From: a virus | Strand: one strand, 5' to 3' | IMG/VR virus record: IMGVR_UViG_3300024520_000003 | Span: 6,745 to 70,744 of that record | DNA: 64,000 nucleotides | In this document: positions 1-64,000 of the stretch, in pieces | Layout of the letters: each line of letters starts with the position of its first letter | Numbering within the stretch: the stretch's first letter is position 1 | Made by a program: the position numbers and the translations under genes | The notes under the pieces: generated by a model | What the model was told of the DNA's origin: nothing | Seen by the model: the letters and a program-made list of their open reading frames with translations, nothing else | Databases searched by the model: none

Positions 1-221
1 ATAGGTCCTATCATTCTTTCCCGTTCATTCTTCCGAAGAAAAAGAAACAGGAATGGTTGAAGCTCCCCAACCTGCTCGTCAGATCTCATTGTCCTTGCTA
101 ACTGGTGTATCTCATTTCCAGCAACCATCAAGTCATGCCAGAACTCGTCTTCGTAAATAGCCTTCGCGTCTTCATTTTGGGAGAAAACTTGAATAGCTCC
201 CTCTTTTATAAACTTTCCCAT
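1..221 (-). CDS. hypothetical protein, runs off the left window edge
   Basis: ATG at 221 preceded by AAGAAGGA; frame MGKFIKEGAIQVFSQNEDAK... stays open to position 1 (manual translation). Confidence 0.6.
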   Translation of the reverse strand, partial: MGKFIKEGAIQVFSQNEDAKAIYEDEFWHDLMVAGNEIHQLARTMRSDEQVGELQPFLFLFLRKNERERMIGP

Positions 222-391
222 TATTAATAATTCCTTCTTGCGTTAGATCGTTGGTGATACATTGTTTTTGAAGTAGACGTCCCCACGTCTACTGCTTTTC
301 AAAACTGAAGACACTGGCTCCCCAATTCTTCCAATGTCTTTAGTGAAAACTCCTCCTCTTGGCCGGGAGGGATTCCTCCCGGCTCCCTTCA

Positions 392-1813
392 CTAAATTAG
401 AAATGCAGTCTCCGCGCCAATGGCATCTGTATTGACCTTCTCGACAGAATGACAAATCGTTGTCAGGCTATCAACGGAACAATCTATCCCAAGTCCAATT
501 ACATTGGGGAACCCGGGATCTTGTTTTTTGAGTCTCCACTCATTTAGCCAAACGTCACCCACACCACATTCGTCATCCGTGACGAATATGATATCAGCTT
601 GTTTCATTTTCTCGTTGTCTTCCATGATGGTCTTCACTGCCCAATCAAGTGCGGGTTCGTAGCGTGTTCCACCTCCTCCAATTTTAGATGACAACCACCC
701 AAGAATTTCATCAGTTATCTCACCACCGTCGGACTCAAAGACTAGTTTTATCCGGTCTTCAAATGTTCCAATAACAAGATTTCTCTTCTGTTTCCTGCAT
801 ATTGAGGCAAGGACGATAGCAATGGCCTTTGCCCACTCCTCTCTCTCGCCAGCCATGGAACCGGATTCGTCGACAAGATAAACGACTGGTCCTTTCGCCA
901 TCGGAACTCGTTCTTGACATTGATAGTTCATCAACGACCGTTCCACGAAGTCCACCCAGAACGTGGTGGCGATATTTCCACCCATGACCATCCGAGCGAT
1001 TTCCTCAGGAAGTGCCTGTTCAATATCATCGCTGAACTGAACTCCAACGATCTCACCAACCGTTGCGTCCATCTTGGACTTTTGAGCGCGATCTGCAACT
1101 CTGAGCATCCGACCAGCCATCTCCATGATTCGATTTAGCTTGTAAGACCGTTCTCGAATCATATCAGCGCGGCGATGACGCCTCTCGATTTCCGCTGGTG
1201 TGGGTATTCCTCCTTTTCCAATTCCCCAACCTCCACCGAGAGTCCCTTCAACGAGCGCAAGTCTATCCAATTCCTCAACACACTCTTCACACGCGCTTCG
1301 TATCGCATTTCTGATTTCAGGCAGTTTCCACGTCACCTCGGACATGAATCTTTGAGACTCTTGCTTGAGAACTCCAAGCGCATTAGTTATGCCACCAAGA
1401 ACGCTCGTAATGGCCACTCCCTGCCTCTTTAGGTCGTTCAAGCCCTCTAGCTCCTCCCTAACCATGCTTTCGGGCTTTACAACGCCTGTCCAGGGCGGTA
1501 AGGACTTCCCAAGACGGTTCATCAGGACCCCATGAGCGACACTAGTCGCCCACGGGTCACTTTCGATACGTCTGTGAAGGGTTTTGACTTCAGGAAGTCC
1601 GTGCATTTCATCCACAATCAAATTCACCCAACCTGTTCCGATTTCACTCGGTTGCGGTCTGGATGGATTCCAATCAGAGGCCAACATGAGCCAGACTGCT
1701 TTGCTCATTAGGGTTGGAGACACATTTGGCACGTTCTGCCACCCTGGATTCCAGAGTTCTTGATTTTTGAATTTATACCAAAGGATTGATTGATGGTCAT
1801 TTAGCTCATACAT
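392..1813 (-). CDS. VWA-domain protein (ViaA/CoxE-like)
   Basis: MIDAS motif VVYLVDESGSM, GGGT and FVTDD in the C-terminal domain; overlaps the upstream MoxR-type ATPase gene. Confidence 0.85.
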   Translation of the reverse strand: MYELNDHQSILWYKFKNQELWNPGWQNVPNVSPTLMSKAVWLMLASDWNPSRPQPSEIGTGWVNLIVDEMHGLPEVKTLHRRIESDPWATSVAHGVLMNRLGKSLPPWTGVVKPESMVREELEGLNDLKRQGVAITSVLGGITNALGVLKQESQRFMSEVTWKLPEIRNAIRSACEECVEELDRLALVEGTLGGGWGIGKGGIPTPAEIERRHRRADMIRERSYKLNRIMEMAGRMLRVADRAQKSKMDATVGEIVGVQFSDDIEQALPEEIARMVMGGNIATTFWVDFVERSLMNYQCQERVPMAKGPVVYLVDESGSMAGEREEWAKAIAIVLASICRKQKRNLVIGTFEDRIKLVFESDGGEITDEILGWLSSKIGGGGTRYEPALDWAVKTIMEDNEKMKQADIIFVTDDECGVGDVWLNEWRLKKQDPGFPNVIGLGIDCSVDSLTTICHSVEKVNTDAIGAETAFLI

Positions 1814-2957
1814 GCGCTGCCACTCCTAAAGCAACGTCACAACGGCGTTTCAACTCTTTCTTGATTGACTTTGCTTCTTCAAGAATTGATCTGAGTCTCG
1901 GCGTGTCTGTTCTTTCAACAAACTCCGTCAGGTCAGCAACCACATTGGTCGCATATCCGTTCACACTCGAAACACTCTCAATCCAGTTGCTTGCGTTGTG
2001 GTCAGTCGGGAGTTGGTCATACTCAGCCTTAAGCCTATCCAGTTTTCTCACTGCCTCGGAAAGAAGTGGATTCGAAACCTTACCAACTGCTGAGATAATA
2101 GCGTTTCTTTCCTTTGGAGTTTTCCAAAGAGCATCCGCCATCCACTCGAGATGCTTTGGTCTCAGTGCGTCGTCACCATCAAGGTACGCAAACGCAGATA
2201 AAGCAGTGCTGATATTTCGCCAAGTTCTCGGCGTTGCTTGAATTCCCTCAAGGAGTAACCCCGACTGAATTGCACAAAGTGCGTCTTCGGTCTCTTTCGG
2301 AAAGTTCGCACCCATCTCAAGGATTGTTTTTTGGGCACTGTGAAGCTCTTTCAGCGTAACTAGTGTGGTTGGTTTTGGCGAGGACCATCTTCGGATCAAC
2401 TTTCTGAAGTTGGACTCTTCTTTGATTTGACTTGGTGCGACGTAGCAGTACAGATACCTGTCCATAAATGCCGAGTCCCGGTTATCAGTCAAAAGGTGAT
2501 TACTTCCCGAGAACATGCACTCAAGTGGGCATTGAACTAACTTGTCGCCATTCCAATATTGACGCTCGTTCATAATCCCAAGGATTGCGTCTCTAACTTG
2601 TCCACCCGAGCGGCCTACTTCGTCCAAGAACGCGATATTTGCTTTTGCAAGGTATCTCACAAGCTTCCGCTCGTAGACGTCGTTTCCTTTCTGAAGTTCA
2701 CTTGTTTTCAGAGGTCCAATGATATCTGAAAGAACTTGAGTCGGGTGACATTGTCGGTCAAAGACCGTTGCGTCTGTGAACATTTCAGCAAGGTATCGAA
2801 CCATCTGGCTCTTTGCTACTCCTGGATCTCCAAGAATAAACGTGTTGAACTTTCCAAGAACTGAAGCAACCATCACAGTTGATAACTCCTCCCTTTCCAA
2901 AAATGCGTTGTTGAGTTGGTTTCTAATGGCAATAAATTTGTCTTGAACTTTGGACAT
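1806..2957 (-). CDS. MoxR/RavA-like AAA+ ATPase
   Basis: Walker A GDPGVAKS, Walker B IAFLDEV, SGSN sensor, AFMDRY; GGAGG RBS. Confidence 0.88.
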   Translation of the reverse strand: MSKVQDKFIAIRNQLNNAFLEREELSTVMVASVLGKFNTFILGDPGVAKSQMVRYLAEMFTDATVFDRQCHPTQVLSDIIGPLKTSELQKGNDVYERKLVRYLAKANIAFLDEVGRSGGQVRDAILGIMNERQYWNGDKLVQCPLECMFSGSNHLLTDNRDSAFMDRYLYCYVAPSQIKEESNFRKLIRRWSSPKPTTLVTLKELHSAQKTILEMGANFPKETEDALCAIQSGLLLEGIQATPRTWRNISTALSAFAYLDGDDALRPKHLEWMADALWKTPKERNAIISAVGKVSNPLLSEAVRKLDRLKAEYDQLPTDHNASNWIESVSSVNGYATNVVADLTEFVERTDTPRLRSILEEAKSIKKELKRRCDVALGVAAHV

Positions 2958-2971
2958 AATGTCCTCCCTTT

Positions 2972-3445
2972 TTAGTTGTTGGTGTGGATTGATTTTGAAT
3001 CTGTAATGAATCTTCTTCTGATGTGGTAACGACCCTCAATGAGAAATACCTTGTCGAAAGTGCTCATAGGTGGTTTTCCGGTATGGATAGCGCCTATCTT
3101 AATCTTATCCTTAATAAGATCTTTTAGTTCAGCCCTTGAATATTCAGGGTAATAAGATCTGAAATATCCCATAGCACTTGTTTGGTTTTTGAAATATGAA
3201 GTCGATTCATAAGAACTATACAAATCCGCTTCATCGCATCCACATTTGGTGTCAATAACACCGCCCGATTCAATAAGCCCAAGCCTTAAGAGTGCTTCTG
3301 AATCAACCTTTGTGGAGTATTGGGATTTATCATCCCTTACTGAGAATTTACAAGTTGCACACTCCTTCACCTTATAAATAAGGCAAAGCCCGTCCCCGGT
3401 TGGTGTGAATCTTGAGTATCCATTAGTCAGTTGGTGTTTTGACAT
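2972..3445 (-). CDS. hypothetical protein
   Basis: 157-aa ORF in a tight operon with RBS-like GGAAGGG. Confidence 0.6.
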   Translation of the reverse strand: MSKHQLTNGYSRFTPTGDGLCLIYKVKECATCKFSVRDDKSQYSTKVDSEALLRLGLIESGGVIDTKCGCDEADLYSSYESTSYFKNQTSAMGYFRSYYPEYSRAELKDLIKDKIKIGAIHTGKPPMSTFDKVFLIEGRYHIRRRFITDSKSIHTNN

Positions 3446-3449
3446 GGTT

Positions 3450-3911
3450 TCACCCTTCCTTTCTTCGTTCTTTGTAAAGTTGCTTCTGTCTCTCTTTTCG
3501 TGACGCCTTTATGATGTCATCGAACTCTTCAGTTTTATATTCACAGTCCATGCACGAAAATGCCCACTCCATGGACTTTCCAGTACACTGGTCGTGATAG
3601 GGGTAGATTGTTGTCCACTCTATGTCGCCACAGAGTGGAGTTTGGATAAATCCCATTGCTTCCACGGTCTTCACGGTCACATTGATTAGCACTCGACGTG
3701 ATTCGCAACCCGGGCAGGATGGAGTGAGTCTTACGTTCTTCACATCCTCTTTTTGGAATTTGTCAAACCATCTACCGTTTGAAAGAACTTCAGAACGTTC
3801 ACAGTGTTCCAATGCTTCCTGTCTAGTTAGTCCCGTTTTTCTAATTTCCCCGCGTTTGTTGTTTCCTGGAAGGAACCGGATTATTTTGTAAGTATCTTCT
3901 GTACCGTTCAT
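3450..3911 (-). CDS. hypothetical protein with two CxxC pairs (zinc ribbon)
   Basis: CPGC and CMDC; ATGA overlap with the upstream gene. Confidence 0.6.
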   Translation of the reverse strand: MNGTEDTYKIIRFLPGNNKRGEIRKTGLTRQEALEHCERSEVLSNGRWFDKFQKEDVKNVRLTPSCPGCESRRVLINVTVKTVEAMGFIQTPLCGDIEWTTIYPYHDQCTGKSMEWAFSCMDCEYKTEEFDDIIKASRKERQKQLYKERRKEG

Positions 3912-4102
3912 GGTCTCCTCCCGGTTGCTTTAGCGAAAATTTCCAATGCTTCTGACTTCCCGCAGGGTGAACAGATCATCGTTTTATTGTCTTTGCGAGA
4001 TAGTGCGTTGAACACCTCCCGATCCCCTACCCATAGACGGTCTTTTTCACATCTTGGGCACTTTCCTCTTTGGTCTTTTGGTGGATTGTTAATGTCGATC
4101 AT
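3908..4102 (-). CDS. small zinc-finger protein
   Basis: CPRC...NALSRKDNKTMICSPCG. Confidence 0.6.
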   Translation of the reverse strand: MIDINNPPKDQRGKCPRCEKDRLWVGDREVFNALSRKDNKTMICSPCGKSEALEIFAKATGRRP

Positions 4103-4261
4103 GGTTTTCTTTCCTTCTGTGGCAAGTTGGGCACACGTTGTCGGTGATTGTTTCTTTCCAAGCGAGATGGTCGCGTCTTTTGATTATCCGTTCCATGAGG
4201 ATTCCCAATAGGCAAGACGCGACCACCCATGCAATAACATAGGCGGTCGCACTGCCGAGCA

Positions 4262-5221
4262 TTACTCTGCTCCCATCATGGACTGAACTTCCCTCACAAG
4301 TTGCTCAGTATCGCTGGACAAAGACTCAACCAAGTCCTCCGAAATCTCTCGATAGAGTTCCAGTTGGCATTTCAAAGCAAGTGCTTCCTGAATAGTCTTT
4401 TCCTTCGTAGACTCGCGAGTGGACTTCGTAAACTCCGCTACCTTTTCACGAATTTCCTTGATACCACTCTCAAACCCTTTCTTCGCTTCAGAGGTAATGG
4501 TCGCCCGTCCCTCTGGGTGATTAGCAGCAGGGATGATTGACATGTGAGTTCCCTCACCGCCGATCATCTCAATCACATCGCGAAGTTTCTGAAGGTCTTC
4601 CATTCGAGAAGCTGGCACGAAGTAAGCGTGACCAGACTTCTTCAAACGAATCCGACCGAAGTGCTTCAGTGAACTACGAATCATCTGAGAAATATCAGGT
4701 GACGTGAAAAGCCCTTTTCGTCGATTCCATTCATCCAAAATAGTAGCCGCAACAGGATTGCTTGGTGTTACGGTACACCCACCACTTTGATCAGCCGCCA
4801 CTAGAAGTGGTTGACCTGGGTTGTTTGGATCGTCTGGGAAGAATCCCAGCTTCGCCAATGGTTCACCCAACTCAACGTCACGCTGCATAACGGGTTTTTC
4901 TTCACCCGTTACGCTGACAGGGTAGATCCCCCAAACGTCATGGGTTGGTTCAGACGAGATGCGAATGACTTGTGCATCTGCAACTCCTACCGAACCTCGC
5001 CCGATAACATAAGCAAACACCTTTCTCGCTGAAGGTAATGATGGTAGATGGATTTTTGACAACCCAACCTTATCAAAATACTTTTCCAAGTCGGTATCTG
5101 TAACAGATGCTTCAGATCCTACGTCATAGAATGTAGTCGCCCCAATATACCCAGTCTTATCACCGAGTGCTTTTTGGCTGCGTGAGATTTTATCAATAGT
5201 TTTCTTAGCTAAAGTTCCCAT
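4262..5221 (-). CDS. hypothetical protein, resembles DUF3150/DUF6744-type partners of AAA/VWA modules
   Basis: 319 aa, GxxYFVP motif, helical C-terminus, upstream of the AAA-VWA pair; family assignment is from recall only. Confidence 0.5.
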   Translation of the reverse strand: MGTLAKKTIDKISRSQKALGDKTGYIGATTFYDVGSEASVTDTDLEKYFDKVGLSKIHLPSLPSARKVFAYVIGRGSVGVADAQVIRISSEPTHDVWGIYPVSVTGEEKPVMQRDVELGEPLAKLGFFPDDPNNPGQPLLVAADQSGGCTVTPSNPVAATILDEWNRRKGLFTSPDISQMIRSSLKHFGRIRLKKSGHAYFVPASRMEDLQKLRDVIEMIGGEGTHMSIIPAANHPEGRATITSEAKKGFESGIKEIREKVAEFTKSTRESTKEKTIQEALALKCQLELYREISEDLVESLSSDTEQLVREVQSMMGAE

Positions 5222-5223
5222 TT

Positions 5224-5844
5224 TTAATCATCCTTTTCATTCATGCGTTGTGTGACAAGTTCAAGAGCCTCAGAACTAGCTTTGCCAAATGCAGACTTAA
5301 CTCCATCAGCAAGCTCTAGTTTCATAAGCCCGTTCTCGGTCTTAAGAGTCCCCAGTCCAAATACCGCGAGTGCGGTTCGGATATTTGTCAGTTGAGATCC
5401 AAGCGTCACCTTGCTCTTTCCCTGCTTACACCCGAGGCTCTGGCTGTATAGGTCATCCATTGAAAGACCGTCTGGATTCCAAAGCAACAGAGATAAAATC
5501 TGCGCCCATGCGACATGATTTCTACTGGGTCCAGATGGTCCCCGTTCTGATTTTTTAGCAGTCTTTTCAGCATGGTTTTCCCGTGCCTGAGAAATCAACG
5601 AGTTCATGTCCAACACAGGGGTCTTCTTCCCGTTGCCTTTGCTTGAAACCTTTGGGGTCTTTAGCTCAGACGCAGTTCTGATTGCCTTTTGAAGAAGTGA
5701 TGGCACTCCTTCGCTTTTTTCGACCTCTATGTCATTGTCTTTTAAGAACTTGACCAGATCCTTTCGTGGCTTTGCAGCGAAGTGATCTGCGACTTGTTCT
5801 GTTGTTAATTGTGATAAATTCATGTTTTCTAAAATCCTTATCAA
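5224..5844 (-). CDS. hypothetical basic protein, possible C-terminal winged helix
   Basis: 206-aa ORF, Lys-rich linker, helical C-terminal domain. Confidence 0.55.
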   Translation of the reverse strand: MIRILENMNLSQLTTEQVADHFAAKPRKDLVKFLKDNDIEVEKSEGVPSLLQKAIRTASELKTPKVSSKGNGKKTPVLDMNSLISQARENHAEKTAKKSERGPSGPSRNHVAWAQILSLLLWNPDGLSMDDLYSQSLGCKQGKSKVTLGSQLTNIRTALAVFGLGTLKTENGLMKLELADGVKSAFGKASSEALELVTQRMNEKDD

Positions 5845-5998
5845 TAGTCAAAGTTGGCTAAGATTCTCGAACGAAAACCTTAGTGGGTTAGAAACCCAGT
5901 TAGCACATCCACACAAGTGATTGAGCTAACTGAAACTCTAAAGCCTAGTTCTTCAATTACCCGCAGAGATGTGAGGTCTCCGAGGGTAATGAAAGTCA

Positions 5999-6664
5999 TT
6001 AAGGGCAGGATGGGCACCGGGAACCATATTCCTCAATTTCCCACTCACCACATTTACACGTTTCACCAACGGCAGCAGGTCTGAGAATAGAGCGTCTTTT
6101 CTTCCTAACCAGTCGAGGGTTTCCATCTCCATGCTGACCTAACTGAAAGTCGTTCTCCCACTTCAAATCAAACTCCACGGCTCCCGACTCAAGAAAGCAT
6201 TTAGGAAGTCCCTTTTGAGCAAGAAAGTCTGACTCGTCTTCCAAGGTTCCTGGAAGCAATACCAGCAGATTATCGAAAGTCATATATCCTATGTCGACTT
6301 CATCTTCATGGCCCATAAAGACGCAATCATACTTGTTCCTCAGTTGTTTGAAGATATTTCCACTCACGGGTTCGTATGTTATTCCCTCGACGTGACAGAT
6401 ATGAGTGTCCTCGTAATTCTCAAAGGAGTCTTCATACTCGCGACCGATATAATCCGCATACATGTCACGTTCTTTGATAAGCGCATCTCTATCTTTTTCA
6501 AGGTGATCGATAATGTGAAGGTAGTTTGCCTCCTTCACTCTTATGAACATATCCAACATGAAGAAGTCTTTCGCTTTTCGAGCATCCTCAATGTGTTTGT
6601 CAATCTTAGATTCCTGAACTCCGTCCATTGGAAGCATTCCATGTAAAGTTTGAACCTGTTTCAT
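5999..6664 (-). CDS. hypothetical protein
   Basis: 221 aa, GAGGTG RBS, ATGA coupling, Cys-rich C-terminus. Confidence 0.6.
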   Translation of the reverse strand: MKQVQTLHGMLPMDGVQESKIDKHIEDARKAKDFFMLDMFIRVKEANYLHIIDHLEKDRDALIKERDMYADYIGREYEDSFENYEDTHICHVEGITYEPVSGNIFKQLRNKYDCVFMGHEDEVDIGYMTFDNLLVLLPGTLEDESDFLAQKGLPKCFLESGAVEFDLKWENDFQLGQHGDGNPRLVRKKRRSILRPAAVGETCKCGEWEIEEYGSRCPSCP

Positions 6665-7155
6665 TTTGTCACCTCTTTCATTTCTTCTAAGTGTTTGACA
6701 TGTTTGGAAACTTCAAAAGCAATTGAGTTGCTTGTGTTTGCCGGGACTCCGCACACATTTAACGCGCCAGCAGCGTCGACGTTGTTATAGCCAGTGCATG
6801 TCATTAGATGAAACGCATACCGACGGGCTGAGTTATCGCGCTCAGTGGAGCAACCGCCTATGGACAACCCAAGGTCAGGTCTCTCGCCTCTCATCACGCA
6901 GTCATATTCGAAGTCAATATCCTCAGTCATATATTCAGGAAGTAATCCTTTCAGCAAATAAAGCATTGTAGGGTGCTCCTCGGTCTCGTTGTTGATTTTA
7001 TTCACTCGCATCATTGCTTTCGCAGTGACCTCTGCGTCATCCAGGTCGTTCGTGAAGTAGGTTGCGTTCTTTCGGGTCTTGATTCTAACTTCGTACTCGT
7101 TGACGTCGTTGAGGTGAAGTGTAATTCCGTACCCGAAGTCTTTTATCTTTTTCAT
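6661..7155 (-). CDS. hypothetical protein
   Basis: 164 aa, preceded by AGGAGCACGACC. Confidence 0.65.
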   Translation of the reverse strand: MKKIKDFGYGITLHLNDVNEYEVRIKTRKNATYFTNDLDDAEVTAKAMMRVNKINNETEEHPTMLYLLKGLLPEYMTEDIDFEYDCVMRGERPDLGLSIGGCSTERDNSARRYAFHLMTCTGYNNVDAAGALNVCGVPANTSNSIAFEVSKHVKHLEEMKEVTK

Positions 7156-7187
7156 GGTCGTGCTCCTTGATTCATTTATAAGTGGGT

Positions 7188-7493
7188 TTAGCTTTTGAGT
7201 TGATAGACCTGTCCGGTCCCATAACTGTTTGCAATGTCAACAATGACGCCAGCTTTCAATGCAAGGTTGATACAGGTGCCAAGTTGGTTTTGACACATCT
7301 CATATTGAAATTGCAGGCAATCGGACTTCTGTCTCTTACCCGCAGCAACCCACCAAGCCACATGCAACCGTTTGAAGCGGACACGGGGGTTCTCTCTGCC
7401 GTCATTGATCTGCCATTGCAGAAGTTCACGAAGCAAGCTTACAACTGCTTCAATCATCAAGGTGTTCATCTGGTCTTCGTAAGTGTTTTTCAT
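7188..7493 (-). CDS. hypothetical protein
   Basis: 101 aa, preceded by AGGAGCGCGACACC. Confidence 0.6.
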   Translation of the reverse strand: MKNTYEDQMNTLMIEAVVSLLRELLQWQINDGRENPRVRFKRLHVAWWVAAGKRQKSDCLQFQYEMCQNQLGTCINLALKAGVIVDIANSYGTGQVYQLKS

Positions 7494-7510
7494 GGTGTCG
7501 CGCTCCTTGG

Positions 7511-7738
7511 CTAAAGGTATTTTTTGAAAAAATCGTTGTTCTTCTTCTTGAGTTCAGCGTCTTCCTGAAGTCGCTTTTCATACTCCAGGATCTCAGCAAT
7601 ATCCTCGTCCGCTCTGAGGAGTCTCAGCCCCTTAAGTCGGCGGTCTTTGTTGACTTTTGCCATCGTCTTTCCAAGTTTGTAGCCCTCCAGCATCGCTCCC
7701 TTCAGGCGTCTTTCGTTATTAGATTTGTTGTTGTTCAT
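7511..7738 (-). CDS. hypothetical basic protein
   Basis: 75 aa, GGAG RBS, ATGA coupling. Confidence 0.55.
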   Translation of the reverse strand: MNNNKSNNERRLKGAMLEGYKLGKTMAKVNKDRRLKGLRLLRADEDIAEILEYEKRLQEDAELKKKNNDFFKKYL

Positions 7739-7962
7739 TTTTGCTCCAGTAAGTGTTGGTGCATAAGTCTTCCGAGAATCACCCGTGCTGCGTTCAGACG
7801 GGCTGGAAAACGATGCGTTCTCCCGGTCTCAAAATCGTTGATTGTTTGAATAAGTAGGTCTCTTTCCTTCTTATTGAGTTGGTCTTTGTAATCGTTTCCT
7901 AGCGCAGCGTTGAAATTGTCGTACTCCCGCGCTCTTCGTATCAATCGTCCAAGCTCACTCAT
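7735..7962 (-). CDS. hypothetical protein (start moved to 7962, MSELGR...)
   Basis: GAGGAGCACGACAATG gives an RBS-led start inside ORF 7735..8067 and removes the overlap with the upstream gene. Confidence 0.6.
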   Translation of the reverse strand: MSELGRLIRRAREYDNFNAALGNDYKDQLNKKERDLLIQTINDFETGRTHRFPARLNAARVILGRLMHQHLLEQK

Positions 7963-8030
7963 TGTCGTGCTCCTCGGCCCGGGAAACCCGGGCCAGTTGA
8001 TTTGATTTTCAGGATTGTAATGTTGTTGAG

Positions 8031-8279
8031 TTATGCGGGTGTGCAAAGGAAAGGTGATACGGTCCATACTCCGCCAACCTCATGCTTGCGTTTCCGTCCT
8101 CGCTCTTCGAGAAGTTTCACTTTCAAGTTCTTAAGGTTGACCTTAACAACTTCACCCAAAGATTGTTCACCGTGCTTGCGTCCAAAATAAACTCGGTCGC
8201 CAGTTTTGAATTTCTTGTTGTTCTTTTTCTTGTTTCTCTTTATTTCATTTTCCATTGCTTTTTGAAGTTTGCTTTTCAT
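8031..8279 (-). CDS. small basic protein, SH3/KOW-like; first gene after the early promoter
   Basis: FKTGDRVYF...GEVVKVNLKNLKV...WTV pattern; GGAGCACGAC directly before ATG at 8279. Confidence 0.6.
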   Translation of the reverse strand: MKSKLQKAMENEIKRNKKKNNKKFKTGDRVYFGRKHGEQSLGEVVKVNLKNLKVKLLEERGRKRKHEVGGVWTVSPFLCTPA

Positions 8280-8291
8280 GTCGTGCTCCAT

Positions 8292-8750
8292 GCCCTCTCG
8301 GGCTGCTATGTGGAATTAGCTCCACTATTAAGGTCACCCCCGTTAGGCGGTGACCTCCGTAGTGTCTCCAACTACGTCCTCTGTCATCAGCACAGAATCG
8401 AACTGTGCTTATCGCTCCAGCGATGCGTCGGTTGTTTTTTTGAACTCCTTGGTGCCCATGCGCCTTCTCCGTTTAGCCTCGCCGTCCTGGGGGCCTCACA
8501 GTTTCCGTATTCCTGTCACATGATTCTCAATCCGTGGTTCTCTCACTCTCCCTGGCTGGCGGCGTCTGCTGGCATGTTAGGCTTCTGCTCGCGGCCCTTT
8601 GGAGGCTCCCGGTTTCGTTTTCTCTCTGGCCGGTTGGGTTGGCAGGTCGGGCGATGGCTTTCATCTCATCGTGGCTCCCGGGTGTTCCTGCTGCCCTTGA
8701 ATTATTCAGTTGTCAATTGCGGCCTGGGTGAAAATTTTTCCTCCCCCGCA
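8292..8750 (-). ncRNA. candidate structured leader / non-coding RNA (~460 nt)
   Basis: No minus-strand ORF of 60 aa or more; chain of hairpins including a TTCGATT T-loop arm (8389-8409) and a GAGA tetraloop (8292-8303); directly downstream of a consensus promoter. Confidence 0.5.
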
Positions 8751-8815
8751 ATTATATTGTAACATCGCCCTTTATCTTTTGTCAAGCATTTATTTTTAGA
8801 TAAAATAAAGGGGGT
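8751..8815 (-). promoter_or_regulatory. sigma70-type early promoter
   Basis: TTGACA (8785-8780), 18-nt spacer, TGn-TACAAT (8761-8756), overlapping TATAAT (8756-8751), AT-rich UP-like tract upstream. Confidence 0.8.
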
Positions 8816-8826
8816 TTTTAGCTTAT

Positions 8827-9699
8827 TTATGAAGGATCTTTGAAGTGAGAGAACTGGTAGACACCGGCTGGGAGTATTGATTTCATGGATTGGAGTAACA
8901 GGTCGAACACTGTTCCAGATCCAAGGTAGGGAGGGTGGGGACCACCGAAGGCGTCATCCTGTCCTGATTCAGACTCATCTTCCTGGAGGTGACCACCATA
9001 GGGTTCGTTGGCTGGTCTTGGACCTGCGTTCGGTTGAAGGTATGTCGCGGGAGATAGCTCTAACTCAGCGGTGAAGTTTATATAAACCTTACACGCATCA
9101 CTAAGAGCGGTTCGAAGTATGGTGTTCACATATTCCGGTTTATTGAAAATAGAATACTCAACGGGAAGAGTGCTTTTGGTGACTTCGTTTCCTGGAGTTG
9201 GTTCAGATATAAAAAAAGAACAGGTATTCACTTTTATCTGTTGAAGGAGGTTGAATCTGGCGAGTAGATCTCCAGACGACCAATAACCTGTCTTGATTCC
9301 CGATATGTGAACGTCATTTCCTACTATATCAACCACCATGTAATAGGTTTCTTGGATCTCAATAATCCTTCCAAGAATTGCATCATCTGGTGGACCGGCG
9401 ACGATTGTTAATTCTGTGTCTGATTTAACCAGGAACTCAGTTTCTTCATCTAATGATCTAGTGGCTTCTCTGAGAAAATTGAATAACGTCTTAAAGGTTC
9501 CACGATGGCCCATTGACCCAGCGTTGAGTGCGGCTCTCCAGGAAGGTTTATGGTATAAGTCGAGGAAAGGGATTCCATAAAAGTCACTCACACTCCGCAG
9601 CGTAGTTTTTCCCTCAAGGCGGAGAACTACTGTATCGAAAAACGCTTTAGTCGACTGGCTTATAGCTTGAAGCATCGTAAACAACTTCCTCCGGGTCAC
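8827..9699 (-). CDS. putative baseplate/tail protein (last late gene; start probably 9675)
   Basis: Position at the end of the tail module; GGAGG upstream of the ATG at 9675. Confidence 0.5.
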   Translation of the reverse strand: MTRRKLFTMLQAISQSTKAFFDTVVLRLEGKTTLRSVSDFYGIPFLDLYHKPSWRAALNAGSMGHRGTFKTLFNFLREATRSLDEETEFLVKSDTELTIVAGPPDDAILGRIIEIQETYYMVVDIVGNDVHISGIKTGYWSSGDLLARFNLLQQIKVNTCSFFISEPTPGNEVTKSTLPVEYSIFNKPEYVNTILRTALSDACKVYINFTAELELSPATYLQPNAGPRPANEPYGGHLQEDESESGQDDAFGGPHPPYLGSGTVFDLLLQSMKSILPAGVYQFSHFKDPS

Positions 9700-10540
9700 C
9701 TATCGTGAATTTCCAAACTTGATCTGAAGGACTCAATGTTAATCCAGTGAAACTAGTTGATGTCTTACCAGAATAGTCAAACCTTAAGCTTCCGACGAAT
9801 ATAGAACCAGAGTCAGTGAATCCAATAGTTGTCTCGACTGGGAGAGAACCACTTCCTGCGGGAACGTCTGACGTGATTCGGGTAACTGGATTTCCTATGA
9901 CTTTTTGAACTGATTGACCCATAGCAAGTGTCAGACATTCAAGTGGGTTTAGTTCCTCGGGTGCTGAGGGAACTATTAACATGTGAAGAAGGACTGCTCC
10001 GGTTTTATAATATGGAGGCATCCGAAGTCTGCCTCTTAGCGCCGGTCGGCATCTGTTTCTATTCACGACCGTGTATGCGTTGGGGACTGTTATCTCTTGT
10101 CCAAATCCAGGACCGTATTCGAGGATCAGGTGATAAACGCCTGGAGGACATGATGGGGATGCAAACTTAATAGTGTCTTCAGCACCTACTGGACCGTAGG
10201 GGATCAGTGAAGTCTTGCTTCCGGGTTCAGCGGAGTATAGGAAGTCCGCATCAGGGTACAGGTTATTCGTTGCTGAGTTCTTAAACCTTGCTCTGAATAC
10301 AGAGTCTGGAAATCCGTTGACGCAAACGGCCTCACATACCCACCCACCTTCATCAGGAAGAAGTCCGTTTGCAGGGAATAGAACTAAACCTGTGAATTTA
10401 TCTGAGGGTGAACCCCAGCCAGTGTCTATCTTCCCGCCGAGATATCCTACCGGGGTGGGACTGCCGTATCCCCAGTCGTAAACGACTTGACCGGTTACGC
10501 CTGGAGAGACACTGCTTGGACTGCCATATCCCCACTCCAT
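9647..10540 (-). CDS. putative virion/baseplate protein with N-terminal WGYGSP repeats
   Basis: WGYGSP twice plus GWGSP; beta-rich; tail module context. Confidence 0.5.
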   Translation of the reverse strand: MEWGYGSPSSVSPGVTGQVVYDWGYGSPTPVGYLGGKIDTGWGSPSDKFTGLVLFPANGLLPDEGGWVCEAVCVNGFPDSVFRARFKNSATNNLYPDADFLYSAEPGSKTSLIPYGPVGAEDTIKFASPSCPPGVYHLILEYGPGFGQEITVPNAYTVVNRNRCRPALRGRLRMPPYYKTGAVLLHMLIVPSAPEELNPLECLTLAMGQSVQKVIGNPVTRITSDVPAGSGSLPVETTIGFTDSGSIFVGSLRFDYSGKTSTSFTGLTLSPSDQVWKFTIGDPEEVVYDASSYKPVD

Positions 10541-10545
10541 CTATC

Positions 10546-11685
10546 TTATACATTCCTCTTGCAAATGATTGTGACTGTTCCAAAAGATGATGCGGCGTGA
10601 ACACCTCCAGCCCAGTCTTGTTGAACGTACACTGCGAGAACTTTTCTTTGTCCGATCACCGTGTTCAGGTTAGTGGCTTGTTGATAGGTCGCCGCGCCGG
10701 GGTTTGCTGGCGCGGAAGCACTTAGGGAACTGACGAGAACTGCCCCTGCATAGTCATTCACTTGCCACTGTCCTTGAGTCATCACATATAACCCGAATTT
10801 CAACTGACCACCTAAACTCGAATCACCTCCATTTCTTAAGGAGACTGAGAACTCGTTAATGGTTCCAGAGATTTCGTTTGATATGAACCCCACATGGGCA
10901 GTGTTTTCGTTCACTGTGGTTTGAGGCTGTAACATGAGTTTCCCGGGAATATACCCATTAAGAGTATTAGTCCCTTCAATATTTGCTGAGTAAACGGTGA
11001 ACTCGTTATTTAGAACCTTCGGATTGACTGGATTCAGTGGTGCTTCATCGAGAGTGACGGAGCCATTTTCAGTTGTGGTTGCGGGATCTAAGGTTTCCAC
11101 TGGGTGTTTGTGAAGTGAGACGCCTCCAGCGGTTCCATTCTGAGTGGCGTAGACATTGTTCATCAGGTTGTCTAAATGCGGTCCAGTCGATGTGACTAGC
11201 GCAACGTCTGCTATCTCATTTACGGTTCTGGTCTCAAAGTCCCCACGAAGGTCATCAAGATGTGAAGTTACTCTTCCCGCATTAACTCCCCAGTTTCTTT
11301 GACCATCAGCAAGCATCTCTAGGCTTGAGTTGGTGTATTGGACCGTAGCTACACCAAACGCACTGTCAGGAGCGAGAAGAGGGTCTGTTTCGCTTGCTTG
11401 GTTCTGGTCGTCTATTACCGTGAGAAAGACACGAACATTCCCAACCGCGTCGATATTTTGGATCGTTGGGGTTTGAAGGGTGCTTGTCTGTCCAGGGTTT
11501 CCGGTTCCATCATCGGCGAATTCTGCACTTGATGAGTTCGCCTTGGAAAGAATGAACCACGATCTGGAAGTTATCGCCGCCGCACCTGCTCCGGGTACTG
11601 ATGAATCAGATAACACCTTTGTGCCCGGGAGATTTGCTTGTTGGATTGCTCCTATTGCGTCGATCACTGCTATTGGTGCTGCCAT
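10546..11685 (-). CDS. putative tail fibre/receptor-binding protein with PKD/Ig-like N-terminus
   Basis: APIAVI...DSS...ITSRSW...VFLTVIDD PKD-like pattern; Ala/Gly/Thr/Asn-rich. Confidence 0.55.
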   Translation of the reverse strand: MAAPIAVIDAIGAIQQANLPGTKVLSDSSVPGAGAAAITSRSWFILSKANSSSAEFADDGTGNPGQTSTLQTPTIQNIDAVGNVRVFLTVIDDQNQASETDPLLAPDSAFGVATVQYTNSSLEMLADGQRNWGVNAGRVTSHLDDLRGDFETRTVNEIADVALVTSTGPHLDNLMNNVYATQNGTAGGVSLHKHPVETLDPATTTENGSVTLDEAPLNPVNPKVLNNEFTVYSANIEGTNTLNGYIPGKLMLQPQTTVNENTAHVGFISNEISGTINEFSVSLRNGGDSSLGGQLKFGLYVMTQGQWQVNDYAGAVLVSSLSASAPANPGAATYQQATNLNTVIGQRKVLAVYVQQDWAGGVHAASSFGTVTIICKRNV

Positions 11686-11696
11686 GAGGAACCTCC

Positions 11697-13427
11697 TTAG
11701 GTGGTCAACCTTGCGTTGACAGTTAGTCCCAGTGAAATATCATTTGCGAAATAGTTGTTCCCGCTTGGTAACCCACCATGATAGTCCATTATCTTGTATT
11801 CGTAATTCAGTGCTATTACAGTTGGTGACGCATCCGATGCGTTCAAGGTTCCGTATTCACTCCAGGGTGCCCAAAGGTTACCGGATGCGTTTGCAGGTCC
11901 TTCTACCCCCCAGTTTGGGGTATTGTAGACCCTTAAGGCGGGAGTCAGTGTGGCAGTTCCATCAATTAGTCCTTGCGTGTTAGTCACAGCGAGATTCACA
12001 GATACAAGTTGAACACTTCTGTCGATTCCCTTTGAGTCCTTGTAGACCGGAGGGGTATCCAGTTGAATTCTCATTTGTCCAAAATAATGCACCCAATTCC
12101 CCAGATGCAGAACATATGAATTCGCCATCCATTGAAGAATGGTCATTCCATACATCTCTTTCATGGTAGCAGTTGCCAGCCAGTCAGTATTGGGTGTCGA
12201 GCTTCCCGATCCACCACCAACCACCCAGCCATTAGCGTAGATGAAGTAGTCCTGACTTGACGGGTTTCCGTAAGCAAACTTAGGACTCTCGACAAGAGGC
12301 ATCCATGCCTCGCTCTCGGGAGACGCGATGTCGAATGTTCGTGCTTTGTAGCAGGTATCCGCATCACCGAGCATTTCAGCGACATCCCCAAGGGTAACTC
12401 TTGGAATTGAATGAAACCGGGTGTTCGTTAGGGTGTTGTCTGAATTAACACGGAGTGAATCGGGATATTTATAATAAGTGCTCGTCGAGTCAGGATCAAA
12501 GTGAAGTATCCTAGACAATTGAAGTCGGATGACATGTAACTGATGAGCTAAACCGTGAGATCCATATTGTGACGTGCAGAGAGATGAATCTGGGTGAAAG
12601 GCATCAGCACTGTCACCGAGGTACCCAACGTCCGTGAAGAGTTGGTTTTCGTCTGCCTGAACGTCGGTCACAATGGGATTCAGCGGATACTCGTCTATGT
12701 TCGTTGCGCTCCAGACTCTTTTGGTTTTTGCGTGAAGCTCGGGGGTGGCGTTGGTGTTTGGGTCTATTAAGTCCAACTGGCCGATTGTCTGATAGTAGCT
12801 AAATGCCCATATCGGAGTTAAGTCTGCCACACCTCCTGACCATTTGACTTTCCCTATCAGGCACCAGTCCCCAGAGTTGTCTGGTGCTGCTGGTGCTGCT
12901 GCCGGTGGTCCAGTGTATCCAACCACGTTGATCTCTGAGATATAAGGTCGCCGAATAGTTTCATCCGAAAACGTTACCTCGGTCCCTAAATTTGCATCCC
13001 ATTTTCGTCTAGTGTCTATGTCAGTGTCTATGTTTGACACTTTTGCAAATATGAATCCTGGTGTAGACGTCACTTGAAGAACTCCAAAATCAAACACGAT
13101 GTCGTTGATATTTCTATCGTGTCTAACGAAGACTCCCGTTCTGCCTATTGATCCAGCGCGGACATTTTGTGCTCCAGATTCAGGAACAACAGAAACACCA
13201 GCGTCGATACATTTATAGATGACGCAATCGTCGAGTCTGTATTCGTGAGGGAGTGCGTTATTGGCAGTTGATATTAGAAACCTTTCACCGACCGCTATTC
13301 CCTGACTGAGACCTATAAGACTTCCAAATGCCCTGTCCAGGTAATTGTAGATCAAGTCCTGAAGTGCATTTGCATCCGGTATGTCCAAACGCTCGTCATC
13401 GTAGAAAATTACCTTGTCTTTGCTCAT
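11697..13427 (-). CDS. putative tail fibre/baseplate protein
   Basis: 576 aa, directly after baseplate J; N-terminal attachment-like region and beta-rich C-terminus. Confidence 0.55.
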   Translation of the reverse strand: MSKDKVIFYDDERLDIPDANALQDLIYNYLDRAFGSLIGLSQGIAVGERFLISTANNALPHEYRLDDCVIYKCIDAGVSVVPESGAQNVRAGSIGRTGVFVRHDRNINDIVFDFGVLQVTSTPGFIFAKVSNIDTDIDTRRKWDANLGTEVTFSDETIRRPYISEINVVGYTGPPAAAPAAPDNSGDWCLIGKVKWSGGVADLTPIWAFSYYQTIGQLDLIDPNTNATPELHAKTKRVWSATNIDEYPLNPIVTDVQADENQLFTDVGYLGDSADAFHPDSSLCTSQYGSHGLAHQLHVIRLQLSRILHFDPDSTSTYYKYPDSLRVNSDNTLTNTRFHSIPRVTLGDVAEMLGDADTCYKARTFDIASPESEAWMPLVESPKFAYGNPSSQDYFIYANGWVVGGGSGSSTPNTDWLATATMKEMYGMTILQWMANSYVLHLGNWVHYFGQMRIQLDTPPVYKDSKGIDRSVQLVSVNLAVTNTQGLIDGTATLTPALRVYNTPNWGVEGPANASGNLWAPWSEYGTLNASDASPTVIALNYEYKIMDYHGGLPSGNNYFANDISLGLTVNARLTT

Positions 13428-14855
13428 TTAGATCACCGTGATGTTAGTTTTTTCGATTCTAAGAGAATGATCGTACTGAACATTCCAATCCGCTGGAATG
13501 GGTATTGTAATCTCAAGAGTCTCAAAATAATCAAAAACGTTAAGAATATGCTGATAGAGAAGCGATTTATGAAACGTCTGACCGGGACCCAAGGTCTTGA
13601 AGTATTCAACAATTTCAATCTTTAGCTCATCAACTGCTTGGGTGTAATCAGCACCAATGATTAGAGCTATGTTTATCTCCATCTCGGGAATGTAGGTAAT
13701 GTTTGCAGGGGATACGATTACACGGGTTCCCGATGCTCGGTAGCCTGTTTCCCTTGTCTGTTGGGATGGGTGTCCCTCTATTCTGTCTTGAAGTTCGGCT
13801 ATTGGGCCTGTGAAGACCTTGTATCCTTCAATCTTCCACTCATCACCCGGATCTAAAAGAGTTGCGTCCGGGTACAGGATTCCCCTCTCGTAGACTGAAA
13901 TCCAACGAGGAGATCCATCTGCATTTAGAGGTGCTGGTGTGAAGGCAAGGTTACCAACTTTTCTAATCTGAAGTTGACCCGATGAAATTGGTGCTCTGGC
14001 AGGGTTTTCATGAAATAGAACTACAGGTGCGCTTGTCGCAGCAGGAACCTTTCCATAGACCGGAACACCGTCTTTTTCAAACCCATCAAACCCTGTACCA
14101 TCGTCAATAGTCACATAGGTGATCCCAGGTCGTTCGGGGTCTTCAAATAGACCCGCATTTCTAACCTGTATGCCTCCCGAGCTTGTGAATCCACGGCATA
14201 GTGATTCAAGGGACTTAAGATTGCATCTTGCGAGACCTGATATGAAAGCAATCGCTCTTTTCTTCAGGGAATCATCCGACTCCCGGTCAACGCCAGAGGT
14301 CACACCAGATATCTGTTCGACTGTTATAAGCTCTTTAGGGCCTGTTTTTACCGTGTCTATACTGCCTGTAGCGCAATTGCCCACCGTTCCAGCGAAACTA
14401 GCAGTGACAGAGACGTAGGGGTCCCCAATCGCGGCTGGCCATACCGCACTTCCCGCAGGAATAGTCACATCAACGTCTTGAATGTATTCAAGCCCAGGAA
14501 GCTGGCTTCTGCCATACACGGTTCCAGCAGGAACTATAAGGTCTGCGGCTATTGGTTCAGATCTAGTCAGTTTCAGGACACTTCCCGTTGCGTTACCGGG
14601 ACCGAGTCTTACGATAGCTCCGCTTGGGAGATCTGAAACCCTTTCGTCTAAGTCAGTTCCAACCGAACCAGCAAGGGTGAATGAGTCCCTGATTTGCTTC
14701 ATTCTGAACTCAATTCCCTCAAGTTCGTCAGCAAACGCACCTAGAACGGAAAGAACCGCAGAACCTTTTGATAGATCTGAAAGACCGGACCGTGAAACCA
14801 CAGCAGAGGCTAGATCTGCTAATATTTCATCTTTTAGACGTGGTTCAAATGACAT
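13428..14855 (-). CDS. baseplate J/gp47-like wedge protein
   Basis: SDLSKGS, GTDLDER, GTVGN, GVDRESDDSLKKR motifs typical of Baseplate_J. Confidence 0.88.
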   Translation of the reverse strand: MSFEPRLKDEILADLASAVVSRSGLSDLSKGSAVLSVLGAFADELEGIEFRMKQIRDSFTLAGSVGTDLDERVSDLPSGAIVRLGPGNATGSVLKLTRSEPIAADLIVPAGTVYGRSQLPGLEYIQDVDVTIPAGSAVWPAAIGDPYVSVTASFAGTVGNCATGSIDTVKTGPKELITVEQISGVTSGVDRESDDSLKKRAIAFISGLARCNLKSLESLCRGFTSSGGIQVRNAGLFEDPERPGITYVTIDDGTGFDGFEKDGVPVYGKVPAATSAPVVLFHENPARAPISSGQLQIRKVGNLAFTPAPLNADGSPRWISVYERGILYPDATLLDPGDEWKIEGYKVFTGPIAELQDRIEGHPSQQTRETGYRASGTRVIVSPANITYIPEMEINIALIIGADYTQAVDELKIEIVEYFKTLGPGQTFHKSLLYQHILNVFDYFETLEITIPIPADWNVQYDHSLRIEKTNITVI

Positions 14856-14856
14856 C

Positions 14857-16482
14857 TCAAACCCCTATCGGTACATTCGCATTCACGCTCTGCCCACCGA
14901 CTGCATCAAGAACGCACTCTACACTGAAAGTGTCACCACCGTCTACAATAGTAAGGCTCGACACTTTCTTAATCCTCGGGTCGTCAAGCAACTGTTGCCT
15001 TGTTCGACTAAGAAGAGTTCCAGCCGATTCCAGGGTATTTCCGTCGCCGATCATCTTAGGAAGACCGTAATTTGGAAAAACTCCATGATCTCCTTGCTCC
15101 GTTTTAATCCTGACGGTTAATGCCTGCTCTAAAAGACTGGGTCCCCTAACCAAAAGAAAGTCCTCGCCACCCACTCCATCTAAAACAAAATCACCTTCAT
15201 CTGAGAGAAGGAAATCAGCACCGTAAATATCTGCCATTGTTTTGATCAGATAAGGTGAAATTCCCTCGTCCTGTGATGGAACTAAAATAATTGAACCTGG
15301 TTTAAAGGGTGAACCGTCTGGCATTTGCCACATATTTGCCATTTCATTCACCTCTAATATCTCTTTCACATAAGAAGGAGTTCCAAAGAGACGGATTGAG
15401 ATTGAGGGAATTGTGTCCCCTTCCTTGGATGTATAGGGAACATATTGACCGAAGACAATATCAGGTGATTTTTTCTTATCTAACGGAGCGACGAACTCAG
15501 AGTTCTCTGTGGGTGTGTCTGGATCACCGGCTTCCTCTATTCTTTTCAGAAGCATTCCCGCTGACGTGTATATAGATCTTCGTAACAGACCCAAGTTTGC
15601 AGCAGCGTCATAGTAGTATTTTCGGAACGCGTCGTCGTGTCTAGAACCGTACGGAAAACTCAGATATATCTGACGACCGACGACTAGAGATCTCTCTGCG
15701 ATATCGAGAACTATGCCCATCATTGAAAAAGGAACGGAAGAAAGAACCCCTGCGGATGCGCCTAACTCCCCTACCTCGTCCACGAATCCCCTGACCGCTA
15801 AGAGTGGTCCGTGTGTGAGAGACTGAAAGGCTGACGTTGCGGTCTTAGTAGCTTGATTGGCGAAAGCAATGTAGCCAGACCATGTATTGATCAATCCAGT
15901 AGCAACAGCACCAAACTTCCTTACCTTCGAGAAAACGTCATAGAGCGATGGTTTATTAGCGTCCCCGTATATCTTGAGAGATAGGGACCACTCGTAACTG
16001 AACCGGCTAGACATCGCGTTTCTCTGCCAGTTAAAGTTCTCGACATCCACCCAGAAAACCCTTTCCTCAAATAACGCACGAATAGCAAGTCTGCTCTTAT
16101 TCTCAGCATCTAAAGGAAGAAAGTTATCTTCTTTGGTTACTTTTTTATGAAAATTGTTCAAGAAATCAGACAGTTCCCTGAACAAATCTGGACCAGATGC
16201 GTACTTAGGACCACCACTAGCAGACTGACCGAGACGGTTTGAAACTCCAGATCTACCACTAAGCGTTATATTCGCGTTCCTAAGGCCGGAATGATCAATC
16301 ACAGGGAATTCACCAAGGGTCCATGCGAAATCAACAGAGTTAGGCCGATTCAGGCTCACGGACTGGACATAGGGAAGAAGCATCCCTCTTTTGAACCCTG
16401 TTGCGTCATATTCCTCAATGACATAGGCATGTCCATCAGTCAGAACGCCAAGTATTGCTAGGCTGGATAAATTAAGAGCCAT
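14857..16482 (-). CDS. baseplate protein: tube-initiator-like N-terminus + LysM + gp25-like C-terminus
   Basis: YTSKEGDTIPSISIRLFG...ILEVN (LysM-like); LEQALTVRIKTEQG...PNYGL...DPRIKKV (gp25/DUF2634-like). Confidence 0.65.
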   Translation of the reverse strand: MALNLSSLAILGVLTDGHAYVIEEYDATGFKRGMLLPYVQSVSLNRPNSVDFAWTLGEFPVIDHSGLRNANITLSGRSGVSNRLGQSASGGPKYASGPDLFRELSDFLNNFHKKVTKEDNFLPLDAENKSRLAIRALFEERVFWVDVENFNWQRNAMSSRFSYEWSLSLKIYGDANKPSLYDVFSKVRKFGAVATGLINTWSGYIAFANQATKTATSAFQSLTHGPLLAVRGFVDEVGELGASAGVLSSVPFSMMGIVLDIAERSLVVGRQIYLSFPYGSRHDDAFRKYYYDAAANLGLLRRSIYTSAGMLLKRIEEAGDPDTPTENSEFVAPLDKKKSPDIVFGQYVPYTSKEGDTIPSISIRLFGTPSYVKEILEVNEMANMWQMPDGSPFKPGSIILVPSQDEGISPYLIKTMADIYGADFLLSDEGDFVLDGVGGEDFLLVRGPSLLEQALTVRIKTEQGDHGVFPNYGLPKMIGDGNTLESAGTLLSRTRQQLLDDPRIKKVSSLTIVDGGDTFSVECVLDAVGGQSVNANVPIGV

Positions 16483-16490
16483 ATCACCTA

Positions 16491-17294
16491 CTATACAGCG
16501 TTCTTGCTGTTTGATGGAACTTCTATCACGTCCGAGACGAGTTCTGAATTATCAGGATCAACAAGAGGTTCTGACTTTACTGGAGGAGCTAAGTTCAAAG
16601 CAGTACTTACCTCGACCGACCAGTTGAACAACGCATCCATTCTTTCCTCTATCACTCTAAGGTATTCAATCAACTTAGACGCGACCACTAACCCATCATC
16701 TGAGACACCGTTAGTGGAGATCCTCAGCCTACTATTAGCCCCAAGCTGGATTCTTGCTTTCGCATCGTTCTCGGGAGTGGATTCGGGTGTGGATATTATG
16801 ACAGATCCATCTGAACCCACTATCAAAGACGCTCCATTGTTTCTGAACGTATGATCGAAAGCATAATCACCAGTATCTCTGTCCCCTGATTCAATTGCTA
16901 CGGGAGCTTCAGTCTCTTCGGTCTTTGATTCAGAGTTTCTTACGAACCCAACACAAATAGGTGCTCTTCTTCTTCCTCGCCTTACTAGAACCGCTTGTGT
17001 CGTCTTCCCGGTCTCTTCGGGGTTGACTGGGCTGGGATTGGACCCATCATTTGAAACCGCTGGACGGAAGAACCTTTCAGTGTTGTCACCGGCTGGGACC
17101 ATGATTGGCACTCTATTGAACCTTTCACCTGTAGATGGGTCATAGCAGTTTAAGTACAGTCTTCCTTCGACGTTTATATAGTCTTTGACAATGGCTATCG
17201 TGACTGCACCGTTCATTCCCATGTAGTTAGATCTAGATGAGAGATCTCCACCCTGAACCGCTGACTGACTTGGCATCCGTCCGAAATAAATCAC
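16491..17294 (-). CDS. putative baseplate central spike (gpV/gp45-like)
   Basis: OB-fold-like N-terminus followed by short beta repeats; lies between hub and wedge genes. Confidence 0.55.
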   Translation of the reverse strand: MIYFGRMPSQSAVQGGDLSSRSNYMGMNGAVTIAIVKDYINVEGRLYLNCYDPSTGERFNRVPIMVPAGDNTERFFRPAVSNDGSNPSPVNPEETGKTTQAVLVRRGRRRAPICVGFVRNSESKTEETEAPVAIESGDRDTGDYAFDHTFRNNGASLIVGSDGSVIISTPESTPENDAKARIQLGANSRLRISTNGVSDDGLVVASKLIEYLRVIEERMDALFNWSVEVSTALNLAPPVKSEPLVDPDNSELVSDVIEVPSNSKNAV

Positions 17295-17295
17295 T

Positions 17296-19047
17296 CTAAA
17301 ACTCCCCTTCCATGATATCGTGACCAGTTCTGCTTGAAAGAGTCTTAAGTGTTTGTTTTTCAGGATAAGTGAGTGGGGAAGTTCTTAACCACTCGTTACT
17401 CAAACCTCTCTCGAACTCTATGTTTGTCCTATAGGAACCAACTCCAACATCACTCATATTCGCAGTGTGAGTGACGCTTGTTACATATGCGGACATCCGG
17501 TTCATATCGAAACCCAGTGACGGGTGCATACCAAAAGTCACTGGCTGACCGTGACGAACGTCCAGTCTCATTGTCGTGGTAGCAGTACCACGCATGAAAT
17601 TATGCTGTGGAGCGAAGTATTGAGCAGCGAGGGCGGCTAAGGTTAGTGCATACGATATGAAATCAGTCCTTGCTAGGTTATCGTTTGCCATGTCGGGGAG
17701 AAACGGCCACTTGACTTGGTATTCCCTCAACCCTCGCTTGTGAAGCATTTCCATTGAAGGAATAAGGGGTAACCCTGCGGCAGATGCGTATCTCAGCGGG
17801 TTGTCGCTCGTTAGGGGTGGGTCTGCGGTGAATATAGTCTGAACCTGAGTATCATTTTTTGAAAAATCAATGTCTAAAATATCGTTCAGTTCGACCTTCG
17901 GCCCATTGTGAATGTCCCAGGTAATGTCCTCAAATAAGGTGTGGATTCTTGGGGATAGCGTTTGGCCTCGATTTAATCTCGTTCTAACATAATGAGACAG
18001 GGGTTCGGTTCTCCACGGTTTCATTCGATACATTAAAACTGGGTTTCTTCCTAACGCTTCTCCCATGACTGAACTAGCAACTCCATCCAGTCTCTGGTTC
18101 ATGCTTATTATTTGCTTCTCATGTGTAGCGTTGGATAGCCCACCCGATGGTAGATTATCGAGTGCTGGCATTATCATCGAATTATCAACACTTTCATTTC
18201 TGAGTGTGGACCCCGTGTCACCGTAATCCTCGAGTGACGGGAACATCTCCATTAATCCAGGGTCTCCCATGAATGAACCCTGAAGCAGACTCATTATTGT
18301 TTGACCACCTCCACCACCAACAGAACTTTGAATGGCAGTCAGGGTTGGTCCTGGCACTGGATCTGCATACCTTCTCACATCGTATGCTCCAGCAACGTTG
18401 ATGAACTTTCGGGGTCCTGTTGGAGTTCCAGTGTGAAGTTTCGCTGTTGTGTCGTTGAAAATAACCGGAATAGCGTCCCCAAGCCACATGGATCTGAATT
18501 TGGTAAGGGTTTTGGGTGCTCTGACTTTTCCAAGCATCTTAAAAACACCAAGAAGAGGATACCCGACTTGGTTATTAATAAATGACATTGAAAGGGTTCT
18601 CTCAACCCATTGATTGAATTCATCAATCTGAAACAAACCACCCGTGTCTCGAAGTCTATTCATCTTACCAACTTGAATCGAGGCGTTGTTGAATAGATCA
18701 AACCAGCCTATGCAATTCAGGCTAATAGAGGTCATGACTGCGCCGTTTCCAGGGTTCACAGACTGATTCATTGATACAGAGTCAATGTAACCGAAGGTTT
18801 CAGCGGGTCTATCGTAACCACCTATTCTAACCACTATCCAATTTCCAGTGACGAACGGATACTTGCTCACACTTCCTCTGGATGTCTTTAGTGTCAGTTG
18901 GATGCTTTCGTATGGGGCATTGATAGAGTTGGTCCAGCTAATAGATTTCACATGGTCTGTCAGGTGAAGGACGTATGCTTGGTCAGAGCTAGCGCCTTCT
19001 GTGACAGCGTGAAGTTCGACGAAGATCTGGTGATTTATTCTAGCCAA
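17296..19047 (-). CDS. putative baseplate hub (gp27/gpD-like)
   Basis: Follows the tape measure gene; C-terminal GTATT...VRHG...AYVTSVTH...TNIEFERG pattern. Confidence 0.65.
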   Translation of the reverse strand: MARINHQIFVELHAVTEGASSDQAYVLHLTDHVKSISWTNSINAPYESIQLTLKTSRGSVSKYPFVTGNWIVVRIGGYDRPAETFGYIDSVSMNQSVNPGNGAVMTSISLNCIGWFDLFNNASIQVGKMNRLRDTGGLFQIDEFNQWVERTLSMSFINNQVGYPLLGVFKMLGKVRAPKTLTKFRSMWLGDAIPVIFNDTTAKLHTGTPTGPRKFINVAGAYDVRRYADPVPGPTLTAIQSSVGGGGGQTIMSLLQGSFMGDPGLMEMFPSLEDYGDTGSTLRNESVDNSMIMPALDNLPSGGLSNATHEKQIISMNQRLDGVASSVMGEALGRNPVLMYRMKPWRTEPLSHYVRTRLNRGQTLSPRIHTLFEDITWDIHNGPKVELNDILDIDFSKNDTQVQTIFTADPPLTSDNPLRYASAAGLPLIPSMEMLHKRGLREYQVKWPFLPDMANDNLARTDFISYALTLAALAAQYFAPQHNFMRGTATTTMRLDVRHGQPVTFGMHPSLGFDMNRMSAYVTSVTHTANMSDVGVGSYRTNIEFERGLSNEWLRTSPLTYPEKQTLKTLSSRTGHDIMEGEF

Positions 19048-20743
19048 GGATTTCTCTCAGTGATTGACTCAGAAAACGGCCTTTCTTGGCCATGTTGTCC
19101 CATATAGGACGAACAATAGGCTTCAACCATGAATGATTCTTAAGAAATCTCGCCCAGGACACACCGTAACGGACATAGATTCTGATAAATAATGAGTCGT
19201 GAGTGCTACAGTAAAGTCTCGCCATCGTAGCGTCTTCACTTCCAACACCATAAAGCTCGTCAGCAACCCAGCAGCCGCCGCCGGGAATTGCCCTGATCAA
19301 TCTAATCGCAGTGGTAACCGCTCCACCGGCAAAATGGAGGGCGTCTTTTAAGTCATTAATTGACTGTGTTGTGGTGGTGTGCTCCGTGCCGCTGATTCCC
19401 TCCACCCTGTCGAGGCTTCTGTGTTCAGCTAGGCGAGATCTTCCCACCCACCGCTGACCCACACCTCCAACCCCATGGCTGATAGTTCCCACACCCCCTG
19501 GACTAAGCCCTGCTGCGGCAGTCTTTATGTTGACTCCCGGGGCCGTCATCATTCCAAGATTCATCGCACTTCCCGCTCCAGATGTTCTCATTGAGTCAAT
19601 CAGACCCTGTAAACCGCCTCCTTTTTCTGTCATTCCCTCAAGATTTCTCATAACACCCATCATTGATCCAGCACCGCGGGTTGCTCTTGCTAAGATCTGA
19701 GCTTTTGCGACTTGTCTGAATGGGGCAAGCAACTCCTGGCGAGTCTCCCCTATCATTCCAGTTAACCCAGCACCAAACTTCGCTCCACGCGTTCCTTGCC
19801 CTGGTGCTCTTGCTTCAATTTTTTCAGCCAATTCTGCCATCGCCGATTGGTTGAGGTTAAGTCCTTGGTTTGCCATTTGAGATGTTGCTTGTGAGATCAC
19901 TTGCAAATAGCTTTGAATGTTTCCGCCTCTCATTCCTGCGGTTTGTGCGGCTCCTGCTAGGCGAGTCACTGAACTCCGTTGCTGAGTTCCAAACTGGTGT
20001 ACATTCATTCCAACAGCACCCTGACCTGCGGCACTTTGGCCAACCATTCCTCCCATAAACCCAGCACCGACTCCTTGGGACATTAGCCTGAACATATCCC
20101 GTCGACCGAGCACTTGGCTTGCGTTTTGGACACCCGCTGCCTGTGAGAATTGACTTATTCCGCCAAGGGCCTCATCTCTTCCAATGCCCCAATTAGCACC
20201 CTCCCTGATGCTTTTGAAGGTGTTTGTTCCCGCAATTGGCCTCCCTCTGGCGTTAAGTGCGGGGCCACCTACGTCCTGATCAGCAGCAAGGGCAGCAGCC
20301 GTTGTAGGGATATTTCCACCAGAAGTAGCTGCTCTTGCGCGACCAAGTTGGTTGTATATTTGTTGAGACTGTTTTGCGTCTTGAACTCTTTGAGCAAAAC
20401 CGGCAACAGCGAGACCAGCAATAGGGAGGATGGTGGCCGCTCCGGCCTTCCTGAAGGCGTCACTATCACCAGCCGGGGATGTTGGTGCGGGTCTACCGCC
20501 TCCTCCTCCACTACCTCCACCACCAGTACCACCACCGCCTCCACCAGTACCTCCGCCACCGCCACCAGTACCGCCGCCACCGCCTCCGCCTCCGCCTCCG
20601 CCGCCTCCGCCGCCTCCGCCAAGGGAGAGACTTGAGGCTTTTCTTTGGAGGCGATCTAGGTCTTGCTCAAGGCTACGGATCGCCTGTTTGGCATCGCGGT
20701 CATCGGCTTTGATTTCAATTGTGGTGGTGTACTTGTCAGCCAT
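19040..20743 (-). CDS. tape measure protein with poly-Gly tract and CFI-box-like C-terminus
   Basis: Follows the chaperone pair; TTIEIKADD N-terminus, Ala/Gly/Gln-rich helical body; ends GGGCWVADELYG... Confidence 0.7.
   Translation of the reverse strand: MADKYTTTIEIKADDRDAKQAIRSLEQDLDRLQRKASSLSLGGGGGGGGGGGGGGGGGTGGGGGGTGGGGGGTGGGGSGGGGGRPAPTSPAGDSDAFRKAGAATILPIAGLAVAGFAQRVQDAKQSQQIYNQLGRARAATSGGNIPTTAAALAADQDVGGPALNARGRPIAGTNTFKSIREGANWGIGRDEALGGISQFSQAAGVQNASQVLGRRDMFRLMSQGVGAGFMGGMVGQSAAGQGAVGMNVHQFGTQQRSSVTRLAGAAQTAGMRGGNIQSYLQVISQATSQMANQGLNLNQSAMAELAEKIEARAPGQGTRGAKFGAGLTGMIGETRQELLAPFRQVAKAQILARATRGAGSMMGVMRNLEGMTEKGGGLQGLIDSMRTSGAGSAMNLGMMTAPGVNIKTAAAGLSPGGVGTISHGVGGVGQRWVGRSRLAEHRSLDRVEGISGTEHTTTTQSINDLKDALHFAGGAVTTAIRLIRAIPGGGCWVADELYGVGSEDATMARLYCSTHDSLFIRIYVRYGVSWARFLKNHSWLKPIVRPIWDNMAKKGRFLSQSLREILG
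20495..20620 (-). repeat. GGC/GGA/GGT codon repeat encoding a ~42-residue poly-Gly tract
   Basis: (GGCGGA)n-like run visible in the DNA. Confidence 0.95.
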
Positions 20744-20993
20744 CTAGTTGAAGCTCCCGTTCACGCTCGTCAAACCATTCGTCACCAGTGATAATGCCAT
20801 CATCGGTGATTTCTATCGAGATTTGATTAAACTGTTCGTCGTTCAGTCTCAAGAGAATCGCTTCCTCTATGTCAGAAAAGCAAAGGTAATCAAATCCAAG
20901 AGGATCGGTTTCACTTGGTTTAATCGGTGATGTCAATAGCCTCTGAATTGACTCGAAGCCAGGTACTGACCTCAGTTGCTTCGCCCGAATCAC
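20736..20993 (-). CDS. tail assembly chaperone, frameshift extension (gpGT-like)
   Basis: Overlaps the chaperone 3' end in the +1 frame; ends ...TGDEWFDERE... Confidence 0.6.
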   Translation of the reverse strand: MIRAKQLRSVPGFESIQRLLTSPIKPSETDPLGFDYLCFSDIEEAILLRLNDEQFNQISIEITDDGIITGDEWFDERERELQLDG

Positions 20994-21420
20994 TGCTTCG
21001 TCGAAAGTAGCGCAAATTGTGAGCCTCTAGGTGATCAAAAATCGACATCAAGAGAACATCGTCCTCCGAAGCCCATTTAGAGAGCCACTTAGGACACTCA
21101 ACAAGCTGAACCTCTAGTCTCGCCATTGCTAGGTATCGCATTTGAAGACCTGGAGGAAGGTTTTGAAGAGGTTGTCCTCCAGCCAAGTTCATCGCAGTTA
21201 GATCACAGAGTGTTTTGCTGCTACCCGTCATCACTCGACTAACTACCACAGCGGTGTGCTTGAACCCATCGGGGTCCGTGTACGAAAGATCAATGTTCAT
21301 CTCTCGTGGAACCGGGACGAGTGTTTCTGGTTTTGGTCCTTCGAGTGCTTTCTGGGCTTTTTCCTTAGCCCCTGACGGGGTTAGGTCGAGTTCGATTGGC
21401 TTTTTTACTGCTTCTGACAT
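20920..21420 (-). CDS. tail assembly chaperone (gpG-like)
   Basis: Lies between tube and tape measure; LVECPKWL motif; TTT CGA candidate shift site. Confidence 0.7.
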   Translation of the reverse strand: MSEAVKKPIELDLTPSGAKEKAQKALEGPKPETLVPVPREMNIDLSYTDPDGFKHTAVVVSRVMTGSSKTLCDLTAMNLAGGQPLQNLPPGLQMRYLAMARLEVQLVECPKWLSKWASEDDVLLMSIFDHLEAHNLRYFRRSSDSGEATEVSTWLRVNSEAIDITD

Positions 21421-21441
21421 TAGGTCGTGCTCCTTCTTGGT

Positions 21442-21861
21442 TTACTGGCTGTTCTCGTCATACATTCTGAGTGCCAAGAAGCTTACATTAGCAGTCATAA
21501 GACCGCGAGAGTCAATACTCCACGTTCTTGTTTGACATGCAAGTCCCTCGACGCGCCAGATTGTAACGTCTGTGATCGGATCGTAAATCTCAGCGGTCAT
21601 CTTTTTGAAGTTGATTACATCGGCGGTTCCACCCGTAACCCACACTCCCTGCTGAACCATGCTCTCCCCGAGAAGACGCATAGCAGATGCCTGGATAGTG
21701 ACAGATCTACCAGTGGCTTCGATTTCAACGGGATCAATGAAACCCATGACGTCGATAGGCTGCTGGCTAATGTTTTCACTAGCAGAAACACCAGTTGCCC
21801 AACCAACTTCCGTATTGTTTACAATAAATCGTGCTCTCGCACCTGATATAGCAGTAGGCAT
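21442..21861 (-). CDS. tail tube protein
   Basis: 139 aa directly after the sheath; ISGARA...VGWATGVS...NVSFLAL. Confidence 0.85.
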   Translation of the reverse strand: MPTAISGARARFIVNNTEVGWATGVSASENISQQPIDVMGFIDPVEIEATGRSVTIQASAMRLLGESMVQQGVWVTGGTADVINFKKMTAEIYDPITDVTIWRVEGLACQTRTWSIDSRGLMTANVSFLALRMYDENSQ

Positions 21862-21874
21862 GAAATCCTCCTAG

Positions 21875-23860
21875 TTACGCTGAAATTCTCTGAACCATCG
21901 CAGTAACTACGATGAAGTTCACAGGTTCGATTGGTGCCATTTGATAGGAGACCGTGAAGGTGTCTCCTAGATCTTCAACTGTGACTGAAGAATCAATAAA
22001 TGCTTTGATGATATCCTCAGCAACTTGATCATTGAGTCGTGCGATTGTCAGAGACCTGATTCGGCCCTTAGTGGTTATCTTTGCCGGATCTCCAATCATC
22101 GTTTCTAAGTTCGCTCGCAGGTCTCGGATTGACGTATTCACACTCTCAACTGAACTCATTTCACTGAAAATTGGGTTGTCATCAGTTTGATAAGTTGTGA
22201 TCGAGCGTTCGATTTTCGGACCGAGTCTGTCAGTTGTTACGAACGTCAGACCGTACTTTAGAAGCTCACTTGCGTCGGCAGTCGGTTTGATGGAGCTATT
22301 GTGTCCAACTGTGATCACATTGGGTCTTTTCCCAGTCAAAGGAGTGCCAACAGCGGTTCCTGACTGCATACCGGCGCACATGATCGCAAACGCGGATGGA
22401 GATAGTTTCTTTTCGTTTCCTGTAGGCCCAACCACTGTCGCATCGTCAAACACGAGTGAGATGAATCGACTGTTTAGTGCCGCAGATCTAACCTTCAACG
22501 CGCTCAAAGTGTCATCCTCTTCGGCACCAACCCAACCATTTCGCTCGTCACCGCCCTCTCCAGCCATCCGAACGCAGTGATCTCGCAGGGCAAGATGGAC
22601 ACCGCTAACACCAGAAACGTCAAGAAGGTCATTGGGTTTAGTGGCTACGATCTGGATAGACTCGGTTTCAATCGACTCAAACGCTTCTTGCCAGTTTGAG
22701 AGCGTTGGGGCCGCATACGTTCCACCAGCAAGTGAAACCGCACTAACGGTATTCGCTGGCTCCTCGTCAGCACCCGTTGCCTTCTCGACAGTCACTAAGG
22801 TGCTATTGACGAAAGCTTTAACCGCAGCGTAGACGTTTGCACTCATGTCAACTTGAACCGTCAAATTTACAGACGTGGCGTTATCTAACTCGTCCGAATC
22901 AATTGCAGTTGCCTGTGGTTCGTTGTTGGTTGCGGTGTATGCAGTGTGAGCATTTACCCGGGCAACGAAGTCAGACGCCTTGAGATAGTCAGATGTGGAT
23001 AGATTGAACGCATCCACTTCGATTTCCCAGGTTCCACCGAAGCCACCAACCGCAGCGTGAACCGTGGTAACTGCGCTGAACTCCTTGATGGTTGTCTTGG
23101 TGGTATTTGGAGCAACAAATGACAGGATCTCGGAGTCAGCGGCACCTGTGTTCTTATTTGTTCCATTGACTGTGATGGTTAACGTTTCAGCACCAGCTAA
23201 AGCAACGCTCGTGTTGATTTTCACAACACCGTCAAATGCAAGTTTCGTTGGGGACGCTGTTGCGTTCAAGCCATCCAACTTATTCACAATCACCAACCCA
23301 CTCGTGTTATCATACGCCAAACTCACATCCGAAGCCTCTTGTGGTGCGACGGCGGTATATTTGAAGGAAATAACGTCATCTAAACCAACATCGTCAAACA
23401 CCTCAGTCCGACCGTCCCTGAGAACTGTGTACTTCTTCCCGGAAGAGGTACCATTGGCGATAGTGGCGATAACTTTGTTTCCCGTCGGACCCCACGCCTT
23501 GGACTTCATTATAATGGATGGCTGACCATTAGCACCGTCGAAGGTGTTGTTTGCTTGGCCTACTGGAGCAACGTTGACAAGGGTTGTTCGGTTTGGTCCA
23601 CCTGTAACTCGGTCATCGCTTGCGGAGTTATAAAGAATTGACGCAAGCAGGGTTAGATCAATGTTCGAGAACTCTAAGTCAGCAAGACGGCGAAAAGATG
23701 CTGCGTGTGTTGGTGTGGCTGTTTCAAGAAAATCAAACTCACCAACGATGGCCACATTATTAATATCAAGCTCTCTACCCGCTAAAGCAGAGGCATCAAC
23801 TATTGAATAGACGCCTGGACGACGTGTAACAAGACCTTGGACATTTACTGAACTTGGCAT
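21875..23860 (-). CDS. contractile tail sheath protein
   Basis: RRPGVYS start, WGPTGN, PLTGK, C-terminal PIEPVNFI; 661 aa. Confidence 0.92.
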   Translation of the reverse strand: MPSSVNVQGLVTRRPGVYSIVDASALAGRELDINNVAIVGEFDFLETATPTHAASFRRLADLEFSNIDLTLLASILYNSASDDRVTGGPNRTTLVNVAPVGQANNTFDGANGQPSIIMKSKAWGPTGNKVIATIANGTSSGKKYTVLRDGRTEVFDDVGLDDVISFKYTAVAPQEASDVSLAYDNTSGLVIVNKLDGLNATASPTKLAFDGVVKINTSVALAGAETLTITVNGTNKNTGAADSEILSFVAPNTTKTTIKEFSAVTTVHAAVGGFGGTWEIEVDAFNLSTSDYLKASDFVARVNAHTAYTATNNEPQATAIDSDELDNATSVNLTVQVDMSANVYAAVKAFVNSTLVTVEKATGADEEPANTVSAVSLAGGTYAAPTLSNWQEAFESIETESIQIVATKPNDLLDVSGVSGVHLALRDHCVRMAGEGGDERNGWVGAEEDDTLSALKVRSAALNSRFISLVFDDATVVGPTGNEKKLSPSAFAIMCAGMQSGTAVGTPLTGKRPNVITVGHNSSIKPTADASELLKYGLTFVTTDRLGPKIERSITTYQTDDNPIFSEMSSVESVNTSIRDLRANLETMIGDPAKITTKGRIRSLTIARLNDQVAEDIIKAFIDSSVTVEDLGDTFTVSYQMAPIEPVNFIVVTAMVQRISA

Positions 23861-23874
23861 TTTCTACCTCTTTG

Positions 23875-24504
23875 TTAGACTGGCGTAACGCCACCTTTTT
23901 TTCCATTGATTACAATATCATCAGCATAGACTAAGAAACCTTTATGTTCACCCGGACCACCTGCATCGTCTACTGATATTTGTGAAACTACTTGCCATCT
24001 TTGCAGTCGCATCATAACCCCAAGATCATCAGGCAGTAAACCAGCTTCTGGCATAATATCCCCACCTCCGAGATATCTGACAGAAATAAAACCAGTTGCG
24101 AGCATTCTTGGTACAGATGCGAGCATCATACCTCTAACAACTTCATAGAGTGCGCGAAGTGCATCTGGGTTGTCGCAATACATTGTAAGGTGAATGGTGC
24201 TTGCTACTGTCATTTCATATATCGGTGTCAGTGATTCAATTCTGCCCAGGAAGTTCATGGGTTGATCTTCCATTGGTTCGTCTTCCTGATGTGCAACTAC
24301 TTGCGGAACTCTGGCTAAATCGACATTGAATCCAGGGGCAAATTGAACATAGCTACTATCACCGTCGGGAACAAGATAGTCGAACCACTGCTGTTTGATG
24401 GTGTCGTCGATATACGGAGGAATAAGAGCTTTCCATTTCGACATTTCAGTTGAAAGCTCTGCCCATCTTGTTTGAAGTGTCACTAGGGTGGCGAGATCTA
24501 TCAT
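23875..24504 (-). CDS. putative tail terminator/completion protein
   Basis: Position directly before the sheath gene; size. Confidence 0.5.
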   Translation of the reverse strand: MIDLATLVTLQTRWAELSTEMSKWKALIPPYIDDTIKQQWFDYLVPDGDSSYVQFAPGFNVDLARVPQVVAHQEDEPMEDQPMNFLGRIESLTPIYEMTVASTIHLTMYCDNPDALRALYEVVRGMMLASVPRMLATGFISVRYLGGGDIMPEAGLLPDDLGVMMRLQRWQVVSQISVDDAGGPGEHKGFLVYADDIVINGKKGGVTPV

Positions 24505-25313
24505 TTCACAAGCATCCTTGGGTCTGGTAGGAGTTTCGGAATATCACGAACCACTAGTCGGGCAATTCGCCTCGGTCTTATCCCAGGGTGATACCACGGT
24601 TTTCCCCCGTAGCTTATGATCCTAAATGTCACGAACTTCCCACCCATCTTTTTAGTTCCTGCTATCAGGTCGGTCTTGTGGGGCTGTGCGGTGACGGCTG
24701 TTCGCACACTGGTTTCGGGGTTGATTGAATAGACCGTTCTTGGACCGACTATCATTTTCGGGATAACCCCTGCTCTTATCACCTTCCAGCTTCCCGCTTC
24801 TTTTTGCATGAAAGGTTTCACCAGGACCTCTTTTTTCATGCCTTGAACCGCACGAACCCTCTTTTCGAGTTCCGCGTCGTCGTGTGCTAGATCTGTAGAC
24901 GACTTCCTGACCGTTTCAGCCATCTGTTCCTTGCCTCTAACGAATGGAATAGGTCTCCACTTCCCTTTCTTGCCCATCTTAGGCCATCCAGACCGACCTT
25001 TTGGCTTGTCCAGCAGGAACTTACGCATGTCGAACACGCCGTATGACCCCACGCCATTGGGACCGAGTCCTTGTTCAAACATGGCTGCGAACTTATGACT
25101 GAGCCTGACTATGACTTGATTTTCATTATAATCGACCACCTCGATGGCGTGCATGTATTTTGTCCGAGTCGACGCCGAGACATCACCAAGAATATGTCTA
25201 GCCTTGTTTTTCCAGTTGTTTTGAATTGCAAGACCAATGGAGTGCATATATCGCACTCTCTTTCCGGTATTCATGCCAAGATGCTCAGATAGTGTGATTC
25301 TAGCTTCAGCCAT
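24501..25313 (-). CDS. putative neck/tail completion protein
   Basis: Basic protein with FDMRKFLL, IPF, FVTFRIIS...WYHPG motifs like A511/K-type neck genes. Confidence 0.6.
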   Translation of the reverse strand: MAEARITLSEHLGMNTGKRVRYMHSIGLAIQNNWKNKARHILGDVSASTRTKYMHAIEVVDYNENQVIVRLSHKFAAMFEQGLGPNGVGSYGVFDMRKFLLDKPKGRSGWPKMGKKGKWRPIPFVRGKEQMAETVRKSSTDLAHDDAELEKRVRAVQGMKKEVLVKPFMQKEAGSWKVIRAGVIPKMIVGPRTVYSINPETSVRTAVTAQPHKTDLIAGTKKMGGKFVTFRIISYGGKPWYHPGIRPRRIARLVVRDIPKLLPDPRMLVK

Positions 25314-26395
25314 TAGTCATCACCCAACCACTCAAGCCAACATTCGCTAAGAACTGGGAGACTTGTGAACTCTGGATTAGCGGTTTTCCTCTGAACGAAT
25401 GTGTCCCTGTATGTATAGGGGTTTGATTTACAGACGTAGACCGGATGGCAGTAGTATTGAATCCCATACCTAGACCCGACTGCGGGTGCCTTTCCTCCCG
25501 TGAAAGATGCTGAGGTGTCTCCCGGACTTAGTGTAACAGAATCTTCCTCACGCAGGGTAATTGTCGTGGCTGTCAGGCTCTCTATGTACTTGATTCCATC
25601 GTTGCCAGGGGTTCCTGCACCGGATATTTCTATTCTAGATCCAGCACTAAACCCGTCGGTTATCCAACTCCCACCATCATTTCTTTCTATATTTCTAGGC
25701 AGAACGAAGTCCACACCCGCTGGATTGGCAGGAGTGCTCGCAGAGTCCCCAAGGCTCCAGTCTATTTGACCCGTGTTTGTCACCGTGAAGTCGGTTCCCT
25801 CGGACAGGACCGCAGGTTCACCCACTGCGGTGATTATCCGGCCTTCAGAATCAGTTGCGTTGCAGTGTAGAGCGCCGATTGTGACTGTGTTTGGGACGAC
25901 TTGATTACCGACGGTTCCAATCTTGAAAGTTCGATCCACGACTGGATATCTAAGCGACTCTGGTGAGGTTTTTCGCTCCCTGTTCTCAGTGTAGGTCATT
26001 ACAGAGTCTTTCAGCGTGAATCTGTCCATGAAGGACACTAGGTGCTCGGGAAGGGTTGTGATCTTAGCCATTCCCTTAGAATTCAGTCCATAGTTCGCGA
26101 ATCGCTCAGGCTCACGGGACGAACTTAGAACGAGTGCTGGAATCTCTTGCTTGGAGTGATGAACCCATCCACGACCCCTGCAGTTAGGGCAGTTGCTTCT
26201 TTTTTCCAGCGTGTCCCCTGTCATGGATATTAGTGATGATGATAGCGTGAGTCGTTGTTGACATGCGCATAGCGCCGCCATCTCCCAGTCCACCATCATT
26301 CCATGAGTTAGTATTTCACGACGGAGTTTGTCTGGCTCAAAGTCTACCCGTGGAACGAGCTTAGGAACTTCTAAAGCGGGAAGAATCTTTGACAT
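25313..26395 (-). CDS. putative head closure/neck protein
   Basis: WEMAALCAC...CPNCRGRGW, DRFTL; position. Confidence 0.65.
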   Translation of the reverse strand: MSKILPALEVPKLVPRVDFEPDKLRREILTHGMMVDWEMAALCACQQRLTLSSSLISMTGDTLEKRSNCPNCRGRGWVHHSKQEIPALVLSSSREPERFANYGLNSKGMAKITTLPEHLVSFMDRFTLKDSVMTYTENRERKTSPESLRYPVVDRTFKIGTVGNQVVPNTVTIGALHCNATDSEGRIITAVGEPAVLSEGTDFTVTNTGQIDWSLGDSASTPANPAGVDFVLPRNIERNDGGSWITDGFSAGSRIEISGAGTPGNDGIKYIESLTATTITLREEDSVTLSPGDTSASFTGGKAPAVGSRYGIQYYCHPVYVCKSNPYTYRDTFVQRKTANPEFTSLPVLSECWLEWLGDD

Positions 26396-27172
26396 TTACA
26401 TGATCAACATTTGGGGTAGACGCCAGTCGCGTTTGACATTCTTCGTCAGAATCTTAAGCCGCTTCTGGTAGCTTAAAATCCTTGCTCCGTACCCTGCATT
26501 GGTTGCACTGCTGGTCGTATTTATTGAAGTGCTTAGACCATCCATTGAAATTGACTTAGAGGCAATGCCCGCCCCAACAATAAGGTCACCAGCGGTATCT
26601 AAGGGCAGAAGTGCGGCAGTTAGTCCGATCATATCCACTATTGCGGGAGGAATTGGGAAATTCACGCCAACACCGCCTTTGAGGCCATCAAACCCCGCTT
26701 TATAGGTTACCTTCCACCACAGAGGGGTGTAGGGCCGTCCATAGAAGCCCACCAGTCCAACAAAGGGCGTTCCTCCCGTAAATACCACGGATTGCATCCC
26801 GCTAGGACCTGGGATGACCTGAAGCTGTCCACCTCTCTCGCTGGCTATATTTGCCCAGTCTAGTGGAATGGTGGTTGGACCGTATTGACCGTATTGAACC
26901 TCAAGCTTAACAATCTCAACGAGTGGGCGTCTTTTGGTCTGAAGAAGCCAAAATGTGTCACCAGCCCAGTCCAGAACGTCCAATCGGTCTGAATATTCGT
27001 TTAGATCGTCCAGAATGATGTCTAATTCAGCCTCTATGGTTGAGATGGCTGAATCTATCGCGTGGGTGTATAAGGCGTCTGGATATGGGTTATTCTGGTC
27101 GTCGGTTAGATCAATGCCGACGAGATATCTATCTTTGAGCCATTGTGCAGTGAGGGTGTCTGTGAGTGCCAT
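26396..27172 (-). CDS. putative head-tail adaptor
   Basis: GIDL, IEAELDI, YKAGF, GAGIASKSISMDGLS...TTSSA...YGARI. Confidence 0.7.
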   Translation of the reverse strand: MALTDTLTAQWLKDRYLVGIDLTDDQNNPYPDALYTHAIDSAISTIEAELDIILDDLNEYSDRLDVLDWAGDTFWLLQTKRRPLVEIVKLEVQYGQYGPTTIPLDWANIASERGGQLQVIPGPSGMQSVVFTGGTPFVGLVGFYGRPYTPLWWKVTYKAGFDGLKGGVGVNFPIPPAIVDMIGLTAALLPLDTAGDLIVGAGIASKSISMDGLSTSINTTSSATNAGYGARILSYQKRLKILTKNVKRDWRLPQMLIM

Positions 27173-27227
27173 CGCGCCTCCATCGTATCATTGTTCGTCG
27201 TCAGAGTGCGACGGCTTATCTCATAGA

Positions 27228-27923
27228 CTAACTGGTGATGGCTGAATTTGGTGCAGTGCAACTAACCTCAAGCGATTCCAGTTGAGCAATGTTTGCAGCG
27301 TTGGCAGAGGACCATACGCCTGTGACGGCCAATTTAGGTTGAATTCCGAGTGCATCTGTATCGAAATCCGCAACACCGAATCCGAGACCGACGGGAGCGT
27401 TGTTCGTTCCAGCGAAGTTGTTTGCACCGTTTGCAGTGGACACATGGTTCAAAGCACCCGAAGCACCAACCTCTCCCACGACTATTTCAGAGGTGAGGTA
27501 GATTGCATCATCGGCTGCCGCATCCTTTGCGCCTGTAGCAACCAGTGACAGGTTATTGGCGGCAGTTGCGTCATCACCGACTCGGAGTCGAAGGTTTAAG
27601 GTGTCGGCAGCGTTATCGCCTGTGACTGTTACAAAAGCGCGAATGGAGATCTTAGTTCCAACCGCGAGATCACCGCGAGTTCCGTCGTCACTTGGTGTGA
27701 ACAGATCCCAACTAGTAGCAAATTCAACCTCAGAATTTCCAGTAATCGTGTCAGCAGTCGGAACCACAACACCCGCTGAACCTGCCTCTGCGCGATTCGC
27801 TAAAGATTGTGATTGACGTGCTCGTTGAGTCAATTTGTTGGCAAGACGATCTGGTTCAGATAGGTCTGCATGTTTTGCTTCATCAGCGGTGAGCATAGTT
27901 GCTAGAGTGGAATCAAAGGCCAT
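27228..27923 (-). CDS. putative capsid decoration/structural protein
   Basis: Ala/Gly/Thr-rich, beta-rich; lies just downstream of the capsid gene. Confidence 0.5.
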   Translation of the reverse strand: MAFDSTLATMLTADEAKHADLSEPDRLANKLTQRARQSQSLANRAEAGSAGVVVPTADTITGNSEVEFATSWDLFTPSDDGTRGDLAVGTKISIRAFVTVTGDNAADTLNLRLRVGDDATAANNLSLVATGAKDAAADDAIYLTSEIVVGEVGASGALNHVSTANGANNFAGTNNAPVGLGFGVADFDTDALGIQPKLAVTGVWSSANAANIAQLESLEVSCTAPNSAITS

Positions 27924-27929
27924 GATCTC

Positions 27930-28211
27930 TTATCCTTTTTTCTTCTTTGTTTTGGATTTAGAAGGAGCAGGGGAGGCTTTGGGCTTCTCCTGCTCCTTCT
28001 CTTTTTTAGGTGAAGAACTCGACGACGAGGGTGGTGATGCCTTTTTCACGGGCTTTTCTTCAGCCACGAACTCGAACTCAGGAAGAAACCGGACCACGGC
28101 CTCCAAATCACCCTCTGGTGCGGGTGAGATGGTTCCATCATCGGAAACGTCAAGAACGCTTCCATTGATCAGGATATTACTACTTCTTAGAGTTTTATGT
28201 CGCCAAGCCAT
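27930..28211 (-). CDS. hypothetical protein with Lys/Ser/Pro-rich tail
   Basis: GAGGTG RBS; follows the capsid gene. Confidence 0.6.
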   Translation of the reverse strand: MAWRHKTLRSSNILINGSVLDVSDDGTISPAPEGDLEAVVRFLPEFEFVAEEKPVKKASPPSSSSSSPKKEKEQEKPKASPAPSKSKTKKKKG

Positions 28212-28223
28212 TGTCTACACCTC

Positions 28224-29747
28224 TTAGAATGAAACGTTATCGATGATTCCGCATTTTGTCGGGACCTTCACATGAAGCGAACCAAAAAGCATAAGCAAGA
28301 ACGGAATAGAAGTCGTTGCCTGGGCTAATGGACGCCGGAGAAAATCTAATAGCTGTGCCCAATACATTACACCTGGGTCCATCTGTAACAGATAGGCTTG
28401 ACCAGTCGAAGGACGATGCAAGTTCTCATCCACGATAACAGTCGCAGCAGCAACGGTCGGGTTTCGGGGAAACTGCCACATGTACGTTGCAGAGTCACCA
28501 TCGGTATTCCCAACAGCAGTTCGATAGACACGGTAGTAGCGAATTCCACCGGCACCTGAGATAGGTTGAGCGGCGTCACCCATGGTAAATGTCACTTTCT
28601 GACCAGCGAGAACCGTGATGGTTGTCTCGTTGACACCAGTAAGGACTTTGACCGGGGCAGTAATTCCCTTATCACCAACACCAACGAAACGATATCGGTA
28701 ACCACCGGCATCGGCTGCGCCGAATTTGCTAGTTCCAGATGCAGCTTGAGCTACGTTTGCAATTGGGAGCGTGAAGGTACCGGGATCACCGAACGGATCG
28801 GTGTTTTGATCTGCACGATTGGTTGACAAAGGAGCTTGCTCGATTGAAACCATTCCACCCGGACCAGCGATTGAAAGTCCCTCTGACCCGAATACCAACT
28901 GCGTGGAGTTGGAAGGGGACATTTGGAAACGACCAAAGCTTGTCGCGATGTTCACGAGCTTCGCGTAGACGCGAGGATCGAGCATAATCGTGTTCACATA
29001 ACCAAAGTTTGGTGCAGCGGCTACGTCATAAAGCTTGTTGATCAAGTCTTGAGGAGTAAGCTCGGCACCATCAAGGTTCAAGTAGTTAGAACCGTTTGCG
29101 GCGATTGTGTGAGCACCTGTTGCGCCATCGTAAGTCGGTTGAGCGACTTGCTGATAAAGACCGTCAAACTGAAGACCTTCACCACCGGCACCTTCTACAC
29201 CCATGAGTGAAGAACCGAGGAACAGAGCGCGCTCCAACTTACCCATGAGGGCTTTGGTGCCATCAATAGTCTGTTGAGCAAGACCCTGACGACTAACACC
29301 ACCAGAGTATCCCATGATTCCCGCCATTGTGGCGACATCGGTAATTTCTCTCTGTTCGGCAAGGTACTTCACCTTGACAATTTTACGAGTATAGGTGCCG
29401 TCAGAATTAGTACCGTTCGCGCCTTCTGCAATGAAGGGGTCCAGGTCCATATTTCCGTATGCACTGACAACCGTGCTTTCATGCAGAGGGCTAGTTACGT
29501 TGACTTTGGTGAGTTTCTTCCAAAGCTTCACCGCCATCTCGCTATAGGTAGCAGTATCAAGCGTGCTTTGAATGCTCTGTGGAACCAACGGAGCGAAACT
29601 ACCACTACCAGCCTGACCTTGAGTCGGGTAACCAGCGGATGCTTTAGCCATCGGTGCGCCACTTGCTTGAAGTGCCTTGTTTAGATCTTGAAGTTCGTGC
29701 ATCGAGACTGATTGTCCAGCCAGTGCACTGAGGGATTGCAAATTCAT
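28224..29747 (-). CDS. major capsid protein
   Basis: KASAGY N-terminus, LERALFLG, LQFDGL, C-terminal QLLDFLRRPLA...LMLFGSL...P.K; 507 aa after protease and scaffold. Confidence 0.88.
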   Translation of the reverse strand: MNLQSLSALAGQSVSMHELQDLNKALQASGAPMAKASAGYPTQGQAGSGSFAPLVPQSIQSTLDTATYSEMAVKLWKKLTKVNVTSPLHESTVVSAYGNMDLDPFIAEGANGTNSDGTYTRKIVKVKYLAEQREITDVATMAGIMGYSGGVSRQGLAQQTIDGTKALMGKLERALFLGSSLMGVEGAGGEGLQFDGLYQQVAQPTYDGATGAHTIAANGSNYLNLDGAELTPQDLINKLYDVAAAPNFGYVNTIMLDPRVYAKLVNIATSFGRFQMSPSNSTQLVFGSEGLSIAGPGGMVSIEQAPLSTNRADQNTDPFGDPGTFTLPIANVAQAASGTSKFGAADAGGYRYRFVGVGDKGITAPVKVLTGVNETTITVLAGQKVTFTMGDAAQPISGAGGIRYYRVYRTAVGNTDGDSATYMWQFPRNPTVAAATVIVDENLHRPSTGQAYLLQMDPGVMYWAQLLDFLRRPLAQATTSIPFLLMLFGSLHVKVPTKCGIIDNVSF

Positions 29748-29774
29748 GTGATTCTCCTAAATTCGAGCCACTGG

Positions 29775-30638
29775 TTAGTTAAGAACAAGTTTTGCCGATT
29801 CAGCAACTTCCGTTGCATCCGCGCCACTCTCGAGCATGGCAACAGCCATAGACAGTTCCGCTGCGCGATTGGCATCAGTACCAGCACGCAACTCCTCGTG
29901 AGCTTTCGCAATAACGTCGTGAGCAGAGAAACCACTCTTTTTCACAACAGAATCTTGAGGACTCTCGATGACTTGTAAATCGCCAGCGTCGATAATTGAC
30001 CGTGGCGGAACAGGTTGACCGATTGCTTTCAAAAGAGCATCGATCTTTTCGTTGAGATGAGAAATGACAGCAGCGTTTTCACGAGTTGTCGCGGATAGGC
30101 TTTTCACAACGTCTGTGACGGCCATATAACCCTTGGCAAGAGTCTCACTTTGGTTCCGAACATCGTGAACAATGTTGTCGGCACCTTTTGAGATAATTGC
30201 CACGAGGTCGTAATCCTCTTCACCTTTCATAATATCAAAGTCGTCGTCATCGTGGCCTTTGCCATAACGTGACATCTCGGAGTTGAACGCACGATCTGAC
30301 TCGCTGTTAGCCTCTGCCTCTCGGGACTCCTCGGGCTGATTGGGCGCTCGACCGCTTGCGTCTGTACCTGCTTTCATTTTGCCCTTCTCTCCCTTGTCGA
30401 GGTTTTCTTCTTCTTCATCATCATCGTCTTTCTCGTCGTCTTTTTCCTCTTCGGCTTTTACAATAACCTCTGGGAAAACCTCTTTCACTGCTGCTGTTGC
30501 AGCCTTGAGGATGGCGTCGGGGCCAGTTTCACCAGCCAACTCACCTTTTGAGATTTTTGACTCTACAAGAGTGTCAATTTCTTCAGCATCGAGACCCTGT
30601 TGCGAGAGTCGCGCCCGATATTGATCTGCACTGTCCAT
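29775..30638 (-). CDS. capsid scaffold protein (start probably 30638)
   Basis: Acidic and helical; lies between protease and capsid; ten [ILV]-x-K-[ASG] motifs; PVPPRS motif. Confidence 0.75.
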   Translation of the reverse strand: MDSADQYRARLSQQGLDAEEIDTLVESKISKGELAGETGPDAILKAATAAVKEVFPEVIVKAEEEKDDEKDDDDEEEENLDKGEKGKMKAGTDASGRAPNQPEESREAEANSESDRAFNSEMSRYGKGHDDDDFDIMKGEEDYDLVAIISKGADNIVHDVRNQSETLAKGYMAVTDVVKSLSATTRENAAVISHLNEKIDALLKAIGQPVPPRSIIDAGDLQVIESPQDSVVKKSGFSAHDVIAKAHEELRAGTDANRAAELSMAVAMLESGADATEVAESAKLVLN

Positions 30639-30640
30639 CT

Positions 30641-31414
30641 TTAGTTCCTCCCGCGCAAGCGGTTCAAAATTCCACGGACGATGTTTTCGCCCTGAGTCCA
30701 AGTCAGCATTGGTGATTTCTTCAATAATGCACTTGTCATCATGTCGATCTCACCATTCACTGAATAAGTTTCAGAAGCGAGAGCTTCAACACGACGTTGA
30801 GCTTCTTTCTGAATCTCGTCTTCTTTTTTGTCCCTGTCCTTACCACCATCAAGTGACTGTGGCACTACTGGAGCAAACGGAGCAGAGTATCCCATTGCTT
30901 GAGCCGGATAACCCGCCATGGCAGATCTAAAAAACATAGAAGCCATCACAGGGTCAAACGTTGCAAGCGGGTTCTTGGGGTTGGCGCTAATGGCAACAGA
31001 ATGGACCTTGGCCTCTTCTATCTTGTTTCCATTGCGACGAACGGCACGGCCTTCAATACTGAAGCCAAGTTTTGACTTGGAGTTGGCCTTGTTCAGTGTT
31101 CGTGCTTTCTCGAATATTTGCTTACCAAGTGCGTCTGTTAGAAACAGATCTGCCTCAATCTCAGTCGCACTGTGACCATTGAGTGATGACTTACTGAATG
31201 AAATTGGCTCGCCAACGATATTCATCACTCCACACGGATGCTCAAGGGTAATCCACTTGGCATCACTAAAATCTAAACCCTTTTGAATGATAATCTCATT
31301 ATCGGCATCCAGAGCTTCAGACGAAGCTATTCCTTTGATTCGACCGCGACCAGTTGTGTCGCCATCACCTTTCTCGATGATGTCAAAGGGTGCCCACAGG
31401 GTTACTAGTTCCAT
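30641..31414 (-). CDS. prohead protease
   Basis: IKGIASSEALDADNEIIIQKGLDF, EH, LGFSIEG (catalytic Ser), VAISANPKN. Confidence 0.88.
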   Translation of the reverse strand: MELVTLWAPFDIIEKGDGDTTGRGRIKGIASSEALDADNEIIIQKGLDFSDAKWITLEHPCGVMNIVGEPISFSKSSLNGHSATEIEADLFLTDALGKQIFEKARTLNKANSKSKLGFSIEGRAVRRNGNKIEEAKVHSVAISANPKNPLATFDPVMASMFFRSAMAGYPAQAMGYSAPFAPVVPQSLDGGKDRDKKEDEIQKEAQRRVEALASETYSVNGEIDMMTSALLKKSPMLTWTQGENIVRGILNRLRGRN

Positions 31415-31464
31415 TCAACCAGCCTTAGATAAGCCCACTGTGGAGCATGTGTTAGATAACTGGA

Positions 31465-31701
31465 TCATCGTAGTTTCATATCATTAGCCATGTCAAGCAA
31501 CTTTGGTGATATTCTAAGAGGTATCCCAGTTGGACGACCACACCCATGGCACTTAATCTCACAAAATCCATCTTCACGAAGAACCACGCATCTGCTTTTT
31601 ACGAATAACTTAAGTCGTCCGTTTTTAGCCCTTCCATCCAGTCTAAGACCGCAGTTCTGGCAGGATAGTTTCAACTGGGTGTTATTATCTAACAGTGCCA
31701 T
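31465..31701 (-). CDS. zinc-ribbon protein, Mu Com-like
   Basis: CQNCG...EIKCHGCG. Confidence 0.55.
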   Translation of the reverse strand: MALLDNNTQLKLSCQNCGLRLDGRAKNGRLKLFVKSRCVVLREDGFCEIKCHGCGRPTGIPLRISPKLLDMANDMKLR

Positions 31702-31702
31702 G

Positions 31703-34700
31703 CTATCCCAGGGGATGACCTCCGAGTGCTGCTAGTGCTGCTTGAGCGCGCTTTTTTAGCGTTCTAAGGCTTCTTTGGAAGTGTCCTCTGTAACGAGGAT
31801 CACCCCCACCGGCACCTTCACTCCAAACTTCTCCAGCGTTGTCTATAGCGCCACTGTTCGGGTCGAGTGCGTATTCAAGAGCCTCTTTGGTCCATTTCCC
31901 AGACTGGAAACTATCAATAAACTCCTCCCTGTTTTCTTGGCGTTGTGCGAAGTCAGGGTTGTCTGGGTCATACCCGTAGGTATCAGCCTCCAATGCCTGG
32001 AACTCGTCCCGAAGTCGAGGTGTTAGCTTTATTTCAACCGCTGGACCTCTATTGGTTTGATGGATCTTTGGGCCTTTGATGTGTCTTTCTGCTTTGGGTG
32101 ATTTGTCTTTCTTTGCTCTTGCTGATGCAATTAGTTCTGAAAATGGACCGTCGCCTAACCCACTCGATCTTGACTCAGGACTGTGTTCATCAGGGCGACC
32201 CGTGACAGCCATCGCGAGACTTGCCTCAGACCAATCGGATATAGCTGGAACCTCAGTCTTTTCAGTTCCCATTAGTTTTGCAATCTTACGCATATCAGCG
32301 GGGTCTCGAATTAACCACGTTCCGTTCTTTTTATTGTAGGTTCCAATCTGCGCTCTCTTGTTCTTGGTTTTCTTTCCACCGTAGTAGAGTTGATTAAGGA
32401 CTTCGTGGGCGTGAGATCCATCCTCGGCTCCACGAAGAACTAGACCCTTGCCAGTTCTTGAGACGCCGATACCAACCGTACCGACCTTAGCTATTGCCTG
32501 TCGTGCGCGGAAATCCCGTGTCTTGTTACGACTTGTCGCCGTCTTTAGCCCAACAGCCTCTAAAACGTCCTCACCTCGTTGAAATCCGTAGACAGACTCT
32601 CTGAAGTAGTCCTTAGCAACCTCAACCTCACTCTTAGACGTAGCAGTTTCCAGCGCAGAAAAGGCATCTTCAACTTCATCGTTTTTACTCTCGTCGATAG
32701 AATATGAGTGCTCCCACGACAGAAGCTCGCCTGTGGTTTTATTCGCTCCCGGGTTTCCTTCAACAAGCGCACCCATGTTGGCGAGTTTCTTACCAACGAG
32801 TTCACCAAGGTGAGTTTCAAACTTATCGTCACCTTGCATCCAAATCATGTCCACGTCGGACTGAGATCCCATTCGGTAACTCCGTCCAGCGACCTGTTGA
32901 AAGTCTGCGCCGCTCAGTGGAAGGGTTAGGTTGATCTGGGTCCTGGGTCGACCACCTTTTCGGTCATGGTAGCTAAGACCCGTTCCACCCTTGGCCATTG
33001 TCCCAACGATTACACGCTTATCCCCTCGTTGATAGGCGGCTGTCTCTTCCTTGGCATCCGCTCCTCCGTGCGCTTGACCAACGTACTCTTTCGCCTCTTC
33101 GTAGGTAAGCTCACGTCCAGCGAGGTGTGATCCCAACTTAATGGTCATATATTTCAGTGTGTCGCGCTCAGGCATTGAGGCTGCAATAGCATCTATCTGG
33201 TCTGCGTATTCTAGTGCAGACTCAGGGAGGGTTTGACTTACATGAACACGATGCCTGATTGAATCAGCTATGCCCGTGATTCGTTTGTTTGTGTGTTTAG
33301 TGTAAGCAGTGAAAAGAAGAACCTGAGCGTTGGGATCTCCATTAAGTTTATCTATGGCCATGCTAACGGCCTGTTCTGCCTTTGCGGCTTCCCATGCCTG
33401 TCGTTTCCACCCGAAAATACGACCACCCGTTGTCAGTGGGTTCAGTCCCGCCTCTATTGCCAACCTTTTTACCTTGTCGGCGGCGCTAAACGCCTCTGAA
33501 TACACTGGGTCCATTTCTGATGCTTTCACTTTGCCAAAGTTAACATTCAGATCCACGACTTCACCTTGACGGTTTGTCATGGCTGCGTAGTTAGGAACTC
33601 GCTTGGCACCACCACCGCTTGCGTGAAGAAGTGCTGCTACAGCCACAGACGGGAGTGGAGATCTGGGGTTTTTGACATCGAATGGAATAGCACCCTGCTC
33701 CATACCTCGCCGTGACACACCGGCACCCAATTTCTCTGCCCATTCCACGAACTCACCACCTGTCTTGAACCATCCCATTTTGCGAAGATAGTGAAGGTCT
33801 TTGATATTCGTGTAGGGTGTCGCGCTCATGTAGAGCACCTTTTCAGCTTGATCCTGTAGTTTGACTGCTGCTTGTGCTTCCTGACCTGTCGGGTTCGCCA
33901 TCTTGTGAGCTTCATCGAAAACTATGGTGTCGAACTTACCCTCGTATTCCGGCTTCAATAAGATAACGAAAGTTCCATCAGGCTGTTCTTCCCTTGTGAA
34001 AAGTTCATTATAGGACGCAACGAAGTAACCATCACCGCCCTCCCGAGGGTGCTTGAAATTAAGATTGTATAAATCTCCAGTCTCAGCCCATTGGGATTTG
34101 AGACCCTTTCCACCCGCAGTGGGAACCACGACAAGATTCCTCTTCCCACCCCGGGCAATCATCGCACCCATGGCTGTCAGAGTTTTTCCTAGCCCAGCTT
34201 CATCCTGAAGAACGAACCCGTCACGCTCGTCCCATGACTGGAGAATTCGGGAGATTCCCTCTTCCTGATGCCTGAAAAGGCTGTAATATCCTTCCTCCTC
34301 ATTGGCATTTGGGAAGTTGGTTACATCGTTTGGAACCTCTTTTGTAATTCTCGGAGCAACGTCCTCATGTAGCATTATCGAGATATTGCTAGGCGGTGTT
34401 GTGGCGTTGTAGTCCTTGACGTCTAAATCACCGTCGTAGAAAACCCCATACCGTTTTGCCTCGTCAAACCACGTCGCCTTTGTCTTTGCCGTTCCTGTGG
34501 TAACTGCCTCAGCGACCTTTCGCTTTAGAAACTCTTTATGAGATGCGATGTCTGCCGCGTGGTGATCCTGAAGGAGTTTGGTGAATTTCTTCTTAGTCAT
34601 CCACCTCTCTCGCTCAGTTGCTGAGTTCTTGACCCGAACTCGGTCACCTTCCATTTCAATAACTTCAAGGTGAGTTTCGACCTTCTCACCGTTCTTTTCT

Positions 34701-34954
34701 GTAGATATGGCGTACTCAGACCCGACGTGCATGTGGGCTTCAGACCCAATATACTCACCGTGCTGTGCTACACGACTGGAGTATTTCCACGGGTACCAGT
34801 AACGCCACTGACCCCCGAACTTCTTTCTGTATCCACCAGACTTAGATCCAGCGATGGCCTCGAAACCCGATGGAGGTTTGTCGGTCGTTTTGTACTTCAT
34901 TTTGTACTTTGCGCCAGACCGCGCCTTCATAAGAAGCTCTGAAAATGAATACAT
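31703..34954 (-). CDS. SF2 helicase (Strawberry-notch/SNF2-like), putative head cargo
   Basis: DEAGLGKT, FDEAH, SAT, GGTGLSYHD, QQVAGRSYR. Confidence 0.85.
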   Translation of the reverse strand: MYSFSELLMKARSGAKYKMKYKTTDKPPSGFEAIAGSKSGGYRKKFGGQWRYWYPWKYSSRVAQHGEYIGSEAHMHVGSEYAISTEKNGEKVETHLEVIEMEGDRVRVKNSATERERWMTKKKFTKLLQDHHAADIASHKEFLKRKVAEAVTTGTAKTKATWFDEAKRYGVFYDGDLDVKDYNATTPPSNISIMLHEDVAPRITKEVPNDVTNFPNANEEEGYYSLFRHQEEGISRILQSWDERDGFVLQDEAGLGKTLTAMGAMIARGGKRNLVVVPTAGGKGLKSQWAETGDLYNLNFKHPREGGDGYFVASYNELFTREEQPDGTFVILLKPEYEGKFDTIVFDEAHKMANPTGQEAQAAVKLQDQAEKVLYMSATPYTNIKDLHYLRKMGWFKTGGEFVEWAEKLGAGVSRRGMEQGAIPFDVKNPRSPLPSVAVAALLHASGGGAKRVPNYAAMTNRQGEVVDLNVNFGKVKASEMDPVYSEAFSAADKVKRLAIEAGLNPLTTGGRIFGWKRQAWEAAKAEQAVSMAIDKLNGDPNAQVLLFTAYTKHTNKRITGIADSIRHRVHVSQTLPESALEYADQIDAIAASMPERDTLKYMTIKLGSHLAGRELTYEEAKEYVGQAHGGADAKEETAAYQRGDKRVIVGTMAKGGTGLSYHDRKGGRPRTQINLTLPLSGADFQQVAGRSYRMGSQSDVDMIWMQGDDKFETHLGELVGKKLANMGALVEGNPGANKTTGELLSWEHSYSIDESKNDEVEDAFSALETATSKSEVEVAKDYFRESVYGFQRGEDVLEAVGLKTATSRNKTRDFRARQAIAKVGTVGIGVSRTGKGLVLRGAEDGSHAHEVLNQLYYGGKKTKNKRAQIGTYNKKNGTWLIRDPADMRKIAKLMGTEKTEVPAISDWSEASLAMAVTGRPDEHSPESRSSGLGDGPFSELIASARAKKDKSPKAERHIKGPKIHQTNRGPAVEIKLTPRLRDEFQALEADTYGYDPDNPDFAQRQENREEFIDSFQSGKWTKEALEYALDPNSGAIDNAGEVWSEGAGGGDPRYRGHFQRSLRTLKKRAQAALAALGGHPLG

Positions 34955-34966
34955 AGCTCGAATCCT

Positions 34967-35128
34967 CTATTTGATGCCCTTAAGATTTGGAAGAGTTGGC
35001 TCTAGTCCTAAATCTTTTTGCTTTTTCATATCTCTCAACATTTTGTCGATCTTAGCTCGATCTGACTCCTTAAGGTGTTCATATCCACTTATCTTAAGGT
35101 GAACGGGTTGTTTATCACGATCTGTCAT
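34967..35128 (-). CDS. small hypothetical protein (53 aa, not in the ORF track)
   Basis: MTDRDKQPVHLKISGYEHLKESDRAKIDKMLRDMKKQKDLGLEPTLPNLKGIK; ATGA overlap with the MuF stop; fills the gap exactly. Confidence 0.55.
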   Translation of the reverse strand: MTDRDKQPVHLKISGYEHLKESDRAKIDKMLRDMKKQKDLGLEPTLPNLKGIK

Positions 35129-36051
35129 GCTGCAATCTCCTCATCTTCTATAGGAACGAAATCCCAGTTCTCATCCATAGTAAACCCAGGAGGGATGACC
35201 TGTACACCACATCGGCAATTTGGATGCACTGGCCAGATGGTTGGTAACCAATCCTGACGTTTTCTTCCAGCGTTTGTGTCATTGGCAACTAGATCAGCGA
35301 CGTTGAAGACAATTGGGGTATCCCCTTGGAGGAAGACCCTGCGGCAGTCAATACACGCTGTTTGATCTGGAGTTCTTGCGACTCTGGCATCTTCGCCGTA
35401 GATCTCCAACGATTCAATCACCGTTGCTTCGTTATAGACGCCCTGAAGTTCAGTTCGTGCGATCCGATGCCAGTTTCTGTTCCAATTTCCACTTGCTGTG
35501 CCCAAGTCCGTTGCAAGTTGCTCCGATGTTCGACCCCTGACAACGGCTTCGGCTAGTTCATCTGGGAGGACATCTAGATCCCTTTTTTGGGCCTCTTCCT
35601 CAAAATCTATATCGGATTGCTCGGATTCCCAAACGTCACCAACTCGCTGAGACACATCGTCTTCAATGAACTCACCCAGGTCTTTGATTAGTTCACCAGA
35701 GCGATCTAAAGCGCGTTCATACGATATGGACTCCCTTCTTGTCAGCCATGGTGGTGGGACAGTTGGGTCGTTGATATCGCTAATGCTAATTCCCTTATCT
35801 TTTGCTCTGGCTATAATCTCGTCGTTTATTTCAGAAGTCCATCGGGTTAGGTCCCATTGGCGCATGACATCGAGTTGGTCTGGAGTGGCGTTTGCCATCT
35901 TGTTTCCCATAAGGATCGCAAAAAGAAACGAATCAATCGGGTGGATAGTTCCAGGAACACTCATACCACCAACGGTCTGCCAGATATTTGTGTTGTATTC
36001 CCGTATAGCAAGTTCAATGCTTGCTTGGGCGGCGGTTAGAAGGCTATTCAC
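35125..36051 (-). CDS. MuF/SPP1 gp7-like minor head protein
   Basis: WHRIARTE, ACIDC, PVHPNCRC. Confidence 0.88.
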   Translation of the reverse strand: MNSLLTAAQASIELAIREYNTNIWQTVGGMSVPGTIHPIDSFLFAILMGNKMANATPDQLDVMRQWDLTRWTSEINDEIIARAKDKGISISDINDPTVPPPWLTRRESISYERALDRSGELIKDLGEFIEDDVSQRVGDVWESEQSDIDFEEEAQKRDLDVLPDELAEAVVRGRTSEQLATDLGTASGNWNRNWHRIARTELQGVYNEATVIESLEIYGEDARVARTPDQTACIDCRRVFLQGDTPIVFNVADLVANDTNAGRKRQDWLPTIWPVHPNCRCGVQVIPPGFTMDENWDFVPIEDEEIAA

Positions 36052-36293
36052 TCCCCGTTGACCTTCTCAAGCACTACCTTAGTCAGTCCCTTCATGTGTT
36101 CAGACCATCGCGCTTCCATTAGGTCCGATAGTTGACGGAGTGCTTTCACTTCGCCGTCCCCAGGTAAGTCTGGAAGGACAGATCTAACCGTTTTCCTGGC
36201 ACCTCCGATGGCTTTCTCAAGTCGGTTGCTTATATCGTGTGGACAACCATCGCTGATTTCACCCGGATAGGACTCGCAGATGATTAGTTTCAT
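36048..36293 (-). CDS. hypothetical protein
   Basis: 81 aa, 4-nt overlaps with both neighbours; contains LEKA. Confidence 0.6.
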   Translation of the reverse strand: MKLIICESYPGEISDGCPHDISNRLEKAIGGARKTVRSVLPDLPGDGEVKALRQLSDLMEARWSEHMKGLTKVVLEKVNGE

Positions 36294-37387
36294 TCGCTGT
36301 CCTTTTTCTTAGTGCCTTTGTCATGTGGATTTTTATATCCAACTGGTTCTTTTTTCTTAGTGCCTAGTCCTCGACGTTTATACTCGTCCTGAAGAAGTCT
36401 TCGTTGTTTCTTCTCTGCTTCCTTATCTAACCCGGGCCTGTTTTTGATTCTGTCTAGATTGGCTTGAATCTGACCATCACTCATTTTTCGGACACGGTCT
36501 TTTGAGGCAAAGTCCTTTTTCTCATTTCTTATCTTTTCGCGAATGTCATCTATTTCAGCCTTAGCCTTCTTTCTATCCGAATCGGTCTTTGCTCCATAAA
36601 GTGCACCAAGGGGAGCGGATAACATTGCGCCAGATCCAGGAGCGAGTATATCAAGGATTCTCGAAACCTGACTCGCGAGTCCGTTTATGAGTGCCGCGTT
36701 TAGTTCCTTGGTCTGTTGTTTGCGTTTAGCGTTCTCGGCTTGATCTTCTAAGCTAGGTGCATCCTGAGTCCCATCTTCCTTGGGTTCCTCTTTCTTTTCT
36801 TCTTTTCCACCACCCTCATCATCGTCATATATGTAGGTGTAGTTCCCTGGAGTCCCTTCTCGCGTTCCTGGACCGTCATAGGGATCTCCCGTTGCTTTGA
36901 ATATCCTTGCGCCCAGAACTGAGAACTCGAACGTGCCCTTTTCTATTATGTTCACAGCCTCGTAGCCCATCTGCATGACCGCATCGACGGCCTCTTGGGC
37001 GCTTCTGTGCTGTGTGTCTGGCACGTTTTGGCCCGGGTTGGGCACTGCTTGGTCAAAGAACGAAGCTTGCCACATTCCGGGCTTTTTTGAGCTTCTATGA
37101 ACGAACACCCACTGACTGCCTTGCCCTGACAGTTTTATACCGCCGATCTTATTCTCATCACCCACTTTGAAAGTCCGTTTGTTTGATTGAGTGTATTTGT
37201 AGTCATAATTCCCAGGAGATCCGGTCCTGGAACCCGTTCCAGAGTATGCGGTGCTCTTTTCAACCATTCGGTTATAGATGCCCATAATATAAGCGTAATT
37301 CTCACCCTTTCCAGCCCTGGATGCTAGATCACGGGCTTTCTTCCATCGTTTCTCGTCTTTTTTGGTTTTTACTACGCTAGTTGGCAT
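36290..37387 (-). CDS. putative head cargo protein (ChaB-like N-terminus, repeated YxGxGxRxGxxGxY tags)
   Basis: DEKRWKKARDLA...YAYIMGIY; YSGTGSRTGSPGNYDYKY and YDGPGTREGTPGNYTYIY. Confidence 0.65.
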   Translation of the reverse strand: MPTSVVKTKKDEKRWKKARDLASRAGKGENYAYIMGIYNRMVEKSTAYSGTGSRTGSPGNYDYKYTQSNKRTFKVGDENKIGGIKLSGQGSQWVFVHRSSKKPGMWQASFFDQAVPNPGQNVPDTQHRSAQEAVDAVMQMGYEAVNIIEKGTFEFSVLGARIFKATGDPYDGPGTREGTPGNYTYIYDDDEGGGKEEKKEEPKEDGTQDAPSLEDQAENAKRKQQTKELNAALINGLASQVSRILDILAPGSGAMLSAPLGALYGAKTDSDRKKAKAEIDDIREKIRNEKKDFASKDRVRKMSDGQIQANLDRIKNRPGLDKEAEKKQRRLLQDEYKRRGLGTKKKEPVGYKNPHDKGTKKKDSE

Positions 37388-37399
37388 TTTTATCTTCCC

Positions 37400-40300
37400 T
37401 TAGTCCTCTTCTACTTCTTCTTCCACTGCAAATACGAGATTCTGAAGAGCTTCTTTTGACGGAGTGTGACCCGTTACCTGCTTGAAAGCATCCTTTAGGT
37501 CTTTAGAGTCAAGAGAACTGAACGATATTCCAGCGTAGGCTATCTGATTCATAACTGCTTCGGCTTGTTCTGCGTGATAATCCCAATCACCGTCTTTAGC
37601 TTTACGACTGACTGATTTATCTGAACGGTATTTTGATTCAGTTTTAGACGCCTTTCCTTTGGTGGGTTTCTTTGACAACCAGTGGAGACTCTCTAGAAGA
37701 TCTCCCGCTAAATCGTCACGCCCCACGCCGATCTTTAATCGAGGAATCAACTCCTTTATAATGAGTTTCTCTACGTCAGTGTCCCGATGTTTCTTTGCTA
37801 GTGCGGCGCTTACTTTGAAAAGAAACTTGGATGTTACTAGTTCCTGCGGGGTTCCAAAATCCTCTTCGCTTAACTCTTCATAGTTACCACCAAGATAGCC
37901 CATGTAGTTGGTATGGTCCTCAACGTTAGAGAAAGTAGGTCTAAAGTCCTTCGGGATTAACTCGGGTTGTTTCTTTTCGGCCTTTCCTTTAGGTGATTCC
38001 AATACAGATGATAGGTCTGAAATTGCTAATGATTTCAGTGCGTTACTGATACCTTCTTCAACTCTTGGATCTTTCGGGTCAAGTCCTTCTTTCTCATACT
38101 TCGCGATGAACTCGTCCTTGAAGTCACCTATCTCGTTGGCCCATCCGCGAGCGATTCCTTCATCCACTTTCTTTGGATCTGGTTTTCCACCACCGTTCCA
38201 GGCAAGAGCAAATCTCAACCCATCGACAAACTGCTTATCATTGACATCAAAGTCACTGTCCTCGTGATGGATATTCTCCTTCAGGAAGTCTTCCAGTTCC
38301 TGAGTGAACGCCCTGTCAATTCCCATAGCACTTGCGCCTCTAGCCGAGGATGGGTCGGTGTCGTCTTCTTCATAAAGCGCTTTCTTGGATTGTTTCTTTC
38401 CGCCTTTGGAGTCTTTGTACTTATAGTCCCAGCCCTTTCCTGTCTTTTTCTTAGTTCTTGAGATGTACTTCTTGACCCGGGCTTTTGATAGTAAATCCGT
38501 CATGCTCATGGTGGATTTCTCGACACCTTTGAGTTCTTTATAGAGATTTCTAATTCCCAGATTTATGTACTCATGCTCGTCAATCTCAAACTCTGGTGCT
38601 GTGTCTGGAAGCCTAAAAGATGGGACCTGGAATGCGTTGACGTGGAAAACGAAATCGTCCTCACTCTCTCTGTCGGCACGGTCCTGTAACCATTCAGACT
38701 TTTTGGCCACGTTTGGATTTTTTAGGTCTATTAGACCTTTAACCCTTTCCAGTTCCTTCTTATCAAGATTTCCTATTACTTGCTTTCGGTATTCTGCGTG
38801 GGCTTTGAGATCTTTTTTATTCGCAATTTTCGATAACTTGTTCGATCTTTCAATTGCTTTACTTTGGATCTCCGAAGAGAACTTGTTTCCATAGTTCTCT
38901 AGAACCTTTGCAGCGAAACCGGCTGCGGTCCTTGCGTCTTCATGTGCATCTTCAAGTTTGAAGTTTTCGGATTTGCGTGCGGCTGACATCTTATTGCTAT
39001 GATCTACCGCTCTTTCCCTGAAATCCCACCGATCCAAAGTATTTGAACTTGAACCGCTCTCAGTCTCATGTGCGCGGCGATGAGCATCACCAGCATCACG
39101 GTGCTCTTTGACTTTTCCCATCCAATGTTTTTTCTCGTGAGGACGCTCCTCAACCATATTTCCCGCAATCGCTGCTAGATCATAATTGCGGTCCATTTCT
39201 TCTTTGTGGTCTACTTTTTCTTTTTTACTACCTGTCTTTGCGTCGTCCTTGTATTTGTAGTCCCAACCCTTACCGCTTTTCTTTTTGGTCCTGGATATAT
39301 ATTTCTTGGTTCTGGCTTTGGTTATCAGGTCACCGAGATCTGTGAAGGACATGGACTTTTTGGTCCTTGAGCTTCGCCCTTCGACTGCACCACCGGTCTT
39401 AGCGTGAACCGTCATTCCACCTGAAGTTGCAGTTACCCCAACGTGAGCAGGTTTTCCATGACCTGCGGCACCTAGTATCTCAGCATCACTCATTTTCTCT
39501 GCTTTTGTTGAGTGTTCACGAACAGCCGCCAGGAATTTCTTCTGTCGGTGTTTTCTTCTGGGTGAGGATAAGTTCCTGGGGTTTATCGAGATGTCCATGT
39601 GTTGGAAGTCTTCGAATCCCATGTCGTTCGCAATGTTATCCAAGTCCAATGTGCCGATATCTAACTTGTGTGCGAATCCAGACCAGTTGGAGTTCTTTGG
39701 GCCTTGATTACCCCTTCGTTCCTCATGCCGGGAACTAGTTTTTTCCGACCTCATGGACCTTCCACGACCTTCAGATTCTTTCCATGGGATTGTGTGTTGG
39801 GCATCAGCCCACATACCGCCGCGGGGACCCCTGTAAGGACCACCCTTGGATAGACTATCGCTCTTATTCGTGAGCGCCTTCATTAGTATATTTTTCAGGG
39901 TTAGGGATTTTTGCGTTTCCTTTACCTTGTAACGATAAAGTGAGTTTTTCCCCGGCTCACGAGTCTTTGTATTGTAATTTTCATAGTCGAGGTAGCTTTT
40001 CTTGCCCTCCGTTTCCTTGGCATGGTGAGCCATGACGGCATGCGCATGGTCCCTGCTTTTTAGTCCATCGACACTACTGCTTTTCCCGTTGTGGCTGAAC
40101 CTCACTGAATGTGTGCCGTCACGATCCTTGTTGATGCTGTAGTGTGACCTACCGTGTCCCCCTTCACCGCGCAATGTCGGGTGGTTGTGCTCAGTGTCAC
40201 CGCTGTCTTTGTATTTGTGTCTCTGGGTGGGGACTGGGTGACTATGGTCCTCGTAGATTGGCTTTCCACTAGCGGTGTGGCCGATGATCTTGCCGCCTCG

Positions 40301-42556
40301 GGAGCCTTCACCACCTTTTTTTACGGGAACCCCTCCAGATCTCTTGCTTGATGGCTTCTCTCCCATTTTCCTTCCTCCGTGAAGTTCGTTATGGTGACTG
40401 GATGCTGCCGCGTAGTGAGCGTCCCTGAGTTCCCTAGCGTTATCTCGATCTGCACCGTCTTTCATTGTTTTCTGTGCTTTGTGGTGTTTATTGCTTTCGT
40501 TCATGTGAATATCTATAAAATCAGCGTGATCTTCCTTGGAATGTCCTTCAAGTTTTTCAAACGACGACTGGGAGTGAACTTTTCCATTCTTTGGTGCGTA
40601 GATAGGGTTACCGCTGGCAGTGTGACCGACGACATTACCGCCTTTTGAACCTTCACCGCTCTTTGCTTTGATGATTAGATTGCCTAGATCTGTGAATGAC
40701 ATGGCCTCTCCATTTCCAAGTGATTTGCCTATTTGCTTCATTGGGGAACTTCCGTGGTATTTTGAGTACCGTTGTTGAACCAGTGTAAGCAACTCACGTT
40801 GCTGTTTCGGGGACGCGATCCGTGTCATGGCCGACTCGACCGATATTCGTTTCAGGATAATGTCTTCTGCCAATTGTTCCAAGAGCGGTATTGCCTTGGT
40901 GAGTTCTCCACTCATTTCCAGGAACCACTCGGGTAGATCGAACTGCTCTAGGGACTCGCTGTCGTCGTCCTTGGCTGGCTCTGCATTACCTGCTCCCTTG
41001 GCTGGCTTGGCTAGTGCGGCCTCTAGGATGCTCTGTGTCGTGGCCTTAGCAATAACCTCGATTTGGTTATGCCATGAGTCGAATATAGACGGAGGGATGT
41101 AGGATTTCTTCGTCACTGCTGGAGTGTTATTCAGCGCATCTGAAACGAAAATCGCACACTCGTTAACGATCTTAACCACCTCTTTTTTCGTCTTAGGTGG
41201 TGGGGAGTCTCTTTGTGCAAGGAACTCGGCTGCTTTTTCAGCGGCTACGTTGGTTCGGAAGTCCTTGGGTTTGAAACCGCTAAGACCTACCTTGCCCATC
41301 ATTAGAGATAGTCCTTCACCGGATAGAGTTCTTCGCCATAGCGGTGCGTCCCCTCGACCTTTTTTGCTTTGGGCGATGTACTTTGCTAGGTCTTTGTCTT
41401 TGAGTGACGAGGTGTTGTGTTTCTTGGATTTACCCGTGAATGAAAAACTAACTTCACCCGTCTTTGTGTTGGCCTTCACGTCACCCGTATGTAACGTCAT
41501 CACGCCCTTCGTTCCATGTTTCCTGACGTGTGCCTGTCCACCGTGTCCTGCCCTTAGACCTGTTTGCGATATGATTAGCAGTGCAGCAGCGGTATCCCTG
41601 GCCGTTTGAGGTTGGGATGAATCGTTCATAAACTTGCGAAGTTTGCGTTGAGCGGCTGGGACTTTGTCGTTTAGTTGGCGCACTCGGTTCCACTTGTTTG
41701 CAGCGTTTCGGTCCATGAACGTGCTGGTGTACGCGTGACGCTTGTCGCCATTTGGTGCTCGCCATGTCATAACAGCACCAGAATGAATGTCTTCGGCAGT
41801 TGCACCATGGTCGATTAGATCTGTCACGCCGACAGGAGGTATCTTGTCCAGACCTTCGTTTTTATACTTTTTTACAAGTTTATCGCGTTCTTTTTTTGTG
41901 ATTCCTTTAGGTTTTTCCTTGTCAGGGATTGCGCGTCTTTCCCTTCCTGACCCTTCATCATATTTGTATTCGTAATGACCTTTAACACCAGTTCGCTTGC
42001 CCTTACCTGAATAGGTATCGCCTTTCGCAATGGACTTAGAAACCGAGGCAGGTGGTTTACGCTCTTCGTCCTTAGTCCACGGCCCATAATTTTTGTTCTG
42101 GAAACTGTTAACCATCGCGGCATTGGTTGTGTACTTCTTCACTCCGCTTGGCTTGAATGTGGCGTAGAACTCGTCCTTGGGCCACCCTGTTTTCATATAC
42201 TCTTCTTTTCCGAGTCCGTGTTCGTGATACCAAACACCTTGCTCAGTCTGCCAGTCCATCACAGTACCATCAGCGCGTTCAACCCATCCATGAGGACCGC
42301 TCAGCCCTTTGATTTTTCCGTGAACTACTCGGTCGTCATCGTGTTCACCAGCGGCACCAGCGGCATCGACATCCTTTCTCATGTTAGCGTATGGAAAGCA
42401 CATTCCACATGCGGCAGTCTTTTTCTCCCGCTTAGAGTCCTCGGTGTATTTGTATTTGTAATGACCTTTGACGCCAGTGCGTTTACCTTTGCCAGAGTAG
42501 CTATCCCCTCGGGACTTCAGGATAATTTCCCCTAACTCAGTAAACGTCTTCATCAC
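37400..42556 (-). CDS. 1718-aa polyvalent head-cargo protein containing a topoisomerase IB domain
   Basis: TGLRAG, FTGKSKK, KDFRT, LNNTPAVTKKSYI; several duplicated leader and tag motifs; ATGA-coupled to the portal gene. Confidence 0.8.
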   Translation of the reverse strand: MMKTFTELGEIILKSRGDSYSGKGKRTGVKGHYKYKYTEDSKREKKTAACGMCFPYANMRKDVDAAGAAGEHDDDRVVHGKIKGLSGPHGWVERADGTVMDWQTEQGVWYHEHGLGKEEYMKTGWPKDEFYATFKPSGVKKYTTNAAMVNSFQNKNYGPWTKDEERKPPASVSKSIAKGDTYSGKGKRTGVKGHYEYKYDEGSGRERRAIPDKEKPKGITKKERDKLVKKYKNEGLDKIPPVGVTDLIDHGATAEDIHSGAVMTWRAPNGDKRHAYTSTFMDRNAANKWNRVRQLNDKVPAAQRKLRKFMNDSSQPQTARDTAAALLIISQTGLRAGHGGQAHVRKHGTKGVMTLHTGDVKANTKTGEVSFSFTGKSKKHNTSSLKDKDLAKYIAQSKKGRGDAPLWRRTLSGEGLSLMMGKVGLSGFKPKDFRTNVAAEKAAEFLAQRDSPPPKTKKEVVKIVNECAIFVSDALNNTPAVTKKSYIPPSIFDSWHNQIEVIAKATTQSILEAALAKPAKGAGNAEPAKDDDSESLEQFDLPEWFLEMSGELTKAIPLLEQLAEDIILKRISVESAMTRIASPKQQRELLTLVQQRYSKYHGSSPMKQIGKSLGNGEAMSFTDLGNLIIKAKSGEGSKGGNVVGHTASGNPIYAPKNGKVHSQSSFEKLEGHSKEDHADFIDIHMNESNKHHKAQKTMKDGADRDNARELRDAHYAAASSHHNELHGGRKMGEKPSSKRSGGVPVKKGGEGSRGGKIIGHTASGKPIYEDHSHPVPTQRHKYKDSGDTEHNHPTLRGEGGHGRSHYSINKDRDGTHSVRFSHNGKSSSVDGLKSRDHAHAVMAHHAKETEGKKSYLDYENYNTKTREPGKNSLYRYKVKETQKSLTLKNILMKALTNKSDSLSKGGPYRGPRGGMWADAQHTIPWKESEGRGRSMRSEKTSSRHEERRGNQGPKNSNWSGFAHKLDIGTLDLDNIANDMGFEDFQHMDISINPRNLSSPRRKHRQKKFLAAVREHSTKAEKMSDAEILGAAGHGKPAHVGVTATSGGMTVHAKTGGAVEGRSSRTKKSMSFTDLGDLITKARTKKYISRTKKKSGKGWDYKYKDDAKTGSKKEKVDHKEEMDRNYDLAAIAGNMVEERPHEKKHWMGKVKEHRDAGDAHRRAHETESGSSSNTLDRWDFRERAVDHSNKMSAARKSENFKLEDAHEDARTAAGFAAKVLENYGNKFSSEIQSKAIERSNKLSKIANKKDLKAHAEYRKQVIGNLDKKELERVKGLIDLKNPNVAKKSEWLQDRADRESEDDFVFHVNAFQVPSFRLPDTAPEFEIDEHEYINLGIRNLYKELKGVEKSTMSMTDLLSKARVKKYISRTKKKTGKGWDYKYKDSKGGKKQSKKALYEEDDTDPSSARGASAMGIDRAFTQELEDFLKENIHHEDSDFDVNDKQFVDGLRFALAWNGGGKPDPKKVDEGIARGWANEIGDFKDEFIAKYEKEGLDPKDPRVEEGISNALKSLAISDLSSVLESPKGKAEKKQPELIPKDFRPTFSNVEDHTNYMGYLGGNYEELSEEDFGTPQELVTSKFLFKVSAALAKKHRDTDVEKLIIKELIPRLKIGVGRDDLAGDLLESLHWLSKKPTKGKASKTESKYRSDKSVSRKAKDGDWDYHAEQAEAVMNQIAYAGISFSSLDSKDLKDAFKQVTGHTPSKEALQNLVFAVEEEVEED

Positions 42557-44199
42557 TCCACCTCGATGATATAGGCTTTGACTCCTGGTTCTGCGTCAAC
42601 CAGGGCCAGTTTTCCGCCTTTCGATACTCGATTTGGATCGACCTTCCACTCCACACGACCGCTTCGGATTCCTTCCTCTGTGGACTTGGCAATGTCCTCC
42701 AGAAGACCATCTAGGTCATATTGGTAGTCATCATCACCTTCGTCGCCACCTTGACCATCACCACCGCCTTCAGATTCCTGTTGTTCTTCAGCCCTCATTT
42801 GGTTCCATGTGTTGACGTAGGTTGGGTCCAATATGACCTCACCCAGTGGAGTGTCTAGCTTGGGTAGATCGTGTTCGGCTCTGACTTCGTTGATTGTCCT
42901 GTAGCCTTTGAGCACTTGGAGGTCTAGTTTGACTCGCTCAGACTCGCTCATGGCGTCTTGGCCGACTATTTCAAAGCAAAAGTCTTCGTCCAGGGACTTG
43001 ACGACGTAGGTGTTCATCCAACTTTCAAGTGACCGGAGCAGGGGTCTTAGTCCACGTTCCTTGGATGCTATAATCCGTTGCTCTGGACCGCTGGAACTCA
43101 GTGAGGAAGTCTGACCCTCATTTCCGAACGTGAATCCAATCTCAGCAGGGTCCATGGTGTAGACCGCGCAGGTGACTTTCAGTAGCCAGTTGATCCAATT
43201 GCTGTATTCCATTTCTTTGTTAGATTGGGAAAGCGATACGGCGCTTAGATCTTCATTACCCTCAGGAGATAGCTGGAGGATTGGCACTCTTTTGGCGTTT
43301 CTTGGACCCGTCATCATAGCCATAACGTGTCTTTTGAATGCGTCAAACACCTGTGCGGTCATTGTGCTTTTCAATAAAAGAATAGTCTGTGCGTGGATTC
43401 CGTTTGTGAAGTTGACGGAATTGTATGTTTGAGCGTTGAGAAGGTCAGTGATTACCCGCATCAACTCCTCGAGTTCTGGGTATCCGTACCCGGATGTCTG
43501 AATCCACGTTCTTGGACGACGGATACACCAAGCCATATCCCCAGGACTGTAGGTATTGACGATCTTATCGTCGACGGTTTGGATATAGGCCACTTTCTCG
43601 GCGTCTGGATACCATCTGCCTGTCTTACCGTCCTTCTTGCTCCCCTTTGGGCGTGCTTTGCGTATTGTGGAAGCGTCTACAGGGACGTATCCGACCAAGT
43701 CCCTGCCCTTATTTCCCAGTCCACGGGTTCTTAAGATCTCAAAGTTGGCCTGATCGTATGTTAGTGAGTCACGCATAAGCATACGAACGAAGGGTTCGAA
43801 ACCGCCTGGACCGTAGACACCACCCGCATCCTCGATAACGGCCATGATTTCCTTGGCGCGTTTCTTGGATGCTTTAGTGGCTTTCTGGTCTGAGTCCTTA
43901 AGAACGATCCGATATCCGGACGAGTATGGGGACTTCTGAGGAACTGCGAACTCAGCGACCTGTTGGATTCGGGTCTGGATAATAGCTCCAATGACCGGAA
44001 CCCGGGAGATATTCATCAACGTCCAGTAATCAACACCAACTGTTCCTGGGTGAACGTCACTAACTACCTCATCGAGGGTTTGCATGGAATACATGCCACC
44101 CGTGGGAGCCATGTTTAAGCTCTGTGGCTCTGGTAGCCGAGTCTCTTCGTTCCTGTCAGCAACAGGACCCGCTTTAAGTAGGTCGGCTAACCAGCCCAT
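42553..44199 (-). CDS. portal protein (A511/K-like; start probably 44199)
   Basis: RDSLTYDQANFE, VDASTIR, GYGYPELE, MDPAEIGF, GLRPLL, TINEVRAE. Confidence 0.92.
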   Translation of the reverse strand: MGWLADLLKAGPVADRNEETRLPEPQSLNMAPTGGMYSMQTLDEVVSDVHPGTVGVDYWTLMNISRVPVIGAIIQTRIQQVAEFAVPQKSPYSSGYRIVLKDSDQKATKASKKRAKEIMAVIEDAGGVYGPGGFEPFVRMLMRDSLTYDQANFEILRTRGLGNKGRDLVGYVPVDASTIRKARPKGSKKDGKTGRWYPDAEKVAYIQTVDDKIVNTYSPGDMAWCIRRPRTWIQTSGYGYPELEELMRVITDLLNAQTYNSVNFTNGIHAQTILLLKSTMTAQVFDAFKRHVMAMMTGPRNAKRVPILQLSPEGNEDLSAVSLSQSNKEMEYSNWINWLLKVTCAVYTMDPAEIGFTFGNEGQTSSLSSSGPEQRIIASKERGLRPLLRSLESWMNTYVVKSLDEDFCFEIVGQDAMSESERVKLDLQVLKGYRTINEVRAEHDLPKLDTPLGEVILDPTYVNTWNQMRAEEQQESEGGGDGQGGDEGDDDYQYDLDGLLEDIAKSTEEGIRSGRVEWKVDPNRVSKGGKLALVDAEPGVKAYIIEVE

Positions 44200-44203
44200 G
44201 AGA

Positions 44204-44455
44204 TCACTCCTTCGATTTCGGCGTACTTTCGTCCACGAACTCACCGCTATTGCTAGTCAGTTCGGTCGTTGTTAGTGACTCGACTACCTTGTCGATTCCT
44301 TCATCGGCCAGTTCAAGCAGTTTAGATACCCACTCTTCGGCTTCCTCGGCGAGTTTTTCGCGAGCAAGAACCGCTAGAGTTTCCACGAAGCTTGTTGCTA
44401 CTTTGCGAACGTCATCCATTATTCTGGTGGCCTTGCAAAGCACTCTTTCATGCAA
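44204..44455 (-). CDS. hypothetical helical protein
   Basis: ORF between the lipoprotein and portal genes. Confidence 0.45.
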   Translation of the reverse strand: MHERVLCKATRIMDDVRKVATSFVETLAVLAREKLAEEAEEWVSKLLELADEGIDKVVESLTTTELTSNSGEFVDESTPKSKE

Positions 44456-44652
44456 CTAGCAGGAGGAGCCTCACCGACGTTCCATTTGACCTTCTTTTCA
44501 CCGCACTGGAAGATCACAGTTTTCGCGGGTTCTGGTAGATCTGGGTGATCTTGATACTTCACTGTCATTTTCTCACAGGTCGTAGCGCACCCGACGATAA
44601 GCACACCCATGACGGCAATAGCGGCTAGGAATCTTAACTTACCCTGCTCCAT
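44419..44652 (-). CDS. putative lipoprotein (o-spanin-like)
   Basis: MEQGKLRFLAAIAVMGVLIVG-C signal peptide and lipobox; in the lysis cassette. Confidence 0.55.
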   Translation of the reverse strand: MEQGKLRFLAAIAVMGVLIVGCATTCEKMTVKYQDHPDLPEPAKTVIFQCGEKKVKWNVGEAPPASCMKECFARPPE

Positions 44653-44869
44653 TGGTCGTGTCCTCTTCCTTGGTCTCTGGCATGATTGAGAGCTTGCCTT
44701 GTGCATCACGAAGCCCGAAGACAATGAAAGCCGTCAGAGCAGCCCAAATGTCCGTTGAGTATTCAGCAGGGATCTCCCACCCCAGTCGAGGCATAGCAAC
44801 GGCCATGAACAACCCAAGGGCGAGTCCGATTATTGTCTTACTTCTCCAAATCTTCTTATTAGTAGGCAT
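44639..44869 (-). CDS. putative holin (two TM segments)
   Basis: KKIWRSKTII, two hydrophobic helices, FGLRDA. Confidence 0.6.
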   Translation of the reverse strand: MPTNKKIWRSKTIIGLALGLFMAVAMPRLGWEIPAEYSTDIWAALTAFIVFGLRDAQGKLSIMPETKEEDTTNGAG

Positions 44870-44880
44870 TTTCCCCTCCT

Positions 44881-45261
44881 TTAACGTCGACGCGTTAGCA
44901 GTCGATCTAGTTTATCATCCATCTTGTCAATCTTTTTGCTTGTTTGTTTGGTTTCAGTTTGAATGGCATTTTGCTGTGTTTCTATTCTGACGAGCATTTT
45001 GGATTGTTCGTGGGTCGTGTCTTCGGTCTTCTCAACTCTTTTGCTTAGTTCCTCGTCCTTGATGGTCAAGCGTTCCCGGTGTTCGGTTGCTGACTCCATC
45101 TGGAACTGCATTTGAGCTTCTAACGTATAGTGGTTTATGATTGTGCCAATTATAAACGACCCACCTACGAAGATACCGCTAATGATTACCCAATTGTTTC
45201 TAATCCATGTCATCAAATGTACTTCCTTTACTTGTATGGTTCGCCCTTCTCGCCACCCCAT
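44881..45261 (-). CDS. membrane-anchored coiled-coil protein (holin/i-spanin-like)
   Basis: One TM helix followed by a coiled coil ending KIDKMDDKLDRLL; follows the endolysin gene. Confidence 0.55.
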   Translation of the reverse strand: MGWREGRTIQVKEVHLMTWIRNNWVIISGIFVGGSFIIGTIINHYTLEAQMQFQMESATEHRERLTIKDEELSKRVEKTEDTTHEQSKMLVRIETQQNAIQTETKQTSKKIDKMDDKLDRLLTRRR

Positions 45262-46127
45262 TTCTCAGGAATAGTTTTTCCTGGGTATCTGGAATGGTTC
45301 AAAGTCCCTGGGAATGCTTCCAGCAGACCCTCTTCTATCAACGGCAACGCAACACCTCTCCATATCAGTTCTCCCGGATCGGACGTTTTCATCCCATAGG
45401 ATTGCCTGTGTGCTGCTATGTATTTGATTGTTCCGCCCAGTTGCTTGGAGCGGTTTATAGCATGGATCACCGCTTGGCGACAGGCTTCAAGTTGACGCTC
45501 TGTGGGTGTCATGGGTTTTCTATTGGGTCGGCTTTTTGGTTTCCAGAAGTACCTTGAGTTGGTTCCGATTCCGCTGAAGTACCCTTCGCACTCTATCCCA
45601 ACAGACCGTGAGTTGAATGCCTGCGCGTGTGGCATCCTCCACACTGGATCGTGCATCCAATACGCAGCGGCGTTGTCTCCGCATGTCACGACATAGTGAA
45701 TCCCTAGCGATTTCCATCTACTCCATCCCTGTGAGTCGGAGTCTTTGACGGCCATTTGGTGAAGTACTACCGTGTCGACCGACCTTAGACGGTTCTTTCG
45801 TTTTCTTCGCTTTGCATCTGCTTCAGATCTAACGTCATGGATTAGATTTAGTCCGTTAGATGACGAGCAGTGTTTTTCGACCTCTATGTTGGCTAGACTT
45901 TGAATCCATGCAATAGAGTACCCAGGCAGTTCTTCATCCCAGTGGAACTCCCGGTCACTGTCCTCGTAGACAGCCTCTACCGCTTCCATGGTTTCGCGTC
46001 CAAATATCCCGTCAGCGCCCCAACGGGGAAGAGCGTATCCCAGCAGAATTAGGTTGCCTTGGAGCGACAGGACCGCATCTCCGCGATCCCCCATTTTGAT
46101 TGGATCTGGATTAGATCTCGCCACCAT
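45228..46127 (-). CDS. endolysin: peptidoglycan-binding domain + N-acetylmuramoyl-L-alanine amidase
   Basis: GDRGDAVLSLQ...ADGIFGRET; VVLHQ, HAQAFNSRSVGIE, AHR, SDPG. Confidence 0.88.
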   Translation of the reverse strand: MVARSNPDPIKMGDRGDAVLSLQGNLILLGYALPRWGADGIFGRETMEAVEAVYEDSDREFHWDEELPGYSIAWIQSLANIEVEKHCSSSNGLNLIHDVRSEADAKRRKRKNRLRSVDTVVLHQMAVKDSDSQGWSRWKSLGIHYVVTCGDNAAAYWMHDPVWRMPHAQAFNSRSVGIECEGYFSGIGTNSRYFWKPKSRPNRKPMTPTERQLEACRQAVIHAINRSKQLGGTIKYIAAHRQSYGMKTSDPGELIWRGVALPLIEEGLLEAFPGTLNHSRYPGKTIPEKWGGEKGEPYK

Positions 46128-46654
46128 TAGTCACTCACCGGAACTTGTATGTACATGACCACGAGAGTTGCTCTACCGGCAGTGGTTTGATTTACTGTCG
46201 CTGCCCCTGCCATTGTAAGCCTTACTTCAATGTCCACGTTCTCATTGACCCAAATCGTCTTACCGTCTGCTCGGCTGTCATTTGGATTTACTAGAAGAAC
46301 GCCTTTGGTATCAACTTCGAGACCAGCGAGGTTAAGTGCTCCATTCTGGGCTTGCCAGACATCCGCATCCATAATCAGAGACTCGCAGTCAACACCCACT
46401 GCCCCATCCACTCCAAAACTCATCTCAATGGCCCCAGCAGCGGGTTCTGCGAATAGCGTTTGAACCTGAATCCATGCGTCTAGAAGGATAATCCCACCAC
46501 CGCTGAACGTCTGGGAAGTTGCGACAATTGGGTCAATGGTAAGTACTTCCTCGGTCGCAGCAGCAGTAAACTCGGAGTGGTCTACTTCATATCTCCAAAA
46601 GGTTATCGCTCCACGTTGAGCAGAGTCCTGCACGGTAAAGGGAATTCGAGCCAT
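46127..46654 (-). CDS. hypothetical, possibly structural protein
   Basis: Beta-rich 175 aa, GGAGG RBS. Confidence 0.55.
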   Translation of the reverse strand: MARIPFTVQDSAQRGAITFWRYEVDHSEFTAAATEEVLTIDPIVATSQTFSGGGIILLDAWIQVQTLFAEPAAGAIEMSFGVDGAVGVDCESLIMDADVWQAQNGALNLAGLEVDTKGVLLVNPNDSRADGKTIWVNENVDIEVRLTMAGAATVNQTTAGRATLVVMYIQVPVSD

Positions 46655-46668
46655 GACGCGCCTCCAGT

Positions 46669-47049
46669 TTAGTAGCCAGTGATTCGACTTCTAAGCATTA
46701 CTCGGCTGCTGCCGTTTGATAGTAACCAGGAAACTTTTATCTTGACGGGACGTATCGCGCCAGATTGCCGACTTCCAGTCTCGTCGAACACACCATCAGC
46801 GGAAAAGACGATAGGCATATCCCCGTCCTTCCAGGATGTGGTCACGTTCACGAAATCGCCTGTCAGTGGATTGAAGACGGATACAGTTGCCTCAGCCACT
46901 CCCGCTCCATCTACTGGATCACACCACAGTTCGTGTTCGGCGTGAATTGTGGCTAGATTGAATCCACATGTACCTTCATCGAAGGTCATTGACCCTGCGA
47001 CACCGCTTTCAGTTAGAGTTGTTTCTTTGATTACAAAGTTTGAAGCCAT
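46669..47049 (-). CDS. hypothetical, possibly structural protein
   Basis: Beta-rich 126 aa, AGGAG RBS. Confidence 0.55.
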   Translation of the reverse strand: MASNFVIKETTLTESGVAGSMTFDEGTCGFNLATIHAEHELWCDPVDGAGVAEATVSVFNPLTGDFVNVTTSWKDGDMPIVFSADGVFDETGSRQSGAIRPVKIKVSWLLSNGSSRVMLRSRITGY

Positions 47050-47093
47050 TCGGATGTTCTCCTGTCTGAGACCGACATTACTACATTCGCGAT

Positions 47094-48644
47094 CTACATA
47101 CCATAGTTCTTAGAAACACCTTCCCAAAAATCAGCTAAAGTATCCTGTGCCTTATCAACAATGCCTTCATCGTCAATAACTGTTCCATCTATTCCAACTG
47201 CTCCAACTCTGTGGACTACTCCCGCATCCTTCCTTGCTGATTCCCGTGCAAACCAGGACGCCATCAACCTGTCACCTGTGTGTGAGTTTGGATCGTAGTA
47301 AAGCATTTCATCCACCCAGGATCGGACATCAGGATGAATATCGTTTCCATCACCAGACGGGATGACCCACTGACCACGCGCCATTTCAGCGGACATGGAC
47401 TCGACGCCGAATAGCGGGTGTGATTTGTTTCTTCCTGTGTTGAAGGCTTTCACAGCCATTCCCTCGCCTTGGGCCATTTGAACGATGAAGTCCTGAGCAG
47501 CATTACTTTCCACAACCAACAAACTATCGTATCTATTCTGAGTGTCTTTCAGGCGCGCTAATATCTCGGACGCGCTCCATCTGCCGCTCTCTATGTTCAG
47601 GACTTCCCTGATTCCATCCGGTCTGACTGCGATTGTGAACATGACTGTGAGATGTGCCCCGGCTTTTTTCTTCACAGCCAAGTCAACTCCCGTGTAACAC
47701 CGCCACCCTTCAGGGACTTGAAACGATGGGACTAGATAACGTCCTTGACCCAACGCCAAACACTTATCCACGTCAGCTTGCTTGAATCGACTGTCTCCAT
47801 CTGCGCGCGCACTGCACATCATCTGACGCTCGAACTCAAGCGGTCCAAGCTCTAGCTTTTTTTCCTCTAGTCGTACCTGTGGCCAACGCTCGGGCCAGTT
47901 GCTTTCCTGGGTCTTTTCATCCATTACTGGGTATCTAAATCCATCCCAACTCTTTCGCCTTGCGATTATATGCATAGCGTCTTCCCTATGCCATGCGTTG
48001 CCAATGAACACGACCCTTCCCCTTCTTGTCAGGCGTCCCATTAGGGTTGAGTCAATCCATCGGATCGTGTCCTCGCGTCTGTATTCTGTGTAGGTGGTTT
48101 CGTAGGTCAAAAGGTCGTCCAGTATCAGCAGATCAATACGCGCTCCCAATATGTTCCCATGGAGGCACGTTGCTTGGACGGATGGGTCCTTGGCGTGGGT
48201 ATGTCTTTCCACAGTGATTGAATCTTTAGTCCAACCCGCACTCGCGTCACCATGTCTGGACGGTCTTAGGTTGGGGAATATAGTCTTAAGCATCTCACTT
48301 TCTTGGATGTAACCTGCTATTGACTTTGTGATTTTAGTGGCTTGTGCTCCGGTCGCTGCCACTATCACACATCTTAAGGTTGGGTCCACGCCTAGTTCCC
48401 AGAGAACTCTTCCGACGCTAATCTGCTGTGACTTACCCGCTTCAACGTGACTCCATAGAACCACACGTTTATGGTCAGTGATTACTTGCTGCCATTCAGC
48501 GTGATATGGAGCCTGATGGATTGGGGTATTTGTTTCCTCGTCCCTTAGAACGAGTGGCATAAATACATTGGGGTCCCTTCTTGCTAACTCAACCCGAATA
48601 CCTTTAGACCTATGGGCCATTGCTCGGATCGTGCGATCATCCAT
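47094..48644 (-). CDS. terL: terminase large subunit
   Basis: HVEAGKS Walker A, LLILDD Walker B, FIGN, nuclease TGVDLA...VESN...HTGDRLMA. Confidence 0.92.
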   Translation of the reverse strand: MDDRTIRAMAHRSKGIRVELARRDPNVFMPLVLRDEETNTPIHQAPYHAEWQQVITDHKRVVLWSHVEAGKSQQISVGRVLWELGVDPTLRCVIVAATGAQATKITKSIAGYIQESEMLKTIFPNLRPSRHGDASAGWTKDSITVERHTHAKDPSVQATCLHGNILGARIDLLILDDLLTYETTYTEYRREDTIRWIDSTLMGRLTRRGRVVFIGNAWHREDAMHIIARRKSWDGFRYPVMDEKTQESNWPERWPQVRLEEKKLELGPLEFERQMMCSARADGDSRFKQADVDKCLALGQGRYLVPSFQVPEGWRCYTGVDLAVKKKAGAHLTVMFTIAVRPDGIREVLNIESGRWSASEILARLKDTQNRYDSLLVVESNAAQDFIVQMAQGEGMAVKAFNTGRNKSHPLFGVESMSAEMARGQWVIPSGDGNDIHPDVRSWVDEMLYYDPNSHTGDRLMASWFARESARKDAGVVHRVGAVGIDGTVIDDEGIVDKAQDTLADFWEGVSKNYGM

Positions 48645-48983
48645 TTACAGAATCACTAGAGCGATCATGGAAAACGATATCCATGAACATGCACTTGCCG
48701 CGTATGACACCTCGTCCACTCCCGACAGAGCACTTCTAACGCAAATCTCGGTCGATTCCCCAAGTCCATTGCATCCAAGGGCAGAGAGGGCGTCTAGTCG
48801 AGCCGCAGACGCGTCTAAAACGCTCCCATAGTGCCCATAGGCCACTAGAGCCACAACTAGAAGAAAAACACACCCTATGCCCAACCATGTACCCACCGTT
48901 TCCATGACCTGTGCGCGTGAAAGGGTATCATCACCAGCCTTATAAAGACTGGCTGAATAAAAAAGTAGAACTAATGCTATCAA
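48645..48983 (-). CDS. hypothetical membrane protein
   Basis: Several hydrophobic segments; lies between the terminase genes. Confidence 0.45.
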   Translation of the reverse strand: MIALVLLFYSASLYKAGDDTLSRAQVMETVGTWLGIGCVFLLVVALVAYGHYGSVLDASAARLDALSALGCNGLGESTEICVRSALSGVDEVSYAASACSWISFSMIALVIL

Positions 48984-48995
48984 AACCTAACCTCG

Positions 48996-49679
48996 TTAGT
49001 CGTTGTCATTTCCGTCACTTACAACCCGCAAATCAGGCTTGCTCATTCCTGTTCTAAGTGCTGCTTCAATATCTTTCAACTCGGCCATGAGTTCATCAGT
49101 TGACGAGCTTTCCATTTCAGCGAACCCAAGTATTGATTCGGGTTCACCCATGTGTAGTCTTTCCAGTCGCATTGCGTCCTGGCTAACGGAGACACTTTGT
49201 TGTGCTAGTCGTGCAATTTCCCTGAGCATGGATAGTTGCTGCCTGGGTGTGAATTGATCTGGATTGGCTTGGATCATGGCAGATAGCCTTTCAGATAACT
49301 CCCTGCCACCCTGAAGAAGTCTAAGTGCGAATCCTGCCAACCCTAAAGCGGACTGACGGGATGCAGTTACCATTTTGCCTTCTTGCGCTCTAGTGTCAAC
49401 GGCATCCGCTCGCGCCTTGGCTATTTGATCTTCAGCGTCAAGATACTCTTTATTTCGTATTTCCTGACGACGCGCTCTAGCTCTAATCGTATCCTCTTGG
49501 AGCACTTCTTTGATTGGAATTGCCCATGGTGCCTTGGGCCATCCCTTCTCGTAGGCCCTTTTCGCCATTCTTCTATCGCACTGACCGTGATCTGCAGCAT
49601 GTGAGTGGTTTCCTGGCTTATCCCTGTACGCTTCAAGGAGAGCTTCATAGAGCACTGTGTCGATTATGCGTCTTGCCAT
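48996..49679 (-). CDS. putative terminase small subunit
   Basis: HTH-like N-terminus, helical body, LERLHMGEP, STDEL C-terminus; upstream of terL. Confidence 0.6.
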   Translation of the reverse strand: MARRIIDTVLYEALLEAYRDKPGNHSHAADHGQCDRRMAKRAYEKGWPKAPWAIPIKEVLQEDTIRARARRQEIRNKEYLDAEDQIAKARADAVDTRAQEGKMVTASRQSALGLAGFALRLLQGGRELSERLSAMIQANPDQFTPRQQLSMLREIARLAQQSVSVSQDAMRLERLHMGEPESILGFAEMESSSTDELMAELKDIEAALRTGMSKPDLRVVSDGNDND

Positions 49680-49783
49680 GATCCTCAGAATAACGTACAG
49701 CCAGATTTTTTACTATACGCTATTTTCCATTTTCTCAGATATTTGCCGCTGTTATTGTGACAACCACTTCAGAAATAGAGATA

Positions 49784-49978
49784 TTAGACGTACACTCCAA
49801 GCCCACCAATGTACTCTATAGGTTCACCCGCTACAGCATTACACTCTGGGCATCTAATCTTGCCTATGTATATCAGGTCACACTCCATGCACGCTCTTGA
49901 CGTTTCATTCATGTCTATGACTGTGGGTGGGGATTCAGGCACTTCTGCCGGTAGTGGTACTTTCTGGGTCGTGCTCAT
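49784..49978 (-). CDS. small zinc-ribbon protein
   Basis: CMEC...CPEC; AAGGA RBS. Confidence 0.5.
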   Translation of the reverse strand: MSTTQKVPLPAEVPESPPTVIDMNETSRACMECDLIYIGKIRCPECNAVAGEPIEYIGGLGVYV

Positions 49979-49990
49979 TGATTGATTCCT

Positions 49991-50938
49991 TTATGCGCTG
50001 GGTTTCCAACGAAGCATGATTGCTTGAGACACCATATATTCTAACCCTGCGTCTGTCGATCCATCTGCTCGGTCGGAGTGACCGTGAAGCATTGAGAACT
50101 TTCCAAACGCTCCGACGACTTTGTTTGCAGTATTGTCTGTGAGAAGCATAGGTGCGTTCGCCCACGCCCCATCGGGACTCGAGGAATAGTAAACCGCTCC
50201 CGTTCCATCACCTGTTCCAGCGAATCCTGCATTTACTCCACCACCTCCGCTGTGCTCATAGTTGCCTGGGAGTAGGCAATAATCTTCAGTGGTTGTTCTA
50301 TCACCCCAACTCGAACCAACATCGAGGACGTTGACGAATCGGCACATGAGAACCGCTGGCCTGAGATTGGAATCTATATCAACTGGGATATAGCCACCCG
50401 CATAGACTCCCATGAGTTTTGAGTTCTCTGACCCATCTTGGTCCCAGATCAAAGCTCGGAAGTAGGTGTAGCTCTGTGCTCCGGTTTCATTTGTGAATGT
50501 ATCGCTATTTGAACATGACAGGTAGAAACTGTCTTCTGCTGCAATAGACCATTGGACAATTAACTCTGCATCGGTTACTGCTGTTGAGACATTAAAAGTC
50601 TCCATAGCATTATCCCAACCCCCACTAAAACTCATTTGGGCTTTACCGTAATTTACATTACCACTTGCTGCATTCGTCTCAGCCAAAAACTTGACTTGCC
50701 AACGAGTCCCACCTTGTGAAGCGGTTACAGGCTCAATGACAATATAAGAGCCAATCCCGAAATCGGTTGCAGCAGTCGGTGTAATGAAACCACTTCCGCT
50801 GTTGATCGCATCTGTACCACCATTATTTACAAAGCGGACAATTCCTGTTTGCTGATTGGCTACGAAGTCATAAACGGACCAGAGAAAATCTCGCCAGTAT
50901 CCAGATCCAGCACTGTAAATCTTATGCTTTTCAGCCAT
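49991..50938 (-). CDS. putative virion fibre-associated protein
   Basis: Gly/Ser/Thr/Asn- and aromatic-rich; follows the LamG gene. Confidence 0.5.
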   Translation of the reverse strand: MAEKHKIYSAGSGYWRDFLWSVYDFVANQQTGIVRFVNNGGTDAINSGSGFITPTAATDFGIGSYIVIEPVTASQGGTRWQVKFLAETNAASGNVNYGKAQMSFSGGWDNAMETFNVSTAVTDAELIVQWSIAAEDSFYLSCSNSDTFTNETGAQSYTYFRALIWDQDGSENSKLMGVYAGGYIPVDIDSNLRPAVLMCRFVNVLDVGSSWGDRTTTEDYCLLPGNYEHSGGGGVNAGFAGTGDGTGAVYYSSSPDGAWANAPMLLTDNTANKVVGAFGKFSMLHGHSDRADGSTDAGLEYMVSQAIMLRWKPSA

Positions 50939-50949
50939 TTTTCATTCTC

Positions 50950-51903
50950 CTATGGCACATCTTCGCCAATGTCATCATATTCTGTATTCACTGGGGTGAG
51001 ATCGTTGCTGTTCGTGCTCATGTCATACACACGAGCAGACGCATCGCTACTGTCAGAGCTATCCACTTCACCGGCCCCATCGTCACCATCACCCATACGC
51101 CACCAACCAGCCAGATTCGCAACTGAAGCATGAGAGTCCAGAGGTACAGGATGTCCTATCCCATAAATCTCGTCTATGTCATCTGCATCAAGCTCTTTGT
51201 TCCAGATCGAAACCTCGTCGAGACCGCCAGTCCAATAAGCATCCCCAACGCCGTTGATAGCCCAGACCCCAATTTGTAGAGGTTCAGTGTTCTGTATGGA
51301 ATTGGTTGACAGTGTATCGTAAGACCATGTGGATGCCGTGGTATCCACGCCGTCAACATACATAGTGGTCCCGGCAAGGGTACCCGCACCGCTGAATGTT
51401 ACCGCTACGTGATGCCACGCGTTGTCATGGATAGTGACCCCAGAAGTGTATGCAGCCATAGCTACACCGCCACCCCAGTTATTGTTTAGCTGACAGAATA
51501 GCTGACCATTGTAGATGCCCAAGGTGTAGCCTACGAAAGTTCCACCCGTCGCGCTCGTGGGTGCCTTTTTCAGAATGCCTTTCCAGCCAGCCGACCCAGT
51601 CTTCACCCAAGCAGAGATACTGAAGGTGGAATTGTAGTTGAAGTCATACGCTGCGTTATGCGCCGCACTTAGATACTCGTTCACTCCGTCCACATCTATA
51701 GCAAACGCATTCGCTGCCTCAAGCTCTAAGAATGACTTGAAACCGCACTGCTCGCCAATATTCTCAAGCGTGGGTGGAGACAGTAAAGAAACAATCGCCT
51801 CGGATGTGGTTTCCCCACCACCGCCCGTAGTAGACGCAGCCTTATTAGGTCCAAGGTTCTTGACTTGGATATTTGGGTTGTTTCTTTGTGGATTGATACT
51901 CAT
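50950..51903 (-). CDS. LamG/concanavalin A-like lectin domain protein
   Basis: DGVNEY, FSISAWVK, WHHVAVT, MYVDG, GGLDEVSIWNKEL, GWWRMGDG. Confidence 0.85.
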   Translation of the reverse strand: MSINPQRNNPNIQVKNLGPNKAASTTGGGGETTSEAIVSLLSPPTLENIGEQCGFKSFLELEAANAFAIDVDGVNEYLSAAHNAAYDFNYNSTFSISAWVKTGSAGWKGILKKAPTSATGGTFVGYTLGIYNGQLFCQLNNNWGGGVAMAAYTSGVTIHDNAWHHVAVTFSGAGTLAGTTMYVDGVDTTASTWSYDTLSTNSIQNTEPLQIGVWAINGVGDAYWTGGLDEVSIWNKELDADDIDEIYGIGHPVPLDSHASVANLAGWWRMGDGDDGAGEVDSSDSSDASARVYDMSTNSNDLTPVNTEYDDIGEDVP

Positions 51904-52253
51904 TACGGGGTCAGCCTGTTTACCTGCCCGTATAGGATAATCTCGTTCGTGCGTTCAGCATGGGCCTTGATGGTAAGGTTTCCGCCGATCATAAGACCAG
52001 CCACCACTAAAGTGAGTCCGTCTTTTGACGGGATGCTGATTGTTATTTGATCTGATGTGGCCGTAGTTCCACCGAACCAGATTGTGAGTGACGTTGCTAC
52101 TGCCGCAGTGTTCTGGGCGTATATCCAGACCTCGTCCTCGACACTGACTGGAACCGTGTGAATCGTATCAGCGGCACCTGACGTCGTGGCGGCTACCGCG
52201 ACTCCACGTCCGTAGGTGCTTCCTGTTAGAATATGCTTGCTATATGTCGCCAT
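51903..52253 (-). CDS. small putative fibre/structural protein
   Basis: GSTYGRGVAVAAT...DEVWIYAQN...YGQVNR pattern. Confidence 0.55.
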   Translation of the reverse strand: MATYSKHILTGSTYGRGVAVAATTSGAADTIHTVPVSVEDEVWIYAQNTAAVATSLTIWFGGTTATSDQITISIPSKDGLTLVVAGLMIGGNLTIKAHAERTNEIILYGQVNRLTP

Positions 52254-52262
52254 CTCGCTCTC

Positions 52263-52592
52263 CTAGCTGAAAATCTGAATCTGGATTATGTCGCTGGCAC
52301 TAAGCGATGATGATGTGGGTGCCCAACTCATAACTCCATTGCCATCTGTCTTCATAAACTCACCGCTATTTCCAGTTCCATCGGGAAGAGTGAGTGTTAC
52401 GCTTGCGGTGACCGCATCAGGTGCGGCGACTGTGATTGATTTCCCACCACTCGCTGCTGATTCCTTTAGAACAACCTCACCACCGCTCGACCCATCCGAG
52501 GAGGAATCAACTGTAAGTATTCCATCAGTGACGGTTATCGTGTCAACAGATTGGGACGAAATCTTAAATCCACCAATTCGTTCAAATGCCAT
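52263..52592 (-). CDS. short tail-fibre-repeat protein
   Basis: TLTLPDGTGNSGEFMKTDGNGVMSW fibre repeat. Confidence 0.6.
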   Translation of the reverse strand: MAFERIGGFKISSQSVDTITVTDGILTVDSSSDGSSGGEVVLKESAASGGKSITVAAPDAVTASVTLTLPDGTGNSGEFMKTDGNGVMSWAPTSSSLSASDIIQIQIFS

Positions 52593-52918
52593 TAGACAGT
52601 AGTCTCCGTTCGGTCATAGAGTTGGGTGAGTTTGACCGTGAGGTTTCCGCCGTTATTTGTCCAATCAACTCGAATGAACTGCCAAGGACGATCCAAGGAT
52701 GCAACGGTCTTAAGATTTGTCGCTGCTATTCCATTTACAGTTTTAAGAGTGTACCAATCAGCACCGTCCTGTGACGCATCGATATTAAGAGTGACGGTAT
52801 CCGTTGAGGTGATCAGGAATCTATGAACGTTAAAGTTATCTGGGTCAACGACAGAAGCAGACCCATCGGCATCTCCCGTAAGGGCCTGGAGCGTCGTGTC
52901 AGTGAAGTCAAATGCCAT
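52592..52918 (-). CDS. small putative structural protein
   Basis: IDASQDGADWY...FIRV beta-sandwich pattern. Confidence 0.5.
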   Translation of the reverse strand: MAFDFTDTTLQALTGDADGSASVVDPDNFNVHRFLITSTDTVTLNIDASQDGADWYTLKTVNGIAATNLKTVASLDRPWQFIRVDWTNNGGNLTVKLTQLYDRTETTV

Positions 52919-53396
52919 TTGCAGCCTCTCCCCTTTGATAGCCGCTATACTTTACACTCGACAACTTCTTGAGTCTAACGAAAACGCGGTAGACTTTTCG
53001 CGCATACCTTTTAGCCCGAGTGTAGCAGCGATTTCCACCGTTATAATGACACACCCATGCCTTCTTGCGTGACTCTTTTTTTGAAAACCTAGCCTTCCAG
53101 ATCTTAAGTTTCGTTATTCCTTCCCTGACACCGATTTCTATGTTCTGGAGTTGCTTACAGGTGAACTTCGTGTACCTAAGATTGACCTGAAGTATTCCGC
53201 AGTCGCTCGTTCTGCTTTTTATCTTTGGATTCCATCGCGTTTCAACCCACCCAATGGATGCGACCAGCAGTGGATCTACATTCATTTCAGATGCGATCCT
53301 CCATATTGCCTCACCGGCAACCTCCATCCGTTCAACTGGGAGATTGGACTGTTGTCCGAAGATAGTCATTGCCAATATAAATGCTTTCACTGTCAT
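52908..53396 (-). CDS. soluble lytic transglycosylase (SLT-like), start probably 53396
   Basis: VDPLLVASIGWVETRWNP, DCGILQV, HYNGG, YARKV. Confidence 0.82.
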   Translation of the reverse strand: MTVKAFILAMTIFGQQSNLPVERMEVAGEAIWRIASEMNVDPLLVASIGWVETRWNPKIKSRTSDCGILQVNLRYTKFTCKQLQNIEIGVREGITKLKIWKARFSKKESRKKAWVCHYNGGNRCYTRAKRYARKVYRVFVRLKKLSSVKYSGYQRGEAANGI

Positions 53397-53725
53397 GATC
53401 CCTCCCCACAACCGCTTGATTCGGATGACTGAAAACGGTGACCAACATAACTCCAAGAGCAGAGATCGTCTATTTTTGCACAATAATAGTCGATGCTATA
53501 GAGAACTGAGTCGCCAGATCTCTCCTCAGGTACGCAATCGTCAATGCACTTTTCATTGTACGAACCTTTATCGCAGCAATGCCGGTCCACCTTCTTTGAC
53601 CATTCACAGCAAACTGCGCCCTGATCTGAAAGCAATCCACATGAGTCAGGCGGATCCACAGATGGACATTCCCCACCCCACTGACACAAAATAATAAGAA
53701 AAACTATTGGTATTGAATTCATCAT
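53393..53725 (-). CDS. cysteine-rich exported protein
   Basis: Hydrophobic N-terminus, 12 Cys in 110 aa; ATGA-coupled on both sides. Confidence 0.55.
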   Translation of the reverse strand: MMNSIPIVFLIILCQWGGECPSVDPPDSCGLLSDQGAVCCEWSKKVDRHCCDKGSYNEKCIDDCVPEERSGDSVLYSIDYYCAKIDDLCSWSYVGHRFQSSESSGCGEGS

Positions 53726-54264
53726 ACTCCTTTCACATTAAAGCCAAATGTTGATTGTCGGTGTCTATTTTCATTTATCCATACACACGCCATGCAAAGA
53801 GCGTCTGCAATGTCGTATTTTATCGGACCCTCAATCCGATACGACTTCTGTGCCCAAAGAACAGCATGATCCTTCCTTGCGTTTTTCCCGTGAACCTTGC
53901 TTTTGAGCGATCCTGCGCCAATGGCTGCTTGCCAGCTTGTGACGTTATAGAGAACAGGTGGACTCGATGACCCCATAGCTGAAGCCATGTCCACCCATGT
54001 CTGTTGCACTTGTGCGAGTCTTATCGCATCCCGATAATTTCTATGATGTGACCATGTTTCCAAAATCCACTGAACAGAAGACCTGTCCACTCCATCCAAA
54101 ATCTCCTCGACAGAATCCCTCGCCCTCTCATACCACTCATTTCTCTTCTTACCCGGGAGTTTCGTTATTTTGGACCGAATGTGAACGGGTGGACCCGATT
54201 TCTCATATCCTACGAGAGCAAGACCAGTGGATGTGGCTGGGTCAATGGCAAGGACGTACTTCAA
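53722..54264 (-). CDS. ruvC: RuvC-like Holliday junction resolvase
   Basis: VLAIDPATSTGLA, ILE, W...G...K, DIADALC. Confidence 0.8.
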   Translation of the reverse strand: MKYVLAIDPATSTGLALVGYEKSGPPVHIRSKITKLPGKKRNEWYERARDSVEEILDGVDRSSVQWILETWSHHRNYRDAIRLAQVQQTWVDMASAMGSSSPPVLYNVTSWQAAIGAGSLKSKVHGKNARKDHAVLWAQKSYRIEGPIKYDIADALCMACVWINENRHRQSTFGFNVKGV

Positions 54265-54267
54265 ACA

Positions 54268-54765
54268 CTAAACTGCCACAACCTTGGCACGAGTTGACTT
54301 TCGTATCTTGACAGATTTGTCTTCTTCAGCCCCTAAATCAAGCTCGAGTTGTGATACTGCCTCTACGATTTCAGCATGTTCCGGGATGGACGATCCATAC
54401 CTAGCAAGGATCTCTGGATGGACTTTAATGGCGTTGTTCTTCTTGTAGACCATATAATCCGGCTGACCGTCGCGCCCTTCCTTTTTATGACCTTTCCAGT
54501 CTGCGAGAGAGTTAGCCACGAGCATTTCTGACTTCTTTTCATCAATTGTCTGGAAAACCGGCCCAGAGTAAATCATTGTGAGGTCAAACCCAAGAGCCTG
54601 AGCGACGTCACCCGCCGCCACTGTCTTGATTTGAACGCTTCCAGGCATCCGACTTGCTTCAATTATTGCAATGCGGCACTCTTTCAAATCCCCTCGGTGG
54701 CCATCAATGACCCCACTGACTAGGTTTTTTATTGAATCACTGCCTTCTTGTTTAGTTGGTTTCAT
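54268..54765 (-). CDS. hypothetical protein, resembles a degenerate phage metallopeptidase
   Basis: FDLTMI...F...MLVANSL...EILARYG; no HExxH. Confidence 0.4.
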   Translation of the reverse strand: MKPTKQEGSDSIKNLVSGVIDGHRGDLKECRIAIIEASRMPGSVQIKTVAAGDVAQALGFDLTMIYSGPVFQTIDEKKSEMLVANSLADWKGHKKEGRDGQPDYMVYKKNNAIKVHPEILARYGSSIPEHAEIVEAVSQLELDLGAEEDKSVKIRKSTRAKVVAV

Positions 54766-55700
54766 TTATTCTCCCTTTTCCCTAGAGCCATTTCAGTTGC
54801 TAAGGGTCGCGCTGTTGTCGTGGCAAGACGAAAAGTAACATCAGAATCGCTACTTAGCTCCTCCATCTTGCTTTTCCACTTGATACGAGCTTTCTTTTCC
54901 ATTTTTAAGTATCTTTCAACTTCAATTCGTAAATTTTGGTTCGATCCTCGAACTGGTAAATATTGTCCCTTCCCTCGTTGACTGTAGCCAGTCCAATTCC
55001 CAAACGCAGTCGGCCCGAACTCCCATGAGCTACTGTCCACACTATGCCAAGGGAGTGCCAGTATGTCGGACTCTAACCCAAACCCAAATCCATGAATCTT
55101 CTTAGGCCATACCCGTGAAAAGCATTGCGCTGCCCATTTTATTCGGCGCTTCTTGTCCCTAACTCGGGCCACGCCTCCAAGCGCGATCTTGTCGTAGTTA
55201 TCGCCAAGGTGCTTTAGGTAATCTTCCGGTTCCCCGGCATGGTAGCAGGGAATCGCAGGAACTCCTTGCCTCCACATCTCTTCAGTATTTTTCAGAGTTG
55301 CCTCATGGTCGCCAATAACATCCAATGCAAATATCTCAACCAGCTTCTCGTCGGTTTCCATCAACTCCAGGCATTTTTCTATGTACTCCTGAAGATCAAT
55401 GACTTTTCCACTATTGTGGGCGCTAAAGGCTCCGCTATCCATCACCCAGTTTCTGAAGTGATACTTTGATTTGCTGCGAAGGAATGGTTTCAGATAGTAA
55501 AATGAGCACAGAAGCGCAGGGGCATCAAGATCATCAGCCATTGCTTTTTTCATGGCCTCCGGGGGTCCTACATGAGCGAGGCGAACCGTGGGGCTTTCAG
55601 AAATTGAAAGACTTTTCACTAACTCCCTCCTTGAACCCATAGGGACGGCAAGTCTAACAGTTGGTGAAACTTCACTCACTGCTTTCCAAGTATTTCTCAC
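54762..55700 (-). CDS. dpdA: DpdA/TGT-like DNA base-exchange transglycosylase
   Basis: MDSGAFS, ALDVIGD, IPCYH, IALGG, KIHGFG, SVDSSSW; in the preQ0 synthesis cluster. Confidence 0.78.
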   Translation of the reverse strand: MRNTWKAVSEVSPTVRLAVPMGSRRELVKSLSISESPTVRLAHVGPPEAMKKAMADDLDAPALLCSFYYLKPFLRSKSKYHFRNWVMDSGAFSAHNSGKVIDLQEYIEKCLELMETDEKLVEIFALDVIGDHEATLKNTEEMWRQGVPAIPCYHAGEPEDYLKHLGDNYDKIALGGVARVRDKKRRIKWAAQCFSRVWPKKIHGFGFGLESDILALPWHSVDSSSWEFGPTAFGNWTGYSQRGKGQYLPVRGSNQNLRIEVERYLKMEKKARIKWKSKMEELSSDSDVTFRLATTTARPLATEMALGKRENK

Positions 55701-56334
55701 ACAGAATTTCCACTACTTCGCCATCCGATACTCGGCCCTGGTGTTGTTTTCTTATTACCCTGGACACTCCCTCAAATTTCTCAAACTGACCTTCGGTGAG
55801 TCTAATATTTGCCGCATGGGGAGATCCCCCTCCGGGGCTATCAAAATCATCCAGAGGCTCAATTTCTGCCGGTGTCCAGTCTGCCTCAAGTAAAGGCTCA
55901 AGCTCGTCTGCGCTAAACCCGAGATCCATCGAATCAAAAAGCTCAGTCAGATCACCAAGCTCCTGTCCTAATTTTTGCAAATCCCAGTCAGAAAGCTCTG
56001 CCGATCTATTATCTGCTATCTTAAATCCCCTGGCCTTATTCTCCTGCTCCTGCCCCGGTGCCTTGAAACGAACTGCGGCTATGTGAGTCCACCCAAGTGA
56101 TTTGATTGCAGCGTCGAGAGTTCCATTTCCAGCAATTACTACCCCGTCCTTGACGACCACTGGCTTCTGTTGCCCGAACTCCCTAAGAGAGGACGCTATC
56201 GCATCAACGCTTCTCTTGTCGTGAAGTCGCACATTTGAAGGATCAACGGACACGCTTTGAATTGGAATTGTTAGTTTTTCCAAGTCAGGACTGCCTGCCC
56301 AAATCATTTCTGGTTTCTTTTCTGCCACTGTCAT
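55672..56334 (-). CDS. ParB/Srx-like N-terminal domain protein
   Basis: NVRLH...IASSLREFGQQKPVVV...VIAGNG...IADNRSAELSDWD. Confidence 0.85.
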   Translation of the reverse strand: MTVAEKKPEMIWAGSPDLEKLTIPIQSVSVDPSNVRLHDKRSVDAIASSLREFGQQKPVVVKDGVVIAGNGTLDAAIKSLGWTHIAAVRFKAPGQEQENKARGFKIADNRSAELSDWDLQKLGQELGDLTELFDSMDLGFSADELEPLLEADWTPAEIEPLDDFDSPGGGSPHAANIRLTEGQFEKFEGVSRVIRKQHQGRVSDGEVVEILCEKYLESSE

Positions 56335-56894
56335 CTCACTCCCTCCGTTGCCAACCTTAGAAACTCCTCCCGAGCACCAGGATTATCCATAATCGCCCCC
56401 CTTAAAGAGCTTGTCGTTGTCATGCTTCCCGGTTTCCTGACTCCACGCATAGACATGCAGAGGTGCTCTGCTTGCAACAGAACCCCGACTCCAACCGCGC
56501 CCAAACGCTCCTCAAGAAAGTCTGCCACCTGATTTGTAAGATATTCCTGAGTCTGCGGCCTCAAGGCGAACCTATCGACAACTCTTGCCAATTTGCTGAT
56601 TCCGCAAATCTTTCCATTTGGGTTGGGAATATAGCCCACCGCAGCCTTACCAGAAAATGGAAGAAGGTGATGCTCGCAAAAGGAATAGAACTGAATGTTA
56701 TTCACAATGACCATTTGATCAGTCCCGTTTGCGGGAAATGTACTGAAGCTCACATCCTGACGCTCCTTAAACTCTTTGAACATTTTTGCCACTCGTTCAG
56801 GAGTTTTTCTAATTCCCTCTTCTTTGGATGGATCGCGCCCAAATTCCCGCAACAGGGATTCTACCGCCTCTTCAACTTTAGACATTTTCTTCAC
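56331..56894 (-). CDS. folE: GTP cyclohydrolase I
   Basis: TPERVA, CEHHLLPF, GISKLAR, QTQE, HLCMSMRG. Confidence 0.95.
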   Translation of the reverse strand: MKKMSKVEEAVESLLREFGRDPSKEEGIRKTPERVAKMFKEFKERQDVSFSTFPANGTDQMVIVNNIQFYSFCEHHLLPFSGKAAVGYIPNPNGKICGISKLARVVDRFALRPQTQEYLTNQVADFLEERLGAVGVGVLLQAEHLCMSMRGVRKPGSMTTTSSLRGAIMDNPGAREEFLRLATEGVR

Positions 56895-57579
56895 TCAACC
56901 TAACAATTAAAGGGTCCTTGATTCCTGCATCCGTGAATCCCCTATCCCTAAGAAGACAAGCGTGACACTTCCCACACGGAGGAACCTTTCCATCGTAGCA
57001 GGTGTGACTATATGAAAGAGCATCGAGACATCCCGGTATTTCCACAGCGAGGTCAACGGACTCCTTTTTTGAAAGGTTCATAAGGGGGGTGTGGATCTTA
57101 AAATGTCCCGATTTTCCAGTAATCCCAAGACCAAGAGCGTTCTCCATAGCATCTATGAACTCTCTGCGGCAATCAGGATACCCCCCAAAATCCTCTTCGC
57201 AGACACCAGTTACCAAGTTCAGTGCCCCATGAACGGCAGCGCGATTGGCGGCGATTGTTAGAAAAAGAATATTTCTTGCAGGAACAAATGTCGGCTCAAT
57301 TCCACCGGGAAGACTTTCGGCGTCTTCGTATTTTCCAAGGGGGTTATCCGAGACCAATGGTGATGTTCCTGTAAGAACTTTTTTCAGGTCAATGTGCTCA
57401 TACGAGACCTCAGCCATGGTCGCAATCTTTCGCGCAGCGTTGATTTCAACTGCGTGCTTCTGTCCGTACCCGATTGAAACTGCATGAACTTTTGTGAACC
57501 TTTTTTTTGCCCAATAAAGGCATGTGGTTGAGTCCTGTCCACCGCTAAGAAGCACCACCGCAACATTATCTTTCATCAA
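56878..57579 (-). CDS. queC: 7-cyano-7-deazaguanine synthase
   Basis: SGGQDS, YGQKH, VPARN, YPDCR, CY...CGKCHAC. Confidence 0.95.
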   Translation of the reverse strand: MMKDNVAVVLLSGGQDSTTCLYWAKKRFTKVHAVSIGYGQKHAVEINAARKIATMAEVSYEHIDLKKVLTGTSPLVSDNPLGKYEDAESLPGGIEPTFVPARNILFLTIAANRAAVHGALNLVTGVCEEDFGGYPDCRREFIDAMENALGLGITGKSGHFKIHTPLMNLSKKESVDLAVEIPGCLDALSYSHTCYDGKVPPCGKCHACLLRDRGFTDAGIKDPLIVRLSEENV

Positions 57580-58280
57580 TCGACTCCTATAGTTTTATGA
57601 GTTTGAACGCTTATGCGCCATTTCGGGTTGGTCCAAACGAATTCCAGCGCAAGGCCAGTAGACCCAGGGGTTCCATCGCAAGGCTGTACCCAGAAATCCA
57701 CATCGGAACGAGAAAAACTCTCAAATTTCCCGTATGAAAGAGGATCGTACTGAGGATAGACAACCTTAACTTCATTAGCCCACTTAAAGGAAGTGCCCAT
57801 CTTCTCAACAGGAACCTTGGGTGAAACTGTGATCCAAACCCCATCGCGAGGTTCAAATGGTAGATCCTGAGTTCCATTGGTTTCAAAAGCAACCACTCGA
57901 AACAGACCTAGCAAATCCTCAACGAAATCGTCATCTGCCTGTAAAAGAGGCTCGCCTCCCGTGACAAAGCATAAATGAGGAACTTGACCACGAATCTTGG
58001 ACTTTATTTCTTTGCGAATTTCGGGCAGTGTCATCGAAACCCCACCCACGAAATCGGTATCACAGAACATAGGACACAGTGATTCAGTCCTAATAGCATC
58101 CCGCTCCCGGTCGTCCTCTCGCCCGTTCCATAGATTACACCCAGCCAACCTAAGAAGAATGGCGGGAGTTCCTGTAAATGAACCCTCACCCTGGATTGTA
58201 TAGAGAATTTCTTTTACGCGATATGTCGACTCACTACTCATAACCACTTCCATAGTCTGCCCAGCAATTAGGAGTCTCAT
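57576..58280 (-). CDS. queE: 7-carboxy-7-deazaguanine synthase (radical SAM)
   Basis: TIQGEG, GCNLW...CDTDF, TGGEPLLQ, ETNGT, VSPK, QTHK. Confidence 0.92.
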   Translation of the reverse strand: MRLLIAGQTMEVVMSSESTYRVKEILYTIQGEGSFTGTPAILLRLAGCNLWNGREDDRERDAIRTESLCPMFCDTDFVGGVSMTLPEIRKEIKSKIRGQVPHLCFVTGGEPLLQADDDFVEDLLGLFRVVAFETNGTQDLPFEPRDGVWITVSPKVPVEKMGTSFKWANEVKVVYPQYDPLSYGKFESFSRSDVDFWVQPCDGTPGSTGLALEFVWTNPKWRISVQTHKTIGVD

Positions 58281-58665
58281 ACAGTCTAACGTGGGTCACT
58301 TGAACTGGGTGGTCACTAAGAAGGTCATTCGATTTCACGAATAGTTCCTTAGCCATGTTCTCTGCTGTTGGATTGCCATTCATTTGATAGATCTTCCAAT
58401 CGTTTTCTTCACAGACCTGAATCAATACACCATCATCACTATTTACAACAGTTCCATGATCCCAATAACTATCAATCCATCCACCGATAACAGTCTTTAA
58501 CACAGAAAAATCTATTACACGTCCAAGTTCATCAAGTCCATCAACTGCGTGAGCAGTGATTTCGGCTGTATAGCGATGACCGTGAAGGTGTCGGCACTTT
58601 GACTCGTGCCTCATGACCCTATGGGCAGAATCAAATCCAATCTTTCGAGTACATGTGCTTGGCAT
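58234..58665 (-). CDS. queD: 6-carboxytetrahydropterin synthase
   Basis: FDSAH, CRHLHGH, IDF, DH, PTAENMA, ETP. Confidence 0.93.
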   Translation of the reverse strand: MPSTCTRKIGFDSAHRVMRHESKCRHLHGHRYTAEITAHAVDGLDELGRVIDFSVLKTVIGGWIDSYWDHGTVVNSDDGVLIQVCEENDWKIYQMNGNPTAENMAKELFVKSNDLLSDHPVQVTHVRLYETPNCWADYGSGYE

Positions 58666-58695
58666 TATGTCGTGCTCCTACAGAATCACACTCTG

Positions 58696-59031
58696 TCACG
58701 GTTTCCTATCCGAATCAATAGACTTTGAAACGTCCCTGTTGAATTCATACTCGTCCATGTTCCCGCAGACATACTTGGCGACGTTAGCCCATAACCATGC
58801 AAGCTTCATCCTGCACCAGTCCAACGAAGGAACTCCCCTATCATGGTGTGACGAGTGACACAACCGACACAACGGAATCACCATACTGTCAGGATTCTTC
58901 AATCCCATTCCCCTGGAACCAACATGGTGAGCGTCTGATGGGCCTTTCCCGCAATAAGAACAAGGAAGCCCCCGTATTACCACGAGCCAATCCTTATCCT
59001 TCATCCATTTTTCATATTTAGGCATCTTCAT
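58696..59031 (-). CDS. DUF968/Ref-like zinc-binding (HNH-like) protein
   Basis: PCSYCG...DAHH...PLCRLCH...H. Confidence 0.7.
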   Translation of the reverse strand: MKMPKYEKWMKDKDWLVVIRGLPCSYCGKGPSDAHHVGSRGMGLKNPDSMVIPLCRLCHSSHHDRGVPSLDWCRMKLAWLWANVAKYVCGNMDEYEFNRDVSKSIDSDRKP

Positions 59032-59314
59032 TCACCCTGTCTGCCCTTGCAAGCATCCTTTCCACTATTTTTTCAGCAATCTGGTCCGGGGGGAGTCCTT
59101 CCCTTTGACTTCTTATTATTTCCAATTCCGTCACGCATATCGTGAGGCGTTTTCCTTTTGACTTTCCTGGCCCTACCGAAAGAAAAATCTCACCACATTC
59201 AGTATATTCTGCCTCAACGATAACCCCAGCCGAGCAGAGGATTTCGTGTATCTTTTTCGATGCACACGCCAGAACGATGTCAACGCCCCCGATTCTATTT
59301 TTTTGGTGTTCCAC
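59018..59314 (-). CDS. hypothetical protein
   Basis: ORF in an overlapping gene chain. Confidence 0.45.
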   Translation of the reverse strand: MEHQKNRIGGVDIVLACASKKIHEILCSAGVIVEAEYTECGEIFLSVGPGKSKGKRLTICVTELEIIRSQREGLPPDQIAEKIVERMLARADRVNEDA

Positions 59315-59924
59315 GAGCGCAAAGCCTATCTATGATTTTTTGACGATAAGGGGATTCCTTGGACACTTCCAACTGATTTAGAATGGCTTCATCCTTATAG
59401 ACTGCTCCAGGTTCCGATTCATTGCTTTCCTTAAAGATCCCCCCATCACTTCTAACGATTTCAGCACCTATTCCATCCTTATCAACAAATCTCTTGTGGA
59501 GCTTTGCCATGTAGATGGTCTGCTTGTAAGACGGAAACCATGGTATCTCAGCAACTCCGCACTCACTTAACGCTCTTTCGCAGTCAATCACGAAGTCCCA
59601 CGCATTTCGACTCCAGTGTTTGATCTTTTGAATAACGCTTTTCTCAGATAACTCCCTAAGCATTATCCCGTTTTCCCTGCTGCTTGATATGGGTGTTTCA
59701 AACTGCCATGAACCACCGCGGCCATCTTCATTGGTCCTCCAATAGCAGTACTCGACATCCTTACCGTTGATTCTGAGAGCGGACATTGATCCATTCTCAA
59801 GCAAATCACTTTCAAGTATTGAACTCCAGTGCAGAATCGCAGATTCTTCACTCTCAAACCAAGCTCGATTGACCATCGACCCAGCGGACCACACTACTAT
59901 TTCAAACGTTCTATCCATCTCCAA
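59295..59924 (-). CDS. hypothetical protein
   Basis: 209-aa ORF in an overlapping gene chain. Confidence 0.55.
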   Translation of the reverse strand: MEMDRTFEIVVWSAGSMVNRAWFESEESAILHWSSILESDLLENGSMSALRINGKDVEYCYWRTNEDGRGGSWQFETPISSSRENGIMLRELSEKSVIQKIKHWSRNAWDFVIDCERALSECGVAEIPWFPSYKQTIYMAKLHKRFVDKDGIGAEIVRSDGGIFKESNESEPGAVYKDEAILNQLEVSKESPYRQKIIDRLCARGTPKK

Positions 59925-60282
59925 CTCCCTTTCCCGCGAGAAAATCCCCGCATATTAGCTCAAGCGCCCTTGAACACGATAATGAACTCTCCTCTGGCAT
60001 CCCAGAGACTCCTTTGACCTTCCTAAGTGCCCTGTGAACTATCTCTCTTTGCGAAACCGTAAGCCTGACTTGGAAAGACACCCATGGATCGTCCTCCGAG
60101 TGTCCAATTGCGGCTAGATCTTGAGGCAAATCTTCAGTGACGTACATGACCCCGTCCTCCAAAATATCACACCCAACAAGAAACCTTTCAGAGCACCCTG
60201 AACACCGAACAACTATGCTTTTTCCACGCGAGCCTGTCGGTGACATCCCAACCACGCCACATGACCGACACACCAAATCCAC
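59911..60282 (-). CDS. zinc-finger protein with possible ribbon-helix-helix C-terminus
   Basis: CRSC...CSGC; FQVRLTVSQREIV...RALELICGDFLAG. Confidence 0.55.
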   Translation of the reverse strand: MDLVCRSCGVVGMSPTGSRGKSIVVRCSGCSERFLVGCDILEDGVMYVTEDLPQDLAAIGHSEDDPWVSFQVRLTVSQREIVHRALRKVKGVSGMPEESSLSCSRALELICGDFLAGKGVGDG

Positions 60283-60701
60283 TAAGCGTACCTATTCTCA
60301 ATGACTAACCCTTGTTCAATTGACCAGTTATACGCTTCCTCGAATGTCTTAAAAACACCCAGCCACCTTCCAGGAAACCCATCAACTGCAACGACAGAGA
60401 ACCTGTTTTCCATTATTCGGTCGACTGTTACATTTTTCACTGAATCAGGTATCTGGGACTCGACTTTCATTTTAGAAGTCATGTCAATTCTATCTTTCAT
60501 TGAATCAATTGAAACAACTCTAAGAGGCGTGGGTATCCTTCCAATGCTATAAGATTGTGATTCAGGGCACAGTGAGTAGCTATAAGAATCGCTTTCCATT
60601 GTTGGTGTAATCTTTACCACTGAACCAGTTGATTCTATTACGATTTGAACGTCGTTACCCTCGAATGAAATGGTAACTGGTTTTTCACTATCTAAGATCA
60701 T
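60282..60701 (-). CDS. hypothetical protein
   Basis: 139 aa, abuts the primase-helicase gene. Confidence 0.55.
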   Translation of the reverse strand: MILDSEKPVTISFEGNDVQIVIESTGSVVKITPTMESDSYSYSLCPESQSYSIGRIPTPLRVVSIDSMKDRIDMTSKMKVESQIPDSVKNVTVDRIMENRFSVVAVDGFPGRWLGVFKTFEEAYNWSIEQGLVIENRYA

Positions 60702-62486
60702 CTAGTTGTCTCCTGCTGCGAACATTTTATAGTCAACACCGTACCCGTCATTGGTGTCATCAACTAACCCAAGGGAAGATTCACTGAATTTGCAAGTCAT
60801 TCTTGCGGGAATTGCAACGGTATTCCCTGTCCAGCGTCTTTTCTCCACCCTAAGGATCTTCTTTTTGGTCTTTTGATCCTCTGGGTCAACTATCAAAATA
60901 TTATAGGCCAGTTGCTTGATTTTTGACGATCCACGAATGTCACCCATACGGATTCTTCTGGGACTTCCTTTCTTGTCAATTGACTCAACCTTGTTGGGAT
61001 GTGCTCCCAGTATCCCATGGACGTGGAATTTGCTTACCAGTGAGTCAAATGCCATGACTGCCTGATTTATCGCTCTGAGATCGTCGACATCCATAACGAC
61101 ATAATCAAGGTGGTCCACACTAAGAACCCCAACACCGTGTCTTCTTGCACAGTATTCAAGCATCCCACCAAGTTCATCCATACTGACATAGCCTTTCTTC
61201 GGGACTATAAATGCTTGACTTCCAAGGTTTTTTATTCTCCCGGGTGCTTCTTTTTTGTCCTCGGCACTCATCTTATGGACACTTTCACCAAGGATCTGAC
61301 TTGCCCACCGAATAGCAACTTCGTGAGGGTGTAACTCAAGACAGGCAAGCATCACTCCTACGCCGTTTTTCACTAAATTAGTGCCTAGACCCATTTGAGT
61401 GACTGTCTTCCCTGCACCAGTGTCACCACTAACGACAGTCCATTCACTTCTTCTTAACCCGCCGAGAATTAGATCCAAGTCATAAAGACCCGTTGACCAA
61501 CCCTTATTAAGCGCACCGCCTTCTGAAACAGCGGCGTCGAGGGCATCGACCAGGGATATTACTTGTCCCATTCCCATTGCAACCGCAGTGTCCACCGCCG
61601 CAAGGACCTCTTTTTCAAGTCCAGCGCACAGACATTCGTTTGCGTCCTTTTGAGGAAGGTTCACCCGATAGCATCTGTAGGGACCAAGGGACTCTGCAAC
61701 TTTCCTAGCGCCTGAGTTTCCTGACTTATCCATATCAGTGCAGATATAGATATCGTCCACCTTTTCAAGCATTGCCTTGATTTCATCTGGGATATGACCC
61801 GCCCCAGCGGGAAGGCTCACTGCTGGGGTAAGACCCATACACTCGAGACTAATCGCATCGAGTTCACCCTCTGCGATATAAACGCGCTTCCATTCACCAA
61901 TAAGACTGTCAAGGTTATACAAAGGTGAAGGACAGTCAGAAACCCGCTGAAACGACTTTTCTCCCTCCATGGACCTGTATTTTATAAGAACGGTCTTTCC
62001 TTCAGATATGTATGGAATTGAAAGCCAACGACGACCTCCCTTGGTAACCATTCCGAGTTGATACCTATCTATTGCTTCCTCGGGTATGGACCTTGATTCA
62101 GTAAGCCACTTGAGTGAGTACTCGTCCTCTTTTAGGTTTCTCACCCACTTTTTCTGTTTTTCATCATGCCCCTTCAGTTTCTCAGGTTGCTTTGGCATCC
62201 TTATCTGGTTGCTCAGTTTTATATCCAACCCGTCTGTTTTCGCCATTGGGGAAATTGGAATAAGATCACCAAGTCTTTTTTTCAGCAGATATAGATTTCC
62301 TCGCTCCTGACAGTCGTTACAGATGAAAACCCCTGTTTCATCGCAGATATAGAACCTGCGTTTTTCCTTAGTGGTAACCGCATCACATATCGGACAGTCA
62401 AGGACATAGTTGACCTTTCCCTTAATGCGTTGCTTTTGCTTTATTTCCCAGCCTTTGCTTTCGATGTAGTCGAGTACCTTGGACAT
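60702..62486 (-). CDS. bifunctional primase-helicase (T7 gp4/Twinkle-like)
   Basis: CPIC...CNDC zinc finger, TOPRIM AEGELDA and DMD, KDANE, Walker A GDTGAGKT, DHL, HP, IRGSSKIKQLA. Confidence 0.92.
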   Translation of the reverse strand: MSKVLDYIESKGWEIKQKQRIKGKVNYVLDCPICDAVTTKEKRRFYICDETGVFICNDCQERGNLYLLKKRLGDLIPISPMAKTDGLDIKLSNQIRMPKQPEKLKGHDEKQKKWVRNLKEDEYSLKWLTESRSIPEEAIDRYQLGMVTKGGRRWLSIPYISEGKTVLIKYRSMEGEKSFQRVSDCPSPLYNLDSLIGEWKRVYIAEGELDAISLECMGLTPAVSLPAGAGHIPDEIKAMLEKVDDIYICTDMDKSGNSGARKVAESLGPYRCYRVNLPQKDANECLCAGLEKEVLAAVDTAVAMGMGQVISLVDALDAAVSEGGALNKGWSTGLYDLDLILGGLRRSEWTVVSGDTGAGKTVTQMGLGTNLVKNGVGVMLACLELHPHEVAIRWASQILGESVHKMSAEDKKEAPGRIKNLGSQAFIVPKKGYVSMDELGGMLEYCARRHGVGVLSVDHLDYVVMDVDDLRAINQAVMAFDSLVSKFHVHGILGAHPNKVESIDKKGSPRRIRMGDIRGSSKIKQLAYNILIVDPEDQKTKKKILRVEKRRWTGNTVAIPARMTCKFSESSLGLVDDTNDGYGVDYKMFAAGDN

Positions 62487-63158
62487 CTACTCGACCTCTT
62501 TTGTTTTCATAATCTCTCTGGACATTTCCTCGAGTTCATCGGTGCTTTTTGCGTCAGGTGGTGTTTCTTCAAACGGTCTTTGTTTTGATCCCAGATCTGT
62601 GTCCCGATCTCCACCACCAACAAGCCTTTGGGCAAATCCAATAGGGCACACCATTCCCTCTGGAAAAACCCAAAGGTGGTACTGGTTTGATGTGTCAACA
62701 AGGTTGCTTTCTGCGGGGTAGACCTGAAGACCGAACCTCTCGTCGCCACAAAGCTCATTCTTGATCCGCTGAAAGTCTCGCCAGTCATGGCAGGACTCTT
62801 TGTCTCTCCGCTTGATACTTAGCCATGAAAGACTTACGCCTGTATCCTGAAGCATTGGGACATTCTCATACTTGATAACTTGATAACGACTGTTGATCCA
62901 ACATGTTACCTCGTCGGGGTCCATTGAATCATGAGGTGTTGAAACCGCCTTACCCGCTGCCGTGTCTGGCAGTTTTGCTTGCTTAAACGATGTCCACGGA
63001 ACCATTTCAGGTGGAAGGGTTGCCATTTGCTCACCCTTCACTTCCATGACCATAGATCCATCGCCCTTAACGTAGATCGTTATATCCTCTTCGGTTATAT
63101 CCTCTTTGAGTTGTCTTTTTTCAGCCCTTCTGAGCTTTGATTTCTTTCCCATTTTCAT
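62487..63158 (-). CDS. conserved phage hypothetical protein
   Basis: LSIKRRD...DWRDFQRIKNELCG...YPAESNLVDTSNQYHLWV motif. Confidence 0.7.
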   Translation of the reverse strand: MKMGKKSKLRRAEKRQLKEDITEEDITIYVKGDGSMVMEVKGEQMATLPPEMVPWTSFKQAKLPDTAAGKAVSTPHDSMDPDEVTCWINSRYQVIKYENVPMLQDTGVSLSWLSIKRRDKESCHDWRDFQRIKNELCGDERFGLQVYPAESNLVDTSNQYHLWVFPEGMVCPIGFAQRLVGGGDRDTDLGSKQRPFEETPPDAKSTDELEEMSREIMKTKEVE

Positions 63159-63369
63159 CTCCTAGATAATCAAGTTGGTTATGAAATCCATCAAACGGCG
63201 AAAATCTAACGCACGCTTGATCATTTCCTTTTTTCAGTGGTAGGTTCGGTTTATCAAAAACACACGCCATCCCATGCTTTCCTTGCCTATAGAAGCACCA
63301 CGCGCACGTTGCAACTTCAGGCCCGATTCCACGGATTTCATGCGGTGATTTTTTCGGTTTCCTAGCCAT
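63121..63369 (-). CDS. small Cys-rich hypothetical protein
   Basis: CAWC...C...CVRF. Confidence 0.5.
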   Translation of the reverse strand: MARKPKKSPHEIRGIGPEVATCAWCFYRQGKHGMACVFDKPNLPLKKGNDQACVRFSPFDGFHNQLDYLGDENGKEIKAQKG

Positions 63370-63607
63370 TCAACGCACTTCTCCACATTTCCTCTAAATC
63401 CACTTCACTCATTTCACTGTGCCAAGGTAGAACCCTGAACTCCCAATCGCGACGAGTTCTTTTTAGTGATCGAATCCGACGCCGAGCAGAATCACTATCG
63501 TAGAACACAGAATATCCACTGTAGTAAGGTGCCACCATCGTAGTCTTGCTTACTTTGTGCCTCATCATCACGAAAAACAGTTGATTGAATTTGTTAAATA
63601 AACTCAT
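63362..63607 (-). CDS. hypothetical protein
   Basis: ATGA coupling in the gene chain. Confidence 0.5.
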   Translation of the reverse strand: MSLFNKFNQLFFVMMRHKVSKTTMVAPYYSGYSVFYDSDSARRRIRSLKRTRRDWEFRVLPWHSEMSEVDLEEMWRSALNG

Positions 63608-63969
63608 TCAGACACCTCCAGCCGACGAGATATAATGTCAGAAGCGCCCTCTATGGCCCGGTCTATGCCGTCAAGGCGTTCGAGTGTCGACATTTCCAAG
63701 CTATCAACCAAGTCGTCTAGAAAAAAGATTGCCATCACCCTATATTTTGCAGGGGTGGATATGAGTCGGACCATTCTTTGATCAATCAAAACCCAAAGAC
63801 CCCTTTCATCCTCATTATTTGAACGAGACCAATGTAACGACACGTCGTTCATTTTCACTGAAACCGTTGTGTCTGGGAATCGTTCTCGCAAACTCCCCTC
63901 AACCAACACGATCTGCTTGGTGAGCACATCCATTTTTTCCCTGAATCCGACAGTCACTTCACTCATCAC
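63604..63969 (-). CDS. hypothetical protein
   Basis: GGAGGTG RBS, 121 aa. Confidence 0.55.
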   Translation of the reverse strand: MMSEVTVGFREKMDVLTKQIVLVEGSLRERFPDTTVSVKMNDVSLHWSRSNNEDERGLWVLIDQRMVRLISTPAKYRVMAIFFLDDLVDSLEMSTLERLDGIDRAIEGASDIISRRLEVSE

Positions 63970-64000
63970 TCACCTCCTTCATTGGTTGAGGCCCTGAATC

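Follow-up and report, generated by a model that had tools for sequence, protein, structure and literature searches.

A uridine-depleted leader with a terminal hairpin cluster at the head of the early operon of a marine phage

The first RNA that a phage has made in the cell it infects is its early leader, and outside the coliphages only a few such leaders have been studied. In phage T7, the first early gene is preceded by host promoters and several hundred untranslated bases with an RNase III site, a long and irregular hairpin that spans about two helical turns in front of gene 1. The early operon of the marine phage analyzed here opens with an untranslated leader of about 460 nt that extends on the minus strand from the promoter to the ATG at 8279. 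As in T7, approximately 450 nt separate a strong sigma-70 promoter from the first small early gene, and strong hairpins are located just before this gene and between early genes. In contrast to T7, the leader possesses a single promoter, is extremely depleted in U and carries six short hairpins instead of one long irregular hairpin. Against the T7 RNase III hairpin can be set a possible hairpin predicted at 8364-8323, in which hairpin 4 (Table 1) is extended to 19-nt arms with 79% complementarity (repeat I2 of the inverted-repeat listing).

Other phage leaders act on transcription itself. The lambdoid nut site, at which the N protein is loaded, consists of a boxA core upstream of the boxB hairpin, whose short GC stem and GNRA-like loop are bound by an arginine-rich peptide. 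Compared to nut, the sequence GCCC-GAGA-GGGC at 8303-8292 is boxB-like in form, a resemblance that a 4-bp stem may easily reach by chance, and a boxA-like core is absent from the leader. The put RNA of phage HK022 binds the transcribing host RNA polymerase directly and acts via the zinc-binding domain of the β′ subunit. It comprises about 70 nt with two long bulged stem-loops and a triplex, and is found immediately downstream of PL or some 270 nt downstream of PR (PMC9378689). Our leader similarly has neighboring stem-loops past an early promoter, and the phage relies on the host polymerase, but the stem-loops form abutting pairs of 36 and 46 nt with perfect stems, embedded in a leader of 460 nt.

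Stem-loops at the 5′ terminus can stabilize an mRNA, as in the ompA leader. The leader described here likewise carries a stem-loop a few bases from its inferred 5′ end, but it is far longer than leaders of the ompA type and contains a U-depleted body, a feature that to our knowledge has not been described for such stabilizers. A literature search returned nothing on U-depleted phage leaders, which is not proof of their absence from print. Sponge RNAs usually repeat the site that they offer. With GGA-containing loops upstream of a GGA-containing ribosome-binding site, the leader resembles the CsrB/RsmZ sponges and CsrA-controlled leaders; unlike in CsrB/RsmZ, GGA occurs at the level set by composition, no Rfam sponge family matches and no unit is repeated. 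One hairpin resembles the T-arm of tRNAs, from which it differs by a stem of 7 instead of 5 bp, and the leader lacks acceptor, D and anticodon arms as well as a CCA end.

Promoter, genome setting and coding potential

The window, by which we mean the whole stretch of 64,000 nt analyzed, belongs to a tightly packed genome of 70.7 kb with few gaps of more than 100 nt, and all 89 called genes lie on the strand of the leader, which itself follows the last tail gene and precedes the first early gene. An early promoter ahead of the element had been claimed by an earlier, sequence-only reading of this DNA. Its TTGACA-18-TACAAT arrangement with the TG extension indeed matches at 11 of 12 positions and is the top such site within 5000-12000. 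Judged from the position of this promoter, transcription would start at about 8752-8748. The same reading had called the leader the longest gap in the genome, which applies only when the 45-codon ORF contained in it (ORF45, Table 1) is taken as a non-gene; its coding score of 0.085, compared to 0.389 ± 0.167 for real coding chunks, falls into their 2nd percentile.

The leader had furthermore been proposed to be non-coding, and we arrive at the same conclusion, as stops occur in all three frames and neither ORF45 nor an ORF on the plus strand has a homologue other than itself. ORF45 belongs to no Pfam or PHROG family, and neither a homologue nor the ORF itself is contained in a collection of 5.8 billion proteins. 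The previously noticed 16-aa ORF led by a ribosome-binding site (ORF16) was located at the position given in Table 1. Its final codons and stop overlap hairpin 1, the last base of the stop is the first base of hairpin 2, and its coding-score difference of 0.082 is uninformative at such length. On the plus strand, an ORF of 226 aa has no Pfam family and only itself as a homologue in the public protein collection; it is in part antisense to gene 1, and the remaining two plus frames are unusually open as well, which an A-poor strand would lead one to expect. That the leader encodes a protein, be it ORF45, ORF16 or the plus-strand ORF, appears extremely improbable to us. GGAG is found 7-10 nt upstream of both minus-strand ORFs and the public collection lists the 226-aa ORF as a called gene, but the weak score and missing families of ORF45 speak against this reading, as do the solitary status of the plus-strand ORF, its overlap with gene 1 and the openness of the neighboring frames.

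A U-poor body and a hairpin cluster

The leader is made of two parts, a U-poor body and a hairpin cluster, and is not a single highly structured RNA of about 460 nt, as had been described. This description is apt for the 3′ third (8292-8440), which is exceptionally structured, but not for 8440-8752. Compared to shuffled sequence, the yardstick set beforehand by the sequence-only reading, the latter region yields a fold z of +0.94, with 81 of 100 shuffles folding equally well, and its local 120-nt windows range from -1.1 to +1.4; for the whole leader z is -2.31. The long-range pairs AGCCT/AGGCT and CGCCG/CGGCG that had been suggested are situated in this part and hence are without fold support above shuffles. 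The 5′ hairpin AATTGCGG/CCGCAATT was recovered as claimed in both the MFE and the centroid predicted folds, and it begins a few bases from the inferred transcript start.

Table 1. Features of the leader and its surroundings (positions refer to the window)
Feature	Position	Strand	Remarks
Sigma-70 early promoter	8756..8785	-	-35 TTGACA 8785-8780, 18-nt spacer, TG-extended -10 TACAAT 8761-8756
5′-terminal stem-loop AATTGCGG/CCGCAATT	8715..8753	-	With inner pairs; MFE and centroid folds
U-depleted body	8440..8714	-	Composition; predicted structure at chance level
CCGGGAGCC copy 1	8673..8681	-	Sequence and shuffle test
CCGGGAGCC copy 2	8604..8612	-	69 nt 3′ of copy 1; sequence and shuffle test
ORF45, 45 codons	8527..8664	-	Inside the U-poor body; probably a non-gene
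ORF16, 16 codons (MGTKEFKKTTDASLER)	8409..8459	-	Candidate; GGAG 7 nt upstream
Hairpin 1, ATCGC-TGGA-GCGAT	8411..8424	-	UGGAG copy in loop
Hairpin 2, AGCACAG-TTCGATT-CTGTGCT	8389..8409	-	Inner 17 nt as in tRNA T-arm
Hairpin 3, CGTAGT-TGGAGAC-ACTACG	8358..8376	-	Loop fully exposes UGGAG copy
Hairpin 4, AGGTCACC-GCCTAACGGG-GGTGACCT	8331..8356	-	Two more inner pairs
Hairpin 5, GTGGA-GCTAAT-TCCAC	8310..8325	-	UGGAG copy across 5′ arm and loop
Hairpin 6, GCCC-GAGA-GGGC	8292..8303	-	4-bp stem, GNRA-type loop
Ribosome-binding site and spacer of gene 1, GGAGCACGACA	8279..8289	-	Last A is the A of ATG 8279-8277
Gene 1 (82 aa)	8031..8279	-	Lys-rich N-terminal helix and 58-aa small beta-barrel domain

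The body is set apart by its composition. Between 8440 and 8700 the transcript contains 32% A, 32% G, 28% C and 8% U, and the T content of the body is the minimum over all 250-nt windows of the 70.7-kb genome (genome mean 23.2%, sd 3.9). Over 8440-8714 only three UU dinucleotides occur compared to a mean of 16.1 (19 of 2819 windows are equally low) and UUU is absent, whereas a single RNWUU site against a mean of 4.1 is not extreme, as 388 of the 2819 windows contain equally few. The reported duplication of CCGGGAGCC is real, two copies being reached in none of 2000 mononucleotide and none of 2000 dinucleotide shuffles. Repeated 6-mers and 7-mers are fewer in the leader than in shuffles.

These features could also be relevant to DNA rather than to RNA. 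We consider it very unlikely that the stretch serves as a terminal repeat or first-entering end, as a runway for polymerase-driven entry or as an R-loop-primed origin, its composition then mattering for the duplex or an RNA:DNA hybrid rather than for the free RNA. The leader sits exactly where tail genes give way to early genes, and this is the place of the ends in terminal-repeat phages (T7-like); furthermore, its transcript is 64% purine and has a G5 run at the 5′ end, and the 127-nt end repeat of the record lies elsewhere and looks like an assembly overlap, so that it would not mark the true ends. Yet a better origin candidate, AT-rich and with an inverted pair of DnaA-box-like sites, is present at G000:C1:5727-6157, the cumulative GC skew has no turning point at the leader, the sequences compared are contigs, which cannot show molecule ends, and a hairpin cluster adjoining a ribosome-binding site would be left unexplained.

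The cluster at 8292-8440 consists of five perfect hairpins and one 4-bp hairpin. All five perfect hairpins of the sequence-only reading were found where it had placed them, and so was GCCC-GAGA-GGGC, which ends 2 nt before the ribosome-binding site. Together, the five hairpins comprise 31 paired bp; 2000 dinucleotide shuffles gave a mean of 0.63 hairpins and a maximum of four, none reaching five. In hairpin density the cluster ranks first of 1412 genome windows, and its fold z is -5.58 (equaled by 0 of 200 shuffles), with 120-nt windows down to -6.93. The abutting pairs of 36 and 46 nt lie 330-420 nt past the promoter. A genome-wide fold scan, which covered 491 windows up to genome base 29,400, and the hairpin listings reveal further strong hairpins in the early region (windows from 4177 and -4403, an 8-bp GC hairpin before gene 2, and 200-420). 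Since these also punctuate the early region, structured punctuation looks habitual in this operon.

Ribosome-binding site copies, a T-arm look-alike and gene 1

The ribosome-binding site of gene 1 is part of a repeated motif. With up to one mismatch, GGAGCACGACA occurs seven times in the window, always on the minus strand, where 1.25 copies are expected and none of 100 shuffles reaches seven; according to coordinates and ORF lists, a start codon follows within 0-3 nt of the end of six of the seven copies, the exception being 7927-7917. A hairpin-plus-ribosome-binding-site module common to all GGAGCACGAC sites was rejected, as a strong GC hairpin is found there only for genes 1 and 2. In the MFE and centroid predicted folds, the GGAG of gene 1 (8289-8286) is unpaired. 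UGGAG itself is present in four copies within 162 nt, one of them being the ribosome-binding site of gene 1, compared to a shuffle mean of 0.28 (p 0.0002); this count was noticed post hoc, and the chance of any 5-mer reaching four copies in 162 nt is 0.022. Four copies are found in 2 of 3530 genome windows, both at the cluster, and UGGAGC occurs three times in the cluster region, a number reached in none of 5000 shuffles.

Hairpin 2 had been read as a tRNA-like T-arm. It contains a canonical T-arm (5-bp stem, 7-nt TTCRANN-type loop), and its 17-nt core CACAG-TTCGATT-CTGTG is letter-identical to the T-arms of tRNA genes in many phyla; this 17-mer is found in at least 120 genome stretches, the sampled sites lying in a tRNA-like context that ends in CCA. 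While the resemblance of the hairpin itself is thus genuine, it does not extend to the surroundings, which are devoid of a CCA and share at most 4 nt of flank identity with the 121 real tRNA T-arm sites among the matches listed. ARAGORN detected no tRNA or tmRNA gene in the window, and Rfam gave no tRNA or tmRNA match. That the RNA is undescribed, as had been stated, agrees with the Rfam 15 check (4227 models, among them those of large phage-associated RNAs, riboswitches, ribozymes and sponges), in which the window yields no match at gathering score; five chance-level matches in 7900-9000 (E 4.6-9.6) are all far below their own gathering scores.

Several other element classes were rejected. 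Neither an acceptor strand nor a CCA nor any tRNA similarity past the T-arm (121 sites listed) points to a tRNA fragment or attP site. A reverse-transcribed template of the retron or DGR type is disfavored, as PF00078 is unmatched in the 70.7-kb record (the control matched 3 of 14 genomes), and a repeat-array RNA resembling type III antitoxins by Tandem Repeats Finder, which reports no array in the leader and a sole match at 8211-8241 inside gene 1. A CsrA-type sponge is not supported by 17 GGA in 459 nt compared to 13.3-15.4 expected (p 0.14-0.33) and by the lack of a repeated unit.

More generally, the leader might act in trans, whole or as a fragment released by cutting, as a non-coding RNA or decoy that titrates a host factor. 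Candidate targets are a T-arm-binding enzyme, a tRNA-targeting defence nuclease, the 30S subunit or a CsrA-type protein via the GGA/UGGAG loops, and Rho via a C-rich segment. We regard such a role as distinctly unlikely. It would fit the identity of the hairpin 2 core with real T-arms, the UGGAG(C) copies in loops together with the 17 GGA, and the C/G ratio of 1.2-1.4 across 8713-8583, and, provided the promoter has the strength it seems to have, the leader would be the RNA made in greatest abundance when infection begins. However, nothing but the T-arm is tRNA-like, GGA does not exceed composition, no Rfam sponge family matches, repeats of 6 and 7 nt fall below shuffles with no tandem array, and the reading presupposes that the leader RNA is released.

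Gene 1 directly follows the cluster. Its domain belongs to a large unnamed family with 461 representatives at E ≤ 0.001, and its predicted structure (pLDDT 86.6) is closest to SH3/Tudor/PWWP-like folds, none at E ≤ 0.001. As this amounts to a generic SH3/Tudor-like barrel only, the fold gives no sign of RNA binding. In 22 viral loci with gene-1 homologues no similar leader was found: the lowest upstream T fraction is 0.12-0.31, hairpins number at most two, and no blastn match to the leader is below E 0.28.

The hairpins and gene 1 together invite the reading of processive antitermination, in which part of the hairpin cluster would bind the host RNA polymerase in a put-like manner or a small hairpin would load the basic gene-1 protein as in nut/N. 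We judge it unlikely; if true, a single promoter could read through the 70-kb one-strand genome. All 89 genes indeed share one strand, and the search for a T7-type RNA polymerase came up empty, a weak point in that the control also gave no match anywhere. The directly abutting hairpin pairs past the promoter, the Lys-rich helix at the start of gene 1 and the general form of hairpin 6, a short GC stem with a GNRA-type loop as in boxB, are likewise in line with antitermination. In contrast, the perfect stems of the 36- and 46-nt pairs differ from the long bulged stems and triplex of put, and none of the 47 matches in the window to a boxA-like core (one mismatch allowed) is on the minus strand in 8292-8750. 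Moreover, a second promoter zone about 9 kb downstream of the leader means that the whole genome need not hang on one promoter, and the homologues of gene 1 in 22 viral loci lack such a leader. The previous proposal of an antiterminator or a decoy against tRNA-targeting defence is not directly supported; the leader has no boxA-like core and the flanks of its T-arm are unlike the 121 tRNA sites.

Relatives of the leader and its possible function

We searched several collections for relatives of the leader. Among 50,697 phage records, blastn found nothing that matches 8200-8850, and no relative of the locus was found in IMG/VR with the upstream 290-aa protein, gene 1 (as an 86-aa protein) and a 473-aa early protein, or in JGI metagenome contigs with an alignment of the 290-aa protein and its only two relatives. 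One of these two, the 48% relative P0002, is encoded on a Logan contig of 13,368 nt. The 21-mer of the T-arm has no match in IMG/VR. A pattern of the CCGGGAGCC pair retrieved 118 stretches, the best of which reaches no better than E 0.43 in blastn to the leader, and a loops-only pattern of hairpins 1 and 2 retrieved 2 viral and 29 metagenome stretches, without matching stems and with blastn at chance level; both viral matches sit in coding sequence. Two contigs of 78 and 50 kb carry portal relatives of 55% identity and have a structural module in common with the phage. In these contigs the equivalent site is absent, as the 290-aa protein has its homologue in the beginning of a 2048-aa protein that is followed by further ORFs.

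The only relatives found are strain-level variants, represented by contigs from four DNA runs whose coverage excludes 8313-8511 and which hence are silent on the hairpins. The listed runs include no RNA run, a blank that speaks neither for nor against transcription. The leader is 98-99% identical across runs from several studies. It shows 9 differences and 1 gap in 527 aligned nt compared to 15 in 569 for the flanking genes, which suggests no clear extra conservation among strain-level relatives. An A>G change at 8716 in two runs (no sequencing-error control) would break one pair of the 5′ stem-loop. Contig X8 (depth 3) has a deletion at 8608, leaving one G fewer in CCGGGAGCC copy 2, and over 8512-8750 differs from the phage by 5 changes and 1 gap; just upstream of 8750 it diverges sharply (13 nt seen), a break that hints at a mosaic joint. 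At present, the leader is an orphan of one marine phage lineage.

An orphan of this kind could lack any specific function, promoter and gene 1 being separated by DNA that was recently acquired or has decayed, which we hold to be improbable. No collection searched contains a homologue, a GC content of 56-59% in 200-nt windows over 8300-8699 compared to about 0.47 for the genome (from base frequencies) could mark foreign origin, the U-poor body shows neither fold signal nor repeats, and X8 hints at a joint. On the other hand, five perfect hairpins in none of 2000 shuffles, the densest hairpin cluster and the most extreme U content of the genome, its tight packing with few gaps above 100 nt and the 98-99% identity kept across runs speak against this reading.

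We tentatively favor, at somewhat less than an even chance, a cis-acting untranslated leader of the early operon that stabilizes the early mRNA and controls the translation of gene 1. The promoter match, the non-coding character, the composition, the hairpins, the motif repeats and the exposure of the ribosome-binding site in the predicted fold are observed; transcription itself, stabilization and any binding are the inferred part. Transcription from the sigma-70 promoter would yield a leader acting in cis on its own mRNA. The stem-loop at the extreme 5′ end would be the first of its three parts, followed by an unstructured, nearly U-free body of about 275 nt that may offer few U-dependent signals, since it lacks the U-tracts of intrinsic termination, contains few RNase E-type sites with UU and has start codons below average. 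As the third part, six back-to-back hairpins would end 2 nt before the exposed ribosome-binding site. Jointly, these parts might keep the first transcript of the infection intact and set the rate of gene-1 translation. Besides the ribosome-binding site, UGGAG(C) occurs in three further copies, two of them in hairpin loops; these could serve the 30S subunit as further landing sites or as competitors or, alternatively, bind a protein that also recognizes the true ribosome-binding site. The promoter directly upstream, the one-strand genes, the 5′ stem-loop, the U minimum, the hairpin cluster with its low fold z, the further hairpins of the early region, the UGGAG copies and the unpaired ribosome-binding site count for the cis-acting leader, as do the lack of a reverse transcriptase and of a repeat array that would point to another element class. 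Against it stand the need for 275 nt and for high C and G, which stabilization does not explain, the modest drop in RNWUU, the post hoc UGGAG count, GGA at the level of composition, the lack of a homologue that could show selection and a conservation among strain-level relatives that does not clearly exceed that of the flanking genes.

A bolder reading, which we consider rather unlikely, is a two-module, lineage-specific early RNA, in which a hairpin array, placed past a runway free of U and of structure and displaying the T-loop and copies of the gene-1 ribosome-binding site, would capture a host machine in the first seconds of infection, namely RNA polymerase, 30S subunits or a protein binding T-arms or Shine-Dalgarno sequences. 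If true, the leader would not be passive but would belong to a new class of phage takeover RNA.

Both the minimum of uridine content and the maximum of hairpin density in the genome fall within the leader, and the ribosome-binding site of gene 1 is also repeated in its loops. Its present value is that of a testable oddity rather than of an established class. Should the hairpin array turn out to bind polymerase, ribosomes or a host protein, it would constitute a new takeover device, and if the U-free body protects an untranslated RNA from termination and decay, it would offer a simple and portable design rule.

Setting and fold of the leader

The source IMG/VR virus record spans 70,744 nt, of which the window comprises bases 6745-70744, and a 127-nt repeat at both record ends looks like an assembly overlap. 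Runs containing the leader stretch derive from seawater and marine metagenomes. The minus strand carries nearly all coding capacity, ordered from replication genes through portal/head and tail genes to the leader locus and small early genes, which continue across the record junction until the replication genes are reached again. A search for a reverse transcriptase in the genome was negative, as was a weak search for a T7-type RNA polymerase, whose control matched in no genome. The tail-side neighbour gene ends at 8827 and is followed by the top promoter-like site within 5000-12000; about 460 nt separate this promoter from gene 1, whose ATG at 8279 opens the first normally scoring coding gene past it. 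The genome's second long non-coding gap (record coordinates G000:C1:5727-6157, window -1018 to -588 and thus outside the window; minus strand, 431 nt) is AT-rich, with two TTGACA promoter-like sites and an inverted pair, GTGGATAA-TTG-TTATCCAC, resembling two DnaA boxes; this gap could serve as an origin or as a middle promoter under DnaA control.

Coordinates of the leader and of associated features in the window
Feature	Position	Strand	Remark
Promoter TTGACA-18-TACAAT with TG extension	8785-8756	minus	11/12 positions matched
Leader	8292-8750	minus	
U-poor body	8440-8714	minus	
Hairpin cluster	8292-8440	minus	hairpins 1-6
Hairpin 1	8424-8411	minus	
Hairpin 2	8409-8389	minus	T-arm-like
Hairpin 3	8376-8358	minus	
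Hairpin 6	8303-8292	minus	
ORF45	8527-8664	minus	
ORF16	8459-8409	minus	
Gene 1	8031-8279	minus	82 aa
Copies of the extended ribosome-binding motif GGAGCACGAC[AC] (gene 1 site and spacer GGAGCACGACA at 8279-8289)	7156-7166, 7496-7506, 7917-7927, 7963-7973, 8279-8289, 21423-21433, 58668-58678	minus	
226-aa ORF	8082-8762	plus	antisense to gene 1 and leader; called as protein P0154 in a public collection

The sequence-only reading had proposed a single structured RNA of ~460 nt. Every hairpin that it listed was confirmed, and its duplicated 9-mer CCGGGAGCC and 16-codon ORF are present; the single fold held for the last third (8270-8445, z -5.58 when folded by itself, equalled by 0 of 200 shuffles) but not for 8440-8752 (z +0.94, with 81 of 100 shuffles folding equally well or better). 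The entire leader reaches a fold z of -2.31 because the last third carries the signal. Folding of 120-nt windows over 9200-7600 revealed a sharp division, with z between -1.1 and +1.4 from 8760 to 8361 and values of -6.9, -5.2 and -4.7 in three windows over 8440-8241. The leader consists of two domains rather than one structured RNA. Its hairpin cluster holds 5 perfect hairpins, counted as such when the stem has 5 bp or more and the loop 3-10 nt, with 31 paired bases, while 2000 dinucleotide shuffles gave a mean of 0.63 and a maximum of 4; by this count it ranks first among 1412 genome windows, and by fold z second in a partial genome scan (491 windows). The feature is genuine and stands out statistically.

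The tRNA-like T-arm read into hairpin 2 survived in part: its 17-nt core recurs in at least 120 stretches of GTDB genomes, in a tRNA-like context ending in CCA, but beyond this core no more than 4 nt are common to the phage and any of the 121 sites compared, and ARAGORN detected no tRNA-like gene. Hairpin 2 thus merely resembles a T-arm, its stem being 7 bp long, and is neither a tRNA fragment nor an attachment site.

Composition and coding potential

On the RNA strand, 8440-8700 comprises 32% A, 32% G, 28% C and 8% U, and the genome's seven lowest-T windows all fall within the U-poor body (genome mean 23.2%, sd 3.9). The body is devoid of UUU, and its UU dinucleotides number 3 where the mean is 16.1; equally few are present in just 19 of 2819 windows. 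It has no repeats apart from the 9-mer pair; Tandem Repeats Finder returned nothing, and shuffled sequence contains more repeated 6-mers and 7-mers than the body does. An element acting at the DNA level, for instance a terminal repeat or an origin primed by an R-loop, appears improbable. The leader also shows 11 nt of perfect complementarity (8537-8547, AGTGAGAGAAC) to 8844-8854, where the tail gene upstream has its 3' end, a marginal pairing, with ~0.2 such pairs expected by chance in a 1.2-kb region on a rough estimate.

That the stretch is protein-coding is very hard to credit: stops occur in all three frames, the coding score of ORF45 falls at the 2nd percentile of real coding chunks, this ORF lacks a homologue in the protein search, and the plus-strand ORF has itself as sole homologue and no Pfam family. 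The latter is long because its strand is A-poor and is most likely an artefact of this.

Ribosome-binding motifs and gene 1

Between 8279 and 8440, UGGAG occurs four times and UGGAGC three times; one UGGAG is the gene 1 ribosome-binding site, another is contained entirely in the hairpin 3 loop, and a third falls mostly in the hairpin 1 loop. The shuffle mean is 0.28 (p 0.0002, or 0.022 allowing for any 5-mer), and four copies are found in only 2 of 3530 genome windows, both in this region. Just 2 of 73 gene starts have UGGAG ahead of them, and GGA by itself is not enriched. The repetition, spotted after inspecting the sequence, is a lead. With up to one mismatch, GGAGCACGACA has 7 copies in the window, all on the minus strand (1.25 expected; 0 of 100 shuffles give 7), and, read against ORF lists, 6 of them end 0-3 nt ahead of a start codon. 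The genes that most copies directly precede are unrelated, and the extended motif includes a conserved CACGAC spacer. A perfect 8-bp GC hairpin, GGCCCGGG-TTT-CCCGGGCC (7976-7994, minus strand), stands 2 nt ahead of the gene 2 ribosome-binding site, mirroring hairpin 6 ahead of gene 1.

Gene 1 encodes a 58-aa small beta-barrel domain of a large unnamed family (461 representatives at E <= 0.001; consensus KVGDxVxFGR..GEKTLGEVVKVN.K.LKVK.LE.RG...VG.VW.VPP.LC), which often occurs in tandem or N-terminally in longer proteins, matches no Pfam or NCBIfam family and is predicted to form an SH3/Tudor-like barrel (pLDDT 86.6). A leader of this kind is absent at gene 1 homologues in 22 viral loci.

Relatives and proposed function

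The leader matches no described family and is an orphan; it would be of a known kind, the phage early-operon leader. The searches gave no relative carrying the locus: phage records held no match, IMG/VR searched with three neighbouring proteins gave no relative, and four DNA patterns returned chance matches only. A relative of the upstream 290-aa protein was seen just twice among 5.8 billion proteins and not at all in JGI metagenome contigs, and portal relatives (55% identity) have the structural module in common and lack an equivalent site. In three further studies, contigs related at strain level cover parts of 8512-8755, outside the hairpins, with 9 differences and 1 gap in 527 nt; the flanking genes differ at 15 of 569 nt. 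Acquired DNA without function is a doubtful account of the locus. A marine-sediment contig of depth 3 from sequencing run X8 agrees with 8512-8750 apart from 5 differences and 1 gap. The 13 nt that follow in this contig (8750-8763) do not fit the window, and on comparison they retain what resembles a -10 hexamer. This break, 13 nt only, could mark a mosaic junction where transcription starts.

We tentatively favour a cis-acting leader, all functional steps of which we infer. Its 5'-terminal stem-loop would cap the transcript, and the body is without U-tracts and poor in UU-containing sites, in keeping with the uridine signature by which RNase E cleaves (PMC5222698). The hairpin array stops 2 nt short of the gene 1 ribosome-binding site, which is unpaired in the predicted fold, and the copies of this site in the array may attract ribosomes or a regulator, or else compete for them. 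Release of the RNA as a decoy or sponge seems rather unlikely. An antitermination element, judged by the features of put RNA in PMC9378689, is somewhat less unlikely; a boxA-like core is absent from the leader. The cis-acting reading leaves the length and exact composition of the leader unaccounted for.

Further strong hairpins occur in the early region at 200-420 and 4177-4296 (minus strand); one early-region hairpin, CCGGGAGG-AATC-CCTCCCGG, has CCGGGAG in common with the 9-mer of the leader, and the gene ending at 4262 is directly followed by a long stem that is nearly perfect. The other strong hairpins of the early operon suggest that it is punctuated by structure, as is the early RNA of T7.

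Follow-up and report, generated by a model that had tools for sequence, protein, structure and literature searches.

Gene content of the head region

The window (the whole stretch of 64,000 nucleotides analysed) comes from a 71-kb uncultured phage, in which large multi-enzyme proteins are encoded between the portal and the head-protease genes (Table 1). The sequence-only reading had placed proteins of 1718, 365, 81, 308 (MuF) and 1083 amino acids between these two genes, and this layout was confirmed. The products of the block comprise a type IB topoisomerase, a Strawberry-notch-like helicase, a MuF-like protein and several modules without assigned function. The ATG that most likely starts the 1718-aa protein (P0001) overlaps the portal stop and has a Shine-Dalgarno-like GAGGTGGAG upstream.

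Table 1. Genes of the head region and modules of the cargo proteins, with positions in the window. A slash marks the putative cut.
Feature	Positions	Strand	Remarks
Portal protein, 563 aa	42553-44244	(-)	Pfam Phage_portal, phrog_12
Portal leader-like N-terminal segment	44173-44199	(-)	residues 16-24, ends LLK/A
P0001, polyvalent cargo protein, 1718 aa	37400-42556	(-)	likely true start ATG at 42553
P0001 leader 1	42515-42553	(-)	MKTFTELGEIILK/S
P0001 tag A copy 1	42443-42508	(-)	internal repeat; Gly/Lys-rich, alternating Tyr at end
P0001 tag A copy 2	41957-42022	(-)	internal repeat
P0001 type IB topoisomerase module	41042-41959	(-)	~residues 200-505, ends at IAK/A (K504)
P0001 leader 2 and tag C module 1	40316-40723	(-)	SLGNGEAMSFTDLGNLIIK/A
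P0001 tag C module 2	39878-40315	(-)	follows site VKK/G
P0001 tag D module	39353-39877	(-)	ILMK/A and LSK/G, then GGPYRGPRGGMWADAQHTIPW and ~85-aa domain
P0001 leader 3, tag B copy 1 and module without assigned function	38516-39352	(-)	MSFTDLGDLITK/A; KKYISRT...GKGWDYKYK
P0001 leader 4, tag B copy 2 and C-terminal module	37403-38515	(-)	begins with site VEK/S; leader TMSMTDLLSK/A
P0003, cargo protein, 365 aa	36290-37387	(-)	two type A tags
P0003 type A tag	37190-37255	(-)	after VEK/S
P0003 type A tag	36827-36937	(-)	after leader GTFEFSVLGARIFK/A
81-aa protein	36048-36293	(-)	conserved just upstream of MuF
MuF-like minor head protein, 308 aa	35125-36051	(-)	Pfam Phage_Mu_F, phrog_4728
P0002, Strawberry-notch-like SF2 helicase, 1083 aa	31703-34954	(-)	AAA_34, ResIII, Helicase_C_4; phrog_62, phrog_16
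P0002 leader	34925-34954	(-)	MYSFSELLMK/A
P0002 basic tag	34784-34924	(-)	
P0002 helicase core	~32267-34444	(-)	
78-aa four-cysteine protein	31465-31701	(-)	zinc-ribbon-like; upstream of protease
Prohead (head maturation) serine protease, 257 aa	30641-31414	(-)	phrog_1028, E 3.5e-28
Scaffold protein	29775-30701 as called; 29775-30638 from most likely start, Met22	(-)	
Capsid protein	28224-29747	(-)	
Major capsid protein N-terminal propeptide, predicted	29643-29747	(-)	sites LNK/A (K24), MAK/A (K35)

P0001 has only two length-matched relatives among 5.8 billion proteins, one of which is P0001 itself. The small proteins have homologs at the same position in related loci, the 81-aa protein in L094 (35% identity) and the 78-aa four-cysteine protein in L098 (43% identity), and larger proteins of relatives open with counterparts of the N-terminal 46 residues of P0003. 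The match of the MuF-like protein to Pfam Phage_Mu_F (E 1.6e-5, 26.1 bits) is under the Pfam cutoff of 29.6 bits. No peptidase family, the zincin type included, was detected in the five cargo proteins (P0001-P0005) by Pfam at E ≤ 0.01.

Sites, leaders and tags in the window

The modules of the block had been suggested to start with recurring leaders that end at a site of the form [ILVM]xK[ASG], with further such sites between them; all the leaders and additional sites quoted are present. P0001 and P0002 themselves begin with leaders ending in ILK/S and LMK/A, and a counterpart of leader 1 opens an ORF of a relative (MKTFQSLNDIYK/A). The cassette that heads each module has three parts: an amphipathic leader of ~8-13 residues, often placed after another K/S; a putative cut site with a hydrophobic residue at P3 (mostly Leu), Lys at P1 and Ala, Gly or Ser at P1'; and one of a few short basic tags containing Gly and aromatic residues.

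The four-residue motif was counted in the proteins of the window and in shuffled sequences. In the scaffold protein, which had been described as saturated with the motif, we found 11 sites for a shuffle mean of 1.4 (z 8.3). The portal (7 vs 1.7, z 4.4) and the protease (4 vs 1.1, z 3.0) were enriched as well. The cargo proteins gave 13 vs 8.6 (1718-aa protein, z 1.7), 3 vs 1.7 (365-aa protein) and 2 vs 4.1 (helicase), and the 308-aa MuF-like protein had no site of this form. Expressed per lysine, the frequency of sites was 0.293 in the assembly proteins, 0.052 in the cargo block and 0.049 in the other 61 proteins, which means that the cargo has no excess of the four-residue motif as such. The expected excess of the motif in head proteins thus holds for scaffold, portal and protease, but not for the cargo. 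When a class-based context score was trained on 50 sites from scaffold, protease and capsid, it did not rank the cargo joints above chance sites in other proteins (Mann-Whitney p = 0.12).

The departure from chance in the cargo lies in the longer leader and in the position of the sites directly before the short Gly/Lys/aromatic tags. The pattern [FM][ST][DE]L-x(2-6)-K[AS] occurs five times in the 71 proteins of the window, all five in the 1718-aa protein and the helicase, whereas 500 shuffles gave a mean of 0.064 and a maximum of two occurrences. Each of the 10 tag copies counted in the three cargo proteins concerned directly follows an [ILVM]xK[ASG]-type site.

Module structure of P0001

P0001 combines unrelated modules: the type IB topoisomerase, two helical modules with tag C, the 85-aa domain and at least two further ones. 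The topoisomerase is the only module with an assigned activity. It matches PDB 2f4q (E 4.5e-14, residues 266-495) and has five PF01028 relatives. In an alignment of eight sequences R334, K375, R433, N476 and Y485 are invariant; we take these residues to be the type IB topoisomerase catalytic pentad. AlphaFold2 (AF2) modelled residues 220-500 with pLDDT values of 75-96. The preceding segment is less clear: AF2 gave no usable model for residues 1-215, and residues 45-170, with conserved-looking Cys and His, yielded only YunG-like leads at 0.85-0.87 in the protein atlas. The tag A repeat has weak matches in other phage loci.

In tag C module 1 the tag (GEGSKGG-VVGHTxSGxPIY) is followed by a helical hairpin. 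AF2 modelled this part as a beta hairpin plus two helices, at pLDDT values above 90; for the leader and the site the values were ~50. Similarly, in the structure models the sites at K611, K630 and K747 of P0001 (pLDDT 46-53) lie in linkers between confidently predicted domains. Other sites speak against the reading: K554 is inside a confidently predicted helix (pLDDT ~75), K655 of the helicase falls within a helicase core motif, and K504 is at the fraying end of the last helix of the topoisomerase.

Tags C and D in uncultured phages

The two widespread tags, C and D, were traced beyond the window; only a few examples of types A and B are available. DNA stretches of IMG/VR carrying the two tags numbered 83 for one and 110 for the other, and a phmmer search with residues 880-1718 of P0001, which include one of the tags, returned 325 representative proteins. 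No copy was found by tblastn among 50,697 records of phage isolates. In ~90% of the copies the tag is preceded by hxK/[ASG]. For tag C such a site was located 8-16 residues upstream in 92 of 97 occurrences, as compared with 18.4% of background windows from the same ORFs. For tag D it preceded 209 of 226 occurrences (149 representative proteins) and, among the IMG/VR loci, 115 of 131 contexts. The distance from the Lys to the tag core is variable in both. Relatives of tag B are also preceded by hxK/[ASG], and the prefix stood before 8 of 16 matches to a loose tag B pattern. The profile of the joints shows acidic residues at P4-P5, Leu at P3 (70%), Lys at P1 and A/G/S at P1'; the capsid site looks alike.

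The proteins with tag D range from 400 to 3135 aa, and the 85-aa domain behind the tag is also found in stand-alone proteins of 90-135 aa. Thirty-three of the 226 copies begin in the N-terminal 45 residues, in most cases after a short leader of ~7-25 residues ending in hxK. In a sample of 15 tag D proteins, 8 had Pfam matches; the domains included LPD1, ddrB-ParB, InPase, SNF2, Zeta_toxin and SAM lyase.

The tags travel with head genes like those of the window. The 83 tag C loci, found by DNA pattern alone, contained homologs of the portal in 33 cases, of MuF in 26 and of the protease and the capsid protein in 11 each; the corresponding numbers for 106 tag D loci were 57, 55, 24 and 13. Of 50 tag C records, 33 had a protease homolog, as did all nine that were at least 90% complete. 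In complete relatives the tag was on the strand of the portal gene (5/5) and, in four, within ~10 kb of it. The modular grammar of leader, cut-type site, tag and variable module, as originally proposed, is real; its conservation reaches far beyond the phage of the window, and it is tied to one head-gene family.

Capsid, protease and scaffold

The capsid protein has a site at K24 (DLNK/A), and (D/E)LxK/A stands at the matching place in 17 of 17 distinct capsid N-termini from related loci. K24 aligns with NLNK/A of SP-10 and with VVK/S, at K24, of the Kayvirus JD007. Two PDB entries of the Kayvirus capsid protein, with 463 (5lii) and 439 residues (9row), are offset by 24 residues, from which we read residue 25 as the mature start, in agreement with K24/S25. 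The predicted maturation site in the window has the same form as the cargo joints.

Residues H59 and S119 (in LGFSIEG) of the protease are invariant in 11 sequences and, judged by the known fold, are presumably catalytic. A search of the protease sequence against the PDB gave no match. The protease also has a conserved hxK/[GAS] near residue 16. JD007 has 7 sites in the scaffold (1.3 expected) and 6 in the protease (1.5 expected), and SP-10 has 8 (1.4 expected) and 8 (1.1 expected), respectively. The motif saturates the expected substrates of the protease, the scaffold and the protease itself, in the window as well as in JD007 and SP-10.

These observations bear on the question of whether the cargo joints are cut. 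An alternative, which we regard as unlikely, is that they stay intact: leader, Lys and tag would form a conserved linker or small binding element, and the proteins would be packaged and injected whole. An element of this kind could, for instance, be a basic beta hairpin with affinity for DNA, for the inside of the capsid or for the portal. Conservation of the Lys equals that of the tags, so that it could be part of one tag motif and not a scissile bond; the lack of enrichment per lysine in the cargo and the extended context of the window joints, which is unlike that of the scaffold sites, point the same way, as does the occurrence of some leaders at the C-terminus. The N4 virion RNA polymerase is a polyvalent protein that is packaged uncut, and ArdC/TraC1 are also transferred uncut (PMC5512222). 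Cutting, on the other hand, is favoured by the finding that the prefix, at variable spacing, is common to no fewer than two unrelated tag families, C and D. The same prefix forms the conserved, predicted capsid maturation site and abounds in scaffolds and proteases, and even where a tag opens an ORF it does not directly follow the Met but comes after a mini-leader that ends in hxK.

Module exchange among relatives

It had been asked whether related phages swap the modules downstream of the leader, and this is what we saw: close relatives keep leaders and tags, and the modules differ. In the closest relative, L094, whose portal is 51% identical, the leaders and tags are the same but the cargo that follows them is not. 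In L137 the topoisomerase and a helicase are joined in one 1747-aa protein, and P0007 contains portal, Topoisom_I and MuF Pfam domains. A leader of the helicase type, AYSFSQLANLVK/A, is found as an internal joint in a MuF fusion ORF of a relative, where it connects MuF to further modules. The cassette marks module borders, whether as gene starts or as internal joints. In L098 and P0008 a leader stands at the very C-terminus; since cleavage at that place would release no more than a few residues, the leader must have a role besides separating modules.

The relatives also bear on whether the block is virion cargo. Packaging is deduced from sequence and context, the topoisomerase and the helicase could serve replication, and the MuF match is, as mentioned, below the cutoff. 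If the products acted in the infected cell, the motifs and the position among head genes would be incidental. We consider this very improbable: the order portal-cargo-protease-scaffold-capsid is kept in relatives, fusions in other phages join portal and MuF to such modules, the domains of the sampled proteins belong to the phage polyvalent repertoire, and the block is tightly packed and co-oriented with the late genes.

Processing by another protease, either an embedded peptidase (zincin-like, or the Cys/His region at residues 45-170 of P0001, which has no assigned fold) or a host protease acting after injection, seems improbable. The MuF fusion of a relative does have an HELGH motif between two tag D joints, and autoprocessing by metallopeptidases was proposed by Iyer et al. 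2017 (PMC5512222). However, no peptidase family was recognised by Pfam in the five cargo proteins, the cut rule matches the capsid's own site, and the tags co-occur with this prohead protease in 9/9 complete genomes.

Proposed pathway

The combination of a shared leader, a capsid-like Lys site and a basic tag suggests that the cargo is probably loaded into the capsid and cut apart there. The reading we favour, by a modest preference, is that the 11-kb block encodes polyvalent head cargo that is built into the procapsid and cut at the Lys joints by the prohead protease, and whose modules are injected. The observed cassette, its conservation, its link to one head-gene family and the swapping of modules behind it would fit the following course. 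The cargo proteins would be built into the procapsid together with the scaffold. The SPO1/Kayvirus-type prohead serine protease, judged by the identity of the motifs and by context, would cut after lysine; the same protease would remove the capsid propeptide and degrade the scaffold and itself. Cutting would release the modules from one another, leaving a tag on the new N-terminus of each, and the modules would exit with the DNA at infection, as suggested by MuF-linked polyvalent proteins, T4 internal proteins and P1 DarB. Addressing by the leader, cutting by the prohead protease, and release and injection of the modules draw their support from analogy and context only.

More tentatively, the cassette could be a portable two-part code of a large group of uncultured, probably Bacteroidota-infecting phages, a possibility that we put forward with some doubt. 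The leader would dock a protein or module on the assembling procapsid or on the protease and be excised at the flanking Lys; the beta-hairpin tag on the new N-terminus would act as a second signal, either holding the module with the DNA or letting it into the exit channel. In that case ~35 added residues could address any protein to a capsid, release it inside and have it delivered from there, and polyvalent proteins could be parsed into working units by sequence alone.

Comparison with known systems

A short N-terminal leader ending at a prohead protease site, recognised here by its sequence, is reminiscent of IPI-III and Alt of T4. The T4 prohead protease cuts after Glu and belongs to a different family, whereas the sites in the window have Lys at P1 and the protease (phrog_1028) accompanies SPO1/Kayvirus-type head genes. 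T4 internal proteins are carried in the head and injected, their capsid targeting sequence is removed by gp21, and the leader can carry foreign proteins (PMC9024508). Unlike the cargo described here, the T4 proteins are small, carry one leader each and are not known to have internal joints between enzymes of one chain or a conserved tag on the mature N-terminus.

In phiKZ and SPN3US the cut motif is AXE, with Glu at P1, and the lineage of capsid and protease differs. The likeness is that one prohead protease (gp175 and gp245, respectively) uses a short motif to cut many head proteins (PMC10052503). Its substrates include the portal, ejection proteins and the protease itself, and propeptides are cut at several places (PMC10052503). 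In SPN3US 13 of 14 sites, in nine substrates, serve to remove N-terminal propeptides and not to separate enzyme modules, and, as far as we could find, no leader-plus-tag cassette shared by the substrates is described there.

The polyvalent proteins of Iyer, Burroughs, Anand, de Souza and Aravind 2017 (PMC5512222) also combine unrelated effector domains in one chain and are encoded beside portal, terminase and MuF; our block lies between portal and protease, with MuF inside. Strawberry-notch/SNF2 ATPases and MuF occur there (PMC5512222), the Sno-like helicase and MuF here, and proteins with the same tag carry LPD1, ddrB-ParB, InPase, SNF2 and Zeta_toxin. The embedded zincin-like metallopeptidase, which was named as the agent releasing the units (PMC5512222), is common there but not required, whereas the cargo of the window has none by Pfam. 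The main text of Iyer et al. contains, as far as we could find, no mention of junction motifs or of a prohead protease as the processor.

DarB of P1 is a large helicase-containing anti-restriction protein that is packed into the head by an N-terminal signal; its first 30 residues are enough to bring a reporter along (PMC9024508). No consensus of the Dar N-termini emerged in that study, the P1 capsid protein is cut after Glu120, and the main text contains no cleavage cassette (PMC9024508).

The Herelleviridae (SPO1, Kayvirus) have the same capsid family (22-28% identity; PDB 9vel, 9row, 5lii), the same protease family (phrog_1028), the gene order portal-protease-scaffold-capsid, a putative Lys/Ser or Lys/Ala capsid site and motif-rich scaffolds. 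In JD007 and SP-10, however, the portal adjoins the protease, with no cargo block between them.

It is already known that phages carry and inject proteins, that prohead proteases trim internal proteins and that polyvalent proteins exist. We found no description in print of the leader-site-tag joint system. What appears to be undescribed is a joint, readable from sequence, of leader, Lys site and tag, which divides polyvalent proteins into modules, is linked to the head protease rather than to an embedded peptidase, and is spread over hundreds of proteins of uncultured phages. Standard trypsin-based virion proteomics is blind to cleavage after Lys, which may explain why such joints went unnoticed. 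If the joints are cut, a sequence rule would predict the mature effector set of these phages and explain how chains of incompatible enzymes become separate units, and the tags would offer compact elements for loading foreign proteins into capsids and releasing them there.

Organization of the head-gene block

The record is complete (70,744 bp, with direct terminal repeats) and the window covers most of it. Capsid proteins with 22-28% identity to that of the window occur in SPO1-like phages and Kayvirus, and also in certain Thermus and Bacteroides phages; among PDB entries, the capsid chains 9vel, 9row and 5lii match it. Portal and protease genes adjoin in Kayvirus JD007 and in Bacillus phage SP-10, so the 11-kb cargo block, which here separates the two, is an insertion in a conserved head module. 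No isolate phage matched the head block by Megablast, and no related loci were found when MuF was used as the sole query.

Features of the head-gene block and of its segments, in gene order
Feature	Window coordinates	Strand	Remarks
Large terminase		minus	
Portal		minus	563 aa
P0001, cargo protein	start at 42553	minus	1718 aa; ATG at 42553 is the most likely start (versus 42556): TGATG overlap with the portal stop, good ribosome-binding site
P0001 residues 45-170	42047-42424	minus	Cys-x2-Cys and His-Gly-Trp motifs; possible small hydrolase or peptidase
Type IB topoisomerase module of P0001	41042-41959	minus	probable head cargo
Tag C module	40316-40650		domain of ~100 aa
P0003, cargo protein		minus	365 aa
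81-aa protein		minus	
MuF		minus	308 aa
P0002, helicase		minus	1083 aa
Four-cysteine protein	31465-31701	minus	78 aa; two CxxC pairs
Prohead protease		minus	phrog_1028
Protease residues 165-193	30836-30922	minus	copy of capsid residues 36-64
Scaffold	start at 30638	minus	Met22 is the most likely start (versus 30701); the overlap with the protease gene is thereby gone
Major capsid protein		minus	phrog_752
Capsid residues 36-64	29556-29642	minus	

Residues 266-495 of P0001 form a type IB topoisomerase (PDB 2f4q, E 4.5e-14), which has five PF01028 relatives and keeps Arg, Lys, Arg, Asn and Tyr invariant in the alignment. The same module adjoins the portal in two related loci (L034, L137) too. The helicase P0002 is of the Strawberry-notch-like SF2 type (AAA_34, ResIII, Helicase_C_4). 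No family assignment was found for the other cargo modules; residues 40-175 of P0001 returned from the protein atlas low-score leads alone (YunG-like, 0.85-0.87), and the AF2 prediction for residues 1-215, which have no relatives, had pLDDT below 50 and gave no usable model. The 78-aa protein has a homolog (43% identity) in the related locus L098, likewise located directly upstream of the protease. Internal translation starts at the Met residues of leaders 2-4 were considered and dropped, as no clear ribosome-binding sites precede them.

Lysine motifs, leaders and tags in the window

The sequence-only reading had described leaders and Lys sites in the cargo proteins and a saturation of the scaffold with the motif [ILVM]xK[ASG]. 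All leaders and sites that it listed were found, and the observation as a whole was confirmed. The scaffold, which it had called saturated, contains 11 copies versus 1.4 expected by shuffle (z 8.3), the portal 7 versus 1.7 and the protease 4 versus 1.1. In P0001 the excess was marginal (13 versus 8.6, z 1.7), and the helicase showed no enrichment (2 versus 4.1). Counted per lysine, the assembly proteins have 0.293 sites, the cargo block 0.052 and the remaining proteome 0.049; the proposed motif-density test thus fails on the cargo, whose value equals that of the rest of the proteome.

Two features of the cargo are non-random: a longer form of the leader, and the placement of the tags directly after the sites. 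The pattern [FM][ST][DE]L-x(2-6)-K[AS] occurs five times, always in P0001 or P0002; 500 shuffles gave 0.064 occurrences on average and never more than 2. In the three cargo proteins all ten tags stand directly behind an hxK-type site. We distinguished four types of these short Gly/Lys/aromatic tags: type A, ending in alternating tyrosines; type B, KYIxRT...GxGWxYxY; type C, GEGS(R/K)GG-(V/I)IGHTxSGxPIY; and type D, GGPY(I/R)GPRGGxWAD..HTIPW, a related form of which is at the head of the helicase.

Distribution of the tags

The leader of the window, used as a strict DNA pattern, had no match in IMG/VR, which suggests that the exact leader is confined to close relatives; less strict forms of it surfaced solely through loci found by their tags. 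By its sequence distribution, the tag cassette (leader, site and tag) is widespread and tied to the head-gene family of the window. With the tag C core as a degenerate DNA pattern, 83 IMG/VR stretches were retrieved, selected by the tag alone. An hxK[ASG] site was present 8-16 residues upstream of the tag in 92 of 97 occurrences (82 distinct ORFs), as compared with 18.4% of other windows in the same ORFs. Homologs of the window portal were encoded in 33 of the 83 loci, those of MuF in 26, of the protease and of the capsid protein in 11 each, and of the terminase in seven. When whole tag C records were tested, 33 of 50 had a protease homolog, among them 9/9 of those at least 90% complete. In all five complete relatives tag C is on the strand of the portal. 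It lies between portal and protease, or directly upstream of the portal, in four of them; in the fifth, where it is ~22 kb from the portal, it is between the two genes only across the record ends. In the tag C loci phmmer also detected tags B and D. Type A tags had only weak matches elsewhere (best E 0.0045). Against 50,697 isolate phage records the tag modules gave no tblastn match even at E <= 1.

The region of P0001 that carries tag D (residues 880-1718) matched 325 proteins at E <= 0.001 in a phmmer search of 1.84 billion representatives. The matching parts were tag D, carried by proteins 400-3135 aa long, and an 85-aa domain, which stands behind tag D and also occurs alone as proteins of 90-135 aa. 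Among the 149 representatives listed, 226 copies of tag D were counted in 109 proteins; 209 of the copies were within 8 residues after hxK[ASG], and 33 were inside the first 45 residues. A DNA pattern for the tag found 110 IMG/VR stretches, with the site in 115 of 131 distinct contexts. Homologs of the portal were present at 57 of 106 tag D loci, of MuF at 55, of the protease at 24 and of the helicase at 18. Of the 15 tag D proteins scanned, 8 had Pfam domains of the kinds usual in polyvalent proteins of phages or in conflict systems (LPD1, ddrB-ParB, InPase, SNF2, Zeta_toxin, DUF3560, SAM lyase).

The pooled joints have acidic residues at P4-P5, Leu at P3 (70%), often Glu at P2, Lys at P1, Ala, Gly or Ser at P1' and Gly at P2'. 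About 70% of the joints have another K[SAG] no more than 24 residues upstream, the commonest spacing being 9-13 residues, so many leaders are short peptides between two candidate sites.

Among species-representative genomes the tag C pattern occurred in five contigs (L087-L091), all of them from Bacteroidota MAGs, and the only isolate-phage match of P0001 was the topoisomerase of a Bacteroides phage. The host is thus likely to be a member of the Bacteroidota. Binned phage genomes may account for two of the five contigs (109 and 139 kb).

Exchange of modules between related loci

The expectation that related phages exchange the modules behind shared leaders and tags was borne out by comparison of the loci. 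In L094, the nearest relative as judged by the portal (51% identity), the order is portal, different cargo, a homolog of the 81-aa protein and MuF. Its 873-aa protein begins with a leader ending in LLK↓G (the arrow marks the presumed cut), and an internal SFTALTASIQK↓G joint precedes a helicase-type tag that has no helicase behind it. L098 and L134 are parts of one contig, whose capsid protein is 39% identical to that of the window and whose gene order is portal, MuF fusion, cargo, 78-aa homolog, protease, scaffold and capsid. In L098 a 1773-aa polyprotein opens with MADFTSL...LRK↓G and tag D, contains internal FSDL(A/F)K↓[GA] joints with tag B, and has a leader at its end. In L134 the joint AYSFSQLANLVK↓A connects MuF to further modules; the same AYSFSQLANLVK↓A of this MuF fusion is the leader that opens the separate helicase gene of the window. 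L137 has the topoisomerase and a helicase within one 1747-aa protein, and P0007, a protein of another phage (1510 aa), unites portal, Topoisom_I and MuF domains in a single chain. These swaps and fusions suggest that the cassette marks borders at which genes split, fuse and exchange, and they support a leader-site-tag grammar with module swapping.

Two side observations concern the joints of the relatives. In L098:912-6230 and in the cargo polyprotein P0008, a leader with its site is at the extreme C-terminus, where a cut would free few residues; this points to a role of the leader beyond separating modules. In L134:960-3398 leader-tag joints fuse MuF to a module with a HELGH (zincin-like) motif, which indicates that embedded metallopeptidases and Lys joints coexist in this phage group.

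Predicted structure of the joints

The sites had been expected at module borders and outside folds. In the model of the tag C module (63-sequence alignment) the leader and the site had pLDDT ~50, the tag formed a beta hairpin followed by a two-helix hairpin with pLDDT above 90, and the stretch to the next joint was again of low confidence. The model of P0001 residues 2-620, whose numbers are one lower than the residue numbers quoted here, was confident for the topoisomerase (216-500) and had low confidence at 516-548 and 603-619. K611 is in a linker (pLDDT 46) and K504 at the fraying end of the last topoisomerase helix (pLDDT 55), whereas K554 is within a helix (pLDDT ~75) and K655 of the helicase is in a core motif. 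The expectation thus stood for most joints that precede a tag, which are predicted to be in flexible segments, but not for motif matches such as K554 and K655, and some of the matches are implausible as sites.

The tag C module, often in tandem in the related loci (L002-L084), has conserved His and Asp residues (H..H..F..DH.DA...H). Foldseek comparison of its model with the PDB gave no match at E <= 0.001; the generic helical-hairpin matches below that level are no evidence, and those among them to encapsulated ferritins (E 4-6) are at most a lead to possible metal binding.

The predicted capsid maturation site and the prohead protease

The motif was also said to precede the presumed mature N-terminus of the capsid protein. 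The N-terminal region of this protein contains DLNK↓A (K24) and MAK↓A (K35), and a (D/E)LxK↓A site is present at the matching place in 17 of 17 distinct capsid N-termini from related loci. The site aligns with NLNK↓A of SP-10 and VVK↓S (K24) of JD007. The Kayvirus capsid protein has 463 aa in one PDB entry (5lii) and 439 aa in another (9row), with an alignment offset of 24; judged by these chain lengths, the mature protein would start at residue 25. The capsid precursor of Listeria phage A511 is reportedly cut at a Lys-Ser bond. JD007 and SP-10 are motif-saturated as well (JD007: scaffold 7 versus 1.3, protease 6 versus 1.5; SP-10: scaffold 8 versus 1.4, protease 8 versus 1.1). In the protease alignment H59 and S119 are invariant and an hxK↓[GAS] site is conserved near residue 16; comparison of the protease with PDB sequences gave no match. 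Taken together, the capsid sites, the motif-rich scaffolds and proteases and the conserved hxK of the protease make it likely that proteases of this family recognize a hydrophobic residue at P3, Lys at P1 and a small residue at P1'.

Across the family the cargo joints fit this rule and share both the Leu at P3 and the acidic residues at P4-P5. When a context score was trained on the sites of scaffold, protease and capsid, the cargo joints of the window could not be told apart from chance sites (p = 0.12), which speaks against cutting. The joint Lys might be part of the tags themselves. A complex prediction for protease residues 1-175 with a 50-aa leader-site-tag C peptide (score 0.00) was taken neither for nor against. 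Weighing these sequence data, we lean slightly towards cutting of the cargo joints by the prohead protease.

The segment that the protease shares with the capsid protein (15 of 29 residues identical, pairwise E 1e-5; shared AGYP.Q and FAP(L/V)VPQS) is in the linker after the catalytic domain, and the copied capsid segment begins exactly at P1' of the second predicted cut, MAK↓A. A weaker version of this likeness was seen in L056. The protease may be built into the procapsid through mimicry of the capsid N-arm. In many related records the protease match is in an open frame of 500-600 aa (G004, G007, G009, G019, G022, G024, G028, G029, G041) or of 1100 aa (G002, G014), which suggests protease-scaffold fusions, as opposed to the separate genes of the window.

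Comparison with known systems

The prohead protease of phage SPN3US is said to cut after Glu, at the motif AXE. This single protease, using a short motif, processes 14 sites in nine head proteins, and 13 of the 14 cuts remove N-terminal propeptides (PMC10052503). Polyvalent proteins were defined by Iyer et al. 2017, who propose that an embedded metallopeptidase releases the units (PMC5512222); a junction motif or processing by a head protease was not found in the main text of that paper. Nor did the literature search find a paper that joins polyvalent proteins with the maturation protease, carries the tag string or describes such joints. We infer that the locus encodes polyvalent head cargo whose conserved leader-tag joints would be cut by a prohead protease specific for Lys. 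DarB of phage P1 has an N-terminal signal of 30 residues, and the authors who studied it saw no consensus among the Dar proteins (PMC9024508). The closest functional model is that of the T4 internal proteins, whose capsid targeting sequence is removed by gp21 (PMC9024508).
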